From: an uncultured Phycisphaerales bacterium
Lineage (GTDB): Bacteria; Planctomycetota; Phycisphaerae; Tepidisphaerales; Tepidisphaeraceae
Assembly (NCBI GenBank): GCA_963755915.1
Contig: CAVWLP010000002.1
Coordinates: 736,001-800,000, forward strand
Direction of reading: 5' to 3'
Length of the DNA stretch: 64,000 nt
In this document: positions 1-64,000 of the stretch, in pieces
Layout: the number at the start of each line of letters is the position of its first letter
Position numbering within the stretch: position 1 is the stretch's first letter
Translations under genes and position numbers: made by a program
Notes under the pieces: generated by a model
Seen by the model: only the letters and a program-made list of their open reading frames with translations
Databases searched by the model: none
Told to the model about the DNA's origin: nothing

Positions 1-178
1 GCATCGTCACCCCCTTTACATTCGCCGCCGAGCTGGCGCTTTCGGAGGTCATGCACCGCGCGATCGAATTTGAGGCCGGGCACGCCGACGATTCCGGCCT
101 GCGGAGCGCCTCGCCGACCGGCTCCACGAAGCGCAACAAGACATTCAGCGGCGAATCGAATTCGGGAACCTGCAATGA
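1..178 (+). CDS. 3' end of probable sugar ABC substrate-binding protein (partial, frameshift near 110)
   Basis: Reads ...VTPFTFAAELALSEVMHRA.../...DRLHEAQQDIQRRIEFGNLQ*; stop TGA overlaps the ATG of the downstream permease (ATGA 175-178). Confidence 0.5.
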
Positions 179-1077
179 GCCGCGACCGCTGGTGGAAATT
201 CCAGGCGCGGGCCGCACCCTATCTCTTCGTCTCGCCGTTCGTGGTCATCTTCTGCGTCTTCATGCTCTATCCGCTGGCGCACAGCCTGGACCTGAGCTTC
301 CACAAAACCTTCGGCGCGGGGCACGCCATTTTCATCGGCGCCGGCAACTACCGCTTCCTTCTTGCCCACGACCTGCTCTTCTGGCTGGCCGTTCTGAACA
401 CCACGGCTTACACGCTCGTCTTCCTCGCAATCGAAATCCCGCTCTCGCTCGGCCTGGCGATATTGCTTAACAGCCGCGAAGTCCGCCTGCGTAATCTTTT
501 TCGCTTCGCGTTCTTCTCCAGCTACATCGTGGGACAGGTCTTCGTGGGGGTGATCTTCAATCAGCTCTTCGGCAACGAGGGCCTGGTGAACCGATGCATC
601 GGCGCCGTCGTCGGCCATCGCGTTGAAATCGGCTGGCTGACCAGCGCCAACCTCGCGATGCCGACCGTCGTCATCGCCAGCCTCTGGCTGGGCACGGGTT
701 TGGCGATGGTCTATTTTCTTGCTGCGCTTCAGGCGGTGGATCGCGATCTTTATGAAGCCGCCGAAATCGACGGGGCAGGCCGCTGGGGCAGGCTCGTCCA
801 CGTCACGCTGCCGGGAATCCGGCCGGTGATGACGTATCTGATCCTCATCGGCGTGATCGGCGGCTTTCAGCTTTTCGAATTACCATTCGTCTTGCTCCAG
901 GGCGCCGGCTCCGGTGGCCGGGGGCTGACCATCGTGATGTATCTGTTTCTCACAGGATTCGGCGGCGGAGATTTGGGATATGCCGCGGCGATCGGGTGGG
1001 TATTGGCTGTTATCCTCGTCCTTGTCACCATCGCGCGTGTGCCAGTTGGATTCCTGCGAAAGCCGAGGCGGGCATGA
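175..1077 (+). CDS. Carbohydrate ABC transporter permease (MalF/UgpA-like)
   Basis: EAA loop LYEAAEIDGAGRW, multiple TM helices, APYLFVSP start. Confidence 0.92.
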   Translation: MSRDRWWKFQARAAPYLFVSPFVVIFCVFMLYPLAHSLDLSFHKTFGAGHAIFIGAGNYRFLLAHDLLFWLAVLNTTAYTLVFLAIEIPLSLGLAILLNSREVRLRNLFRFAFFSSYIVGQVFVGVIFNQLFGNEGLVNRCIGAVVGHRVEIGWLTSANLAMPTVVIASLWLGTGLAMVYFLAALQAVDRDLYEAAEIDGAGRWGRLVHVTLPGIRPVMTYLILIGVIGGFQLFELPFVLLQGAGSGGRGLTIVMYLFLTGFGGGDLGYAAAIGWVLAVILVLVTIARVPVGFLRKPRRA

Positions 1078-1685
1078 TCTGCCGCAATTCCCTTACCGCC
1101 TCCCCTGGTTCTTCTGATGGTGCGACATGTTTTTGCCCTGGGCGCACATTCGCGCACGATAAAAGGCTGAATTCAAATGCAATGCAGGGAGGAGGCGAAA
1201 ACCCCACGAGATTAGTTGCATGGGCGCCCCAAGCGGTTTTCGCCTCCTCCCCGCACCCCTCCTCCACTTTCCGGCTTCCCCTAACCGTCCAATCCAAAAA
1301 AAGGCAAAAGACTGGGGCGTTTGTCGGGGCTGTCGCACTCGCTTTGCGAGCGATCGCGCATGCGCGCTACCCTGCACACGACTCAAAGAAGACGCGCAAC
1401 CCCGCGCAACTGCTTCGCTATTTTGCCTTTCGGCTTGGACGGTTAGGGGAAGCGGAAAGAGGGTGGAGGGGGTGCGGGGGAGGCGGGAGAAAAACCTTGG
1501 GGCCGTATGGGTTTGCTCCCGCCTCCCCTGCATTGCATTTGCATTTGAGGAGATCGCTAAGTTGTATCCAGATTAGAAAAATACCGGGCCGTCGGCCACG
1601 TATTCCGAGAGTAGCCTTCGCGGAAGCCCTCCGGAACTTTTCGGCCCACCCGCGCTTGCCCTGGGGGCCCCGATGATCCGCCGTA
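1074..1685. mobile_element. Non-coding inserted element of about 600 bp with inverted structured arms (copy A)
   Basis: Arms 1174-1309 (+) and 1421-1547 (-) are imperfect inverted copies; flanked by ATGATCTGCCGCA (1074) and ATGATCCGCCGTA (1673); homologous to 11277-11640. Confidence 0.7.
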
Positions 1686-2491
1686 CGGCAATCCATCTCG
1701 TGCTTATCCTCCTGGCTTTGGCGGCAATATTCCCATTTTTGTGGGTCCTCTGCGCCGCCTTCAAAACGCCGGCGGATCTCACCGCAAGCACGCTGCTCCC
1801 GTGGGGTCACCTGAATCACCTCACCCTCGACAACTTCCGCCGGCTTGGCGAATTTCCGCTCTGGCGGTGGGAAATCAATTCGATTTTTTTGGCGTCCACT
1901 CACACCGTTTTCGTCGTCACGCTTGGCAGCCTCGGCGGATTCACGCTTGCCAAATACGAGTTCGCCGGAAAAACATTTCTGACCGCCATCATGCTGGCCA
2001 CGCTCCTTCTTCCGCCGCAGGTTTTTCTGCCCGGCAGTTACGATCTGATGTATCGCTTCGGCTGGCTCGATTCGTACCTGGCGATCGTCGTCCCCGGCGC
2101 CGTCAGCGTCTTCGGCATTTTTCTCTTCCGGCAGGCCATGCTCGGCGTGCCTGACGACCTGGTCCACAGCGCCCGAATCGACGGCTGCAGCGAATTCCGC
2201 ATCTGGTGGGAAATCGCCCTGCCGATGGTTCGGCCCATGATCGGGGCATATACGTTGATGGCATTCCTCGCCGAGTGGAACAGTTTTCTCTGGCCGCAGG
2301 TCGTGCTGCAGAGGGAGGCGAAATACACTCTTACCATGGGCCTGAACAGCCTTTTGGGTTTGCCGGAATATCAGTTCAGCTACGGAATCGTGATGGCGGC
2401 GACCCTGATTGCCGTCGCTCCGGTGGCAATTTTATTTTTTGCATTGCAAGGGGAGTTTGTGTCCGGATTGGTCGAAGGGGCGGGGAAGTGA
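1673..2491 (+). CDS. Carbohydrate ABC transporter permease (MalG/UgpE-like)
   Basis: PDDLVHSARIDGCSEFRIWW EAA-type motif, WNSFLWP. Confidence 0.92.
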   Translation: MIRRTAIHLVLILLALAAIFPFLWVLCAAFKTPADLTASTLLPWGHLNHLTLDNFRRLGEFPLWRWEINSIFLASTHTVFVVTLGSLGGFTLAKYEFAGKTFLTAIMLATLLLPPQVFLPGSYDLMYRFGWLDSYLAIVVPGAVSVFGIFLFRQAMLGVPDDLVHSARIDGCSEFRIWWEIALPMVRPMIGAYTLMAFLAEWNSFLWPQVVLQREAKYTLTMGLNSLLGLPEYQFSYGIVMAATLIAVAPVAILFFALQGEFVSGLVEGAGK

Positions 2492-2507
2492 AAGCGAGCG
2501 TTCGCTG

Positions 2508-4514
2508 ATGCAGCCGGCTATCGACCAGTGGCGCCTGTTGTGGGCCGCGATCCTGGTCGCGGCGCCGTTGATCGCGGGATATCGAGTGGCCAAACGGCTT
2601 GAGCGTCCACCGGCGGCAATCGCGGATGCGATCCTGATTGCATATCTCGTGCAATATGTGACCGTCGGGTTGGCGGGGCTCTTGGGAATTCTCATCCCGC
2701 TTTTCCTGACAGTAATTGCGTTGGTGATTTGCGCCGCTCTTTGGATTTCCGCGGGATTCATCGCGCCGCAGGCAAACGCTTCTCCAATCCCGAGTTCGGA
2801 TCGGCGATGGGTTCTGTTTGCCGGCCTGTTCGCCATCGGCTTCCTGGCCGCGCTGATTTACTGCGAGAAACTTAATCCGCCTATGGCCACGGATGCGCTG
2901 GTTTATCATCTTCCCGCCGCGGTGCTCTGGCTGCAAAAGAAACGAATCACTCTTTTTCAAACCTGGTTTTTCAATCCTGCCAACACCTATTCACCTCTGG
3001 CCGGCTCGGTTTTTATCGCCTGGCTGCTGGCGCCGCTTGGGAACGACGCTCTGGCGCGGTTCGTGCAGGTGGGGCCTTGGGTTCTGATCCTGATTTCCAT
3101 CATCGAGATTGCCAGCAGTGCCGGCGCATCGCTTCCAGCCGCTGCGCTGGCCGCTCTGGCGGCAGTGCTGGCGCGGCCCTTCATCGGTGAAGCCGTCATC
3201 CCCAAGGACGATCTCTTCGTCGCCGCCTTCTTTCTGGCCGCCGTGGCTGCACTTGCCCGCGATCGCATGGCCTCCAGGTTTGGTTGGCTTCGCCTCGGAA
3301 TCGCCGTCGGCCTGATGCTGGCCACCAAGTACACCGCCCTGATGACCGCGCCGATTCTGCTTCTCGCCGCCGATGCCCCGCGCCGCGCCGGGTGGCGCTG
3401 GCGGCAGTGGGCCGGCGCGATCCTTGCCGTCGCGCTTCTGGTCGGGCCGTGGTATTTGCGAAACCTGCTGGAGTGGGGAAATCCGCTGTTTCCGGTCAAA
3501 TTCGATTTGGTGGGAATTCGATTGCCGGGATTGATCGCAAGAGTCGAAGTTCCGGAATTGAAATCAGCCGCGGGCATTTGGAACGTGCTGACTGGCGGAT
3601 ATTACGGCCTCCCGGCGATTCTCTTTTCGTTCCTCCTGGTAGCCTGGCTCCTGAGCGTCATCCGCCTCCGCCGCAATCTCCGGCGCGATCCGCTCCAGAG
3701 ATTGGTGGTCCTGGGCCCAATCCTGGGGCTGCTCGTCTTTGGATTTTGCTCGCCCCAGCCGGAGGTTCGATTCGTGCTCCCTTCGCTGGCACTTTTGTTC
3801 GTCCTCTGCGGCATGGCTGCAGGTCGGAAATGGGACATCGCGATCAGCGGCGCCGCTCTGCTAATGGCGATCGCCACGAGTTTCTCATCCGCCAACGCCG
3901 GGCAGATCGCCACATTTTCCCTTTGGGCAATCGTGACCGGGCTGATTGGAATTCTCATCTGCTGGCTCGAAGCCGACCCTCTGCGATTGCGGCGTCCGAT
4001 TCTGAGCAGCATCGCAATCGCGGCCTTTCTGGCAATCGTCGTCAGTGAATGGAACGACTATTTGCATGAATATCGAACCGCCAGGATGGACATCTGGAAA
4101 TCGGTCTATCCAACTCAGGCCGCGGCGTGGGATTTCGTCGACAAAAATTTGCCTGCGACGGCGAACATCGCCTATTCCAATCAGTTCATGATTTATCCGC
4201 TGTATGGTTTTGAAGCCCGGCGAAACGTGATTTACGTACCGGTTCGCGCCGGGGCGTCGGTAAGCAATCTGGCATTCCCCGGGCGGATTTCCGATGCCGA
4301 GCTGAATCTCGCCGCCGCCCGCGCAGCCAACGCGCCGTCAAGCGAGTCCGACTGGCTGAATAACCTGCGTGCCAGCGGCGCCGAATTTTTCATTGTCGGC
4401 CTGGGAGATGGTGCGCCCGAGGTCCGCTGGGCCGATACAGATTTGGCCGATTTCAGTCGGGTTTTCATCAATTCAGATATCGCGATTTATCGCCTTTACC
4501 CCCGCCCCCGGTAA
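2508..4514 (+). CDS. Polytopic membrane protein, GT-C-fold glycosyltransferase-like
   Basis: Many TM segments, DALVYHLP loop motif, ATKYT, PWYLRN..GNPLFP, soluble C-terminal domain. Confidence 0.6.
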   Translation: MQPAIDQWRLLWAAILVAAPLIAGYRVAKRLERPPAAIADAILIAYLVQYVTVGLAGLLGILIPLFLTVIALVICAALWISAGFIAPQANASPIPSSDRRWVLFAGLFAIGFLAALIYCEKLNPPMATDALVYHLPAAVLWLQKKRITLFQTWFFNPANTYSPLAGSVFIAWLLAPLGNDALARFVQVGPWVLILISIIEIASSAGASLPAAALAALAAVLARPFIGEAVIPKDDLFVAAFFLAAVAALARDRMASRFGWLRLGIAVGLMLATKYTALMTAPILLLAADAPRRAGWRWRQWAGAILAVALLVGPWYLRNLLEWGNPLFPVKFDLVGIRLPGLIARVEVPELKSAAGIWNVLTGGYYGLPAILFSFLLVAWLLSVIRLRRNLRRDPLQRLVVLGPILGLLVFGFCSPQPEVRFVLPSLALLFVLCGMAAGRKWDIAISGAALLMAIATSFSSANAGQIATFSLWAIVTGLIGILICWLEADPLRLRRPILSSIAIAAFLAIVVSEWNDYLHEYRTARMDIWKSVYPTQAAAWDFVDKNLPATANIAYSNQFMIYPLYGFEARRNVIYVPVRAGASVSNLAFPGRISDAELNLAAARAANAPSSESDWLNNLRASGAEFFIVGLGDGAPEVRWADTDLADFSRVFINSDIAIYRLYPRPR

Positions 4515-4536
4515 TCCGGTCTTCGGCTCTGAGGCT

Positions 4537-5893
4537 TGTATAGACCGGAGACATGGGTAACAGGTCTCTCAGGACATAGGTAACACATTTCATTTTGGGT
4601 ATCACGGCCAAAAAGGAGGCCGATGCCCTGGAAGGAATGTGTGACGAACGAAGTTCGCGGTGAGTTTGTGCAACTGGCTATGCGGGCGGATGCTAACCTG
4701 GCAGCGCTTTGCCGACGGTTCGGAATCAGCCGGCGCTGTGGTTACAAATGGCTCCGGCGTTATCGTGCCGAGGGTCAGGCGGGATTGTTGGATCGTTCGC
4801 GTCGCCCGCACGCCAGTCCCGCACAGGTGGACGGCCGGATGAGGCAGGCGGTTGTGAGGCTTCGCATGAAGCATCCGGTGTGGGGAGGCCGCAAGCTGAG
4901 GAAGCTGCTGGAGAATCAGGGTCGGGATCCGGCGACGTTGCCTGCGGTGAGCACGATCGGGCGTATTTTATTTCGCGGTGGACTGATCGATCCGGCTCGA
5001 TCATCACAGCACCGGGCGTTTCAACGCTTTGAGCACGATCAGCCCAATGACCTTTGGCAGATGGACTTCAAGGGACATTTCGCCTTGGGCAACGGGCGGC
5101 GTTGCCATGCCCTGACGGTGCTGGATGATCACTCACGTTATTGTCTTTGCCTGCAGGCATGCACGGGTGAGACCGAGCAGGATGTGAAGCCCGCATTGGT
5201 GCGACTATTCCAGCAAAATGGCCTGCCGCTGAGGATTTTGTGCGACAACGGTCCTCCGTGGGGCACCTGGCATGGGCAGGAACGGCAAGGGTACACGCGT
5301 TTGGGTCTGTGGCTGTTGCGTCAGAACGTGGGAGTATGTCACGGCCGTCCGCGTCACCCGCAAACACAAGGCAAGGACGAGCGTCTGCATCGAACGCTTA
5401 AAGAGGAGCTGCTGATGCGTCAGCCGCTGGCCAATATGGCTGATGCCCAGAAGCATTTCGACCCCTGGCGTGAGCAGTACAATTGCGTGCGTCCCCACGA
5501 GGCGTTGGGTCTGGCGGTTCCGGCCAGCCGCTACGGCAAAAGTCCTCGGGCTTACGAGCCTGATCTCAAGGTGGAGTACCTTGCCGGTGACCAGGTGAGA
5601 AAGGTGGATCGCAATGGGCTGTTCGCCTTCCGGAGCATCGAGTGGCGTTTGGGCATTGCCTTTGCGGGCGAGACGGTAGCGATTCGGTTGACCGCGGCGG
5701 ATGGAATAATGGCCGTGGTCTATGCCAGACAAACAGTGGCGGGCGTCAATCTGAAGGAAATCAGCCGAGGCCGTCGGCGAGTTGTGTGCTGTGCCGAGCC
5801 TCCGGTCGCTGCGCTCCCTCCGGCTCGGCACAGCACACAAAAAGTGTTACCTATGTCCTGAGAGAGGTGTTATCTATGTCCTGGAACAAAACA
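4537..5893 (+). mobile_element. IS481-family insertion sequence (1357 bp)
   Basis: TGT...ACA ends; imperfect terminal inverted repeats, each with two GACATRGRTAACA motifs; single transposase. Confidence 0.92.
4623..5861 (+). CDS. IS481-family DDE transposase
   Basis: MPWKE start, HTH, WQMDFKG, LDDHSRY, DNGPPW, PQTQGKDER rve core. Confidence 0.95.
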   Translation: MPWKECVTNEVRGEFVQLAMRADANLAALCRRFGISRRCGYKWLRRYRAEGQAGLLDRSRRPHASPAQVDGRMRQAVVRLRMKHPVWGGRKLRKLLENQGRDPATLPAVSTIGRILFRGGLIDPARSSQHRAFQRFEHDQPNDLWQMDFKGHFALGNGRRCHALTVLDDHSRYCLCLQACTGETEQDVKPALVRLFQQNGLPLRILCDNGPPWGTWHGQERQGYTRLGLWLLRQNVGVCHGRPRHPQTQGKDERLHRTLKEELLMRQPLANMADAQKHFDPWREQYNCVRPHEALGLAVPASRYGKSPRAYEPDLKVEYLAGDQVRKVDRNGLFAFRSIEWRLGIAFAGETVAIRLTAADGIMAVVYARQTVAGVNLKEISRGRRRVVCCAEPPVAALPPARHSTQKVLPMS

Positions 5894-5974
5894 AGCCTCA
5901 GGGTCGAAGAGGGGAGGGTTGGGGAGGGGGTTTCGCCGTCGGGTAACATTCGCCATTGATTGGACCTGAACCGG

Positions 5975-7375
5975 ATGGATGAAACTGAGGAAAACCATCT
6001 CAAAACTCCCTCGCTCCTGCGCGGCCTGATCTGCCTCGCCGCCGCGGGCGCAATCTTCGCTGCAATCTGGGCTCATCGCTTTGGTCTGAACGGAACCGAA
6101 TATCACCGATGGATCTGGCGCGAAGCCCCAGGCGGGTGGCGATATCTATTGTTCGCGGGCCTGAGTCTCCCCTTCTTCGTGGCCCAGCGCCTGATCCGCC
6201 GGCGACCGCAGCGCAGCGCCCCAGCCCTCGCTCTGATGATGCTCGCCAGCGCAAGCCTCATGGGCGCGATGATCATCGTCCAGCGGCAGCCCGCCTCCCT
6301 CGGCGGAATTAGCCGCGTCATCGAAAGCCCGATCCATTTTGGATACTTTTATGACGCCCAGCGACTCCTCGAAAGAGGAATCTCACCGGCCCAGACGCTG
6401 GCCGACTATCCGCGGCTTTGTGGCGCCTTCAGCCTGCACCCGCGAATCAAGCCGCCCGGGCCGATCCTGCTCAACTCACTGGTGATAAGCCTCTTCGGCC
6501 CCGAAAGAACCGGCGAGCTGGCGATTGCAATCCTGATCGGCCTCTGCTCCGCCGCTTCAATTCCAGCCGTTTATTTTTTCGTCAAAGAATTCACAGGCCA
6601 GTGCGAATCAGGCCTTGCGGCCGCGAGCTATTTCGCCCTTTGCCCAGCGCTGGTGCTGATGTTCCCGCAGTTTGATCAATGCTATGCCGTGTTCACCGCG
6701 GGCTTGGCGATCGTCTGGAGGCGCGCACTGGCAAGAAACTCGGCATACCTCGCCGGGCAGTTTGGATTGATCTTCGCGTTGACCCTGCTCTTCACCTATC
6801 TCCCGGCGGTGCTGGTGATATTTTTCGCAGGATACGCGCTGATGCTGCGATCCGAAGGCAAAGCAACCTGCCGTGACATCGCCCGCCTGACCTTCGTCGC
6901 GGTTATCTGTTTTGGGGCCTTCTACGCGCTGCTGTGGCTGGCGACGGGCTTCAATCCTATCGGCAGTTTCCGCGCCTGCTGGCTGAATCAGGCCCAGAAC
7001 ATGCGGCTCATGAAATCGCTCGGATACGTTCCGCGCCTATGGCCGGGAACCGTTCCCGGAGATTTCAAGGATTTTGCCCTGGGGTCGGGTTGGATGTCGT
7101 ACCTGATCGCGGCAATGTTCTTCGTGCCGATAGAACGGGTCCGGCGGAGGGTACGGCTTTGGGGTGAGCTGTGCCTTGGGCAGATCATGATCGTGGGCGT
7201 GTTGGGCTTGATCCGCTGCGAGACGGCGCGGGTTTGGATATTTATGTTGCCGCTCCTGATGCTGCCGGTCGGCGTGGAGCTGGCGCGATGGAAGTTTGCC
7301 TGGCGGATGGCGGTTTACGCGGCCCTGCTGGCGCTGACCATCGCCAGTTGGCATTCCATGACATTTTTCCGGTGA
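5975..7375 (+). CDS. Polytopic membrane protein, GT-C-like (mannosyltransferase-like)
   Basis: Many TM helices, SLHPRIKPPGP loop, PQFDQ, ETARVWIF motifs. Confidence 0.55.
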   Translation: MDETEENHLKTPSLLRGLICLAAAGAIFAAIWAHRFGLNGTEYHRWIWREAPGGWRYLLFAGLSLPFFVAQRLIRRRPQRSAPALALMMLASASLMGAMIIVQRQPASLGGISRVIESPIHFGYFYDAQRLLERGISPAQTLADYPRLCGAFSLHPRIKPPGPILLNSLVISLFGPERTGELAIAILIGLCSAASIPAVYFFVKEFTGQCESGLAAASYFALCPALVLMFPQFDQCYAVFTAGLAIVWRRALARNSAYLAGQFGLIFALTLLFTYLPAVLVIFFAGYALMLRSEGKATCRDIARLTFVAVICFGAFYALLWLATGFNPIGSFRACWLNQAQNMRLMKSLGYVPRLWPGTVPGDFKDFALGSGWMSYLIAAMFFVPIERVRRRVRLWGELCLGQIMIVGVLGLIRCETARVWIFMLPLLMLPVGVELARWKFAWRMAVYAALLALTIASWHSMTFFR

Positions 7376-7447
7376 AAATCGGTGGAAACGTCCGGTTACG
7401 ACGGGCATCTTGAACAATCCCCGGCGATTCGGGACGATGGGTGAGGA

Positions 7448-8821
7448 TTGAAGTATCTCTCGCGAGCTATTTTCATATTCATGGCGGCGGGGGCGCTGTG
7501 GGTTGTCTTTTCCACGCCAAAGACGCCGGTTCCCAAAGACAGAGAAAACGACACCATCGTCCAGTACTGGGAGAAGTGGACCGGCGTTGAAGAAATCTCC
7601 ATGCAGCAGATCGTGGACGACTTCAACAACACTGTCGGCAAAGAGAAACATATCTACGTGCAGATGCTCTCGATGAGCGACATCGACCAGAAAACGCTGG
7701 TGGCCACCGCCGCCGGCGTGCCGCCGGATGTGGCCGGCCTCTGGGACCCCACCATCGTACAACTCGGCACGCTGGGCGCGCTTCAGCCGCTGGAGGACAT
7801 GGCGAAGCAATATGGGATCACCGAGGGGTATTACAAGCCCATCTACTGGGAGGGGTGCCACAACAATGGGCATCTGTATGCCCTGATCAGCACGCCGGCG
7901 GCCGTGGCGCTGATCTATAACACGAAGATGTTTGCCGAGAACGCCGACAAGCTTCGCGCTGCCGGTCTCGATCCGACGCGCCCGCCGCAAACCTTGCAGG
8001 AGCTGGATCGTTATGCCGACGCGCTGAACACGTTTCGAGTGGGCAACGACGGAAGGGAACACCTGGATCGGGCCGGATATCTGCCCATGGTGCCGGGCTG
8101 GTACGTCGTGAATACGCCCTACTGGTTCGGAGGGGATGAGTGGGACGAGACAACGCAGAAGTTCACGCTCACCTCGCCGCCGGTAATCGCAGCTTTCAAG
8201 TGGATTCAGAGCTATTCCCTGAAATACGGCAAAGACGCGGTGACCGAATTCCAGACCGCCCAGGGCTCCTTCAATTCGCCTCAGAATGAATTCATCGCCC
8301 AGACCGTGGCGATGGAACAGCAGGGCCCGTGGATGGCGAATTTTATTCACGCCTGGCGGCCATCGATGGACCACGACTGGGCGGCCGCGCCATTCCCATC
8401 GGCCGTGGGGCAGCCGATGGTGACGTACACTTCTTTCGACACTCTCTCGATTCCCGTCGGCGCCAAGCACCCGAAAGAGGCGTTCGAATTCATCGCCTAC
8501 GTCAACCGCCAGGACGTGATGGAGAAGCTCTGCATGATGCACTGCAAGAACTCCCCGCTGACGAAGGTGAGCGATTATTTCCTCACCCACCATCCCAATC
8601 CGTATATCAAGGTCTTTGAGGATCTGGCGTCCAGCCCCAACGCGCACCTGACGATGCAATGCCCGATTGCGCCACAAGCCGGCGCCGACCTGTTGGCCGT
8701 CGCGCAAGGCGTCTCAACCCTGTCGATCGATCCCGAAACCGCGTTGCGCGATTTACAGGTCAGACTTCAGCGTGAGTACGACGATTTTGCGGCGATCCAG
8801 CGGATAAGGCACCAGCAATAA
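7448..8821 (+). CDS. Sugar ABC transporter substrate-binding protein
   Basis: N-terminal hydrophobic anchor, AAGVPPDVA, ALIYNTKMF, GPWM; coupled to permeases. Confidence 0.9.
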   Translation: MKYLSRAIFIFMAAGALWVVFSTPKTPVPKDRENDTIVQYWEKWTGVEEISMQQIVDDFNNTVGKEKHIYVQMLSMSDIDQKTLVATAAGVPPDVAGLWDPTIVQLGTLGALQPLEDMAKQYGITEGYYKPIYWEGCHNNGHLYALISTPAAVALIYNTKMFAENADKLRAAGLDPTRPPQTLQELDRYADALNTFRVGNDGREHLDRAGYLPMVPGWYVVNTPYWFGGDEWDETTQKFTLTSPPVIAAFKWIQSYSLKYGKDAVTEFQTAQGSFNSPQNEFIAQTVAMEQQGPWMANFIHAWRPSMDHDWAAAPFPSAVGQPMVTYTSFDTLSIPVGAKHPKEAFEFIAYVNRQDVMEKLCMMHCKNSPLTKVSDYFLTHHPNPYIKVFEDLASSPNAHLTMQCPIAPQAGADLLAVAQGVSTLSIDPETALRDLQVRLQREYDDFAAIQRIRHQQ

Positions 8822-9714
8822 TGAACCGGACGGAGTCGAGGAATTTTCTCAAAGGGCTGGCGTTCATTTCGCCATGGATCATCGGCTTCAGCGTTTTCCT
8901 GCTGCTGCCCACCTGCCTTTCGCTCTATTACAGCTTTTGCGACTACAACCTGATCCAGCGGCCCGTCTTCGTCGGCCTGGCAAACTACCGCCTGCTGATG
9001 CACGACGTGGTCTTTTTCCAGGCCCTGAAGGTGACGCTTTACTACGCCGCCCTCGCCCTGCCGGCCGGATTGTTCGTATCCCTCGGCGTCGCGATCCTGC
9101 TGAACCGCAACGTCATCGGCCTGCCGATTTTCCGCACCCTGGTCTTTCTCCCGTCGCTGGTCCCCAACATCGCCGCCGCGATCTTGTGGAAATGGCTTTT
9201 CAACCAGAAGCTGGGGCTGATCAACGAGGCGCTCGACCCTCTTTGCCGAATACTGCACATCAGGGCCCCCGCCTGGATTGACGACCCCCACCTGGTGATC
9301 CCCTCCCTGGCGCTGATGAGCGTCTGGAGCGTCGGCAACACCGTGGTGATTTACCTCGCCGGCCTGCAGGACGTCCCGCGCGAGCTTTACGAAGCCGCCG
9401 AGCTCGACGGCGCCGGCGCCGCCCGCCGCCTCTGGAGCGTGACGATCCCGATGATCTCCCCGGTGATTTTCTTCAACCTCATCATGGCCATCATCGGCGT
9501 CCTCCAGATCTTCGATCTCCCCTTCATGATGACCCAGGGCGGCCCAAACCGCGCCAGCTATTTCTACACCTACTACCTCTACGACAACGCCTTCAGCTAT
9601 CTGAAAATGGGCTACGCCAGCGCCCTCGCCTGGATTCAGCTTCTGCTCGTGCTGGTGTTCACAGCCATCGCCTTCTGGTCGAGCAAACGCTGGGTCTACT
9701 ACCAGGGAAAATAA
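8821..9714 (+). CDS. Sugar ABC transporter permease
   Basis: LYEAAELDGAG EAA motif, FISPWIIGF. Confidence 0.93.
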   Translation: MNRTESRNFLKGLAFISPWIIGFSVFLLLPTCLSLYYSFCDYNLIQRPVFVGLANYRLLMHDVVFFQALKVTLYYAALALPAGLFVSLGVAILLNRNVIGLPIFRTLVFLPSLVPNIAAAILWKWLFNQKLGLINEALDPLCRILHIRAPAWIDDPHLVIPSLALMSVWSVGNTVVIYLAGLQDVPRELYEAAELDGAGAARRLWSVTIPMISPVIFFNLIMAIIGVLQIFDLPFMMTQGGPNRASYFYTYYLYDNAFSYLKMGYASALAWIQLLLVLVFTAIAFWSSKRWVYYQGK

Positions 9715-10595
9715 TGATCGACCGCCGCGAAAGTCTCTGGGGCCAGTTGGCGACGTACGCGGCGCTGCTCGTCATCTGCACCCTGGCCGTGATTCCATTC
9801 CTTTGGATGGTCAGCACGAGCCTCAAGCCACCCCAGCAGGTCTTCGAATATCCGCCGCGGTGGATTCCGCATAACGTCGAGTTCACCGCCAGCAAAATCC
9901 CCGTGAACTACGCGAATGCGATCTCCAGCGAGCACACCAATTTCCGCCTCTGGACGCGCAACACCCTCATCGTCGCGCTCCTGGCCGTCGTCGGCACCAC
10001 CCTCTCCAGCTCCCTCGTCGCCTACGGCTTCGCCCGCATCCGCTTCTGGGGCAGCGGATTCCTCTTCGGACTCGTCCTCAGCACCATGATGATCCCCTTC
10101 CCCGTCCTCATGGGCCCCCAGTTCGTCATCTTCGAATGGCTCGGCAGGCACACCCCCTTCCAATTCATGGGAACCTTCAAACCCCTCTGGTTCCCCGCAT
10201 GGTTCGGCTCAGCCTTCAGCATTTTCCTCCTCCGCCAGTTCTTCGTCACCATCCCCGATGAGCTCTCCGAAGCCGCCCGCATCGACGGCTGCAACGAGTT
10301 CATGATCTACTGGCGAATCATCCTCCCCCTCTCACGGCCCGCACTCACCGTCGTCGCCCTCTTCACCTTCCTGTGGGCCTGGCGCGATTTCCTCGGCCCC
10401 CTGGTTTTTTTGCAGTACCCCGATCAATACACCCTCGCCCTGGGGCTCCAGACGTTTCAATCCCAGCACGGCGCCACGCCGTGGAATCAACTCATGGCCG
10501 CCAGCGTGCTGGTCATTCTGCCGGTGGTCGTCCTCTTCTTTATCGCGCAAAGAACCTTCATCGAAGGCATCGCCACCACCGGAATGAAGGGGTAA
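9714..10595 (+). CDS. Sugar ABC transporter permease
   Basis: IPDELSEAARIDG, WRDFLGPL, FIEGIATTGMKG. Confidence 0.93.
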   Translation: MIDRRESLWGQLATYAALLVICTLAVIPFLWMVSTSLKPPQQVFEYPPRWIPHNVEFTASKIPVNYANAISSEHTNFRLWTRNTLIVALLAVVGTTLSSSLVAYGFARIRFWGSGFLFGLVLSTMMIPFPVLMGPQFVIFEWLGRHTPFQFMGTFKPLWFPAWFGSAFSIFLLRQFFVTIPDELSEAARIDGCNEFMIYWRIILPLSRPALTVVALFTFLWAWRDFLGPLVFLQYPDQYTLALGLQTFQSQHGATPWNQLMAASVLVILPVVVLFFIAQRTFIEGIATTGMKG

Positions 10596-10771
10596 CAGGT
10601 TCAGCCGGCGCGGTTCGCCAATTCGCCATTTATCAGACTCGCGCCGGTTTAATCGTTAAAGGCGTTAGGTTCTAACCCCGACCGGGGTGCCAAACCGATG
10701 AGGATCGTAGAACGTATCTCTCATAGCGGAGGGCGGTAGTGAAGATTGTATTGTCAGTTAAGGAGCACGGG

Positions 10772-11185
10772 ATGAACGAGCAGTTTGCCTATTCGGTCAA
10801 TGGCGAACATTATCGCGGCGCCTACGCGACGCGCGAAGAAGCCCTCGCCGAGGCACTTGCCGAGGCCCGCCGCGGCGACGATTCGCCCCCCATGGTCTAT
10901 GTCGCCCGCCGCGTGCCTGGCGATGCGATGGCCTCCGGCCACGCCCGGGCCGTCATCGGCAACATCTGCTCCCGCGCCCGCGAAGAGTTCGGCGATACCG
11001 CCTCGTCATACCTCACCGGCGTTTCCCGGCAACAAGTCGAAAAGCTCGACAAAGCCCTTACTGCCGCGATCGAATCCTGGCTAAGCGCCAATGCCCTCTC
11101 ACCAACGTTCTTCACTTACGAGGCCATCAGCTCGCATCCGGTTTCGTATGGTTTTGCGCAGCAGACCGTAGGCGCAGAGTCCTGA
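10772..11185 (+). CDS. Hypothetical protein
   Basis: AAGGAG RBS, open frame, YRGAYATREEALAEA motif. Confidence 0.65.
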   Translation: MNEQFAYSVNGEHYRGAYATREEALAEALAEARRGDDSPPMVYVARRVPGDAMASGHARAVIGNICSRAREEFGDTASSYLTGVSRQQVEKLDKALTAAIESWLSANALSPTFFTYEAISSHPVSYGFAQQTVGAES

Positions 11186-11276
11186 AAATCCCCTTGATTC
11201 TTGCGCCGGAACGCAATCCTGCTGACGACCCCACACTTTTTTAATGCGTTGGCCAAAGGGCGCTCGTTTAAAGACG

Positions 11277-11640
11277 AAATGCAAATGCAATGCGGGCGGG
11301 ACGAGGGGGCACCATATAGGGCCCCCCTTCGGTCTGAGCTCAGGGTCGAAGACAAAAGTTTCCCCCTCGCCCCTCCCGCACCCTCCCCACTCCCCTTCCT
11401 TTTCCCCTCAACGCTCCCCCTAAAATGCATACACGACAGCATCCACGCAATCGTGTGCCCCAACGCTCTCGTGGACGAAGCGAGACAATTCTTGTCGAGA
11501 GGCCTCCGCATTTTGCCTTTGGGGTGGGACGGTTAGGGGAAGTCGGAAAGTGGAAGAGGGGTGCGGGGAGGAGGCGAAAACCGCTTGGGGCCTTATGGGG
11601 GTTTCGCCTCCTCCCTGCATTGCATTTGTATTTGTATTTA
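11277..11640. repeat. Inverted pair of ~130-nt structured arms (copy B of the element at 1074-1685)
   Basis: Reverse complement of 11511-11640 is nearly identical to 1174-1309; arm 11277-11425 is a diverged copy. Confidence 0.85.
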
Positions 11641-11798
11641 AAAAAGAGCCAGCCACTTCCTCCACGAACTCATAAAAGGTGTCCAGCCATTAGGGCGGCC
11701 GTCTTCCGCATTTTTCCGCCTAAATCCGAATGCCCACCCCGCCGACCTTGCCCCCGACCGTGCGCACCGATATTTTCGTGCCATAGTTGGAGGCTTCA

Positions 11799-12542
11799 AT
11801 GGCTTTGCGCGTCACCGTCTGGAGCGAATATCGTCACGAAAAGAAGAATCCCAAGGTAGCTGAGATCTACCCCAACGGCATGCACGAGGTGATCGCCGCC
11901 CACCTCCGCAAATCCCCCGATCTGGAAGTCCGCACCGCCACGCTCGATCAGCCGATGCACGGCCTGACCGACGACGTCATCCTCAGCACCGACGTCATGA
12001 CCTGGTGGGGCCACATGGCCCACGACGACGTCGTCGAAGAGATCGTCAACAAGCTCCACAAGCGCGTCCTGGCTGGCATGGGCCTCGTCGTCCTCCACAG
12101 CGGCCACTTCTCCCGAATCTTCAAAAAGCTCATGGGCACCACCTGCGACCTCAAATGGCGCGAGCTCCAGAACGAACGCGAAATCCTCTGGGTCACCCGC
12201 CCCGGCCACCCCATCGTCGAAGGAATCGAAGACCATTTCGTTTTGCCGCGCGAAGAAATGTACGGCGAATACTTCGACATCCCCGAACCCGAATGCACCT
12301 TCCTCATCAGCAGCTTCGCCGGCGGCGAAGTCTTCCGCAGCGGCTGCACCTGGACCCGCGGCACCGGCAAAATCGTCTATTTCCGCCCCGGCCACGAAAC
12401 ATTCCCAACCTATCACGATCCGAATGTGATGAGGGTCATCGAGAACGCGGTGAGATGGGCCGCCCCCACGCCGATCGCAGGCGCAAAGATGCGGTTTGGG
12501 AAGCATGTGGAGGGGTGGATTGATGGGGCTGGGGGGAAATAG
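11799..12542 (+). CDS. thuA: Trehalose utilization protein ThuA family
   Basis: [49 protein letters not shown]. Confidence 0.9.
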
Positions 12543-12589
12543 ACTTTTCGGGTGAGAGGCGACATCGAGATCGGGGCGGGGGAAAGCCC

Positions 12590-12730
12590 TCACTGAGAAC
12601 CCTGCGACAGCATTTGGCTGAAAAGTATCAAAAGGATCAGGGGAACAACGAAGATGACCACCAAGACGACGATCAAGAGAAAATAGCTTGGCTTGGGTTT
12701 GTTTGGAGGATTTTGATCGGACTGCCCCAT
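12590..12730 (-). CDS. Small (46 aa) single-pass membrane protein
   Basis: Strong hydrophobic stretch; TACAAT 8 nt upstream of ATG. Confidence 0.55.
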   Translation of the reverse strand: MGQSDQNPPNKPKPSYFLLIVVLVVIFVVPLILLILFSQMLSQGSQ

Positions 12731-12812
12731 GGCGCCCCATTGTACCCTCCGCGCGGGAAAAGGGCCGGTGGGAGGTGGCGAGGCGGTGCGGGGGAAATAG
12801 CGATCAGATGCG

Positions 12813-13589
12813 CTATCGATTGAGCGTCGGCCATGGCCAGGGGTACTCGATATCATCGGGCGACTCGTGGTACCACAGTTTTCCGCCGATGTGGTACCAG
12901 CCGGCGGTTGATCGCATTGTCTGCGGATCCGAGTCTGTGTAGGCCATTTGTCTCAGACCGAGGTTGAAAGAGACGCCTGATGGAAAAACGTCCAGGTCTG
13001 TGATGGCGTGTATTCCGCATCGGCGCCATTCATGTTTTGCGAGGAGGGGTTCGACTTCGTAAAGCTGGCGCGCTCTGCTTTGGAGCCATGGAGACTCGAT
13101 GGCGACGCTTATGGTCTGTGGAACTTCGTACCACGTGAGCAGGAGGGCAATTGCAAACCAGCAGCGTGTTTGCCAGATCATCGATTTTTCGGTTTGCCGA
13201 ATTGGGAGATTGATCGCGTGCCTTTTGGCGATTTTCCGGATCCAGCGAACGCGACACCAATAGGGGAACATGATGGCGCAATATGTAATCAGCAAAACGG
13301 GCAAGCCAAATAGTGCGCGAGGAAGCAGGACGGCCTGGAGAAGCAGGAAGAGGGTCATCGAAAACTTGGTTGCCGAAATCGGCCACTTAACCGGGGAGAG
13401 GATTGCTTCGATATTTTCGGGGGAGAGCGGGGTGAGAAGGGGGATTTGTGCGCCGCATTCGGGGCAGCAGGTGGAGGGAATTCCGCGGAGGTCGTAGCCA
13501 CAGTCGGTGCAGCGTCCGCGCGGGGGTGGGTCGCGGTTCGGGGGAGTTGAAATTGCGGGTGTTTTCAGCAGGGAGGGCACTATTTCCAT
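12813..13589 (-). CDS. Membrane protein with N-terminal zinc ribbon
   Basis: CTDCGYDLRGIPSTCCPECG followed by TM helices. Confidence 0.7.
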   Translation of the reverse strand: MEIVPSLLKTPAISTPPNRDPPPRGRCTDCGYDLRGIPSTCCPECGAQIPLLTPLSPENIEAILSPVKWPISATKFSMTLFLLLQAVLLPRALFGLPVLLITYCAIMFPYWCRVRWIRKIAKRHAINLPIRQTEKSMIWQTRCWFAIALLLTWYEVPQTISVAIESPWLQSRARQLYEVEPLLAKHEWRRCGIHAITDLDVFPSGVSFNLGLRQMAYTDSDPQTMRSTAGWYHIGGKLWYHESPDDIEYPWPWPTLNR

Positions 13590-13773
13590 TCATTCGATGG
13601 TTGGCGGAAAGTTGCACGTTGGTAGGGAGAAGGGTGAGTCTTTCGATAGGCTCACGGCGAGCAAGCTCGCCGGCTACACGGGGGGGCGGATGGCGGTTGG
13701 AAATGTTTTTCTTGCCCCCTCTTAACCCAATCTATACCCTTTATTTCCGGTCCTTTCACAGGAGCGAAACAAC

Positions 13774-15834
13774 ATGCCTGCCTACAGCACCGGTGACATC
13801 AGGAATGTCCTTTTTGTCGGGCACGGGGGGAGCGGGAAGACGACGCTGGCGGATTCGCTGCTGTTTGCCAGCGGGACGATCAAGCACAAGGCCTCCGTGG
13901 CCGACAAATCGAGCGTCAGCGACTTTGAGAAGGAGGAGAAGGACCATGGGCACTCGATCTACTCGACGGTGATGTACTGCGATCATCTGGGGAAGCGGAT
14001 CAATATCATCGATACGCCGGGCAGCCCGGACCTGATCGGGCATGCCATCGCGGCAATGCCGGCTGTGGAAACCGTTGTCGTCGTCGTCAATGCGCAGGCG
14101 GGGATTGAAGTGGTGACCCGGCGGATGATGGAGATAGCGCGGGCGCGGAATTTGCCGCGGGCGATTGTGATCAACAAGATCGATCTGCCGGAGCTGGATC
14201 TGGAGAAGCTGGTGCGGCAGCTCCAGGAGGCGTTTGGGCATGAGTGTTTGCCCATCAATCTGCCGACCGGCGGACGCAAAGCCGTCGTGGAGTGCTTGCT
14301 CAACAACAGCGGGGAGAGCGATGTTCTTTCGGTGCCGGCGGCTCATACGGCGATTCTGGACCAGATCGTGGAATTGGATGACACGTTGATGGAGAAATAT
14401 CTGGGTGGGGAGGAGCCGAATTACGAGGTTCTTCATGCGCCGTTTGAGAAGGCAATGGATGAGGCGCACGTGGTGCCGATTTTGTTTACCGATGCGCGGG
14501 ATGGGGTGGGGATACCGGAATTGCTGGATGCGATCGCGAAGCATTTTCCGTCGCCGGAGGAGGGGAATCCGCGTCCGTTTTTGAGCTTTAGAGGGGTGGC
14601 GGCGGGGCAGTCGCAAGAAGAGGTTCCGTATGAGTATCGGAACGACGCGAATAAGCCGCTGCTGGCGCATGTGTTTAAGGTGACGACGGACCCGTATGTG
14701 GGGAAGCTGGCGTTTTTCCGGATTCACCAGGGGAAATGCTCGGGGCAGTCGCAGGTTTACATCGGGTACAACAAGAAGGCGATCAAGCTGGGGCATATTT
14801 TTCATTTGCAGGGGAAAGAGCATAAGGAGGTTCCGGAGATCATCGCGGGGGATATCGGGGCGGTGGCGAAGATCGAGGAGATTCATACGAATGACGTGCT
14901 GCATGATGATCATGCGCTGGACAGCGTGCATCTGCGGCCGCTGACGTTTCCGACGCCGATGTATGGATTGGCGATTACGCCCAAGGTGCGCGGGGATGAG
15001 CAGAAGCTGTCGGTGCTGCTGAGCCGGATTGCGGAGGAGGACCCGACGTTTCGATGGATGACCGACCGGCAGACGCATGAAGTGGTGATCAATGGGCTGG
15101 GGGAATTGCATCTGAGATTGATCCTGGAAAAGCTGGCGGTGCGGGGGCTGCACGTGGATACGAAGCCGCCGAAGATCGCGTATCGAGAGACGATCGGCGT
15201 GAACGCCGAGGGGCATCATCGGCATAAGAAACAGACGGGCGGGGCGGGGCAGTTTGGGGAGGTTTTTTTGCGGATTGAGCCGATGGAGCGGGGGAAGGGG
15301 TTTGAGTTTGTGAACGAAGTGTTTGGTGGGGCGATTCCGGGGCAGTTTATCCCGGCCGTCGAGAAGGGAGTGAGAGATTTGCTGGATCAGGGGGTGGTGG
15401 CGGGGTATCCGCTGCAGGATGTGCGGGTGATCGTGACGGATGGGAAGCACCATCCGGTGGACAGCAAGGAAGTGGCGTTTCGGACGGCGGGGAAGCTGGC
15501 GTTCCGGGAGGCGGTGCAGAAGGCGCGGCCGGTGCTGCTGGAGCCGATCGTGAATATGGAGGTGACGGTGCCGGAGGACAAGATGGGGTCGATTACCGGC
15601 GACTTATCCGGCAAGAGGGGGAGGATTCAGGGGACGGACATCATTTCCGGGGGGATGGCGCAGATCAAGGCGAGCGCGCCGCTGGCAGAGGTGATGCAGT
15701 ATCAGTCGCAGTTGAAAAGCGTGACGGGGGGACAGGGGAGCTTTTCAATGGAGTTTAGTCATTATGAGGCGGTGCCGCCGTTTGTGCAGCAGCAGATCGC
15801 GGCTCAATACAAACCCAAGGCGGAGGAAGAGTGA
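13774..15834 (+). CDS. fusA: Elongation factor G paralog (EF-G2 type)
   Basis: GHGGSGKTT, DTPG, NKID, KKQTGGAGQFG, DGKHHPVDS; lacks RGITI and is not in an str operon. Confidence 0.93.
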   Translation: MPAYSTGDIRNVLFVGHGGSGKTTLADSLLFASGTIKHKASVADKSSVSDFEKEEKDHGHSIYSTVMYCDHLGKRINIIDTPGSPDLIGHAIAAMPAVETVVVVVNAQAGIEVVTRRMMEIARARNLPRAIVINKIDLPELDLEKLVRQLQEAFGHECLPINLPTGGRKAVVECLLNNSGESDVLSVPAAHTAILDQIVELDDTLMEKYLGGEEPNYEVLHAPFEKAMDEAHVVPILFTDARDGVGIPELLDAIAKHFPSPEEGNPRPFLSFRGVAAGQSQEEVPYEYRNDANKPLLAHVFKVTTDPYVGKLAFFRIHQGKCSGQSQVYIGYNKKAIKLGHIFHLQGKEHKEVPEIIAGDIGAVAKIEEIHTNDVLHDDHALDSVHLRPLTFPTPMYGLAITPKVRGDEQKLSVLLSRIAEEDPTFRWMTDRQTHEVVINGLGELHLRLILEKLAVRGLHVDTKPPKIAYRETIGVNAEGHHRHKKQTGGAGQFGEVFLRIEPMERGKGFEFVNEVFGGAIPGQFIPAVEKGVRDLLDQGVVAGYPLQDVRVIVTDGKHHPVDSKEVAFRTAGKLAFREAVQKARPVLLEPIVNMEVTVPEDKMGSITGDLSGKRGRIQGTDIISGGMAQIKASAPLAEVMQYQSQLKSVTGGQGSFSMEFSHYEAVPPFVQQQIAAQYKPKAEEE

Positions 15835-16060
15835 TTTGTATTTTGGTTTAGTCGTCGAAGAATTGGAAGAAGAAGATTTTTTTTCGGTTACGGTTTTGGT
15901 GACGAGTTGAAGGCGCTGGCTCGTATATGTGAAGGCGGTTCCGCTGCGATAGCACAAGGCTGGCCTGATGACGGTCGGGACGGCTTTGGGGTGTTAGTCG
16001 GCATATCCGCGTGAGGTTATCACCGGTTGTGAGCGCCTCTGTCGTTTGAGATAAAGCGTC

Positions 16061-16103
16061 GGCCCTCACCCCAGCCCACTCCCGGATTACCGGGAGAGGG
16101 GGA
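16061..16103. repeat. REP-like palindromic repeat (family 1)
   Basis: GGCCCTCACCCCAGCCCACTCCCGGATTACCGGGAGAGGGG; related copies at 4497, 30585, 44380, 45353, 48282, 48353. Confidence 0.75.
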
Positions 16104-16113
16104 AAGCACTGTT

Positions 16114-17096
16114 ATGCGAGCATGGTTGATTCATAAATTTGAAGGGTTATCGAATTTGCGCCTGGCGGAGGTGGCGGAGCCGGTGGCGGATCGTGGGGAG
16201 GTTGTGGTTGACGTGCAGTATGCGGCGTTGAATCCGGCGGATTATTATTTGGCGCAGGGGCAGTATCCGGCGCAGCCGAAGCTGCCGCATGTGCTGGGGA
16301 GGGATGGGATCGGGACGATCAGCAAGGTGGGGGCGGGGGCGGAGCAGTTTCAGATCGGGCAGAGGGTGATGGTTTTGCGCGGGGATACGGGGGTGAACCG
16401 ATGGGGGACGTTTGCGCAGAAGGTTGCGGTGGCGGTGCAATCGATTGAGATTCCGCCGGTGAAATGGTCGGATGAAGAGGCGGGGTGCGCGGCGCTGACG
16501 TATATGACGGCGCATCGGCGCTGACGCAGTGGGGAGAGTTGCCGGCGTCGATGGTGCTGATTTCGGGAGGGTCGGGGGGAGTGGGGATTGCGGCGTTGCA
16601 CCTGGCGAAGGCGCTGAAGCATACGGTGGTGTCGCTTTCGCGCAGTGGGGAGAAGTGGGAGAGGCTGAAGCAGATTGGGGCGGATTTTGTGGTCGATCCG
16701 AACGACGCGCAGTGGCCGGTGAAGTTGAAGCAGACGATTGCGCCGCGTCGGGTGGACCTGGCGGTGGATAATATTGGGGGGGCGGAGTTTGGCCAGGTGG
16801 TGGAGACGCTGGGGAAGGGTGGGAAGGTGAGCGTTGTGGGGCAGTTGGCGGGGCCGGTGCCGCAGTTCAGCACGGCGTCGCTGTTTTTCCGAAGGATTCG
16901 GATTGGAGGGGTGGCGGTGGGGAGTTTTACGCCGGGGGAGGCGCGGGTGGCGTGGGAGGAATCGGTGGCGATGCTAAATGGGATTAAGGCGCGGCCGATT
17001 GTCGATCGGGTGTTTCCGTTTGAGCAGTTGCCGGCGGCGTTTGATCGGCTGAAAGCGGGGCCGTTTGGGAAGGTTTTGGTTAAGATTCCGGGATGA
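16114..17096 (+). CDS. NADPH:quinone reductase / zinc-independent MDR (frameshift near 16515)
   Basis: ALNPADY, GQYP, LTYMTA joined to ISGGSGGVG; two overlapping ORFs. Confidence 0.85.
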
Positions 17097-17557
17097 GCAG
17101 GAAGGCGCCGAAATATTCGGGGTTGAAGGTGCGCGCGAAGATCGCGGTGATCGCGGCGCGGTTTAACCAGGGGATTGTGGATGAGCTTTTGAAGCGGTGC
17201 GAGAAGAGGCTGGGGGAACTGGGAGTGAGGGACGTGGAGATTTTTCGGGTGCCGGGGGCGTTTGAATTGCCGGTGGCGGCGAAGGCGGCGGCGAATGATG
17301 GGAGGTTTGGGGCGGTGATTTGTCTGGGGGCGGTAGTTCGGGGGGAGACGCCGCATTTTGATTTTGTGGCGGGGGAGGCGGCGAGGGGGATTCAGGACGT
17401 GAGTTTGGAGACGGGGGTGCCGGTGATTTTTGGGGTGCTGACAACCGACAATGAGAAGCAGGCGCGAGATAGATTGGATGTGGGGACGCGGGCAGCGGAG
17501 GGGGCGGTGGAGATGATCGGGGTGGTGAGCCAAATTCGAAACTCGAAATTCGAATGA
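17093..17557 (+). CDS. ribH: 6,7-dimethyl-8-ribityllumazine synthase
   Basis: ARFN, VPGAFELP, LGAVVRGETPHFDFV, PVIFGVLT. Confidence 0.95.
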   Translation: MSRKAPKYSGLKVRAKIAVIAARFNQGIVDELLKRCEKRLGELGVRDVEIFRVPGAFELPVAAKAAANDGRFGAVICLGAVVRGETPHFDFVAGEAARGIQDVSLETGVPVIFGVLTTDNEKQARDRLDVGTRAAEGAVEMIGVVSQIRNSKFE

Positions 17558-17590
17558 CGAATCAAATTCGAAACTCGAATGTTCAAAACT
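17532..17590. repeat. Heptamer-type tandem repeat tract
   Basis: AAATTCG/AAACTCG units with core CGAATGACGAATCAAATTCGAA, also at 18207 and 27240. Confidence 0.75.
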
Positions 17591-17749
17591 TGAAGCATGT
17601 CACAACTTTGCAGCCCGAAGAGATCGGAGTCATTTCAAGGCACTTTGCCTTCCGATATTTCTCTGCGATCTGGGCGATCCGGGCGGTGAAATCTGATTTA
17701 GGGATCGGGACATTCCGGTACGGTTATTTTTCCCTATACTTGGGGTGCG

Positions 17750-18238
17750 ATGACGAGCATGCGAAAAATGCGGGAGCTGGCGATGCAGGTGCTCTTTTTG
17801 TGGGACGCCAATGCGAACATCGATCTGAAGCTGGGGATGCAGGCGACGGAATTTGGGGATGTGGAGGAGGGTTTGCGCGTGAGGGCGGTGAGCATGGCGG
17901 AGAGGACGTGGTCGTCGCGGGAGACGATTGACGCGGAGATGGAGCGGATCGCGCCGCAGTGGCCGCCGCGGCGGCAGCCGGGGGTGGACCGGGCGATATT
18001 GAGGCTGGCGATATGGGAGCTGACGAATTCGACGACGCCGCCGAAGGTGGTGATCGATGAGGCGATTGAACTGGCGAAGGAGTTTTCGACGGAGCAGAGC
18101 CCGGCGTTTGTGAATGGAGTGCTGGATGCGGTATTGAGGGAGAAGCAGGAGCCGAGCGAAAAACCCGAAACCAGAAATCCGGGCGATAAACCAGAAACCA
18201 GAAATCCGAATGACGAATCAAATCCGAAATCCGAATGA
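17750..18238 (+). CDS. nusB: Transcription antitermination factor NusB
   Basis: [39 protein letters not shown]. Confidence 0.93.
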
Positions 18239-18301
18239 CGAATAATTTGGGCATTGGTCATTCGGGTTTGATTCGGGATTCTGGTTTCGGATTTCGGAAT
18301 T
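18160..18301. repeat. Heptamer tandem repeats arranged as an inverted pair
   Basis: GAAACCA/GAAATCC units followed by their reverse complement (TCATTCGGG...TCTGGTTTCGGATTTCGG). Confidence 0.8.
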
Positions 18302-18308
18302 AGTACCT

Positions 18309-19268
18309 ATGCGTTTTTTCTCCAAGACTCTCGACAAGCTGAAAGGCGCGCTGCGGAAGACAGCCACCGTTCTCAATACCGACGTGCGGACGCTGTTTAT
18401 TCCGGGACGGCAGATCGACGAGGCGGCGCTGGGGGAATGGGAGGAGAAGTTTCTGCAGGCGGATATGGGGGTGAAAAATGTGCAGCGGATGATCGGGGAG
18501 ATCCGGGAAAGCTGGCGGGCGGGGAAAATCAAAAACGCGGCGCAGGCGGAGCAGATCGTGCGGGAGCAGATCCTGGCAATCCTCACGAAGGTGCCGGCGG
18601 AACAGCGGGAATTGAAAATGGCCGAGAGCGGGCCGACGGTGATTCTCGTCGCCGGGATCAACGGGGCGGGGAAGACGACGAGCATCGCGAAGCTGGCGTG
18701 GATTTTGAAGAACCAGATGAAAAAGAAAGTCATGGTCTGCGCCAGCGATACGTTCCGGGCGGCGGCGGTGGATCAACTCACCATCTGGTCGCAGCGGATC
18801 GGGGTGGAGATCGTCAAACATAAGATGGGGGGAGATCCCGCCGCGGTGGCGTATGACGCCTGCGAGGCGGCGAAGGCGCGCGGGTTTGATGCGCTGATCG
18901 TGGACACGGCCGGGCGATTGCATACGCAGGATCACCTGATGCGGGAGCTGACGAAGATTCGGGATGTGGTGGCGAAGCGGATTCCGGGGGCGCCGCATGA
19001 AGTGCTGCTGGTGCTCGACGCAACGACGGGACAGAATGCGATTCAGCAGGCGAAGCATTTTTCCGCGGCGATCGGGGTGACGGGGATTTTCCTGGCAAAG
19101 CTGGATGGGACGGCCAAGGGGGGCGTGGTGGTTTCGATCCACGATCAACTGAGTATTCCGGTAAAGTTTATTGGGCTGGGGGAGACGCCGGAGGATATTG
19201 AGACGTTTGATCCGCAGAGGTTTGTGGAGGCGCTGTTTGGGGAGGGGGCGGAGAAGGCTGGGGGGTGA
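18309..19268 (+). CDS. ftsY: Signal recognition particle receptor FtsY
   Basis: GINGAGKTT, DTFRAAA, DTAGR, KLDGTAKGG. Confidence 0.96.
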   Translation: MRFFSKTLDKLKGALRKTATVLNTDVRTLFIPGRQIDEAALGEWEEKFLQADMGVKNVQRMIGEIRESWRAGKIKNAAQAEQIVREQILAILTKVPAEQRELKMAESGPTVILVAGINGAGKTTSIAKLAWILKNQMKKKVMVCASDTFRAAAVDQLTIWSQRIGVEIVKHKMGGDPAAVAYDACEAAKARGFDALIVDTAGRLHTQDHLMRELTKIRDVVAKRIPGAPHEVLLVLDATTGQNAIQQAKHFSAAIGVTGIFLAKLDGTAKGGVVVSIHDQLSIPVKFIGLGETPEDIETFDPQRFVEALFGEGAEKAGG

Positions 19269-19274
19269 TTGGAA

Positions 19275-21502
19275 TCATTGGCCGGGCGTCTGTTTCGGTA
19301 AGAGCGAAAAATGTTCGAACCGCACCCACTCTCTTTTGCGGCGATAGAGATGGAAGGTTTTCACATCGTTGAGGAGAAGGCGATATTCACCCATCATGGA
19401 GGTGCTTCTCGGCAAGCTCGCGCGGTTGATGAGCAGCATCTGCGCTAACTGGAGATTTTCGGGACCGACTTCCTGGCCGTGGCGTGGGATGGCGGTGATG
19501 AAGTCGGCGAAATCTCTGCCGCCGGTCATGTTAAGGTGGGCGTAGAATGCGTCCCCGGTTTGCGGTTGGGGTTCGACGCGGAAGTTTGTGCCGGCGATGG
19601 AGATTCTTTTATTGGGCGGGAGGTCGCCGCAGTCGATCCATGGTCCGACGAGGACGCCGACTTCGAGGGTGGAGGCTGGATGTTCAACCTCGACGACCTC
19701 GGTTTCGTCGAAAGGAGTGTCACCGTGTGAGTTCCGGCTGCTGAGGGGATCGGCGAGGGATTTTTCAACGGCGTTGCCGGAGAGTTCAACAGCGGCGAAG
19801 AGCGTATTTTGGGGGTAGCCAACCAAGCCGATTTGATCGGTTGGACCGACGACGGGCTCGCCGTGAGCGTCCCACCAGCAGCAGGGCCCAGCGGCGCCGT
19901 CATCGAGGGCGATCAGGCGGACGAGTTTTCCGTCGGATAACTTCCTTTCGTACTGCGGGGCGACGACGTCGGCGGGATGCGTTGCTTTGGATTGCCAGGC
20001 GAGCGCTTGATCGGCCCAGGCTCTGAGCGGGCCCGGACCGTGGAGGCACCACCAGGAGATGCTTTCCTGCTGGAAGAAGGGGATTTGCTGGGGCGTTGCC
20101 TTGAATGTTTCCCAGACGATGAGGCGATGATAGGTTTTATTATTGTCGGTGAGATCGGCGATGAATGCGATGGCATCGCCGGCCGTGAGGTTGGCGTCGG
20201 CGACGATTGATACCGTGGAAAAGTTGGACCACGTTTCGACGCCGCCGGTGACAACGACGGAAAGCAATTTGAAGTCACGATAGTTGACATCGAAATGGAG
20301 GTGGTTGGCGTCGGTCCTGGTGAAGCCGCCGAGGTGGCCGATGCGTCCATTTACGGTTACGCCGTTGGGGTCGTTCATGAAAGATGCATAGAAAAACGAG
20401 GAAAAAACATGCGTGCCGTCGGACTGCTCCCTTGCGAATGAGAGCAGGTTTGGCAGATTTGTGGTGTTTCCCTGAAGGCGAAGGGAGTTGACGAGTGTGC
20501 GAAGTTTGACGCCATTGGCGGTGCCTGCGCGGAAGACTTTGCTGTCGGTGTTCAGTGGGGTCACGGCGCCGTTCACAGCCTTGGCGCCGGCGTCGTTGAG
20601 GACGGCTTCCCAGCGGACGAGTTGGATTTGGCCGGGGATGCTTAATTCGGGGATCTGCGGCATGGGAGCCGCGGGCGCGGGGGCGGAAGATGAAAGCGGT
20701 GAAGGAGCGGCGGGAGAATTCGCGGGGGAATTCATCTGGACGAGGGCGAAAACGCCTCCGCCGGCGGCGGCGGCCAGTGCAAATGCGAGGAGCAGAATCG
20801 CGGCGAATTTCAATTTGGCGAGGGCGATTGCCGCGGCAGTTTTGGAGGCGATGGCGGCGGGGAGTGTGCCGGCCGGGATCGTCCCGGAAGCGATCGACGC
20901 AACCATGCCGGATGGCGCCGGCTGGACCGCGTGTTGGGCGAGGTGCCGGGCGAGAATGGAGGCGGCCGGAACGGTCGTGCTTTCGCGCATCAGGGCGCGG
21001 AGGCGGTCGGTGGCGCGGGAGACGCGTTTGCGGGCAGCTTCTTCGCTGATGCCGAGTGTTTGGCCGACGTCCTTCAGGTTCATTCCGCGGAAATAGCGGA
21101 GAGCCACAGCGTCGCGATCCTTGCTGGGAAGGCGCATCAGGGCGGCATCAAGGGCCGGAGCGTAGGTTTCCCAATCGGGAGTGTCTTCGGTTTGTGTTTC
21201 GAGGCGCATGGCGCCTGCCTGCCTTTCGTGATAGGCGCGCCTGACGGCGAGCTTGCGGGCGTCGCGGCAGGCGTAGTGGGTGGTCCAGAGAAGAAAGCCG
21301 GGGACGGTTCGCCGGACGGTTTTGGCCTTGCGCGCAGCAGGAAGAAGACGGCCTGGGTGACGTCCTGGGCGAGGTGTTCGTCGCCATTCAATTGGCGAAG
21401 GGCGGAGGAATAGACCATGTCGGCGTTGCGGCGGACTAATTCCGCGAAGGCTTCGCCGGAAGCTGTGGCGACGTAGTTTGAGAGGAGCTCGCGATCGTCC
21501 AT
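19275..21502 (-). CDS. ECF sigma factor with TM helix and large C-terminal domain (frameshift near 21335)
   Basis: Sigma2 (AFAELVRR..MVYSSALR..AQDVTQAVF), sigma4 (LDAALMRL..LRYF..ARKRVSRA), then TM and extracytoplasmic region. Confidence 0.85.
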
Positions 21503-21628
21503 AGGGCCAAATGCCGGAGTTTAACTGCTCTGGCGGCTATTTGGTCGTTATATGGACGAGGGGCTTGAAAGCGGACAGAGAAATGGGGAAATGGCCGCAG
21601 GATGGCCATCCTGCGGCTTTTGGGGTGC

Positions 21629-24129
21629 TCAGGATTTTCGGCGGCGGTGGAGGAGCCCCAGCACGCCGATGCCAAGCAGGGCGGCGCTGGCAGGTTCGGG
21701 GACGGGGACGAAGCTGACTTCCAGGTTGGAGCCGCTCATGAAGAAAGTCGGGACGTAGCTGGGGCCGTTTTGGAAGGCGGCGGTGGTGGGGAGAGCGCCG
21801 GATTCGCTGGTGATGCCGGAGATCAGGACGTAGGCGTCGCCGACGGTGGTGTCGAGGGCGCCGGCGAGTTCGTTGAAGGTGAAGTTGACGGTGCCGAGGG
21901 TGAGGACGCCGTTGGTGTCGACCAGGTCGCTGGATCCGGAGGAGGAGCCGGCGAGGTCGTAGTCTATGGCGGCGCTGGTGAGGGTCAGGCCGCCGGAGGA
22001 GCCATTGCCCAAGGCGAGGGCGCCGGCGGCGCCGAAGTCACCGGAGGTGTTAACGCCGGGGGCGATGATGCCCAGGCCGGTGACGGTGGTAGCGCCTGAC
22101 GCGGAGCCGGTGCCGGTGAGAGTAGCTCCGTTGCCGACGGAGACGGTGCCTGTTCCGGTGGCAGAGCCGGTGAGATTCAGAAGCGCGAGGGTGCCGCCGG
22201 TGACATTCGTGCCGCCGGAGTAGGTGCTTGAACCCGAGAGGGACTGGGATCCGCCCGACTGGAGCGCGACGGCAAGGCCCGTGTTGCCGGAGGTGTTGGA
22301 GGAATTCTGGATCGATCCGGAGAAGGCGTAGGCGCCGGAGCCGGCGAGAGTGAGGTTTACGTTGCTGGTCTGGGAGTAGTAGACGACGCCGGGGGTTGCG
22401 GGGGAGTTATAGTCCTGGAGTCCGGCGATAGTGGGAGAAAAGGCCCCGCCACCGCCGACGGTGCTGGAGATATCGATGGAAGCGCCGGAGCCGAGTTCGA
22501 CGGTGTTGTTTGCGCCACGGCGTTGAGGCCGTTGGCGCCGCTGGGCGTGATGATGGCGGCGTCGCCGGCTTCGACGATGAGGTTTCCGGTCCAGGTTGTG
22601 GGCGAGGAATTTCCGGTGATGGAGATGGGGTCGCGGGTGGTGAGGGTGGTGAGGGTGTAGTTGGGGTTGTTGATGATGAGGTTGTAGGAGCCGGAGATTC
22701 CGCCCTGGCCGATGCGGAGGCGGTCGCCGCCGTTGCCGCCGCCGGCGATTCCGCTGACGGCGGTGAGGATGAGGGGGTTGTCGAGGACGACGGGTCCGCC
22801 GATGGTGCCGGCCGTGGTGGTTCCGGTTTCTTCGATGGTGGTCGTGTTTGCGCCGGTGAGGGTTCCGGCGTCGGCGACGGTGCCGACGTCGAGCGTGTTG
22901 TTGATGGTATAGCTGCTGGCGTCGGTGAGGATGATGGGGGCAGCGGGGGAGGCGGAGCCGCCGAGCGTGAGGAGGCCTTCGCCGAAGGGTCCGCCGGTGA
23001 TGGAGCCGGGCGCGCCTGTGGAGCCGAGGTTGAAGGAGACCTGTCCGCTGTCGATGACGACGCCGCCGGTGAAGGTGTTGTTGCCGCGGAAATCGACGCA
23101 GCCTTTGTTGGTGGCGGCGACGGTGACGCCAAAGCTTCCGCCGGACTGTTTGATGACGCCGCGGAAGCCGAGGATGTTGTCATTGATGGCGGTCTGGGCG
23201 ACGAGATTGGTGACGACGAGATTGTTTTCCAGGGTGATGGTGTTGGTCGAGCTGAAGACGGCGGCATTTCCGGCGGTGGGGGTGCCGGAGTTGTTGATGA
23301 TGGTGTCGGTTCCGCTGCCGCCGACGACGAAGTTTGGCGTGGCGGTGCTGGAGGTGGCGTTGTATTGGAGGGTAACGTTGGCGGCGGAGTTGCCGAAGAA
23401 GACGGTGCTGGTGGAGACGCCGAAAGCGCCGTTGGGAGAGTTGGTGGCGCCGGCGAGGATGAGGGTTCCGGCGGCGATGGTGGTATTGCCGGTGTAGGAG
23501 GCGTTGTCGGTGCCGGCGGGGGTCTGGCTGTAGACGATGGTGCCGCCGCCGGTGAGGGTGACGGCGGCGGAGCCGATGATTTCGTCGCTGATGGTGAGGG
23601 ATCCGGCGACGTCGAAATTTCCGGCGTTGGCGAGGTTCAGATACATCTCTTCGGTGCTTTGGCCGGCGGCGACGGCGCCGTTGAGTGCGAGGTTTGCGCC
23701 CGCGGGGACATAGATGAGGTCAGAGGAGGAGGCGCCGGGGACGATGTTGCCGCTGCCGCCGCCAAGGGTCATGGTGCTGGTGGCGGTTCCGCTTTGATTG
23801 GTGACGGTGAGGGCTTGCGTGGTGTCGAGATCGTCGAGTGAGCCGAAGGCGACGCTGGTGTTGGCGGTAAAGGCGGTCGGGGTGTAGGTGGTATTGGTGA
23901 AGGTGACGTCGCTGTTATTGGTTGCGCCCAGCGAGGTGAGGTCGGTGGTACCGCTGGGGACATCGACGATCACGTCGGCGCGGGAGTGGCCGGTGCGCAG
24001 AAGCGCCGCGGCGGCGAAGGCGGCCGCGATGGAGAGCGGTTTGAGCCCCCAGCCCCCGCATTTTTGGGGAAGTTTTTTGGAATGAGAGAAAAGGGAAAGG
24101 TGATCCGCCTGCGTTCTCGTCCCGTCCAT
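21629..24129 (-). CDS. PEP-CTERM protein with autotransporter-associated beta-strand repeats (frameshift near 22510)
   Basis: YTGNTTIAAGTL and NTFTGGVVIDSG repeats; C-terminal VPEPASAALL..RRRKS. Confidence 0.85.
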
Positions 24130-24428
24130 TTGTGGTCTCCTCGTTTACGACCAAAGTAGCCCCGTTTCCGACAGAGAACCACGTGATTTCGCGCAAATTC
24201 CTTCCCTCAAATGCGCAGAGATGGATCGGGAGGCGGCATTGGGTCAAGACGAGTTTGGAGGAAATTATTGGATACATACAATTGCGAAATAACAACTTAC
24301 AAACACGGCAAGATGACGAAATCTATTCGGCGCAAATTCACGAGTTAAGGAAAGCGCCGATGATGGGTTCAAATGAGCAAGACGCGAAGAGACTTTTCCG
24401 CGCCGGAAAAGCGGTGGTTTTGAAGCGG

Positions 24429-27209
24429 CTATGAATTGCCCGGAGCGCGTGGAATCTTCCAGTTGGGGAGGACTTGCTGGCGGAGGGTTTCGAATTTCTG
24501 GTGGTATTTTGAGCCGCCGACTTCGTCGCGCCAGATGAGGTAGAGGACTTTGAGCGATTGCTCGACCTGGGCTTCGGTGGTGTTTGGGTCGCCGGATTTG
24601 GCGAGGGTATGCATGCAGTCGAGGAGCTTAAAGGCGGCTTCCCAGTATTGGTCGTTGTCTTCGCCAAGCTTTTCGTCCTGGATCAGGCGGCCGAGGGTAT
24701 CCTTGACGGTGTGGCAATCGCCGAGGTCGTAGGCGATCAGGCCGATGCCGAGGGTGACCTCCGGGTCTGGGTAATCCTTGTCCGCGCCGGCGTCGAGTCC
24801 GGCCTGATAGAGGGCGACGTTTTCGGGGGATTGAAGATCTTTATAAAGCGCGATCGCGGCGGCGAGATCTTTTTGCCGCTGGGCGGCATCCGTATCCGAC
24901 TCGGCGGCGAGGCGCTTGGAGTCGGCGTCGAAGCGGCGATAGATGTAGAGATTCGCGTGGGCGTTGGGATCGGTGCTTTGCGAGGCCCACTTCACGAGAA
25001 AGCCGCTGAGCATGGCGCGGTTATCAGAAATCTGCCGGATCTGCGTCTGATCGCCGGCGGTCTTGGCCTGCTGGAGCTGGGCGCTGAGGGTTTCCAGAAG
25101 ATCGTGAACGGCCTGGGCGCCTTCTTTTGGGGTGGCGGTGTTGAGATATTTCAGCAGCGTCTGCGTGGCGTCGTTGCTCTGGCCGAGCTGCATATAGGCT
25201 TCGATGCGGAGGAACATGGCGCCGTTGAGGAGGGACTTTTCGTCGGGAAGTCCCTTCACGGAATCCTCGAAGCCGTTAAGAAGCTGCAGCACACGCCGCG
25301 GGTTGTTCTGCTCGCGGCGGGTGATGTCGGCGGCGATGAGGCTCATCCGCGCCAGCGTGGTTTTGGCCCGGGATTTTTCGTCGGCGGCGCCGGAGCCGTT
25401 GATGACGTCGTTCGCCAGCGTGGTGACGGATTGGGCGAGCTGCTGGATCTGATCAGTCCACTCCTGCTTCTGCTGATCGGAGAGACTCGAGGTTTCTTCA
25501 AGAAGATTTTTGAGGGCGACCATTTCGCCATACTTCGCCACGAGCAATCGCGAAGGGGGCTCGGAGTCGGGGGTCATTTCGTAATACTTGATCGCGTCGG
25601 CCCATTTGCCTTCCTCGAATAGAAGGGCGGCGTACTGAAGGGCGAATTCCTTGCGATTAAAGGGCGGATTGACGGCAACGGGGAGAAAGCGGTCTTCGAG
25701 CTGCTTGACCTGCGGGTCCTGGGCATTCGTTTGCAGGAGGTTGGCGATGAGGGAGCGGGCGCGCTCCAGCGCGATGTCGGCGTGGGAGCGCGGGTCGCCG
25801 GGGAATCGCTCGATGTGATCGAGCAGCGAGGTGATGGCAGCGGCATCGTCGCCCAGATATTCCTGGAAAATGCCGACGAGGAAGGAGGGGTCGATCGCTT
25901 CGGCTTTGGGGAAATTTCCCGTGGAGAGGCGATTGAGAATTTCCTGCGCTGCAGCGGCGGCCTGGCGGAGCTTGTCGGGGTCCGGCGAGTGGCCGGTGCC
26001 TGAAGTCGCGAGGGTCTGGCGGCCCTGATCGACGAGGGCGAGCAGAAGCATGGGGTCGAGCGTCGGCAGGTCGGGATTCGCCGGAAGCCGCGCGACGAGC
26101 TGGCGGAAAATCGCGTCGCGAAGATTGGGGAAATCGCGGACCAGGCCGGCGAGCGCGGTCACCGCGGCGGCGTTGGCGGCGTCTTTGTCCCTGCCGACGG
26201 GAAGCTCATCGGCCTGCATCGCCAGAATGCGGAAGGCCAGCAGGCGCAGGGCCGCGGCCTGGTCGCGGTCATCGGGGAAATTCTCCTGCTGATATTTCGA
26301 GGCGTTTTCCAGCGCCGTGCGCGCGGAGGCCAGATCGTCCGCGGCCAAATTCGCGATCACGCTGAAGCAGCGGGCTTCGAAGATGGCTTCGGGGGCGGGA
26401 GGCGGAGAGATGTCGCCGTTGCGATCGTTGATGATGCTGTCGAGAAGTTTTTGGCCGTCGCTGATTTCGTCCTTGTCGCCGGTGAGGACGTGCAGCTTGG
26501 CCATGAGCAGGCGCACCTGCGATTGGATCTGCGAGTCGCCGTTGTCCCACTGCTGGAATGATTTGAGGGCCTGGTCGATGAGGTCCTGGCGGGCGGGATC
26601 GCCGGGGTCCATCGCCAGGGCGACGGCATACTGCATGCGCGCTTTCTGATAATCCGCGGCCGCCGCGGTTTCGCTTGCTTTCTTCCACTGATCCGCCAGC
26701 TTGTCATCGGGGCTGGTGATGCGATTGGCAAGATCGGTCGCCTGCTGCGAGGCGAGCTGGGAGGCGGTGTCGTAAAGCTTGAGCGCCGCCTGCGCGAGAG
26801 GAAGAAGGCGATTTCGCTCGACGGGAGTAGCGCCCCAATATTCGAGCAGCCCGGTCTGCGGGTCGACGCCAAGCTGGGCGACAATCTTCGCCTGCTGAAG
26901 GATCAGCTCGGGATCGTTGTGAAGGGTGGCGAGGATTTGGTCGAGCCCCCCCACCACCGTCTGAAGCAGCGCCTGGCGCTGATCGTCGCTGAGATTTGTT
27001 TCCGTCTGGAGGCGATGCAGCGCGGAGATGCTGGCGATGGCCGACCGCTGCTGCGGCGCGACGTTGTCCTGGTCCATGACGCGATTGAGCAGGTCGTCGA
27101 GCCCGCGGTCGGCAAGCTCGGCGTAGAGGGCGTTTTCGTCGAGGCCGGAGAGGCCCTGCGCCGGGGCGATGTCGGCGCGGGCGTGAGGAAGCGAGAGAAA
27201 GAGTGCCAT
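24429..27209 (-). CDS. Large exported TPR-like helical protein
   Basis: Signal peptide ending ARA-D, all-helical composition, last gene of exbBD operon; start uncertain. Confidence 0.7.
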   Translation of the reverse strand: MALFLSLPHARADIAPAQGLSGLDENALYAELADRGLDDLLNRVMDQDNVAPQQRSAIASISALHRLQTETNLSDDQRQALLQTVVGGLDQILATLHNDPELILQQAKIVAQLGVDPQTGLLEYWGATPVERNRLLPLAQAALKLYDTASQLASQQATDLANRITSPDDKLADQWKKASETAAAADYQKARMQYAVALAMDPGDPARQDLIDQALKSFQQWDNGDSQIQSQVRLLMAKLHVLTGDKDEISDGQKLLDSIINDRNGDISPPPAPEAIFEARCFSVIANLAADDLASARTALENASKYQQENFPDDRDQAAALRLLAFRILAMQADELPVGRDKDAANAAAVTALAGLVRDFPNLRDAIFRQLVARLPANPDLPTLDPMLLLALVDQGRQTLATSGTGHSPDPDKLRQAAAAAQEILNRLSTGNFPKAEAIDPSFLVGIFQEYLGDDAAAITSLLDHIERFPGDPRSHADIALERARSLIANLLQTNAQDPQVKQLEDRFLPVAVNPPFNRKEFALQYAALLFEEGKWADAIKYYEMTPDSEPPSRLLVAKYGEMVALKNLLEETSSLSDQQKQEWTDQIQQLAQSVTTLANDVINGSGAADEKSRAKTTLARMSLIAADITRREQNNPRRVLQLLNGFEDSVKGLPDEKSLLNGAMFLRIEAYMQLGQSNDATQTLLKYLNTATPKEGAQAVHDLLETLSAQLQQAKTAGDQTQIRQISDNRAMLSGFLVKWASQSTDPNAHANLYIYRRFDADSKRLAAESDTDAAQRQKDLAAAIALYKDLQSPENVALYQAGLDAGADKDYPDPEVTLGIGLIAYDLGDCHTVKDTLGRLIQDEKLGEDNDQYWEAAFKLLDCMHTLAKSGDPNTTEAQVEQSLKVLYLIWRDEVGGSKYHQKFETLRQQVLPNWKIPRAPGNS

Positions 27210-27215
27210 CGCCCC

Positions 27216-27345
27216 GACGAAAATTCGAAACCCGAAACTCGAATGACGAATCAAATTCGAATGCTTAAAACTCGAAACCGCCTCGTTTCCCCGTTTCGAA
27301 TTTCGAGCTTGTCCCGCGCGCCGGGATTCGATTTCGAATTTCCGC
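27216..27345. repeat. Heptamer tandem / inverted repeat tract
   Basis: Core CGAATGACGAATCAAATTCGAA at 27240; TTTCGAA units on the opposite arm. Confidence 0.75.
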
Positions 27346-27354
27346 TTGCGGCTC

Positions 27355-27835
27355 TCACTTCGTGTTCACCCCAAACCCCACCTTCGCAAATCCCGCGTTC
27401 TGCGCCGCTTCAAACGCCGGCACCAGCCCGTCGAGCGTAACGTTCTGCTCGGGATAAATGATGATCTGCACGTCATCCATCTTCACGCCGGCATCTTTAA
27501 AATTCTGGTACTGGGCTTTGAGCTGCGCGGTGAGCTGATCGCAGGCGCGATGCGGATCGGTGTCTTTGACGGAGGCGAAGTTGCCCGCTTTCACCGTATA
27601 CATCGGCCCCTGCTGGGCGACGTTGATGTTGAATTTCGTCGGAAAAACCGTCCCCGCCGGCGGCGGCGCCGACGCCCTTGGCCTGGAGCGGAACGTCGCT
27701 GACGAGGTAGTGCTCCATCTGGTTAAAGCTGCCGGCCAGCATCAGGAAGATCAGGATAACCATCACGATGTCGACCAGCGGCGTCATGTTCGGGCCGGAG
27801 TCGTAATGGATATTTTTGGCGCTCTGGATCTTCAT
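27355..27835 (-). CDS. exbD: ExbD/TolR family protein (frameshift near 27655)
   Basis: NMTPLVDIVMVILIFLM; C-terminus AGFAKVGFG. Confidence 0.85.
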
Positions 27836-28335
27836 GTCGGCTGCCTGGTGTTGAACGCAAACGTATGGACATGCGCCAGGTTGCAATCCATCAACACCGG
27901 CGCCAGAAATCGGAAGGTGAGCGACTTATCTCCGCGGATGACGACCTTGAAATCCGGGTTGGGAGACATATGCAGCAGGGCGTCGCCCTCGCGATAGAGT
28001 TTCAGGGTATTGAGAAGCTGGTCCTGGGTTTTTCCGGCGTAGAAGTCGCGCAGCTTCAGCTCCTGCATCTGGCCGCGCACCAGCGCGGTAACGATCGGCT
28101 GCGGATCGGGAACGCCGGTCGGGCCGTTGACGACATTCAGCACCAGGGTGTTGCCCATATCTTTGATGTTGGTGCCGAGGACGCTGGTGGGGATATCGAT
28201 GTTGCGGTCGGCGCCGGTGTCGACGCCGATCTTGGCGACGAGCATGAAAAAGATGATCAGGCACATCACGATGTCGATCAGGGGAGTGACGTTAACCCCC
28301 CCTTCCCGAATCGGCGGCATCCGGCGTTGTCGCAT
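27832..28335 (-). CDS. exbD: ExbD/TolR family protein
   Basis: NVTPLIDIVMCLIIFFM, VVIRGDK. Confidence 0.9.
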   Translation of the reverse strand: MRQRRMPPIREGGVNVTPLIDIVMCLIIFFMLVAKIGVDTGADRNIDIPTSVLGTNIKDMGNTLVLNVVNGPTGVPDPQPIVTALVRGQMQELKLRDFYAGKTQDQLLNTLKLYREGDALLHMSPNPDFKVVIRGDKSLTFRFLAPVLMDCNLAHVHTFAFNTRQPT

Positions 28336-28362
28336 GATCGATCTTTCTTACATCTAGACGTC

Positions 28363-29244
28363 TTACATCTGGGCGCCAGGGACGGGAATCGGCTGGGCGG
28401 GCTTGCGCGGCATGCCCGGCGTCTGCGGCATGGGCGATGGGGCCGGCGCCGGCTGCGGCATGATCCCCGGACGCATCCCCCCCGCCACGGGCGGTCGCGC
28501 CTCGGCCGGACGAATCATCAGCAAAAGCTCCTCGGCGATCAGCGAAGCGCGAACCGTATATTTATCCACCATCGTCCGTAGAAACCCAAACGCCGCCAGG
28601 CACGGCACGGCCAATAGCAGGCCCAGCATCGTGTGAACCAGCGCCTTGGAGATGCCGAAGGCCAGCGTCGCCGGCGAAGCGTTGCCGCCGGAGGCGTTCA
28701 GCGCCAGGAACGCGTCGATCATGCCGATGACCGTGCCGAGGAGGCCCAGCAGCGGGCCGAGGTTGCCGATGATGTTGAGGTATTCGATTTTGCGGAACTG
28801 ATCGGCCGTCTGCTCGCCGATGGCGGTCTCCATCGCTTCTTTCATGCTGGCGAAGCTGGGGGCGCGCTTCAGGGCGGGGTTGAGCGCCCGGCTTACGAAG
28901 CTTGGATCGGTCTCGGTGAAGTCAATCAATTCCTTGAACCGCCGCTGGGCGATCATCTCGCGGATGGTTTCAACCGTCCGCGGCGGCATGATCACGGACG
29001 CCCGATTGACCAGAAACCCCTGAATGATCAGCGTCAGCCCCCAGATCGACAACCCCACGATCGTGAAGAAGATCGGGTCGCGGTTGGCCATGACAAGGCT
29101 GAAGATCGACGTCGAATTCGTCACCTCATTGCCCCCGCCTCCGGTGGCCTGGGCAAACGTCGGCCCGGCCATCACAAACAGGGCCGCCGCAATGAGCGTC
29201 GCCAGCAGCACGAGCCGCAGGCGGGAATTGGCATAACCACGCAT
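28363..29244 (-). CDS. exbB: MotA/TolQ/ExbB proton channel protein
   Basis: GPLLGLLGTVIGMI, GISKALVHTMLGL. Confidence 0.92.
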   Translation of the reverse strand: MRGYANSRLRLVLLATLIAAALFVMAGPTFAQATGGGGNEVTNSTSIFSLVMANRDPIFFTIVGLSIWGLTLIIQGFLVNRASVIMPPRTVETIREMIAQRRFKELIDFTETDPSFVSRALNPALKRAPSFASMKEAMETAIGEQTADQFRKIEYLNIIGNLGPLLGLLGTVIGMIDAFLALNASGGNASPATLAFGISKALVHTMLGLLLAVPCLAAFGFLRTMVDKYTVRASLIAEELLLMIRPAEARPPVAGGMRPGIMPQPAPAPSPMPQTPGMPRKPAQPIPVPGAQM

Positions 29245-29325
29245 GAGTAAGCCTTTCCGGTGGGGTTTACCTCAAGTTCACAAATCCCAAATCTGAAATC
29301 TCAAAGTTCGAACTTCAGATTTCAA

Positions 29326-30477
29326 TCACAACTCATCACTGTAATAAGAATGGAAAGTCCCGCCATTGTCATGGGCGATTTTTTCCATGATCGCGTCCAG
29401 CTTCTTCCGGTCGGTTTGTTCCCGTTTGCGCTCCCCCAGGAGCAGCACCGTGTTCACCTTGGTTCTCTTCTCGGCATTCAGATCATTGATCCGGTTCAAA
29501 ACGTCGGCGTTATTCGTCGTATTATATCGGTTATTGAAGTCCCCATGGCTCAGCAGGAAGATCAGTTGCGGCTGCTCCCGAAAAGCCTCCTCGAGCGCCG
29601 GAATAGGGTTATTCACGCTCGAAAACGGCAGATTATCGATGAAATCAAACGCCTGCCCCTTGCTGCTGGGGGTGCCCATCAGCATCTTGTCTTCAGACAG
29701 GGCCTGATACTGCGACCCCGTTCGGGTCTCATGAAAAATCAGGATATTGAACTGCTGGATTGGCGAGAGGTTGGCAATGTCGCGCTTAAGCTCGGTCTTC
29801 AGGGCATCATCCCCCTGCCCGACCATTGAGCCGGAGGCGTCGCAGACATAGATGATGCTGCGGACGTTGGACCCGTGCCCGAAGATTTTGCTTTTCGGTC
29901 CGACGCCCTGCCCGCCGCCGCGGGGGCCGAAGCTGCCCATCTGGCCACTGTCGGAGGCGAAGAGGTTAAAGAGATTGCTGTCCTTCCCATCGGTCGGCTT
30001 GGTGTTGTTTTCGCTGACGGCGTCGTTGGCGGCCACGGCGCTGCCGGTCAGGGCCTGGGAGAGATCGTCATTTCGGCGGGTCGCCCAGCCCTGGGGGTTG
30101 CTGACGCTGGGGTCGTCTTCCTGGGAGGCATCCCGCGTCGGGTCTTTGCCGAGGCCCGGATTGGGGATGCCGCCCAGGTCGCTGTCGTCGGCCAGGGAGG
30201 TGTCGGGGATGTTGATCTCCTCCTGGCTGGGTTTGTGAAGGCCTTCAACCAGGGGAGGCAGGATGATGACGGCCGTCACCAGCAGGAGCACGTGAAAGCT
30301 GACGGAAGTCGCCCAGGCGAAAGCAGTAGCGGATTTTGGGGTGGCGAGCAAAGTAGCCAGCTTGGAGGCTAGTTTTCCGCGGCGGCGCGGCGGGGGCCGC
30401 ACCGGCGATTGGGCCGGATCTGATGGGGCCGGATTTAAAGACCCGGGGGGAGCCGGTTGTGTGGTGACCTCGGACAT
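29326..30477 (-). CDS. Membrane-anchored VWA-domain protein
   Basis: TM with SFH motif, low-complexity linker, YVCDASGSM MIDAS. Confidence 0.82.
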   Translation of the reverse strand: MSEVTTQPAPPGSLNPAPSDPAQSPVRPPPRRRGKLASKLATLLATPKSATAFAWATSVSFHVLLLVTAVIILPPLVEGLHKPSQEEINIPDTSLADDSDLGGIPNPGLGKDPTRDASQEDDPSVSNPQGWATRRNDDLSQALTGSAVAANDAVSENNTKPTDGKDSNLFNLFASDSGQMGSFGPRGGGQGVGPKSKIFGHGSNVRSIIYVCDASGSMVGQGDDALKTELKRDIANLSPIQQFNILIFHETRTGSQYQALSEDKMLMGTPSSKGQAFDFIDNLPFSSVNNPIPALEEAFREQPQLIFLLSHGDFNNRYNTTNNADVLNRINDLNAEKRTKVNTVLLLGERKREQTDRKKLDAIMEKIAHDNGGTFHSYYSDEL

Positions 30478-30746
30478 AGTTTGTGCAAAAGAATTGTACG
30501 CCGGGTTTGGGCAAGCTCAATTGGGATTGTGGGAATTAATGGGAGGATTTTGGGGGGTCGGTTTAGAGGGGGCCGCCCGGGTTCTTACCCCCCGCCCCCG
30601 GTAATCCGGGGGAGCCCTCCCCGTCCTCTTCCGCTAGTTTCGGCACGATGGGTGGGGGCCGAGTTCCTCTACTCCTCCACTTTCCACGGTTCGGCTCTCT
30701 CGCAAAGCGCCCTCTCGCGCAGCGTAGGTCACGAGGATGCATCGGT

Positions 30747-30752
30747 TATAAT
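30747..30752 (+). promoter_or_regulatory. -10 box of probable leaderless promoter
   Basis: TATAAT 7 nt before ATG 30760, no SD. Confidence 0.6.
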
Positions 30753-30759
30753 AAGACCC

Positions 30760-31053
30760 ATGCGACTGACGCGCGAAATATTGCGAGACAAACGCGACGC
30801 CATCCTCGAGGTTGCCCGGCGAAACGGCGCTCTCGATGTGCGCATTTTCGGCTCTGTCGCCCGCGGAGATGCCACCGAGTCTTCCGACCTGGATTTAATC
30901 GTCCGCTTCGAGCCTGGGCGAAGCCTCATGGATTGGGGCGTGCTTATCGACGAACTACAGGAATTGCTGGGCGTCCAGGTCGATGTCATCGACGAAGACG
31001 CCATGCGCGAGCGATTTCGCAGCCACGCCATGCAGGAGGCCGTTCCCCTGTGA
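30760..31053 (+). CDS. Minimal nucleotidyltransferase (MntA-type antitoxin)
   Basis: VRIFGSVARG...SDLDL...LLGVQVDVI. Confidence 0.88.
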   Translation: MRLTREILRDKRDAILEVARRNGALDVRIFGSVARGDATESSDLDLIVRFEPGRSLMDWGVLIDELQELLGVQVDVIDEDAMRERFRSHAMQEAVPL

Positions 31054-31185
31054 AAAACGATAACGGCGTCGCTTCCTCCCGATACTCAATAGCCGTGAGC
31101 GGCGTCCCACCGGAGGCGGAATCTGTCGTCAATCACCCCGCAGCCGGCTCTCCGCTGCGGCTTCGGATCTTCCGCGGCCCCGAAT

Positions 31186-31830
31186 TCAACTGCTGCCCCG
31201 TTTAACTATGTCCTGAACGTGCCCTCCGCTCTTGGGAACCCATCCGCATTCGGGGCATCGCCCCGGCGTGGCCCGCAAATCGTATCCGCATCTGGGACAT
31301 TCTCCCTCGTGCGTGTGCCGACCCCGCCGCCAAACTAGCGTGATGAAGTACAGTGTTGGCAGAATCGCCGTGGCTACGGCGATCCAAGTTAAAGGCACCC
31401 TTAGCTCGTCGGCCTCGCCCGTCAATTTTTGACCGAAATATTTTAAATAGAAATAGTCGGGATGGTTATTCGGATCCAATACTACCAGCTGCAAATCTTG
31501 GTGGAGGAATTCAACACCACAAATAGACCAGCCTCCCTCCCTGACTTCGGTTCCCTCGCTGCTTCTCTCGCTGGCTACGCCCTGAACTTGCCGTTGTCCC
31601 GGTTTCAGGCGCAAAACGGGTCCGAAGTCCCGTGCCCAATCAATTGAGAAAAGCCCCCTATTCATCCTGAAGCCAAATCCGGAGGGTCGCGGAAAATGCA
31701 CACTGCCAAACGAGTACTCCCAATTGAAGTTCCAAACTGCAGTCATCACCGTGAATACAAAAAGAATCGCGGAGACCCCGGCGGCAAATCTGAACAAACC
31801 ACGGCGAATCTGGTGGCCGGCGGAGGGCAC
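31186..31830 (-). CDS. Membrane protein with C-terminal zinc ribbon
   Basis: TM helices, then [19 protein letters not shown]. Confidence 0.75.
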
Positions 31831-32013
31831 GGCATTGGTTTAGTCGTTTGGCGTGCAACGATCAAATCTGCCGGCACTTGGTTGCGCTTCTATGAGAGGA
31901 AACTGAGCCGGGCGCGGTCTCTCGCAGCGCCTCGCCATCAGTTCCCTCTACTGCTCCACTTTCTACCGCCCTACTCTCTCGCGGAGCGCGGTCTTCCGTA
32001 TTTTTTCACGGCC

Positions 32014-32789
32014 TCACCCCTTGGCTTGCATCGATTTCACCAACGCGGCGGCGGAGGCACCTTCGACGGAAAGTCCGTAACCAACCTCCCGCACGATACG
32101 TTCCTTGAGCGGCTGAATGAAGTGGATGCGCGTGTCGCGGCGCGTTACTTCGGCGCCTTCAAATACAACCTGGCCAATTCCTGCGCCCGGATGAGCGCCT
32201 TGCCGTTGGGCACCACCTCGGCAACGACGCCCCACTCGTGTGCGATACGGGCCGTGAGCGGCCGCGGGTTCAACAGGAAAGCTTCCGCCCGTCCCGCGCC
32301 CGCGCGATAACTCCAAGCGGTAAAGATTCCATCGCCAGGCACAACACCCGCGGCGAAGTGGCCCACATCCTGGAAGGTCGCGCCCTCGGCCGCCACAATG
32401 ACGTTGGCCAGCAGCGCGTACTCAGAATGGATATGGGCCCGCCCCTCGATGGCCGCGATGACCGGCACGCGTATATTGGCGATGTTTTCCAAAACCTGAG
32501 CCCCTTCGTCATGGATCTGGCTCCAAACGCCGGGATCGGAGACGTTTTTGAAAGACTCCCAATCGACGCCAACCATGAAGTCGCCGCCGGCGCCGGTGAG
32601 GATGACGATCTTGTTCGCCCGATCCTGGGAAATCCGGTAGAACGCATCGACGACATCGGTATGGGCCTGTGCGGTGAAAGTAAGCGGTCCGCCGTCGCTA
32701 TGAAACGCGACGACCAGCACGCCCTCCGCATCCCGGGTCAACTTCAGGTTGTTATAAGCATTGAAGTAGTTGTCTGCAAATGTCTGCAT
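32014..32789 (-). CDS. Crotonase-fold enzyme, 6-oxocamphor-hydrolase-like (frameshift near 32150)
   Basis: PVIAAIEG, HSEY, FQDVGHF..VVPGDG; AGGAG RBS; C-terminus continues in the 32014-32316 frame. Confidence 0.8.
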
Positions 32790-33127
32790 GATGTTCTCCT
32801 TCACGGTTTTTGGGTATCGGGCTGAGCATTCACGCCAATGAGTTCGTTACAAAAATAATACCGCTCGCTGTTTTCGTGCTGAAGAATCAATAACCATCGA
32901 ATGTTTTCGTAAGGTGACAATAGGCCGCGCGTTTGGGAAGTTCAATTGGGATGGGAAATCGCCGTAGGAACCACGCGGTAGACATTGACGCTTTGCCAGC
33001 GATCTGCGCGGGAGAACTAAAGGTGAGGCTCCGCCGTCTTGCGAAGCACCCCAATTCTCAAATCTGAAATCCCCCGGCGTCCCGTACAACGTCCCGCAAA
33101 AACCAGCGTCAACCCGGGTGCTTTGCG

Positions 33128-33157
33128 TTGTCGGCCATACTCAGTCACTTGTAAACT
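33128..33157 (+). promoter_or_regulatory. Sigma70-type leaderless promoter
   Basis: TTGTCG-18 nt-TAAACT, 6 nt before ATG 33164. Confidence 0.55.
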
Positions 33158-33163
33158 ATCGCA

Positions 33164-33670
33164 ATGGCAGATCGACGAACATTCGCTTCCGTCACCAACA
33201 CACCGTGTACGTGTAACTATCTGCAACACGCGGCCGAAGATCCAGATGTGCCCATTGTGTTCGACCCGCGGGGCGGCGAGTTCGAGTTTGATTCGGGGTC
33301 GTACAAAATAACGATCTACCACTGCCCCTTCTGCGGCGGCGCCGCACCGGAATCGAAGCGTCACCTGCTTTTCGCGGTCATTCCCTCAGACGAGGAGCAG
33401 CGATTGGCGAACTTGCTCGCGCCCGTAAAGAGGGTGCGCAGCGCCCTGAAGCGGCTGGGCAAGCCGCAACGTGACAATCCAGCCGGAGCACTGGCGAAGT
33501 CCTTCGAGCTGGACGGCGATCCCCCCACCATCCACCATTTTCGTACGCTGCTTTACGAGCATCTGTCCGAGGTCGCGGACGTTTGGATTGCCGAGCGATC
33601 CGACGGCTCCGTTCACTGGTGGTTGCAGGGCAAAAATATTGGTTCGCAATCGTCTGGCAGCCAGAAATAA
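33164..33670 (+). CDS. Hypothetical protein with Cys motifs
   Basis: CTC...YHCPFCGG; promoter-like sequence upstream. Confidence 0.65.
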   Translation: MADRRTFASVTNTPCTCNYLQHAAEDPDVPIVFDPRGGEFEFDSGSYKITIYHCPFCGGAAPESKRHLLFAVIPSDEEQRLANLLAPVKRVRSALKRLGKPQRDNPAGALAKSFELDGDPPTIHHFRTLLYEHLSEVADVWIAERSDGSVHWWLQGKNIGSQSSGSQK

Positions 33671-33807
33671 GAAGGACGCCGTCTGTTTCGCTGTTTCGGC
33701 CGGGCGCACGGCAAGCGAAAACGAATCGGGTCTTGCCCCTTCCGTTATTCAACAGGCTGTGAAAAAACCGTGCGAAATCCGGAACCGGCAAAGAGCGCGA
33801 AAACCCA

Positions 33808-34658
33808 TTAAACCGTCCGGCGTCGTGCCAGCAGGCCCGAAATTCCCAAAGCGAGCACAGTTAGCGAAGCCGGCTCGGGAACGGAATTGAACGTGAAATC
33901 GGTGATGTCCTGCTGCGAATACCCGCCTCCGGTTCCACCGGTGAATCCAACGTACGCGGTTGATCCCCCCACCGCGCCCACGATGTCCGCTGGAAATGAA
34001 GTCATATAAACGTCACTCGTCGTCTCATCCGTCAGCGTTTCGCTGAGAGACGAGCCGTCGTAACTGAGTTGCACCAGGATCGGATCGCCGTCGACGAGAT
34101 CGACCGGATCGGTCGGCGTTGCCGAACCGAAATCCGCGGCGCCGCCAGTGTCGTATTCAATGGCCCCAGTGCCGTTACGCAGATAGAACTCGATCGCCGC
34201 GCTGGGCGTGATCGCCTGAAGCGGCGGGCCTGACGGCGGCTCGTTGTGTTTTGCAATCCGTATCCCAAACCAGCGCCACCGCCGCCGATCGCGCTCGTCC
34301 CACGCGAATCGTTTTGCAGAACAAACGAGAATCCGTCGGCCGAGCCGAACTGCTGATCCGAGTTCTGGAAAATGAACTGGGCGGTGAATGAACCAATCGA
34401 TTGCGGCGTGTTGTAAAACGCGGCTCGCGCTTCACCCATACTGGACGTCGTTATCGTCAGATCACCGCTGCTGATCGTCGGCGGATTCGTATCGATGATG
34501 TCGCCGACAGGATCCTGTGTGTAGCCAGTCAACGTATAGTCGCTTCCATCACCGAAACCGGAAATCGATGCGAAGGCGGATCGACCCGTCAGGCCGGCGA
34601 TCGCAATCGCGCCTGGAACACATCCGAGCCGGAGGGCCCTGTATAAATAGTGATGCAC
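33808..34658 (-). CDS. PEP-CTERM protein with legume-lectin-like domain (frameshift near 34245)
   Basis: ADGFSFVLQN, AYVGFTGGTGG, VPEPASL..RRRTV. Confidence 0.85.
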
Positions 34659-35400
34659 GTTTTCCCTTCCCTTAATAAGGCTGAAGTGACTCTGGGAACA
34701 CTCCGTTTCCCAAACCCAATTCGATACGTCGGCTTGTAAATTGTCGCCCGATGAATTGCAAGAAATTTTCTTGACTTTCCCTCCAACTTTCGAAATTTTC
34801 TTTAGGCGAAATGCGACAGACCGCCGACCTATTGCGACATCCGTGAGGCGTTTTTTTTCGGACTGAACGGGCGGAAAACGAGCGAAAATCGACCTCAACG
34901 CCCCCTGCCGAGGTGGTTATCTTGAACACAGCGATTTTCGGTCTTTTTTTGGCCCGATGGCAAACTGGGGGATTTGACCGGCAGAAATGCCTTTCATCAA
35001 CCGGGGAAAAATGATAGGGAGTGAAACCGCACCGGGGGCGATTTTCCCGCATACATCTGCACGAACCAAAAGAACGCGAGCCGCTACCCGTTGCTTTCCT
35101 TTTACTCCGCTTCCGTCCACCAGCGCGGCCTCTTGCGGAAAGCAGACTCTTTTGCCAACATCGCGCGAACTGTACCTTTTGGCCCCATCGGAATCGTCGG
35201 CTATTAAGGAAGCGATTTGCAAGTAGTTGATTTCATAAGTGATTCGCTTGTAGACAGAATTCTACAATTTTGACGGCAACTCCCGCAAGATCACGGAATC
35301 GCCCGACGATCGCCGCACTAGTCAAGCGCCAAAAGAAATCAGAATTGCTCCAGATAAGGCTGCCCGTTGTTTCGCGGTCCAGCCAGAGCAACCCCAAATC

Positions 35401-35434
35401 GATATCATTGATATCAATGATATCATTGATATCA
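35401..35434. repeat. 9-bp tandem palindromic array
   Basis: GATATCATT GATATCAAT GATATCATT GATATCA. Confidence 0.85.
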
Positions 35435-35545
35435 CGAAAAGTGCCTACTTAATCTACCCAGATACCCCATCTTATTGCGGGCTGTAACCTTTTGTACTGA
35501 TGCCCCCGCGCCCGAAATTCTTTTCTCGCAACTCGCAACTCGTAC

Positions 35546-36802
35546 TTAAAAGTATTCCCGACAAAACGGCACAGGCCCGGCAGCGAAGATGTCGAGCAGC
35601 GCGGCCGCAGCGGGGTTGCTCGCCTTCGCCAATCTCAGTCGCACCGCTTCGCTGGCGATGATGTCGCCGGTGGCGATGGCGGCCCAGTGCTTGTCCGGGC
35701 ATTCGAAATCGGCATCTCCGCCAGCGGGGGACGCGGTGGCGCGGCCGGATTCGATATCTACGCGGAAACGCGACACTGTTCCTTCGCATTCGGCAATCGC
35801 GATCGTCACCCGGCCATTGGCGCGATCGGGCAGGTGCAGGGACTCGAGGAACTTGCGGTGATCGAGGATGCGAAGCTGCAACCGTGTGTACGGCCGCACC
35901 TCGGCGGCCGGATGATCGACCGGGCGATGGGGGATTTGCGGCTCGCGGAGGAGGCGATTTACCTGCCAGTCAATCGGAGTGGTGATGTTGGCGATGGAGA
36001 ACTGATCGCGCATGGTGGCCAAGAAGCCGAGCAGCGAGCGGAAATCATCGGGGGAATCGGCGGACCAGGCGGCGATTTTGAGGGAGTTGCGGCCGGCGTG
36101 GGGTTCGTGGTTGATCAGGGCGCAAGCGCGGACGGGGCCGCTGGGGTCGGTGCCGGTTTCATTGGGGCGGAGGACGAAGAGCATGCCGTCGTCTTCGACG
36201 CGCAGGCGGGCGGTCCAGCGCTGCGCGTCCCACTCGATGTCGCATTGGCCGGATTGGACGCCTCGCTGCCACTGGTCGGCGAGGGGGGGGCGGTCCCCCG
36301 GTTCGATGAATTTCCAGCCGGTGGTGTCGGACTCGGGGATTGTGGAGAGGGGGATGGTCCATTCGGCGCGGCGTTCGACGATGCCAAAGCCGAAGTGCTC
36401 GTAGAAGGAGACGCGGAAGGGCATGAGGGCGGAGAGGACATACTGGCGGTCGCGGGCGTGGCGGAGGATCTCGTGCATGATCTGGGAGCCGACGCCTTCT
36501 TTGTCGCCTTTGTTTGGGCCGGTGCGTCGGCGCGAGGTTTTGGCGGCGCCAACCCAGGCGACGCCCTGGCAGGAGAGAGGGGCGCCGCGGAGCCACATGG
36601 TCAGGGGGAGGCTGGTGGCGGTGCCGACGGGATTGCCCGCCTGCTCGGCGAGGAGGTATTGGCCGACGCCGGCCCAGGGGCCGGTTTGAAGATGCTCCTT
36701 GAGGCGGGCAAGATCCTTGCCGGTATGGCTGTAGCACATCCAGCGGGTTTGGGCGACCCGATCGAGTTCGTCAGTTCCGACCCAGCGGAGAGTGGTGGGC
36801 AT
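35546..36802 (-). CDS. Eis-like GNAT acetyltransferase with SCP2-like C-terminus
   Basis: GVAWVG, SALMPFRVSFYEHFGF, ends PFCREYF. Confidence 0.88.
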   Translation of the reverse strand: MPTTLRWVGTDELDRVAQTRWMCYSHTGKDLARLKEHLQTGPWAGVGQYLLAEQAGNPVGTATSLPLTMWLRGAPLSCQGVAWVGAAKTSRRRTGPNKGDKEGVGSQIMHEILRHARDRQYVLSALMPFRVSFYEHFGFGIVERRAEWTIPLSTIPESDTTGWKFIEPGDRPPLADQWQRGVQSGQCDIEWDAQRWTARLRVEDDGMLFVLRPNETGTDPSGPVRACALINHEPHAGRNSLKIAAWSADSPDDFRSLLGFLATMRDQFSIANITTPIDWQVNRLLREPQIPHRPVDHPAAEVRPYTRLQLRILDHRKFLESLHLPDRANGRVTIAIAECEGTVSRFRVDIESGRATASPAGGDADFECPDKHWAAIATGDIIASEAVRLRLAKASNPAAAALLDIFAAGPVPFCREYF

Positions 36803-37025
36803 TTGCGTACCCTGCACTTTATCATGCCGGGTAAGGCATGGAAGAGTGATGCTTACGAGCGACAGAGCCTCCGGTGGGTCACGGGGATTTTCGGGATTTT
36901 GCTGGACAGGGAAGGAACCGGGCGATTAGCATCCGCCTTCCGCGGCGACCGGCGGGTTCGACCGGTCCATGAACATTTCAGCGCTGGTCCGTGCCCTCGA
37001 TACATTTCAAAAAGGAGAGAAGAAA

Positions 37026-38790
37026 ATGCGAAGACTTCGTCGATCCAGGTCCAGGGTTTTACATTGCGCCATTGCAGGATTCGGCACCGCGGCCGCGGCG
37101 GGGGCTTACGGTCAGGTTAATTTGCTGGCGAATGGGGGGTTTGAGAATCCGTCGGTGCCGGGTGCGCCAACTGATCAGGCTACTCATGTACAGCCGATTG
37201 GATGGGGGTTGTATGGCAATGCTTATCGGGCGAACTATTACAACAATACACCCAACGGTGGGGAGTGGAGCATCTGGCTTCAGGCGTGGCAGGCACTGGA
37301 GGAGTCTATCAGACCTACACGGGAGGCGTCACCGATGGCGCCACCTATACGCTGAGCACTACTGGCTTTTTGAGGCGAATTATCCGGCGACGGGCGCCGA
37401 GAGCGATCTGCAGATCTCCTGGCTCAACAACAGCGGGAATGAAGTCGGGACGCCGGCGCAACTGGTGATCGAGCCGGGCCAGGTGACGGCCAACGAGACG
37501 TGGTCGCAGTACCAGGTTTCGGGCGTCGCGCCCGCGGGGGCGACGCAGATAATCGCGGAGTTTGACCTTTTGAGCAACGACACTGACGCCTTCGGCGCAC
37601 AATCCGCGTTTGTCGATGATGCGAGCCTCACGGGGCCGGGCACTCCACCGGCTAACTACTGGGCCGCATCCGGCTCGGGACAATGGCAAGGGGATGTGAA
37701 CTGGTCAAATGGAACGGTCAACATGGGCGTTGGAGCGGATTCGGAATTCCTGGGCGAGATCACGGCCCCGAGCAATGTTTATACGGACACGGCGATAACG
37801 ACGGGGACGATTCACTTCAACAGTCCATACGAATATGTGCTGGACGGGGCGGGAAGTTTGACGCTGCAGGTGAGCACAGGCAGCGCGCTGGTGAAGGTGG
37901 ACCAGGCGACCGATGAGATCAACCTGCCGACGACGATTGCCAGCAATACGGTTTTCAACGTGGCAACGGGAGCGACGCTGGAGATCGGGAACCCGATGAC
38001 GATCAACTCGGGAACGAGCGTGACGCAGACCGGGGGCGGGAAAGTCGTTTACAACTCGATCATCAATGTGGCAAGCGGCGGAGCCGCGATCGTGATGGGC
38101 AATTCGACGCAGGCGAATACGCTGGAAGTGGGGACGGCAAGCACGGCGACGATCAGCGGGAGCGGTAACATCGTGCAGGTGGGTACGCTTTCTAATTCGG
38201 GGTTGATCGATATCACGCAGAATGAGCTTTTGATCAGCTACCTGCCGGGAAACGATCCGGATGCAAGCATCGCCGCGGAGATCAAAGGCGGTTATAACAA
38301 TGGCGGGTGGAACGGGAGCAGCGGGATTTTGTCGAGTTCGGCGCGAACGCTGACGAACGGGTTTCGTTACGGCGTTGGGTGGGCAGACGGGGCCGATCAC
38401 CAGGCGAGCGGCATCACGTCGGGACAGATTGAGATCAAATACACGCTGCTTGGGGACGCGAACCTGGACGGCGCGGTGAATGGGACTGACTTTTCGATTT
38501 TGGCGTCGAACTTTGGGCTGGGATTGACGAACTGGGACCAGGGAAATTTTTTGTTCACGAGCGCGGTTAACGGCGCCGACTTCGCGGCGATGGCGGCGAA
38601 TTTTGGGCAGGGAGACAGCAACGCAGGGGCGATTGTGTCACCGGCGGACATTGCCGCATTGGATGCGTTCGCGGCGGCGAATGGATTGCCTGCGCCGACG
38701 ATTGGTGCGGTGCCGGAGCCGGCGACGGTTGGGGTGCTGGGGCTGGGCGCGGCAGGGTTGATCGTGCGGCGGCGGCAAAGGAATGTGTGA
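37026..38790 (+). CDS. PEP-CTERM protein with CBM-like and dockerin-like domains (frameshifts near 37293 and 37355)
   Basis: NLLANGGFE, FVDDASL, GDANLDGAVNGTDF repeat, VPEPAT..RRR. Confidence 0.85.
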
Positions 38791-38798
38791 ATGGAATT

Positions 38799-38826
38799 GT
38801 GAATAGTGAATAGTGAATAGTGAATT
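38799..38826. repeat. GTGAATA heptamer tandem repeat
   Basis: About four units between convergent genes. Confidence 0.75.
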
Positions 38827-41527
38827 AAAAATAGTAATCTCCCGATCCGATTTCGTGGACCTGGGGCGCGGCGCCAGCGAAGCCAGGGACGTAGACTGTT
38901 GCGGTGGTGTTACACGGGATGGTCACCTGGAGCATGAAGTGATCGGCGGAGATTTGCCAGCGGGATTTGATGGGGCCGTAGGGGGAATCGTAGGAGGCGG
39001 AGGCGGAGGTTAATCCACCGCCGGGCTGGGGGCGGATGATGATGTGTTTGAATCCGGGGGAGGCGGGGTCGAGGTTGATGCCGGCGATGGTTTCGTACAT
39101 CCACTGGCCGCAGGAGCCGAGGGAGTAGTGGTTGAAGGAGTTCATCTCGGGGGTTTGGAAGCCTTTGTCGGGGGTCCAGCCGTCCCAGCGTTCCCAGATG
39201 GTGGTGGCGCCCTGCTTGATGGGGAAGAGCCAGGAAGGGAAGGTGTCCTGGAGGATGAGGCGGTAGGCGGTGTCGGTAGCGCCAAATTGGGTGAGGATGG
39301 GGAGGATGAAGCTGACGCCGACGAAGCCGGTGGTGATGTGGTCGTGCTTGGCGGCGATGTTTTCGAGGAGATATTGGATGGCGCACTGCTGCATCGGGGG
39401 GTCGAGGAGGCCGAATTCGAGGGGGACGACGTAGGCGGTTTGGGTGTTACCTTTGATTTTGCCGTCGGGTGAGACGAATTTTTGGTTGAAGGCGGCGCGG
39501 ATGTTTTGGAAGAGCTGGTGGTATTTATCGGCGTCGGCGTTGTTGCCGATGGCGCGGGCCATGCGCGACAGGAGATCGGCGCTGTGTGCGAAATAGGCGG
39601 TGGCGAGGAGATCCTTGGGGGTTTCCTCGTTGGTGTTGAGCCAGTCGCCATAGCCTTTGTCGGGGCGGATAAAGTTGGTGCTGTGGGCCTGGAGGTAGTC
39701 GAGGTAGCGGACCATGGAGGGGTATTGGCGCTGGATGATTCGGGTGTCGGCGTAGACCTGGTAGATGGTCCAGGGGCAGATGATTCCGGCATCGGCCCAG
39801 GCGGCGGTTCCTTCGCCGGCCTGTTTGCGCGGGCGGGGGCTGATGTCGGTGTAAGCGCCGTTTTCAGCCTGAGCATCGGCGACTTCGATCAGCCAGTTGT
39901 TGAAGAACTCGCGGACGTCGCAGTTCCAGGCGGCAGTGCGGATGAAGACCTGGGCGTCGCCCATCCAGCCGAAGCGCTCGTCGCGCTGGGGGCAATCGGT
40001 GGGGATGGAGAGGAAATTTCCGCGCTGGCCCCAGACGATATTGCTGTAGAGGCGGTTGAGGAGCGGGTTGGAGCATTCCCATGAGCCGGCTTGCGGATTG
40101 GCGGAGCCGATGACGATGCCGGTGAGCATGGCGGGGCTGGGGGTGGAGGGATATCCGGTCAGTTCGGCGTAGCGGAAGCCGTGGAAGGTGAATTTTGGTT
40201 GCCAGGATTCGTCGCCTTCGCCTTTGAAGATATAGGTGTCGGTGGCGGCGGCGGAGCGAAGGTTTTCGGTGTAGACGGTTCCGTCGGGGTTGAGCATTTC
40301 GGCGAAGCGGAGGGTGATTTTGGTGCCGCGGGGCGCCGATGCGGCGAGGCGGGCGACGCCGACCATATTCTGGCCGAAATCAAAGACCCAGTGGGCCGGC
40401 TTGGGCTGGGAGATCTGAACGGGGTAGATCTCAAGCAGTTTTTTGACCGGCGGGGCGATTTGGGCTTCCATTTGCGGATGGGCATCGCGGAGGGAGGCGG
40501 GTTGCCAGGAGGAATCGTCGAATCCGGTGGCGTTCCAGGCGGGAGAGTCCTGGGGGGGTTCCTGAGTGGCGTCGTAGTCTTCGCCGTCCTGGAGGTCGGA
40601 CTTGAGGATGGGGCCAGTGGCGGTGCGCCAGGTTTTGTCGGTGGCGATGAGATCGTGGGAGCCGTCGGCGTAGTCGATCATGAGCTGCATGCGGAGGGCG
40701 GGGCGAGGGCCGTAGGATTGGTTGCCGATCCAACCGATGTTGCCGGAGTACCAGCCGTCGCCGAGGAGTGCGCTGATGACGTTATCGCCGGAGGAAAGCA
40801 GCGCGGTGACGTCGTAGGTTTGATAGCGGACGCGATGGAGGTAGTCGGTCCAGTCGGGCGCGAAAAGGGCGTCGCCGACTTTTTGGCCGTTGATCCACGA
40901 ATCGTATAAGCCCAGTGCGGAGGCGTAGAGGCGGGCGCGAAGGATGGGCTTGTTGACGGTGAAGGTTTTGCGGAATTGACCCGGGCGATTGGCTTTGAAA
41001 TTGTGGCGTTCCTTGTGGATATCCGACCAGTGGTTGGGAACGTGTGCGGGGCTTTTCTCCTGGGCCTGGGGGAAATCGATCCAACTGGATTTCCAGTCGG
41101 AGGGGTTCAGGAGGCCCATTTCCCACTCGTCGGGGGAACTCCAGGCCTCGCGGCCGGTGCTGTCCCAGACTTCGACTTTCCAGAAGCAGGTTTGGGAGGA
41201 AGTGAGAGGTGGGCCGGCGTAGGGGACGTTGATGCTCTGGTCGGATTGGATTTTTCCGGAGTCCCATATGTCGGCGCGGTTTTGGGAAAGCAACTGCGGG
41301 GTCGAGGCGACGAGGATTTGGTAGGCGGATTGCATGGTGCCCTGCTGGGCGGATTGCAACTGCCAACTGAGGAGGGGCTGGGGGACGTCGATGCCGAGAG
41401 GGGAGGTTTTATTTTCGCAGCGGAGGTTGGCGATCTGGAGGTCGGAGCCGCCTGTTGCTGCGTGGGTGATTGTTGAAATCAAAATGCCTCCGATCAGGAT
41501 CGTCGCGAACCGGGAAAATCCAAGCAT
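38825..41527 (-). CDS. Alpha-L-rhamnosidase (GH78)
   Basis: Signal peptide, DFGQNMVG, PTDCPQRDERFGWMGD, GATTIWERW, MNSFNHY. Confidence 0.95.
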   Translation of the reverse strand: MLGFSRFATILIGGILISTITHAATGGSDLQIANLRCENKTSPLGIDVPQPLLSWQLQSAQQGTMQSAYQILVASTPQLLSQNRADIWDSGKIQSDQSINVPYAGPPLTSSQTCFWKVEVWDSTGREAWSSPDEWEMGLLNPSDWKSSWIDFPQAQEKSPAHVPNHWSDIHKERHNFKANRPGQFRKTFTVNKPILRARLYASALGLYDSWINGQKVGDALFAPDWTDYLHRVRYQTYDVTALLSSGDNVISALLGDGWYSGNIGWIGNQSYGPRPALRMQLMIDYADGSHDLIATDKTWRTATGPILKSDLQDGEDYDATQEPPQDSPAWNATGFDDSSWQPASLRDAHPQMEAQIAPPVKKLLEIYPVQISQPKPAHWVFDFGQNMVGVARLAASAPRGTKITLRFAEMLNPDGTVYTENLRSAAATDTYIFKGEGDESWQPKFTFHGFRYAELTGYPSTPSPAMLTGIVIGSANPQAGSWECSNPLLNRLYSNIVWGQRGNFLSIPTDCPQRDERFGWMGDAQVFIRTAAWNCDVREFFNNWLIEVADAQAENGAYTDISPRPRKQAGEGTAAWADAGIICPWTIYQVYADTRIIQRQYPSMVRYLDYLQAHSTNFIRPDKGYGDWLNTNEETPKDLLATAYFAHSADLLSRMARAIGNNADADKYHQLFQNIRAAFNQKFVSPDGKIKGNTQTAYVVPLEFGLLDPPMQQCAIQYLLENIAAKHDHITTGFVGVSFILPILTQFGATDTAYRLILQDTFPSWLFPIKQGATTIWERWDGWTPDKGFQTPEMNSFNHYSLGSCGQWMYETIAGINLDPASPGFKHIIIRPQPGGGLTSASASYDSPYGPIKSRWQISADHFMLQVTIPCNTTATVYVPGFAGAAPQVHEIGSGDYYF

Positions 41528-41616
41528 GGTTCCTCGTTTTAGTGGGGGGATGAGGGTAACCGAACCTGCGGTGGGATGAAAATGGGATGGAGGGAGAATA
41601 GATTATTGAGGGTTGC

Positions 41617-42319
41617 ATGGACAAACTTCGTATAGTTTCGGCGACGCGCGAGCCACTGAGCGGGTTCGTGAATTCGACGCTTCTGGGGCGGTCGATCAAG
41701 AACCTGGCCTGGGATTCGCGGATTGAGACGGACATCACCTGCTCGAACACGCTGGGGCTGCCGCATATTTACAATCGGGCGATCGAAGAATCGAAGGACG
41801 ATCAGACGCTGCTGTTCGTGCACGATGACATCATCATCGATGATTATCATTTGTTCACGCGGCTTGAGGATGCCCTTAAGGCCTTCGATGTGGTGGGAGT
41901 GATCGGAAACACGCGGCCCGCGCCCAATCAACTGACCTGGACGCACACGCTCGATGAGAACAAGGGGTTCAAGCCGTGCGAGCGGTCGGTGCTGAGCGGG
42001 ATCATAGGACAGATCGACAACAACAACCAGCGCGTGTTCGCGTATTACGGGGTTTTTCCGCAGGCTTGCGCTGCTGGACGGGTGCTTTCTGGCGGCGAAG
42101 GGGGCGGTGCTGCGGGAGAGGGGAATCCGGTTTGACGTGCAGTTTGATTTCCATTTTTATGATTTGGATTTCTGCCGGACGTGTAGGAAAAACGGCCTGA
42201 GTCTGGGAACCTGGCCGATCGCGATCACACATAAAAGCTGGGGGAATTTTGACAACCCGCAGTGGAAAGCGGCGCTAGCGCTGTACGATCGGAAATGGGG
42301 GCCGGGCGCGGTCCGATAA
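41617..42319 (+). CDS. GT-A-fold glycosyltransferase-like protein (frameshift near 42065)
   Basis: LFVHDD, VVGVIG, FHFYDLDFC. Confidence 0.75.
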
Positions 42320-42459
42320 AATGGGCCCGGGGGGCGAATCCCTTGGTCGATGCTCTTGGTATGGGGGCGGAAAATGTGGTATTCTGGGTGGCACAAGTCG
42401 TCCCATCAGCACCGTGATACGATAACATTTGGAACTGCCGAGTCGTTGAGGATTTTGCG

Positions 42460-43098
42460 ATGCGCCGGATTGTGGTTGTGGGAACAAGCTGCTCAGGCAA
42501 GACGATGATGGCGAAGTCCATCGCCCGGGCGCTGGGGCTGGGGCATTATGAGATTGATTCGCTGGTGTGGGGGCCAAAGTGGTCGCTGCCGTCGGAGGAG
42601 GCGCTGCTGAGGCAGGTGGATGAATATACATCCGGGGATCGATGGGTGATTGACGGGGTTTTTCCGGAGCATCGGAAGATGGTCTGGTCGCGAGCAGACA
42701 CGGTGGTGTGGCTGAATTATCCGCTGTCGGTGGTGTTTCCGCGGGCCTTTTGGCGGACGATCAAGCGGTGCATCACGCGGGAGCAGCTGGGGAGCCATAA
42801 CGTGGAGACCTGGCGGCGGACGTTTTTGTCGCGGAATTCGCAATTGCTGTGGGTGCTGCAGACGTGGCGGAAACGTCGGCGGGATTATCCGAAGATTATG
42901 AGGCGGCCTGAGTTTGGTCACGTTCGGTTTATCGAGCTGAAGACGCCGGGGCAGGCAGAGGCGTTTTTGAGCAGATTGCCGGGGGCGGTGGTGAAAACGG
43001 GTGGGGGCGTTGGGATGGAAAAACCGATGAAGAGCGCAGCGCCGGCTGCATCGGCCGCTTGGCGGAATCATGGACCAGCGAGCCAAGTCCCGGCCTGA
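42460..43098 (+). CDS. P-loop kinase, adenylate kinase/FlaR-like
   Basis: RIVVVGTSCSGKT, WVIDG, RADTVVWL. Confidence 0.8.
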   Translation: MRRIVVVGTSCSGKTMMAKSIARALGLGHYEIDSLVWGPKWSLPSEEALLRQVDEYTSGDRWVIDGVFPEHRKMVWSRADTVVWLNYPLSVVFPRAFWRTIKRCITREQLGSHNVETWRRTFLSRNSQLLWVLQTWRKRRRDYPKIMRRPEFGHVRFIELKTPGQAEAFLSRLPGAVVKTGGGVGMEKPMKSAAPAASAAWRNHGPASQVPA

Positions 43099-44050
43099 AG
43101 TCACACTCCTTTGCTGCGGAGATGAAGGGTATGCCATGCCGCTGACGGTCATGGCGTGCAGTGCTGCGCTGAACCTTTCGCGGGATTGGGATCTGCGGAT
43201 TTATTTCATGGATGGGGGTGTGTCGGCGGCGTCGCGGGGGCGGATGGAGGAGAAAATTCACGCGCTGCCGAACGTGAAGCTGCATTGGCATACGATCGAC
43301 CTGGCGCATTTCCGCGAGCTGCCGGTGCTGAGGCGGGTGAACAGCACGATGTATATCCGGCTGCTGATGGATGAGATTTTGCCGACGGATATCGAGCGGC
43401 TGGTTTATCTCGACGGGGACATGCTGGTGGAGGGGGATTTATCCGAGCTTTATCGGGAGGATTTTGCGGGGGCGACGTTGATGGCGGTTTGTGATTACGG
43501 GTCGTCGATTCTGCGCGATGAGCTGCCGATTCCGGGGGTGGAGGCGGCGCAACGGCGGAATGTGCCGTATTTCAATTCGGGGATGCTGCTGATCAATATG
43601 AAGCCGTGGCGAGAGGAGCGCGTGGGGCGAGCGGTGCTGGATTATGTGAGCAAATTTAGGTCGATCGTGAAGTTTCCGGACCAGGATGGGCTTAACGCGG
43701 TGCTGTTTGGGAAATGGAAGCAGCTTGATCTGGCGTGGAATGCGCAGGTGGACAACCTGGTGAATACCGCGCAGCTTGCGAATACTGCTGTCGATGAAGA
43801 GGTGCGGCGGCGGAGGGAGGAGCTGCTTTATCATCCGAAGATTCAGCATTATGCGGGGAGGAAGAAGCCTTGGGGGCCGGGGAGATTCAAGCCGGTGAGG
43901 GGGCGGTTTGTGCATTATCTGCACGCGAGCGGGTGGTTTGATACGGGGGATTTAATTAGGTTTCATGCGGGCTGGGTAGTTTCGACCGGCCGGATGGCAG
44001 TGCGAGAGATGCGAAAGAAGCTGTTGAAACAGGACGGCGGGAAACAATGA
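43070..44050 (+). CDS. Glycosyltransferase family 8
   Basis: YLDGD, YFNSGMLLIN, DQDGLN, HYAGRKKPW. Confidence 0.92.
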   Translation: MDQRAKSRPEVTLLCCGDEGYAMPLTVMACSAALNLSRDWDLRIYFMDGGVSAASRGRMEEKIHALPNVKLHWHTIDLAHFRELPVLRRVNSTMYIRLLMDEILPTDIERLVYLDGDMLVEGDLSELYREDFAGATLMAVCDYGSSILRDELPIPGVEAAQRRNVPYFNSGMLLINMKPWREERVGRAVLDYVSKFRSIVKFPDQDGLNAVLFGKWKQLDLAWNAQVDNLVNTAQLANTAVDEEVRRRREELLYHPKIQHYAGRKKPWGPGRFKPVRGRFVHYLHASGWFDTGDLIRFHAGWVVSTGRMAVREMRKKLLKQDGGKQ

Positions 44051-45287
44051 ACATTGTGCAGATTGCCGTCATCACGTTCATTGTCCTGGACGGGGTGGTG
44101 TGGATTCGGTTTCATGGGATGCTGCGGCAGATGCGGCGGCGGCGCGTGTGGCAGGCGGCGCTGGGGGCGGGGATGGCGGTGGTGGTTTCGTTCGTGGTGA
44201 TACTGGGGATTTCGAATCCGACGGTTTTTCGGCATCATCAGGTAATCCCGCAGTGGTTTCCGGCGGCGATTTTTATCTGGCATTTTTTGATTTTGCCGGT
44301 GACGGTGGGGGCGATTTTTTTGGAGGGGGTGGGGAGGATTTTTTTTAGAAGGTCTCGCGGTGGGAGCACAAAAAAAGAACCCCCTCCCCTGCCCTCCCCC
44401 GGAGTACCGGGGGCGGGGGAAATAAGGGGAAGAGGGGAAAGAGGGGAGGAAAGTGGGATTTCTCGGCGGAGATTTTTGACGGGGGCGGTGATGATGGCGC
44501 CGCCGATTGCTACGTTTGGGCTGGCGGGAATGGGGGTGGAGACGCTGGGGGATTTTCGGATCAGGCGGTATGACCTGGCGATTCATGGGTGGCCGAAGGG
44601 GCTGGATGGGTTCACGATGGCGCTGGTGGCGGATGTGCACGCGGGGGTTTTTTCTTCGCAGAAGATGCTGGAGACAATCGCGACGGCGACGAATGATCTG
44701 CGGGCGGAACTGATCCTGCTGGGGGGAGACCTGATCAATATTTCGCATTCGGATCTTTCGAGCGCACTGGACATGGTTTGCCGGCTCGATTCGCCGAACG
44801 GAGTGTACATGATTCAGGGGAATCATGATGTGATCCAGGGGCGCAGAGTTTTAACGATGCGTGCGCGGCGCGGGGGGTGCCGCTGCTGCTGAATGATGGG
44901 GTGACGATTTTTCCGCGGGGGATCGCGATTCAATTGCTGGGGATTATCTGGACCACGCGCGGATATGAGCAGCATCAGGCGGTGCTCGATACGCTGGCAA
45001 AGCGCGAGGCGGAGCTGTTTCCGATTTTGCTGGCGCATCATCCGCATGCGTGGGACGTGGCGGCGGAGAATGGAGTGCCGCTGGTGCTTTCGGGGCATAC
45101 GCATGGGGGACAAATCATGCTGACAAAGAGGATTGGGGCCGGGCCGCTGCGGTTTCGGTATTGGTCGGGGTTGTATGAGAAGCCGGGGTCGAGGCTGATC
45201 GTGTCGAACGGGGTGGGGGACTGGTTTCCGCTGCGGGTTAACGCGCCGGCGGAAATTGTGCATATCACGATGCATCCCGGGGTTTAA
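44047..45287 (+). CDS. Membrane-anchored metallophosphoesterase (frameshift near 44845)
   Basis: ADVH, GGDL, GNHD, LAHHP, SGHTHGGQ. Confidence 0.87.
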
Positions 45288-45352
45288 GAAACTTTCGAGA
45301 ATTAAATATTGCGCCGAGGGGATTGCGCAAATTGTTCGGCACTTAAAACATC

Positions 45353-45423
45353 GGCCCCCACCCCTGCCCTACCCTCTTCGAGCCACGCCTCAGAGCCAAA
45401 GGCCGGAGTACCAGGGGAGGGAA
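45353..45423. repeat. Composite REP: family-1 palindrome with nested family-2 hairpin
   Basis: Reverse complement resembles the IS481 target site without the IS. Confidence 0.7.
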
Positions 45424-45533
45424 AGAAGAGCGGGGCGTAAAAAGTTGTCCAAATTTACATTTTGCGCCGCGGCAATTTTTGTCGTTTCATTCGTGCTTCA
45501 TTGTTGTTTCTTTAGATTGTCCGAAGCCAACTC

Positions 45534-47174
45534 GTGGTCAGTGGGGCTTTGGAGCAACTCATCAGCACGCTTGAAGCGGAAAATCTCGCAGCAGCGTCGC
45601 CGGGTACATCAGCGCCCGTGCGGCGAACTTGGCCGATAGTCCTGTACGGCGCGGTGGCGGCTGCGCTTATCGCGGTGGGAATTCTGGTGCGGCTGCGGAT
45701 TTACCTGGCGGACCTTTCACTCTGGCGCGATGAAGCAGCGCTGACGCTGAACATTATTCAGAAATCGTTTCGCCAACTTTTTGGGCCGCTGGATTATGAC
45801 CAGGGTGCGCCGGTTGGATTCCTGATGATCCAGAAGCTGGTGGTGACGCTGCGCGGGGATGGGGAGATGGCGCTGCGGTTTTGGCCGGTGACGGCATCGA
45901 TCCTGGCGATTCCGATTTTCTTCGCGGCGTGCTATCGAATCGTGGAGGCGCGGGCGGCGATTTTCGCGCTGGCGTTTTTCGCGCTGGCGACCGATCGGAT
46001 GGACTATTGGGCGGACAACAAACAATATTCGACGGATTGCCTGACAACGGTTTTCCTGCTGCTGATGGCGTCGCGGGCGATGACCGCGGGGGATGATTTT
46101 CTGTCGATCCGGCGACTGCGGTGGCTGGCGATGGCGGGAGCGATCGCAATTTGGTTTTCGCATCCGTCGATTTTTGTGCTGGCCGGGATTTTTTGTGCAC
46201 TGGGGATTCGATGGATCGGGCAGCGCCCGCGGCAGAAATTGGGTGGGTTGCTCCTGCTTGCCGGAGCGTGGGGGGTGAGTTTTCTGCTGGATTATTTCCT
46301 GTGCCTGAGCAAACTGACGAAGAGCAGTTACCTTCAGCATTACTGGTCGGCGATCGCGGGGGCGTTTGCACCGGCGCCGGATTCGATGGCGGGGCTGATT
46401 TGGTATAAGCGGTCTTTCCTGGAACTGTTCAACAATTTCTCGATCGAGTTTGAAGGTTTGGCGGCGGTGATGTTTCTGCTGGGGCTTTATGAGCTTTATC
46501 GGCGCGGGCGGCATTGGCCGGTGCTGTTGGGAACGCCGATTATGGCGGCGCTGGCGGCGTCGGCGCTGCACCAATATCCGTTTGACTGGCGGCTGCTGAT
46601 CTTCGCGTTGCCGTTGACGACGATGATCGTGGCGGCGGGGCTGTGTTTCTTCAAGGGGCAGATGCGGCTGGTGCAGATGATCGCGGTGGCGATGCTGCTG
46701 ATCTCTCCGGTGAGCAAAACGCTTTCCGCGCTGAAGCGGCCGCAGGCGGATTGCAACATGCGGGGCGCCGTGGCGTTCATCGCCCAGCATAAGCAAAGCG
46801 GGGACTTGGTTTACCTGTTTCAGTCGGCCCGGTACGACTACCTGTATTATCAGCCGAAGTATGGGCTGACGGATTTGAAATACGTGGTGAGTCCGGAGCG
46901 TTCTTCGAGTGTGAGCGAGTGGGCGAACGAGCTGGCACAATTTAAGACGGGGCGATTGTGGATTTTGGAGGAGGATCCGTTCGTTGCGGATGTGGACCGG
47001 GAGAGCGAATTCGCGGCGCAGCAGCCGCTGGTGGCGAACTTCCTGGACGCGACGGGGCGGATGCTGTGGAAGCACCGGACTTTCAACGAATTTGTGGCAT
47101 GCTACGATTTGACGCCTGAGGCGCGATTGAGCGACGCATTTGAAGCGGCCGATCACAACGCCCCGGGCAAATGA
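45534..47174 (+). CDS. GT-C (GT39/ArnT-like) membrane glycosyltransferase
   Basis: SLWRDEA, DQGAPVGF, KQYS motifs, many TM helices. Confidence 0.75.
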   Translation: MVSGALEQLISTLEAENLAAASPGTSAPVRRTWPIVLYGAVAAALIAVGILVRLRIYLADLSLWRDEAALTLNIIQKSFRQLFGPLDYDQGAPVGFLMIQKLVVTLRGDGEMALRFWPVTASILAIPIFFAACYRIVEARAAIFALAFFALATDRMDYWADNKQYSTDCLTTVFLLLMASRAMTAGDDFLSIRRLRWLAMAGAIAIWFSHPSIFVLAGIFCALGIRWIGQRPRQKLGGLLLLAGAWGVSFLLDYFLCLSKLTKSSYLQHYWSAIAGAFAPAPDSMAGLIWYKRSFLELFNNFSIEFEGLAAVMFLLGLYELYRRGRHWPVLLGTPIMAALAASALHQYPFDWRLLIFALPLTTMIVAAGLCFFKGQMRLVQMIAVAMLLISPVSKTLSALKRPQADCNMRGAVAFIAQHKQSGDLVYLFQSARYDYLYYQPKYGLTDLKYVVSPERSSSVSEWANELAQFKTGRLWILEEDPFVADVDRESEFAAQQPLVANFLDATGRMLWKHRTFNEFVACYDLTPEARLSDAFEAADHNAPGK

Positions 47175-48258
47175 GCAAATCGTCTTTCCTTCGTTTTGTC
47201 GGACACCGCTATCGCGAGGCGCTGGTTCATGTTGAGAGGGTTTCGCAGCCCTCGTCGCGGCGGCGCGCGGTTTTTTTCCCCTCGCAGATGCCGGCGGAGG
47301 GGGGATCGTCGCTGCTGCGGGCGTTTAACGTTGCCAGGGCGCTGCGGGGGATGGGGTGGCGGACGAGCGTGGTGCCGCCACAGTGCGGGCTGGTGCAGCG
47401 GCGGAGGATTTTGCGGATGGAGAAGCCGGACGTGATCGTCTTGCAGATGCAGCGGCATCCGTTGAACCGGCCGAAGTTTTATGAGGGGTATCCGGCCGTT
47501 TTTGACATTGACGATGCGGATTTTCTGGATGAGAAATGCGTGGATGCGGTGAGGGAATGCTGCGAAGGAGCGGCGGCGGTGACGGCGGGGAGCCGGTTTG
47601 TCGCGGACTGGTGCGGGAAATACAACAAGAATGTCAGCGTGATCTGGACGGCGGCAACGGTGCCGGCAGCTCGACCGGAGCCGCGGCCGCGGGATCGCAA
47701 GCCGATCGTTACGTGGCGCAGTCGGTTCCGGACCGGTATCCGGCGGAGAGGGCGCTGGTGATCGAAATCATCACAGCGCTGGCGCGGCAGAATATCCCGT
47801 TCGATTTCTGGCTGTATGGGGTGGCGGAGAAATCGGGGATTTCGGATCTGCTTTGGGCGGCGGAGAAGGCGCACGTTCCCGTCAAGACGCATCCGTTTCT
47901 CGCGTATCCGCAGTTTATCGAATCGCTGTCGCAGGTGGCGGTGGGCTTGCAGCCGATCGCGATGGAGTCGCCCTTCAGCCGGGGGAAATCGTTTGGGAAG
48001 GTTCTGGCGTACCTGGCGGCGGATGTGGCGGTGGTGGCATCGGATGCGCTGGATCATCCGCTGTTTTTCAGGAATGGGGAGAATGGGATGCTGGCGAATA
48101 CCGCCGAGGATTGGGTGGAGAATACGGCGCGGCTGCTCCAGGATATGGAGTTGCGGCAGCGGCTGACGGATCGGGCGTGGGAGGATTTTGGGAAGGAATT
48201 GTCGACGAAGGCGGCGGCGCGAAAGCTGGCTACGGTGCTGGGAGAAATTCGGAGATGA
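47171..48258 (+). CDS. GT-B (GT4-like) glycosyltransferase (frameshift near 47722)
   Basis: FDIDDA, GKSFGKVLAYLAA, NGENGML. Confidence 0.8.
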
Positions 48259-48409
48259 GGGGCGGAAGTCTGTCGGCGTTCGGCCCCCACCCCTACCCTC
48301 CCCGCGTGCGCGAGAGAGTAGGACGGTAGAAAGTAGAGCAGTAGAGAAACTTGGCCCCTACCCTAACTCTCCCCCGGCGTACCAGGGGAGGGGGAGTTGG
48401 TCGGACGAA

Positions 48410-48997
48410 TTATCGTTTCGCAAAACTTTTCCTGTGTCGTGTCATGATTCCGATTCCAGCGACGGTCAATAGTCCGAGAGATGCGGGTTCGGGGACGGCG
48501 GTAACGCTGACGTCGTCGAGGAAGACGCCCGAATTTGCCGTCGTGAAGGAGAGCACGGTGGATGAGCTGGTTGCGCTAAGGTTGTCGTAAGTGGCGGGAA
48601 CCCAGCCAGCGGTTGAAGTGTCCGAAATCGTTTCGGTGGTGCTGCCGAAGTCGATGGTGGTGGGATCGAGTACCTCGACTTCATAGTAGAAAGAGAGATC
48701 GTAATCGGCTCCGGATTGCGTTGTGAGGGTTTGCTGGATGGTTGAAGTGTCACCATCGGGTGCGATTTCAACGTAGTCATTGCCTGAGTGGGCGTCGCCG
48801 GGGAGATCAGCGACGTAGGTCGTGCCCTGGGAAACCTGCCAATCACCGCTGGAAAGACTACTCGGCGCGGAGACGAAACCCGATGTATCGGATTCAAACC
48901 CGGGATCCTGAACGATATTTTGAGCGCGTGCCGCCGGGACGGAGACGGCGATGACGGTTGCTGCAAGCAGCGAGCCGAGAGGTGTAGAGCTTCGCAT
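48410..48997 (-). CDS. Small PEP-CTERM protein (carbohydrate-binding-like domain)
   Basis: Signal peptide, NIVQDPGFE, LDDVSV, VPEPASLGLL. Confidence 0.85.
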   Translation of the reverse strand: MRSSTPLGSLLAATVIAVSVPAARAQNIVQDPGFESDTSGFVSAPSSLSSGDWQVSQGTTYVADLPGDAHSGNDYVEIAPDGDTSTIQQTLTTQSGADYDLSFYYEVEVLDPTTIDFGSTTETISDTSTAGWVPATYDNLSATSSSTVLSFTTANSGVFLDDVSVTAVPEPASLGLLTVAGIGIMTRHRKSFAKR

Positions 48998-49443
48998 TTG
49001 ATACCTTTCCCTTCTCAGATGAGTCGTTCGCGCCTGCCCGCCCACTGCGTCGCGAAGAACCCGGTCTTCCCTTGGCGACCACCACGTTGGCGTGTCGCAG
49101 GTTTCCCTTCCCTTTCTCAAAACAGGAACGGAAATCACGGGTTGGAACGCTACAAAAAATGCGAACTCGCCTTCAAGCGAAATTGCGGGGTTTTTGGCCG
49201 GAAAGCAAATAAATTTTGTTGAGCCTTTTCGCGGCAAGAGCTTAGATCGCTCATAGATGAAACTTGCTTTTGAGCGAATGGCAAATGCATTGTCGCGATT
49301 GTTTCGGAGCGTGTCGCAAAGAGCCCCTTTCGAATTTGATAAGTTGGATAAGATTTCGCCTTTGGGCTGCGATTTGCGCAGCCACGAATCATCGCGGCAA
49401 ATCTTCGACGGTTAGAGGAGGGTCGAGGAGCGATCTCTTTCGG

Positions 49444-49887
49444 TCAGCTCTTTTTCTCGAAATCGCGCAGCTTATCGACGCGGCGGGTGTGGCGGCCTTC
49501 GCCGAACGGGGTGGCGAGGAAGATTTCCACGATCCGCTTGATCTGGTCTTCGCTGAGCAGGTCGGTGCCGAGGCACAGGACGTTGCAGTGGTTGTGCTCG
49601 CGGGCGCGGTGGGCGGTGATTTCGTCGTGAACGAGTCCGGCGCGGATTTCCCTGACCTTGTTGGCGGCGACGGACATGCCGATGCCGCTTCCGTCGAGGA
49701 GGATTCCCATTTCGTGAGTTCCGGCGGCGACGGCCTGGGCGGCGGGGATGGCGAAATCGGGGTAATCGACGGCGGCGGTGCCTTCGCAGCCGAAGTCCTG
49801 CACCTCATGCCCCAGCTTTTTGAGCAGGGGGATGAGCTTTTTCTTGGCGTCAAACCCTCGATGATCGCAGGCAATAGCAATGTTCAT
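49444..49887 (-). CDS. rpiB: Ribose-5-phosphate isomerase B
   Basis: IACDHRG, VDYPD, GSGIGMSVAANK, AREHN, GRHTRR. Confidence 0.93.
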   Translation of the reverse strand: MNIAIACDHRGFDAKKKLIPLLKKLGHEVQDFGCEGTAAVDYPDFAIPAAQAVAAGTHEMGILLDGSGIGMSVAANKVREIRAGLVHDEITAHRAREHNHCNVLCLGTDLLSEDQIKRIVEIFLATPFGEGRHTRRVDKLRDFEKKS

Positions 49888-49918
49888 CCACGTCTCTCCA
49901 TTCCCACCGAAATTCGAA

Positions 49919-51031
49919 TCACGCGACGACTCCGGATGCGAGGCGCTGCTCGATAAGCGTTTTAATGCGTTGGGCGACTTCTGTGTAGAGGGGCAGATCT
50001 CCGCCGATGGGGTCTTCGATGTCGGCGGCGGGGTCGAGGTTGGAGACCTTTGTCGCCGCCGCCGGAACCAGCGAGATGACGGCCTGGGCGTGGTTCTGGC
50101 TCATGGTATAGATCGCGTCCGCCTGGTGGATGAGTTCCACGGTGAGGGGGCGGGAGCGATGTTTGGACAGATCGGCGCCCATGGCCCGCATGGCTTCGAT
50201 AGCGGGCGCCGCGGCGCGGGCGCCGGGCAGGGCGAAGCTTCCGGCGGAAATGACGCTGATGCCTTTTTTCTCGAGATCGTCGGGGGCGATGGACATTTGG
50301 TCGGCCAACAGTTTTCGGGCGATCGCTTCCGCCATGGGCGAGCGGCAGGTGTTTCCGCTGCATACAAACAGAATTGTGGTGCGAAGTAGTCTATCGATAA
50401 TGCGTTCGTCGTAAACGCCGCTGCGGACGATCTGGTAGGAATTTTCCTTAACCCTGACGAGGGTGGAAGGCTTGGAAAAGCGGGTAGGCCCGGCGTCGCA
50501 GACCATCTCAACCTGGGCGAGGATTTCCTCCGGCAACTCGGAGATGCGCTGCAGCGCGCCGCCGGTGGAGGTGAGGGCGACGGGGCCGGTTACTTTTGAG
50601 ACGATGTCAAAGAAGACGGGGTTGTCGGGGCAGCGGAGGGTGATGAGGGAGCCATCGTAAAGATCGTTTTCCTGGAAGCCGATTTTGGCGGCGACATCTT
50701 TGCGGCGCTGGGCGGGGACTTCGAAGATGAGGCCGATGGGTCCGGGCCAGAGTTTTCGCATGGCCCGCCTGGCGAAATCGTTTACGGAGCCGAGATAGGC
50801 AAAGGCGTCTTCGGCGCGTGCGAGGTGGATGGTGAAGGGTTTGCTGCCGGTGAGGCCGCGGACCTGGGCGAGGCCGGCGCGGGCTTCGGCGCTGGAAAGG
50901 AGGCCGGCGACGGCATAGACGGTGTCGGTCGGGAGGACGAGGAGCCTTCCGGCGGCGAGGAGTTCGGCGGCGCGGGCGATTTCCTGTGGATAGTCGGGCG
51001 CACCAAGCATTTGCACAATCTGCGCTTGCAT
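49919..51031 (-). CDS. Sua5/YrdC-like domain fused to LMW phosphatase (YwlE-like)
   Basis: PTDTVY, WPGP, LRCPD; CSGNTCRS and DPIGG. Confidence 0.88.
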   Translation of the reverse strand: MQAQIVQMLGAPDYPQEIARAAELLAAGRLLVLPTDTVYAVAGLLSSAEARAGLAQVRGLTGSKPFTIHLARAEDAFAYLGSVNDFARRAMRKLWPGPIGLIFEVPAQRRKDVAAKIGFQENDLYDGSLITLRCPDNPVFFDIVSKVTGPVALTSTGGALQRISELPEEILAQVEMVCDAGPTRFSKPSTLVRVKENSYQIVRSGVYDERIIDRLLRTTILFVCSGNTCRSPMAEAIARKLLADQMSIAPDDLEKKGISVISAGSFALPGARAAAPAIEAMRAMGADLSKHRSRPLTVELIHQADAIYTMSQNHAQAVISLVPAAATKVSNLDPAADIEDPIGGDLPLYTEVAQRIKTLIEQRLASGVVA

Positions 51032-51216
51032 CTTCAAGTTTGATTATCTGCCCCAAACCGCCAATCTTCAAGGTGGGGTTAAGAGCGAGAAGCGCACCCC
51101 TGCGGGGTTGCGGCTAAACGGGGGCGCGGGGCGTCGCGTGATTGCGGTCGGCTATATTGCGGGGCGGGGGATTATATCCACGGGTTTCCGTCTTAGAAGT
51201 GGTAGAATTTATGCAG

Positions 51217-52305
51217 ATGCTTGCCCCCCCCCTGGCGATCGCAGACGTCCGGAGTTTTGTGGATGAGGTGTTTTCCGGCGCCATGCGCGGGCGGGCGTCG
51301 GATATTCATGTCGAGCCGGGGCAGGAGGGATATGAAGTCCGGCTGAGGATCGACGGGGTTCTGGAGACGACACAGAGGGTGCCGGTGGAGACGGGGCGGG
51401 CGGTCGTGACCCGGTTGATGGTGATGGCCAACCTGCTGACGTATCGGCTCGATGTGCCGCAGGAGGGGCGGATTTCGCTATCGAATGCCGAGGTGCGCCT
51501 GGCGGTGATGCCGACGATCCATGGGATGCGGGCGGCGATCCGGATGCCGGCCGACCATGTTCAGCCGGCGGTACTTCAGGATTTGGGGCTGCCGGCAAAT
51601 GTGCTTGGCGGGCTGGTGAATTTCGCGGCCAGCGAGTGTGGGATGCTGATTCTTACGGGGCCGGCGGGGTCAGGCAAAACCACGACGATCTATGCGCTGC
51701 TGCGGCATATCGCCAGCACAAATCCCGGGCTAAGCATTATCGCGCTGGAGGACCCGGTGGAGCGGAATGTTCCGGGAGTTACGCAGATTGAAGTCTCTCC
51801 ATTTGGACAGCTCACCTATGAGAAAGCGCTGCGGAGCATTTTGCGCCAGGACCCACAGGTTTTAATGCTGGGAGAAGTGCGCGATGCGGCGACGGCGTCG
51901 CTGGCGGTGCAGGCGGCACTTTCGGGGCACCGGCTGATTACGGCGCTGCACGCGGCGACGCCGGCGGGGGCGATCGCGCGGCTGCTGGAGATGAACATTG
52001 AGCCATATCAACTGACGAGTAGCATTCACAGTATTGTGTCGCAGCGGTTGATTCGGCGGGTGGGTAACTCGAGGGGTGTATACAGCGGGCGGGTTCCGGT
52101 TGCCGAGTACGTTTATATGGACAGGGACCTCAGATCGGCGGTTTTGGGGAAGTGCGACGCCGAGCGGCTGGCTCGCGCATATCAGGGCCAAAGCACCTGG
52201 CGGGCGATGCGTGACGTTGCCCAATCGCTTGTCACGCAAGGAATTACGGACGAATCGGAATTCCGTCGCACCTTTGCGGCTGCGGCGATGTTTAAGGAGG
52301 GATGA
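51217..52305 (+). CDS. GspE/PilB-family secretion ATPase (short form)
   Basis: ASDIHVEP, GPAGSGKTT, EDPVE, LRQDP..GEVRD, GH..LHA; TGnTAGAAT 8 nt upstream. Confidence 0.9.
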   Translation: MLAPPLAIADVRSFVDEVFSGAMRGRASDIHVEPGQEGYEVRLRIDGVLETTQRVPVETGRAVVTRLMVMANLLTYRLDVPQEGRISLSNAEVRLAVMPTIHGMRAAIRMPADHVQPAVLQDLGLPANVLGGLVNFAASECGMLILTGPAGSGKTTTIYALLRHIASTNPGLSIIALEDPVERNVPGVTQIEVSPFGQLTYEKALRSILRQDPQVLMLGEVRDAATASLAVQAALSGHRLITALHAATPAGAIARLLEMNIEPYQLTSSIHSIVSQRLIRRVGNSRGVYSGRVPVAEYVYMDRDLRSAVLGKCDAERLARAYQGQSTWRAMRDVAQSLVTQGITDESEFRRTFAAAAMFKEG

Positions 52306-52306
52306 T

Positions 52307-53341
52307 ATGCCTGCCACGGCTGAAATTTTCCTGCCGTCCTCCGTCAATAGGGTGGAAGACGATATGACCCTCGCGGCAAAAGCAACCATCGCGGATCCCA
52401 CGGCAGGCAATGAGCAGGCGGTCGATGACTTCACATTGTTGCGGCGATTTGCCGGGTTTGGCGACGCCGATGCCTTTGCGCAGATTGTGCGGCGGTATTC
52501 GGGGTTCGTTTATGCGACGTGCCTTCGCGTTATAGGAGACGGGTCGCGGGCGGAGGACCTCTCTCAGGAAACTTTTTTCCGCCTGATGCGCCGGCCGCAC
52601 GAGGTTCGACAGAACCTTGGCGGCTGGCTGCATCGTACGGCGACGCACTTGGCGCTGGATACGCTGCGGAGCGAAACCTCGCGCCGCAAACGCGAAATTA
52701 CCTACACCACCGAATGCGATCACGAAGCGTCGACGTGGGCGGAGCTTTCGCCGTGCGTCGACCAGGCGCTGGCGGAGATGCCCGAGGAATCGCGCATGCT
52801 GCTGGTCAACCATTTTCTGCTGGGCAAATCGCAGGCGCAGCTTGCGGCGGAGTCGAATCAATCGCCGTCGACGATTTCGCGCCGGATGCACCAGGCGCTG
52901 GGAGAGCTTCGCAGCCACCTGCGGCTGAAGGGCGTTTTCGCATTGCCGGCGGCGCTGGCGGGATTGCTGTGCCATATCACGGCAAGACAGGCGCCGGCGA
53001 GTTTGGTGCAGGAGCTGGGGAAGATGACGATGCTCAGCGGGGCGACGGCGGCGTCGCGGGCGGCACAGTTTGGGTCGTCGAATCCGTGGCGGAATCCGCC
53101 CAAGCCGCAGATTTCGCTGATGCAGGCGGTGTCGCCGCTGGTGCTGGCGTTTGCGGCGATGGTGGCGATGCTGACGCTGCTGCATCTGGCGGGCGCGTGG
53201 TTTTCCGCGCGGCCGCCGGTGGATCCCGATAACGCGCCGCACCTGAAAACGACGCACGCCAGCGCGATGATCGTGCCGGGGGCGGCGAGCTTTGGGCAGG
53301 TTTCCGCCTTCGTCTGGGGGCACGAGGCAACCTCACCATGA
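52307..53341 (+). CDS. ECF sigma factor with C-terminal extension and TM helix
   Basis: AFAQIVRRY, AEDLSQETF, GWLHR, STISRR; AAGGAGG RBS. Confidence 0.85.
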   Translation: MPATAEIFLPSSVNRVEDDMTLAAKATIADPTAGNEQAVDDFTLLRRFAGFGDADAFAQIVRRYSGFVYATCLRVIGDGSRAEDLSQETFFRLMRRPHEVRQNLGGWLHRTATHLALDTLRSETSRRKREITYTTECDHEASTWAELSPCVDQALAEMPEESRMLLVNHFLLGKSQAQLAAESNQSPSTISRRMHQALGELRSHLRLKGVFALPAALAGLLCHITARQAPASLVQELGKMTMLSGATAASRAAQFGSSNPWRNPPKPQISLMQAVSPLVLAFAAMVAMLTLLHLAGAWFSARPPVDPDNAPHLKTTHASAMIVPGAASFGQVSAFVWGHEATSP

Positions 53342-54609
53342 CCCAGCGACAGGATCGTCGCGAGTCATTTACCTACCGTGCCCAGGGGCCGGACGGGCAG
53401 GAAATATCCGGGACAGTCAACGCGATTAACCAGGAAGATGCCCTGCGCCGGCTGCAGGGGCTGAATCTTGAGAAGATTGAGCTGGGCGAAGAGGCGGCGC
53501 TGGGGATGGCGCACTGGGCGGCGCCGCTGAACGGGGAAGATTTTCGGGTTTTCAACCAGCAACTTGCGCAGCTAACCGGGGCGGGGCTACCTGTGGAGCA
53601 GGGGCTTCGGCTGCTGGCGGCGGAAATGCGCAAGGGGTCGATGCAGCGGACGCTTGAGACGGTCGCGCAGGAACTGGAAGGGGGAAAGTCGCTGCCGCAG
53701 GCGGTTGCCGCCCATCGCGATCAGTTTCCGCCGCTGTATGGGGAATTGATCGACGCGGGCATTCGCGCGGGGAATTTGTCGGGAATTTTGCTGAACCTGG
53801 GAAATCATCTGACGCTGGTTCGGCGGCTGCAGGCGATTCTCTGGCAGACGCTGACCTATCCGCTGATCATCGTACTGGGATTTCTGGGGGTGCTTTATTT
53901 CATGATGGTTGACCTGGTGCCGAAATGGAAGCCGCTGATGGCCGGTTTTTCGGGCGCGACGTTCTGGATGCCGGTGAGGGGAAATTTCGGTTCCTATCAG
54001 GACTTCGAAATCCCCGCTTATACGAAGGTTGTTTTCGCGCTTTCGGATTTGGTATCGGCATGGCCGACGAAGTTAATCCTGGCGGCGATCCTGGGGCTGG
54101 CGGTAATCGCCATCATCTTTATGGGTCAGGCGCGGCGGCGCGAATCGTGGGCGGAGGGGGTGCTGCTGCACCTGCCGGTGGTGGGCGGGGTGCTGCGGCA
54201 GAACCTGATATCGCGCTGGTGCCACGCGGTGGCGCTGGGCGTGGAGGCGGCGCTGGACCTGCCGGCGGCGATTCGGCTGGCGGACGACGCGACCGATTCG
54301 CGGCCGCTGCGCCGGGACGGGGCGGCGATGATCGCGTCGCTGAGCGCGGGGCAGCCGATCGGAGCGGTGCATGGCGGGCAGATTCTCCCGGCGACCGTGA
54401 TCGCGGCGATGGAGGCCTCATCGGAGCGCGGCGACCTGGCGATCACGCTTCGGGCACTATCGCAGATGTATCAGCAGCAGGCGGAAATACGACTGGGCGC
54501 GGTGCAGGCGGTGCTGACGCCGGCGGTTTTGATTCTGATCGGACTGATCGTCGGCGCGCTGATGGTGGCGCTGTTTGCGCCGCTGCTATCGCTGCTGAAC
54601 ATGTTTTGA
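53338..54609 (+). CDS. GspF/PilC-family platform protein
   Basis: FTYRA, AGLPVEQGL, FPPLY, TYP, LFAPL. Confidence 0.88.
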   Translation: MTQRQDRRESFTYRAQGPDGQEISGTVNAINQEDALRRLQGLNLEKIELGEEAALGMAHWAAPLNGEDFRVFNQQLAQLTGAGLPVEQGLRLLAAEMRKGSMQRTLETVAQELEGGKSLPQAVAAHRDQFPPLYGELIDAGIRAGNLSGILLNLGNHLTLVRRLQAILWQTLTYPLIIVLGFLGVLYFMMVDLVPKWKPLMAGFSGATFWMPVRGNFGSYQDFEIPAYTKVVFALSDLVSAWPTKLILAAILGLAVIAIIFMGQARRRESWAEGVLLHLPVVGGVLRQNLISRWCHAVALGVEAALDLPAAIRLADDATDSRPLRRDGAAMIASLSAGQPIGAVHGGQILPATVIAAMEASSERGDLAITLRALSQMYQQQAEIRLGAVQAVLTPAVLILIGLIVGALMVALFAPLLSLLNMF

Positions 54610-54616
54610 GATTTAA

Positions 54617-56076
54617 ATGATGCCTGGCGACTTTGGAAAACTTCGCCCTTCCGCCGCGGCGTGGCCGGTGGCGTTTGCCGTGCTGACCGACCTGGGGCTG
54701 ATCGGGGTGATTGTTTCGGAGATTTTTCTGCTTCAACAGGCGGCGGTCTTTTGCGGACTGGCGGCGATTGTTTTCGCGGCGGCGTTCATGCTTTTTACCT
54801 ACCGCCTGATCCGCCAGGCGCCCGGCGCGAGGGGCTGTATCTCATCGGGCGGGCGGCGTGGCTGGTGGGCTCGACAATGTTCTGGTCGGTCGCCGCGGGA
54901 CTGACGATGCTGGCGATCGGATTTGGCGCCGCGATGGTCATGCCGGGAAGTCTGCCGGTTTTCGTTTACGCGATGGCGTTTCTCTCGCTGCTGCTCGGAA
55001 CGTGGGCGATCGCGCAGCGAACCGTGCGGCGGCGCAGGATGCTGCTGATCCTGGGGAACCTGGAAAAATCCGTCCGGCTGAATCTGCCTTTGCCGCGGAT
55101 GATTCTGGCGGCGGCGGAAAGCGAAAAGGGCGTGATGCGGCGGCGACTTTTTTCGCTGGCGGATGAGCTGCATCATGGGGAGTCGATCGATCAGGCCCTG
55201 ATCCGCGCGGTTCCGGAAGTGCCGCTCAACGTGGCCCGGACGGTTGCGACCGGTTTGCGGCTTGGGTGTCTGCAGCACGTGCTGGAGGAGATCATCCGCC
55301 GGCGGTACGACGATGACGACTACCGTCCGCGGGCGGGATTTTACTGGGTTTATCCGGTGATTATTTTCATCGTGATCGCGATCCTGATGATCTTCGTGAT
55401 GCCGAAATATCAGGGAATTTACCGCGATTTTCGCCTGGAGCTGCCGCCGGTGACGAGCCGTCTGATCGAGCTTTCCGCGAACGCGACGAGCGTCGGGGCG
55501 ATTTTGCTGTTGATTGCGCTGATTCCCGTAGGCCGGGCGATCGCGTCGCTCTTTCCGTCGTTTCGCGAGGCGGCGCCGTTTGACGGAATTTTCTGGGACC
55601 AGCTTGTGTGGTGGACGCCAGTGGCCGGCGGGTATGTCCGCGACCGCGGTATGGCGGAGCTGTGCGACATTCTCTCGGCCGGTGTGCGGGCGGGGCATCC
55701 GATCACCGATGCGCTGGCGGAAGCGGCGGAGGTGCAGCCGAATTATGTTCTGCGCTACCGGGCCAGCGCCTGGTCGGATGCCGTGGCCCGCGGGCAGAGC
55801 CTTTGCGACGGGGCGCGCTATGCGCGAATGCCGCGGCTTTTTATCGCGATGATGGCGACGGTGCGCGGATCGGAATCGCTGCTGGAGGTGCTGGGATTTT
55901 TGCGGCGGCATTATGAATACCGCTTCAGCCGGGCGCGGGCGGTAATTCAATCGGCGTTTGTGCCGGTGGTCGTCGTGACCCTCGGCTCGGCGGTGGCGCT
56001 GGTGGGCGTGAGCATGATGCAGCCGATCGCGCGGCTCTGCGATTTTCTGTCGACGCATTATCAGGGAGGGTTTTAA
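54617..56076 (+). CDS. Second GspF/PilC-like protein with extra N-terminal TM helices (frameshift near 54830)
   Basis: NLPLP, YP..FVMPKYQGIYRDF.LELPPVT, AGHPI. Confidence 0.8.
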
Positions 56077-56078
56077 GT

Positions 56079-56414
56079 ATGCCGCAGATGCAACGATGCC
56101 GGCGCGGCTGGGTGTTTCTCGACGTTTTGTCGGGGCTGGTGATCGTGGCGATTCTCGCTGGAACATTGGGCGCCGCGGTGGCGGCACGCGAGCGGGCGCT
56201 GCATCACCTGGCGGACATCCGCGCGGCACAGCGGCTGGCGGAATCGGCGCTGATCTGCCTCCAATCCGGCGAGGTCGCCCCAGCAGAAGGCGTCGCGGTC
56301 CGCGATCTGGCGGACGCGCCGGCAAACCCGCAAAACAAATGGGTGGAGGTAACCGCAACAGTTAACGGGCGTCAGGCGCAAATTGTCGGACTTGTGCCGA
56401 AGGGGTCGTCATGA
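56079..56414 (+). CDS. Minor pseudopilin (GspI-like)
   Basis: RRG/WVFLDVL class III-like signal. Confidence 0.65.
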   Translation: MPQMQRCRRGWVFLDVLSGLVIVAILAGTLGAAVAARERALHHLADIRAAQRLAESALICLQSGEVAPAEGVAVRDLADAPANPQNKWVEVTATVNGRQAQIVGLVPKGSS

Positions 56415-56845
56415 ATTCACGGCAAAGACATCGCGGCTTCACGCTCATCGAGGTGCTCGCGACCCTGGTGCTTTTGGTTATTTTCTTCGACGCCGCCGGG
56501 AAGCTTTTTCGATCCACCATCCTCACCGGCGCGGCGTGCCAGCAGATCAGCAACGAATCGGCACGCACGGATTCGGCGATGTACCAGCTTCGCGGCGATG
56601 TCTGGAACGCGCGGCGACTGGATTCGCCCAAGCCGGGAACGATCGGCATCACATCTTCGGACGGCCAAAGTATTACCTGGCGATTTGACGGCGAGGGCGC
56701 CATGCGCACGGCGGCGGGCGCCGCGGAACATTGGCCGGATACTTGCCGGAACTGCAGCGTGAGCGCCGGCGGGCGGTGGGTTGAGATTGCCGATGCCAGC
56801 GGGTCAGTGCGCTTAACAGGCCCCATACTTTTGAGGGAGCCATGA
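56411..56845 (+). CDS. Prepilin-type protein (GspJ-like)
   Basis: RHRG/FTLIEVL. Confidence 0.8.
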   Translation: MNSRQRHRGFTLIEVLATLVLLVIFFDAAGKLFRSTILTGAACQQISNESARTDSAMYQLRGDVWNARRLDSPKPGTIGITSSDGQSITWRFDGEGAMRTAAGAAEHWPDTCRNCSVSAGGRWVEIADASGSVRLTGPILLREP

Positions 56846-57213
56846 GACGATCACCGCGCCGTCGCGGCTTGGCGATGCTGACCGCAATTGTCCTGATTGG
56901 TCTTACCGCGATGACGGTCACGGAGATCGGGCTCACGGTCGCCGCCGATGCCCGGCGGACAAGCCAGTCGGCGCAGGACACCCAATTGCGGCAACTGCTG
57001 CTGGCCGCGGATGAATTTGTCCTCCAACATCCAACAGCGGGGCATTATCAGATGCCGGTTCCGGCACAGGTTCCCGCGAGCGTGACGATTGAAGTTCATG
57101 CGGATCACAGCGCCGATCTGGAAGCAAAATTGCCCGATCGCCGGCTGTCTGAGCATCTCTCTCTCACCCAAATGAGTAATACCTGGCAGATTTCGCAGGC
57201 CACGCTCAACTGA
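56842..57213 (+). CDS. Minor pseudopilin (GspK/PilX-like)
   Basis: RRRG/LAMLTAIVL, lacks Glu5. Confidence 0.6.
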   Translation: MRRSPRRRGLAMLTAIVLIGLTAMTVTEIGLTVAADARRTSQSAQDTQLRQLLLAADEFVLQHPTAGHYQMPVPAQVPASVTIEVHADHSADLEAKLPDRRLSEHLSLTQMSNTWQISQATLN

Positions 57214-57265
57214 ATTTCTTATTCGCGTGCATCTGATTTATATCTGTGGCAAAATAGCCCTCCCG

Positions 57266-58736
57266 ATGCGCCGCAAGCTCTATCTCGAAACCTTCGGATG
57301 CCAGATGAACGTGCTGGACAGCCAGCTCGTGCTCGGGCAGCTTCGTGCGCAGGGATATGAATCGGTCGAAGACCGCGAATCTGCCGACGTGATTCTCTTC
57401 AACACCTGCTCGGTCCGCGAGCATGCCGAGCAAAAAGTCTGGTCGCGGCTTGGGGAGCTTCGCGATCACAAATCGCAAAATCCGGAGCTCATCATCGGCG
57501 TCATCGGGTGCATGGCGGAGCGCGATGGGAAAAGTATTTTCCGCAAGTTTCCTCACGTCGACATTCTTTGCGGGCCGGGAGAGCTGGATCGGCTGCCGGG
57601 CATGGTTCACAACGCCGCTGCGACGGGGCGGGAGCGGCAGGTGGCGCTGATGGGGGCGAACGTCCGCCGATCAAGCACGCTGCAGCAGGCGGAGGATCAC
57701 CTGGAGATGCTCGATCTGTCGCGGACGATTTCGCCGGCGGATGATGTTTCGCAGTCGTATGTGCGGATCACGCGGGGATGCAACAAATTCTGCACGTATT
57801 GCGTCGTGCCTTACACACGCGGGCCCGAGGTGCATCGGCCGCCAACGAACATCATCGAGGAAGTGAAAAAGCTGGTGGCCGCCGGGGCGAGCGAAGTGAC
57901 GCTGCTGGGGCAGACGATCAACCACTACAACTTTCGCCACGACGACGGCCGGACGACGACCTTCGCCCAGCTTCTTTTTGAGATTCACGAAGCCAATCCC
58001 GATCTGCCGCGGCTGCGGTTCGTGACCAGCTTCCCGCGCGATTTTTCGGATGAGGCCCTGCAGGCCATGCGCGATTGCCCGCGGATTTGCCGGTATCTGC
58101 ACGTGCCGGCTCAGCATGGCTCGGATCGGATTTTGAAGCTGATGAACCGGGGGTACATGTCGGGCGAATATCGCGATTTCATCGCGGGCCCGCGCGTATA
58201 TGCCTGATGTCTGCATCGCCAGCGATTTCATCGTGGGGTTCCCGACCGAAACCGAGGAGGATTTCGATCTGACGGCCGATCTGCTTCGCGAATGCCGGTT
58301 CAAGAACAGCTTCATTTTCAAATATTCGCCGCGGCCGGGGACGGTGGCCATCGAGCGGTTTGAAGATGATGTTCCCGATGACGCCAAGCGCCGGCGTAAC
58401 AACCAGCTTTTGGCGATTCAGCAGGAGGTATCGGCGGAGCTGAATCGGCAGATGATCGGACGGCGGGTCGAGGTGATGGTCGAGGGGCAGAGCAAATTGA
58501 TCAGCCGGCGGGAATCCAATGTTGAGGTGGGATGGGAGAAACGCGCGGAGAACGCCGATTGTCAGATGGTCGGGCGAACGCGCGGCGATCAGGTGGTGGT
58601 TTTTTCCGGGAACGCAAACCAGAAGGGCAGCCTGATCGACGTCGAAATCGTCGACGCCCAGAGCCTGACGCTATTCGGAAGAATCTCCGCAGCTTCACCA
58701 ATTTCGGCGGAATCCGCGGCGATTGCGGTACCTTAG
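57266..58736 (+). CDS. miaB: tRNA-2-methylthio-N6-dimethylallyladenosine synthase (frameshift near 58190)
   Basis: TFGCQMN, NTCSVR, CNKFCTYC radical SAM motif, GFPTET, TRAM domain. Confidence 0.93.
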
Positions 58737-58823
58737 AGCCTTAGCCGGCGACCACTGGCCTGCTTCAATCCGCGACTGCGGCTGCGCCAATCCGCGTCGC
58801 TATTCGAGATGGCGACGGTATAC

Positions 58824-58904
58824 TCCCGCTGGCGGTTGCATATTTATACCGCCTGTCAGGTTAAGCACTTCTTAGCCCGAACTGGAAGTGATCGCCTGGC
58901 GGGA
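58824..58904. ncRNA. Candidate structured RNA (three-way junction)
   Basis: Stems TCCCGC/GCGGGA, GGCGGT/ACCGCC, CAGGT/GCCTG with inner CACTTC/GAAGTG. Confidence 0.3.
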
Positions 58905-58924
58905 TGGGCTGAAGCGCTAATGAT

Positions 58925-59413
58925 TCACAGCCACCTGCGAACGTGCCGGCAGTAGTCGCGATAGGGCTCCCCGAACTTCGATTCGAGGTAGCGCTCTTCG
59001 CGAAGTGTGATGCCGTAGTGATTGACGATCAGCAGGATCGGAAAAAGAAACATTGGCCAGAGGCTGTTGATCTGAAACGCCAGCCCCAGGTAGAGCAGGA
59101 CGAGCGAGACGCTGAGGGGATTGCGCGAAAAGCGAAACGGGCCGGAGGTGACCAGGGCTGAGACCGGGCGAAGCGGATTGATGCGCGTGCCGGCGGAGTG
59201 CATGGTCGCCGACGCCCAGAGCGCCAGCGGCCAACTGGTGTTAAGAAGAATTGCGCGGGGCCAGAACGTATTGCGCCATGAAATCGGAATCGGCAGCGGG
59301 TGCAGGAGTTGCAGCAGGAATCCCGCGCCGAAAAAGATCGCAAAAAGCAGGGGTGGCGGCGCGATCACGCCGGGCGTATCGGAGCTTGAATCTGGGGCTG
59401 TGGGGGCCGACAT
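58925..59413 (-). CDS. Isoprenylcysteine carboxylmethyltransferase family protein
   Basis: LVTSGPFRFSRNP, EERYLESKFGEPYRDY..VRRWL. Confidence 0.88.
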   Translation of the reverse strand: MSAPTAPDSSSDTPGVIAPPPLLFAIFFGAGFLLQLLHPLPIPISWRNTFWPRAILLNTSWPLALWASATMHSAGTRINPLRPVSALVTSGPFRFSRNPLSVSLVLLYLGLAFQINSLWPMFLFPILLIVNHYGITLREERYLESKFGEPYRDYCRHVRRWL

Positions 59414-59489
59414 CTGCGAGAAAGTCCTACCATAGCCGCAGACCGAGGCGGCGGGCAAGCGTGGAAATCGGTTTGTCTTGCATTGCCGC

Positions 59490-59513
59490 CGTTATGTCGG
59501 GATATATATATCG
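59490..59513. promoter_or_regulatory. ModE-type operator
   Basis: CGTTATGT-N8-ATATATCG, 1 nt before modA ATG. Confidence 0.75.
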
Positions 59514-59514
59514 C

Positions 59515-60303
59515 ATGAGATTTCTGGTTTACCTCGCGGTGGCATTGGGACTGGCGGCGCCAGCGGGGGCGGGCACGACGGTGACGGTTTTCGCGGCGGC
59601 GTCGCTGACCGAATCGATGCGCGACATTGCCGCCCAATTCGAGTCGGGCAATCCGGGCGTGACGGTCGAATTCAACTTCGCGGGATCGCAGGATCTTGTG
59701 GCCGAGATGGAAAACGGTGCTGCCGCCGATCTGTTCGCCTCGGCGAACGAAACGCAGATGGACAAGGCGGCGAAAGAGGGGCTGGTGAACCCCGCAACAA
59801 TTCACGATTTCGCGGGCAATCACCTGGTAGTCGTCGTGCCGAAGGACAATCCGGCGAAGATCGGGCAGATTGGAGATCTCGCGAAGTCCGGCGTGAAGGT
59901 CGTCGTCGCCGACAAGGCGGTGCCCGTCGGCAAATACACGCAGCAGATGCTGGACCAGATGAGCAAGGACCCCGGCTATGGGCCGGACTTTGAAAAAGGG
60001 TTTCTGGCCAACGTCGTTTCGCGCGAGGAGAACGTGAAGTCGGTGCTGAGCAAGGTTCGGCTTGGGGAAGCCGACGCGGGGGTGGTGTATGAAACGGATG
60101 TGACGAAGGAAGCGGAGCAGGACGTGCAGCGCGTGGAGGTTCCGGAGAAATTCAATCAACTGGCGAGCTATCCGATCGCGGTGGCAGCGAAATCGGCGCA
60201 GGCGGAGGCGGCGCAGAAGTTCGAGGATTTTGTGATGTCGGACGCCGGGCAGAAGATTCTGCACGATTACGGATTTCTGCCGCCGGCGGCGAGCAAGCCG
60301 TGA
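59515..60303 (+). CDS. modA: Molybdate ABC substrate-binding protein
   Basis: VFAAASL, NFAGS, ADLFASA, VPVGKY, DAGVVY. Confidence 0.93.
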   Translation: MRFLVYLAVALGLAAPAGAGTTVTVFAAASLTESMRDIAAQFESGNPGVTVEFNFAGSQDLVAEMENGAAADLFASANETQMDKAAKEGLVNPATIHDFAGNHLVVVVPKDNPAKIGQIGDLAKSGVKVVVADKAVPVGKYTQQMLDQMSKDPGYGPDFEKGFLANVVSREENVKSVLSKVRLGEADAGVVYETDVTKEAEQDVQRVEVPEKFNQLASYPIAVAAKSAQAEAAQKFEDFVMSDAGQKILHDYGFLPPAASKP

Positions 60304-61097
60304 TGTCCGGGAATCGGATCAATCCCCCCCACCGTTCGCGGTGGCTGCTGGTGCTGCTGTCGGTGCCGCTGCTGGGGTTGCTCGTGGTTCCGCCGGTGGT
60401 GCTGATCGCGCGGACGTCGCCGGGGATGCTGGGGAAATATCTGGGGAGCCAGGCGGTTGCGCAGGCGATGGTGCTGAGCCTGTGGACGAGCGCGACGAGT
60501 TTGCTGGTGGTGGTTATTTTTGGGACGCCGCTGGCGTATTTGCTGGGGCGGGGGAAATTCAGGGGGCGGGGGTTGCTGGAGGTGCTGATCGAGTGGCCAA
60601 TTGTCTTGCCGCCCGCGGCGGCGGGGATCGCGCTGCTGATGACGCTGGGGAGACGCGGGGTTGTGGGCCAGTGGCTGGAAAAGGCGGGGGTTTCGATTCC
60701 GTTTACGCCGGTGGCGGTGATTTTGGCGCAGACGTTTGTGGCGGCGCCGTATTTTATCAAGGCGGCGTCGGTGGGGTTGTCGAATATCAGTCAAGACATT
60801 CTCAATTCGGCGGCGCTGGATGGGGCTTCGGCGTGGCAGAGGTTTCTGGAGATCTCGGCGCCGCTGGCGATACGCAGCCTGATCGTGGGGGCGGCGCTGA
60901 CCTGGTCGCGGGCGCTGGGGGAGTTTGGGGCGACGATTATTTTTGCGGGGAATTTGCAGGGGAAGACGCAGACGATGCCGCTGGCGGTTTATATGGGGTT
61001 TGAGATTGATATCGGACAGGCCGTTGCGCTGGCGGCGGTGCTGCTGGGAATTTCGTTTTTGCTTCTGGTGGGGATACGGATGGCGTGGAAACAATAA
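60303..61097 (+). CDS. modB: Molybdate ABC permease
   Basis: PIVLPP, RALGEFGAT, TQTMPLAVY. Confidence 0.92.
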   Translation: MSGNRINPPHRSRWLLVLLSVPLLGLLVVPPVVLIARTSPGMLGKYLGSQAVAQAMVLSLWTSATSLLVVVIFGTPLAYLLGRGKFRGRGLLEVLIEWPIVLPPAAAGIALLMTLGRRGVVGQWLEKAGVSIPFTPVAVILAQTFVAAPYFIKAASVGLSNISQDILNSAALDGASAWQRFLEISAPLAIRSLIVGAALTWSRALGEFGATIIFAGNLQGKTQTMPLAVYMGFEIDIGQAVALAAVLLGISFLLLVGIRMAWKQ

Positions 61098-61160
61098 GCG
61101 ATGAGCGCTCCCCTGCAAGAGCTCGCGCTACGCTTTGGGGGTCGCGGCTAAACAATTCGA

Positions 61161-61901
61161 TTAGTGCCCGTATTGTTTGCGGGCGGCGGAGTAGGCGTCG
61201 GCGACGGCGGGCCAGTTGACGACGTTCCACCAGGCTTTGACGTAGTCGGCGCGGACGTTGTGATATTTCAAGTAATACGCGTGTTCCCAGACGTCGAGGA
61301 CCAGGATGGGGATCGACCAGGGGACTTGCTGGAGGTCGTGCTGCTTGACCTGGAGGACGATGAGGCGATCGCCGACGGGTTCGTAGGCGAGGATGGCCCA
61401 GCCGCTGCCTTTGACGCCGGCGGCGACGGCGGCGAAGCGGGCGCGGAAGGCTTCGAGGGAGCCGAAATCGTTTTTAAGGGCGTCGGCAAGATCGCCTTGC
61501 GGGTCGCCACCCGCGCCGGGGCCCATGATCGTCCAGAAGAGGGTGTGGAGAAAATGCCCGCCGGCGTTGAAGCTGAGGTCTTCCTGCAGTCCGGAAAGGA
61601 GGGCGGGCGTTTTGGTGGCTTCTTCTTCGGTTAGAGATTTCAAGGCCTTGTTTAGGCCGGTGACATAGGCCTGGTGATGCTTGTCGTGATGGAGGTGCAT
61701 CGTGTCTTCGTCGATGTGGGGTTCGAGGGCGTTGTAGGCGTAGGGAAGGGGCGGGAGGACATATTCGCCGTTGGCGAAGCCGATGGAGAGGACGGGGGGA
61801 GTTTGGGTTTGGGCGCCGGCGACATCGGCGAGTAGGCCGGCCATCGCAATGGCGGGAAGGGAGCGGAGGACAATGTCGCGGCGGGTGAGGGGATTGGACA
61901 T
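61161..61901 (-). CDS. sod: Fe/Mn superoxide dismutase with Tat signal
   Basis: LHHDKHH, GGHFLH, GSGW, DVWEHAYY; TRRDIV leader. Confidence 0.93.
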   Translation of the reverse strand: MSNPLTRRDIVLRSLPAIAMAGLLADVAGAQTQTPPVLSIGFANGEYVLPPLPYAYNALEPHIDEDTMHLHHDKHHQAYVTGLNKALKSLTEEEATKTPALLSGLQEDLSFNAGGHFLHTLFWTIMGPGAGGDPQGDLADALKNDFGSLEAFRARFAAVAAGVKGSGWAILAYEPVGDRLIVLQVKQHDLQQVPWSIPILVLDVWEHAYYLKYHNVRADYVKAWWNVVNWPAVADAYSAARKQYGH

Positions 61902-62303
61902 GGGGGGCTCCCTGGTAAGAAAGCGTGATCTTCAACGGCGGAGCCGCTTTTGGCAATGGATAATGCGGGGGGCGGGTGCGGTTTTCTCACATTTACCCAT
62001 TTTTCCCCACTTTTGGGAAAAGGAGCGCGGGGGTGGCGGTTTTAGAGGGCTTTGCATCTGACGCCTCAGGATTTCCCAAAATTTCCCAAGTATGAGGCAA
62101 GTCGACAGGTCTTTGTAGGAGCATGTGATGGGAAACAGCGGGCTTCTATATATAGGTCAAAAGGGTGTACGTTTTGTACCTATTTTTGAAAAATCGGCGG
62201 ATTTTTTCCTGCGGGATTGATCAGAACGCAAAGAATTTGATAGAGGGGCAAACGATGGAGTCGGCGAGCAAGCTCGGCGAGCCGACGTTAATATGTTTGG
62301 AGC

Positions 62304-63541
62304 ATGGGAATGCAAATTCAAACGGCGGCGATCATCGGAGGTGGACCGGCGGGGGCGGCGCTGGGGTGTTTGCTGGCTAGGAAGGGGGTGGGGGTGGGGA
62401 TTTATCATACGGATAAGAGGCCGCCGCTGATTGTGGGGGAGTCGCTGCTGCCGGCGGTGGTGCCGATGCTGCGGGAGCTGGGGGTGGAGGAGGAGGTGAA
62501 GAAGTTCAGCGTGCATAAGCCGGGGGCGACGGTTTGTTTGAACCTGGAGGAATCGATCAAGGGCGATTTCCGGTATGCGGATGGAAAGCTGCCGAATTAT
62601 GCATACAACACGCCGAGGGATTTGTTCGACGAGACGATGCTGAAAGCCGCAGAGGAGGCGGGGGCGCGATTATTTCAGAAGGGGGCGAAGCTCCAGCGCG
62701 GCGTCGAGCCGGGAACGGTGCGGCTGAGCGACGAGACGCTGGCCGCGGCGGATGGGTTTTTTGGCGGCAAGCCCGATTTGATCGTGGATGCCAGCGGCCG
62801 GGTGGCGCGATCGCGCGAGCGCTGGATGTTGCGGAAAAGCGCGGCGGGCGAAACGACGTGGCGCTCTTCGCCCACCTGGATAAGTCAGTGATGACCGATC
62901 CGGGGAATGTCCACATCGACTATCTGACGAAAGGCTGGTCGTGGCGGATTCCGCTGCCGGGGAAATTTTCCGTCGGCGTTGTCATCAATCCGGCACACCT
63001 GGGGACATACGGCGATTCAATCGAAAAGCAATTCGATGTATTTATCAGGCAGGAACCTTCGCTGAAGTTTTATACCGAGGGCGCCACGCGACTGACGCCG
63101 GTGGTGAAATATCAGAATTATCAGCTTATATCGGACCGGATGTATGGGCCCGGCTGGGCGATGATCGGAGACGCGGCGGGGTTTATCGATCCGATCTTTT
63201 CGACCGGACTGTACCTGGGAATGAAAAGCGCGTTTGAGCTTGTGAAGGAACTGGACGGCGGCTCGATGGAAAGATACGAAGCGGGCCGGCATTGGGAACT
63301 TAAAATGTGGCAGCGGGTGATCGACAGTTGGTACAACGGAAAGCTCTTCAACCTCTGGCGGGCGGGGAAGAAGCATGAGAACAATTTGCTGGGAAGAAGA
63401 ATCGCGAAGCGCGTTCGCAGACGACTGATCCGCATCTTCACGGGGCAGGCCGTGGATGAAGTGTTTAATATGAAGGTGTTTGAGTATCTGACACTGGCGG
63501 GGACGGTGCTGCGGAATCCGCGGGATTTGGTGGTGGTTTAG
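62304..63541 (+). CDS. FAD-dependent halogenase-like oxidoreductase (frameshift near 62805)
   Basis: GGGPAG, GESLLP, HKPG, WSWRIP, GDAAGFIDPIFSTG. Confidence 0.82.
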
Positions 63542-64000
63542 GCTTTTTCTGCGTGCCAGCCGTAGGCGAGATATTTGTGCGTGAATGAGCCGTCGGCGTA
63601 GAGGTCGATGATGCCGTAGCCTTCAGGGGTCTGGAGGCGTGGTCCTTTCCATTTATCGCCGCAGACGGCGCCGTCGCAGATATAGGTGACGCCGTTGTAC
63701 TCGGCCCGGTCGAGGACATGGAGGTGGCCGGAGAGACATAATTTGACATTGGGATGGGCGCCGAAGAGAGCATCGAGCGACTTGAAATCGACGTGCATCC
63801 GGGTGCGGGGAATGAGGATGTCGGGGTCGATCTCGGTTTCGTGATCGAAATAGTTGGCGACGGAAATAATGGGAACGTGAGTGACGACGACAATGGGCGT
63901 GGCGGGCGGCGTGGAGGCGAGATCGAGCTTGAGCCAGTCGAGCTGATCGCCGACGATGCGGGAGGTGTATTCGCTGCCGGTTTTATCGAGATCGAATGAA
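63538..64000 (-). CDS. Calcineurin-like metallophosphoesterase (3' part, runs off window)
   Basis: CLSGHLH, YICDGAVCG, GYGIIDL. Confidence 0.75.
   Translation of the reverse strand, partial: SFDLDKTGSEYTSRIVGDQLDWLKLDLASTPPATPIVVVTHVPIISVANYFDHETEIDPDILIPRTRMHVDFKSLDALFGAHPNVKLCLSGHLHVLDRAEYNGVTYICDGAVCGDKWKGPRLQTPEGYGIIDLYADGSFTHKYLAYGWHAEKA

Follow-up and report, generated by a model that had tools for sequence, protein, structure and literature searches.

Candidate intrastrand triplex arms in a dispersed, lineage-restricted DNA repeat of planctomycetes

Introduction

Intrastrand triplex repeats have been described in E. coli and other proteobacteria under the names BoxC, PIT and TMECO (Holder et al., 2015, PMC4666352). 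According to the available part of that report, the TMECO/BoxC repeats are intergenic, mark unstable loci and occur as pairs of a type A and a type B in inverted orientation; their single strand forms a triplex in vitro, double-stranded DNA gave no triplex signal, and no DMS protection was seen in vivo. The ITxF search used there distinguishes classes I-IV, of which class I has the order reverse-Hoogsteen, purine and pyrimidine strand, and it allows loops of 1-6 nt, stems of 6-15 positions and at most one mismatch (PMC4666352). The same source states that pyrimidine-motif intrastrand triplexes are possible in RNA, that the purine-motif triplex does not form in RNA, and that acidic conditions go with the triplex of the C-rich strand. 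It also describes the REP/BIME sequences of enterobacteria and defines the homopurine/homopyrimidine mirror repeats that form H-DNA. For triplexes in general, PMC9757063 states that CG is recognised by no natural nucleotide.

In the literature on repeats of Planctomycetes and Tepidisphaera and on bacterial intrastrand triplex repeats, PMC4666352 was the sole relevant report that we found. It is debated whether living bacteria form and use DNA triple helices. Among bacterial examples TMECO/BoxC has been studied most; it folds in vitro but no signal was obtained in vivo, and, as described in that report, it is too uniform for covariation. Here, we describe a planctomycete repeat family with dozens of natural arm variants, in which the hairpin and an adjoining third-strand tract change jointly.

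Results

Architecture and Genomic Copies of the Arms

The window, that is, the whole 64-kb stretch of DNA analysed, contains two copies of the repeat with two arms each. All four arms were found where the initial annotation had placed them (1174-1309 and 11277-11425 on the plus strand, 1421-1547 and 11511-11640 on the minus strand). In each of them AAATGC hexamers lead into a stem of 21 bp, which is followed by a C-rich tract and TTCCCCT(A/C)A, and the arms point inward at both loci. Three of them end in AAAGGCAAAA, the exception being the arm at 11277-11425. Read 5' to 3' on the G-rich strand, an arm consists of a tract R2, a TGC turn of 3 nt, the purine strand R1, a loop, the pyrimidine strand Y and GCATTT-type hexamers, and the class I block order (R2, TGC, R1, loop, Y) was present in 4/4 window arms.

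A search of the genome with an nhmmer profile built from the window arms yielded 44 copies (E-values 1.7e-37 to 8e-4), so the likeness of the window arms is no chance resemblance. Arms are 110-140 bp long and start with the AAATGC hexamers. They had been proposed to occur as inverted doublets; this holds for 26 of the 44, which form 13 pairs, all convergent (13/13), but the other 18 are single. An inserted IS splits 2 of the 13 pairs, and one single-arm copy carries its own perfect terminal repeats of 20 bp.

The paired form has a core of ~470-480 bp, comprising two inward arms, usually of different sequence types, a conserved centre and imperfect 14-bp terminal inverted repeats with the consensus CTGACGGCCCGACAC / GTGTCGGGCCGTCAG. 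The extent originally assigned to the second copy, 11164-11766, was too wide, and the conserved unit bounded by the inverted termini is 11223-11692 (470 bp; Table 1). The outer flanks had been reported as alike at both loci, and only part of this likeness is element sequence: the CTTGCCC on the right of the second locus belongs to a non-element block upstream of a ThuA-family gene (Pfam PF06283), which is kept in relatives that do not carry the element. Both copies of the suggested duplication at 11164 and 11756 exist (GACCGTAGGCGCA and GACCGTGCGCA), but the match is weak and is lost in the sister genome.

Table 1. Positions in the window of the features of the two copies.
Feature	Position	Strand	Remarks
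Second copy, conserved core (470 bp): two arm modules, central spacer, inverted termini	11223..11692	no strand	doublet alignment and profile
Left terminal inverted repeat TGACGACCCCACAC; family consensus CTGACGGCCCGACAC	11223..11236	+	
Right terminal inverted repeat GTGTCCAGCCATTA, decayed version of the consensus	11679..11692	+	
Left arm, AAATGC hexamer repeats, running into stem base TGC	11277..11293	+	
Left arm, purine strand (5' stem half)	11291..11311	+	two changes, each disrupting both Watson-Crick pairing and triplet at its position
Nested 25-bp palindrome in the hairpin loop; only in some family members	11327..11351	no strand	
Left arm, pyrimidine Watson-Crick strand (3' stem half), GCA turn at its end	11360..11380	+	
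Left arm, third-strand tract, mirrors the 3' stem half; G-rich form on minus strand	11381..11398	+	13/15 triplets valid, stem positions 4-18
Left arm, conserved TTCCCCTCAAC, variant of the IS-used site of TTCCCCTAACC-carrying arms	11402..11412	+	
Central spacer with small internal hairpins; conserved across doublets	11413..11526	no strand	
Right arm, GGACGGTTAGGGGAA, IS110-family insertion site, reverse complement	11527..11541	+	
Right arm, G-rich third strand (reverse-Hoogsteen domain R2)	11544..11561	+	13/14 valid triplets, positions 5-18
Right arm, TGC turn and hairpin purine strand R1	11562..11582	+	
Right arm, hairpin pyrimidine strand Y	11599..11619	+	G.T wobble at stem position 4, on plus strand
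Right arm, hexamer repeats GCATTGCATTTGTATTTGTATTT	11617..11639	+	
First copy, core (480 bp), within a ~590 bp insertion between two ABC-permease genes	1115..1594	no strand	
First copy, left arm: purine 1183-1203, pyrimidine 1235-1255, third strand 1256-1273	1183..1273	+	14/14 triplets valid, positions 5-18
First copy, right arm, G-rich strand: third strand 1455-1472, turn and purine 1473-1493, pyrimidine 1512-1532	1455..1532	+	13/14 triplets valid, positions 5-18
Weak duplication, left copy; overlaps last codons of the upstream ORF	11164..11176	+	not conserved in sister genome
Weak duplication, right copy; upstream of the ThuA-family gene	11756..11766	+	

At gathering thresholds, Rfam gave no match in the 64-kb window. 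At a permissive E-value every match lay far under its gathering score, and nearly all were models of eukaryotic microRNA precursors; the few remaining models were unrelated (a lncRNA region, a vertebrate telomerase RNA, an alphaproteobacterial sRNA and a snoRNA). The claim of a new structured repeat family thus stood up against Rfam, in which only sub-threshold hairpin look-alikes were found.

Covariation of the Hairpin

Folded as DNA by programs that cover Watson-Crick pairs alone, three of the window arms were more stable than their shuffled versions (z = -4.1 to -5.1; none of 200 shuffles equalled them). The arm at 11277-11425 was not above chance (z = -1.4, with 17/200 shuffles as stable); its stem has two mismatches and its loop contains a nested palindrome. 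Loop length across the arms ranged from 9 to 127 nt.

The comparison was extended to 93 arms (92 distinct), aligned with a covariance model; this alignment is structure-fitted, and two of its rows come from the reverse strand. Both-sided compensatory change, which had been proposed from the window arms, was observed at 19/21 pairs. Paired cells amounted to 91.8%; shuffling gave 78.6 +/- 0.4%, with 0/500 shuffles as high, and sliding the partners gave no more than 67.7%. On each of the five measures used, none of the 500 shuffles attained the value of the real arms. Selection on pairing is well supported by this covariation. With RNAalifold on a plain MAFFT alignment (69/103 arms), misaligned stem types limited the recovery to 10 pairs, and the covariance-model alignment was used in its place.

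Covariation of the Third Strand

The C-rich tract after the hairpin, noted before as a pyrimidine tract, is not a spacer but a mirror of the 3' stem strand. It covaries with the stem through 10 stem variants, down to where A and the single C are placed. The covariance-model alignment was unusable for the tract, because the model aligns it by sequence and thereby breaks the register, and an anchored ungapped comparison was used instead; 23/103 arms with insertions, truncations or failed anchors gave no clean stem and were excluded from the count.

Among 65 distinct arms, Watson-Crick pairing together with the purine-motif triplet rule held at 824/910 positions (stem positions 5-18), and the median uninterrupted run was 12 triplets. 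The match was 91% in register and 47-54% at register shifts of +/-1-2. The count of 824 allows T.CG; strictly, with the C-G inversion not counted, it was 762/910. Each stem has one such inversion, with T opposite, which is a weak natural triplet at best. The purine strands comprised 36 distinct sequences in 10 clusters, and the four largest clusters (64 arms) were perfect at 14/14 positions. The arms are related by descent, and these counts are therefore not independent events. When each cluster was reduced to one representative, the match was 0.929, vs 0.67 +/- 0.047 with permuted partners (0/5000 reached it). Since the tract mirrors the stem and covaries with it under purine-motif triplet rules, each arm reads as an intrastrand triplex motif, and the selected structure looks three-stranded rather than like a plain hairpin.

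A canonical G-quadruplex motif is present in the same G-rich segment in 76/103 arms, its four G runs lying within R2-TGC-R1, so a competing fold is possible. That a G-quadruplex on the G-rich strand, with an i-motif on the C-rich one, is itself the selected fold, with no triplex involved, seems to us highly improbable. For such a fold G runs suffice; the mirrored A and C/T interruptions in R1 and R2 and the retention of a fully complementary pyrimidine strand would be left unexplained, and 27/103 arms are without the motif.

Distribution, Insertion Sites and Mobility

Arm matches were found in 12/12 genomes of the same genus and in 5/12 of the other genera sampled within the family. Outside the family, 1/16 genomes matched, over the nested loop palindrome alone; relatives with matches confined to this palindrome piece (query 99-133) were observed. 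A pattern scan across ~185,000 species genomes found 33 loci, every one of them in a MAG with the label Tepidisphaeraceae or Phycisphaerales.

Seven orthologous sites differed between genomes in whether the core was present. Three sites were filled in a sister genome and empty here, three were filled here and empty in genome G001, and two differed by exactly one arm module. At the site of the first window copy, direct reading of eight relatives showed an ATGA or GTGA overlap of the two permease genes, which were adjacent by coordinates in three further relatives. The presence/absence between sister genomes shows this to be a DNA element, dispersed and mobile at least in the past, and not a gene. 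Contigs from the same stretch in four soil-metagenome runs were short and of low depth with no joint across the element, and are silent on presence/absence alleles.

One copy had a target duplication of 8 bp (GGAGTACC), and five further copies that were inspected had none; one polymorphic site had a duplication of ~5-8 bp, and the first window copy has a 20-bp duplication outside the termini. Beyond the inverted termini, insertions contained 40-100 bp of non-repeated sequence, which occurred nowhere else in the genome or among the compared loci. No autonomous partner sharing the termini was found in the genome, which at 81% completeness does not establish absence. Terminus 15-mers (up to 3 mismatches) matched at about chance level by a rough estimate, and among terminus pairs 200-8000 bp apart the only real elements were copies with an unrelated IS110-family insert, the rest being chance. 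This IS110-family element lay at one fixed arm site in 6/6 copies; the insertion is thus site-specific, and the site is its landing pad. A link to RAYT was considered and dropped: two PF01797 (Y1-transposase-like) ORFs exist in the genome, with no arm match or motif within 1.5 kb.

Much of this would fit an ordinary MITE- or REP-like hairpin repeat, in which the hairpin alone is selected or merely inherited and the mirror tract is a passenger. The element has terminal inverted repeats, small size and no coding capacity, it shows the 8-bp duplication at one copy and presence/absence at orthologous sites, and it is targeted by an IS, as REPs are elsewhere. In the E. coli analogue, moreover, no triplex was detected in vivo (PMC4666352). 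However, a mirror repeat (reversed and uncomplemented) is not copyable from the stem by a polymerase, yet it follows the 10 variant clusters, and a shift of one base in register lowers the match from 91% to about 50%. We therefore regard the passenger explanation as unlikely.

DNA or RNA

At stem position 4, an A.C mismatch on the C-rich strand corresponds to a G.T wobble on the G-rich strand in 37/65 arms, and in 4/4 window arms the G-rich strand gave the stabler fold. The purine-motif code explained 824 triplets and the pyrimidine-motif code 735. Both this triplet pattern and the asymmetry between the strands point to the G-rich strand as single-stranded DNA, rather than to RNA, as the molecule that may fold. 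Neither a promoter-like site nor a terminator-like U tract was found at the element, and a look-up of window positions 10700-12300 among RNA runs returned none with this sequence. By a longest-ORF heuristic, the flanking genes were in tandem, convergent and divergent settings, from which no enrichment was drawn.

In enterobacterial operons, REP elements serve in 3'-end protection or in ending transcription. A comparable action could be proposed here, with read-through transcripts carrying the C-rich hairpin or triplex. Because the arms point inward, a flanking gene reading toward the element would meet the C-rich form; this form faces each flanking gene, tandem and convergent settings occur, and pyrimidine-motif intrastrand triplexes are possible in RNA (PMC4666352, available part). 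Yet the C-rich strand is the one that carries the A.C mismatch in 37/65 arms, 89 additional triplets fit the purine-motif code alone, and most triplets would be C+.GC, for which protonated cytosine is needed. The first copy lies inside an operon whose downstream permease gene must still be expressed, and neither a U tract nor a promoter-like site accompanies the element. Action at the RNA level is thus quite improbable in our view, more so than the passenger explanation.

The initial annotation had favoured discrete structured ncRNA genes arranged as inverted doublets. The long stem does covary strongly and the flanking motifs are conserved, and, as no known family matches, such an ncRNA family would be new. 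This reading nevertheless has to accommodate 44 copies that are present or absent between sister species, copies broken by IS, nested palindromes and arm loss, 18 arms that are single, and no promoter-like site found. The triplet pattern also fits the purine motif, which does not form in RNA (PMC4666352, as available). We regard discrete ncRNA genes as highly improbable.

Discussion

We consider the element to be probably a lineage-specific dispersed DNA repeat with intrastrand triplex arms, and not an RNA gene. The pattern of variation suggests a triplex that may actually form, in the DNA of the G-rich strand, and that may maintain the family. In such a course of events, the G-rich strand would become single-stranded, for instance at replication forks, within transcription bubbles or in transposition intermediates. 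R1 and Y would pair into the 21-bp hairpin, and R2 would fold back antiparallel into the major groove, forming ~14 triplets of the types G.GC and A.AT or T.AT, plus T at the single C-G inversion. The fold could be the recognition structure for a putative mobilising enzyme. Alternatively, it could act as a polymerase obstacle that provokes local rearrangements, such as the loss or gain of single arms and the insertions with non-repeated filler.

More tentatively, we speculate that the arms are under selection for a purine-motif DNA triplex of ~14 triplets made from one strand, that the fold is a signal for copying or rearrangement, and that a C-G inversion read by T belongs to its natural code. 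This proposal is a possibility that we hold with less than even confidence. If it is true, the three-way covariation over ten stem variants would be evolutionary evidence for a functional DNA triplex in bacteria, and the signal would be read by structure-specific recognition or programmed polymerase stalling. We found no evolutionary evidence of this sort in the literature on bacterial triplexes. Comparative evidence of the same kind established RNA structures, and the natural arm variants provide a ready set of compensatory and disruptive changes for biophysics. The family also shows that, in the intergenic DNA of these soil planctomycetes, small structured repeats nest in each other and in operon junctions.

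MITEs such as the Correia or ERIC elements are small, non-coding, multi-copy sequences with terminal inverted repeats. The present element resembles them in its terminal inverted repeats, long overall palindrome and insertion polymorphism, and differs in its inconsistent target duplication, in the non-repeated filler of its insertions and in that no autonomous partner was found. To our knowledge, internal triplex motifs are not a feature of MITEs. REP units carry a conserved GTAG-type head and, like the arms, are targets of ISs; the arms have no such head and flank no RAYT-type gene. As described in the available part of PMC4666352, REP/BIME sequences share with the arms intergenic palindromic units in alternating orientation, specific linkers and location within operons; the arms, however, are 110-140 bp long instead of 20-40 bp, and possess the third-strand tract. 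With the H-DNA mirror repeats defined in the same source the arms share a purine-rich mirror repeat, R2-TGC-R1. Unlike in H-DNA, the pyrimidine strand is also in cis, so all three strands would come from one strand with no unpairing of a duplex.

The arms follow the ITxF triplet rule (G.GC, A.AT/T.AT, at most one mismatch) as given in the available part of PMC4666352, the C-G inversion being the allowed mismatch. Their hairpin loop of 9-127 nt exceeds the 1-6 nt of that search, which would thus miss them as defined. The TMECO consensus CCCTCNCCC N3-6 GGGNGAGGG N3 GGGNGAGGG was tried on the arms and did not fit; both sequence and block order differ. By eye, another family of small palindromes in this genome does look similar to the TMECO consensus.

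Among known repeats, BoxC/PIT/TMECO, as far as the accessible part of the report describes them, appear to be the closest to the arms. There are several differences between the two. The block order is third strand, purine and pyrimidine (class I) in the arms and pyrimidine, purine and third strand (class II) in TMECO. The arms have ~14 triplets, compared with 9, and loops of 9 to 127 nt, compared with 3-6. They lie inside a unit of ~470 bp with terminal inverted repeats, unlike BoxC/PIT/TMECO, and they comprise many covarying variants in a different phylum, whereas TMECO is described as nearly invariant. On the other hand, both are multi-copy, strictly intergenic and G/C-rich, with three consecutive blocks on one strand under purine-motif triplet rules; in each, the purine strand is linked to the third strand by a turn of 3 nt. 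Both frequently form inverted pairs of two sequence types, and both vary in their loci between close relatives, partial deletions included. On these sequence features, the family may be classed as a previously undescribed repeat belonging to the known intrastrand triplex kind.

Organization and Distribution of the Repeat Family

All four arms located by the initial annotation were present in the window, and they shared one plan: AAATGC hexamers, a 21-bp stem starting with TGC and ending with GCA, a C-rich tract and TTCCCCT(A/C)A, with AAAGGCAAAA as the terminus of three of the four. The arms pointed inward at both loci. When folded as single-stranded DNA, three of them gave z = -4.1 to -5.1, with 0/200 shuffles as good; arm 11277-11425, with mismatches at two stem positions and a loop that contains a nested palindrome, was not far more stable than its shuffles (z = -1.4). 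The comparison with Rfam yielded zero matches at gathering scores across the whole window, and permissive-threshold matches were nearly all to eukaryotic microRNA-precursor models, all of them well below the cut-offs.

The four-arm profile had 44 matches in the 6.6-Mb genome. Twenty-two of these formed 11 adjacent pairs with a spacing of 15-93 bp, and two further pairs were interrupted by a 1.5-kb insertion. The expectation that arms always occur as inverted pairs held for the orientation of the pairs, all 13 being convergent, but not for pairing itself, since 18 of the 44 arms were solitary (one of the 18 has a degenerate partner). The arms belonged to a few sequence types, and a pair nearly always comprised one TTCCCCTCAAC-type and one TTCCCCTAACC-type arm, the exception being the first window copy. 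Conservation extended ~50 bp past each arm, up to imperfect inverted termini (consensus CTGACGGCCCGACAC), and the center was conserved too, which gives a core of 470-480 bp. One single-arm copy had its own perfect 20-bp termini.

The second window copy matched 12 of 12 genomes of the same genus. Of 12 further genera sampled from the family, 5 gave a match; outside the family it matched 1 of 16 genomes, solely via the nested loop palindrome. A scan for the exact pattern, run across bacteria and archaea with a single genome per species, found 33 loci, all in metagenome-assembled genomes that carry the label Tepidisphaeraceae or Phycisphaerales.

Coordinates of the repeat cores, arms and associated features
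Feature	Position	Loci
Core, first window copy	1115-1594	
Arms, first window copy	1174-1309 (+), 1421-1547 (-)	
Non-repeated DNA in permease insert	1077-1114, 1595-1672	
Core, second window copy	11223-11692	
Arms, second window copy	11277-11425 (+), 11511-11640 (-)	
Nested loop insert	11327-11351	
Conserved block upstream of ThuA-family gene	11730-11790	L015, L016, L018-L022
IS copies (outside window)	Contig C2 ~150,152, 276,061, 1,387,619, 1,812,314, 3,857,232; contig C3 ~1,158,315	L068, L070, L079, L080, L086, L092

Optional nested inserts were found in the hairpin loops of window and other arms. One was a 25-bp palindrome, CTTCGGTCTGAGCTCAGGGTCGAAG, of which an exact 19-nt segment occurred five times in the genome, four times within arm loops, and relatives including genome G015 had several matches to this palindrome alone. 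Other inserts were related TCGAC.AGCTCAGGGC units, and some relatives had ~60 bp inserted inside the 3' stem half of an arm. Yet smaller repeats seem to use the single-stranded arm loops as landing sites.

Covariation of the Hairpin and the Predicted Third-Strand Tract

A covariance model was built from 13 arms, and 93 arms from this genome and its relatives were aligned. The compensatory change claimed for the stem was borne out, with both-sided change in 19 of 21 stem pairs, a count that includes changes shared by descent among the aligned arms. In this alignment, itself fitted to the structure, 91.8% of cells were paired vs. 78.6 ± 0.4% in shuffles and no more than 67.7% once partners were slid, and none of 500 shuffles equalled the observed value on any measure.

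The notable result is a three-strand covariation. Comparison of stem and tract revealed that the C-rich tract after the hairpin repeats the 3' stem half in reversed order, which makes it the complement of the 5' purine half in parallel orientation, as in GGGGAGGCGGGAGA with CCCCTCCACCCTCT, GGAGGGGCGAGGGG with CCTCCCCACTCCCC, and GGGAGGAGGCGAGA with CCCTCCTCCACTCT. This match must be maintained, because no polymerase copies a reversed sequence without complementing it. Of 103 arms, 23 without a clean stem (insertions, truncation, failed anchors) were excluded, leaving 80 arms, 65 of them distinct. Across stem positions 5-18 of the distinct arms, 824 of 910 positions obeyed Watson-Crick pairing plus the purine-motif rule, which on the G-rich strand comprises G.GC, A.AT or T.AT, plus T where the stem has its single C-G inversion; the median unbroken triplet run was 12, and shifting the register by one or two bases gave a triplet match of 47-54%. 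The purine strands of the 80 arms came in 36 distinct forms, which grouped into 10 clusters, and the four largest clusters (64 arms) were perfect at 14/14 positions. When each cluster contributed a single representative, the match was 0.929 vs. 0.67 ± 0.047 for permuted partners (0/5000 reached the observed value). By this pattern the C-rich tract is a predicted third strand, and we infer a triplex fold of the arms. If the element were a plain hairpin MITE, the mirrored tract would have no explanation. A G-quadruplex is a possible fold, available to 76 of the 103 arms, but it can account neither for the mirrored A and C/T positions nor for the complementary strand being kept.

Mismatch type, fold stability and triplet code all favor the G-rich strand, the one that runs outward from the center, as the strand that would fold into the triplex. 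At stem position 4, the C-rich strand had an A.C mismatch in 37 of 65 arms, and therefore the G-rich strand has a G.T wobble. The G-rich strand folded better than the C-rich strand in all four window arms, and in triplets explained, the pyrimidine-motif code fell 89 short of the purine-motif code. An RNA stabilizer or terminator acting from the C-rich strand would agree with the inward orientation of the arms, but it fits neither the mismatch pattern nor the triplet code and is awkward with the first window copy, which is located within an operon. The T opposite C-G is weak support. T.CG is commonly given as the preferred natural triplet. The abstract of PMC9757063 states that C-G is recognized by no natural base; a T in an antiparallel third strand is also reported in that paper to interact with C-G. 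Purine-motif triplexes are described as not forming in RNA (PMC4666352), which argues for DNA as the folding molecule of the arms.

Insertion Behavior and Mobility

The first window copy is part of a ~590-bp insert between two ABC-permease genes (Pfam), which was shared with the related genome G001 only and missing from the other members of the genus. In eight genomes read directly, the two genes overlapped by ATGA or GTGA and the insert was missing; in three more, they were adjacent by coordinates. In G001, a 20-bp stretch across the old ATGA gene junction was perfectly duplicated and bounded the insert, and 14 of 20 bases of such a duplication still matched in this genome by a manual count. 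The G001 duplication leaves both permease reading frames intact. The insert also includes ~40 and ~80 bp of non-repeated DNA outside the inverted termini.

Loci L035, L042, and L045 were filled in a sister genome and empty in this genome, the genes at two of them being only 7-15 bp apart, and three doublets (two inward-pointing arms in one core) of this genome were missing from the orthologous G001 sites. Two sites showed a difference of precisely one arm module between the genomes: where this genome has the second window copy as a doublet, G001 has a single arm, and contig 3, position 400,840, carries a single arm here vs. a doublet in G001. Clearly, the element moved or was lost repeatedly. 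Insertions included 40-100 bp outside the inverted termini that were not repeated elsewhere. Target duplications were inconsistent between copies: 20 bp at the permease insert, 8 bp (GGAGTACC) for a core inserted within a small palindromic repeat, ~5-8 bp at a further site, and none seen at the remaining sites examined. A search for a transposase-bearing relative found none, and the two Y1-transposase-like ORFs of the genome were not near arms. The initial interpretation stands in part, as far as a new structured repeat family is concerned; discrete ncRNA genes are unlikely for an element that is polymorphic, often broken and present in 44 copies.

Associated Elements and Neighboring DNA

A ~1.5-kb insertion sequence (IS) was present in six copies with 99% identity. 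By exact 30-mer search, all six occupied the identical arm site in identical orientation, with the junction TTCCCCT / IS / CTAACCGTCC and CT flanking either side. The IS has subterminal inverted repeats, and its 379-aa ORF matched Pfam Transposase_20 (IS116/IS110/IS902; E = 8e-16) and no further Pfam family at E = 0.001, so no N-terminal IS110 transposase domain. The 343-nt region downstream of the ORF includes TTCCCCTA, returned by a k-mer scan, and GGCGGTTAG, seen by eye (the scan returned TTCCCCTA only). They resemble the two target halves on opposite strands, the arrangement expected of a guide (bridge) RNA; single 8-mer matches of this kind are near chance level.

The genome also has a smaller palindromic repeat with the sequence ...CCCCC(A/T)CCCC..CCCTCCCCC GGAGTACC (A/G)GGGG(A/C)GGGG, which had ~68 strand-hits genome-wide (e.g., C2 ~109,530, 278,642, and 293,016) and forms the flanks of the arm doublet at C2 3,857,075-3,859,059. 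It is the repeat whose loop holds one 470-bp core with the duplicated 8-bp GGAGTACC; a second core has a left flank identical to that core's.

Upstream of the ThuA-family gene, a conserved block, CCCCTTGCC ... ~17 nt ... CTATTTTCG, was kept whether or not a genome carried the element and looks like the gene's own promoter. At the intergenic spot before this gene, genome G002 had an unrelated CGCGAAG-rich palindrome inserted, and G007 an unrelated palindromic insert of ~700 bp with AT-rich inverted ends.

Comparison with Known Intrastrand Triplex Repeats

Bacterial intrastrand triplex motifs have been described and four classes defined (Holder et al., 2015; PMC4666352); by the class definitions given there, the G-rich strand of the arms falls in class I and the opposite strand in class III. 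In that account, BoxC/PIT/TMECO of E. coli is a G/C-rich intergenic motif with a 3-nt turn, and its single strand forms a triplex in vitro, with no triplex signal reported in duplex DNA or in vivo. Its five inverted pairs each combine type A and type B without exception, its loci differ between strains, and partial deletions occur in palindromic pairs (PMC4666352). The smaller palindromic repeat, read on the reverse strand, resembles TMECO in its pyrimidine block, loop, purine block, short loop and G-rich block. The arms share with the motif, as described there, the intergenic location, G/C-richness, 3-nt turn, inverted two-type pairs and variable loci, partial deletions included. However, the block order differs, the triplet length is ~14 vs. 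9, the long hairpin loop of the arms lies outside the search definition of PMC4666352, and the arms, unlike the E. coli motif, are inside a 470-bp unit with inverted termini. The chief difference is the many covarying variants among the arms. The family is a new, lineage-specific repeat of the intrastrand-triplex type, built into a MITE-like unit.
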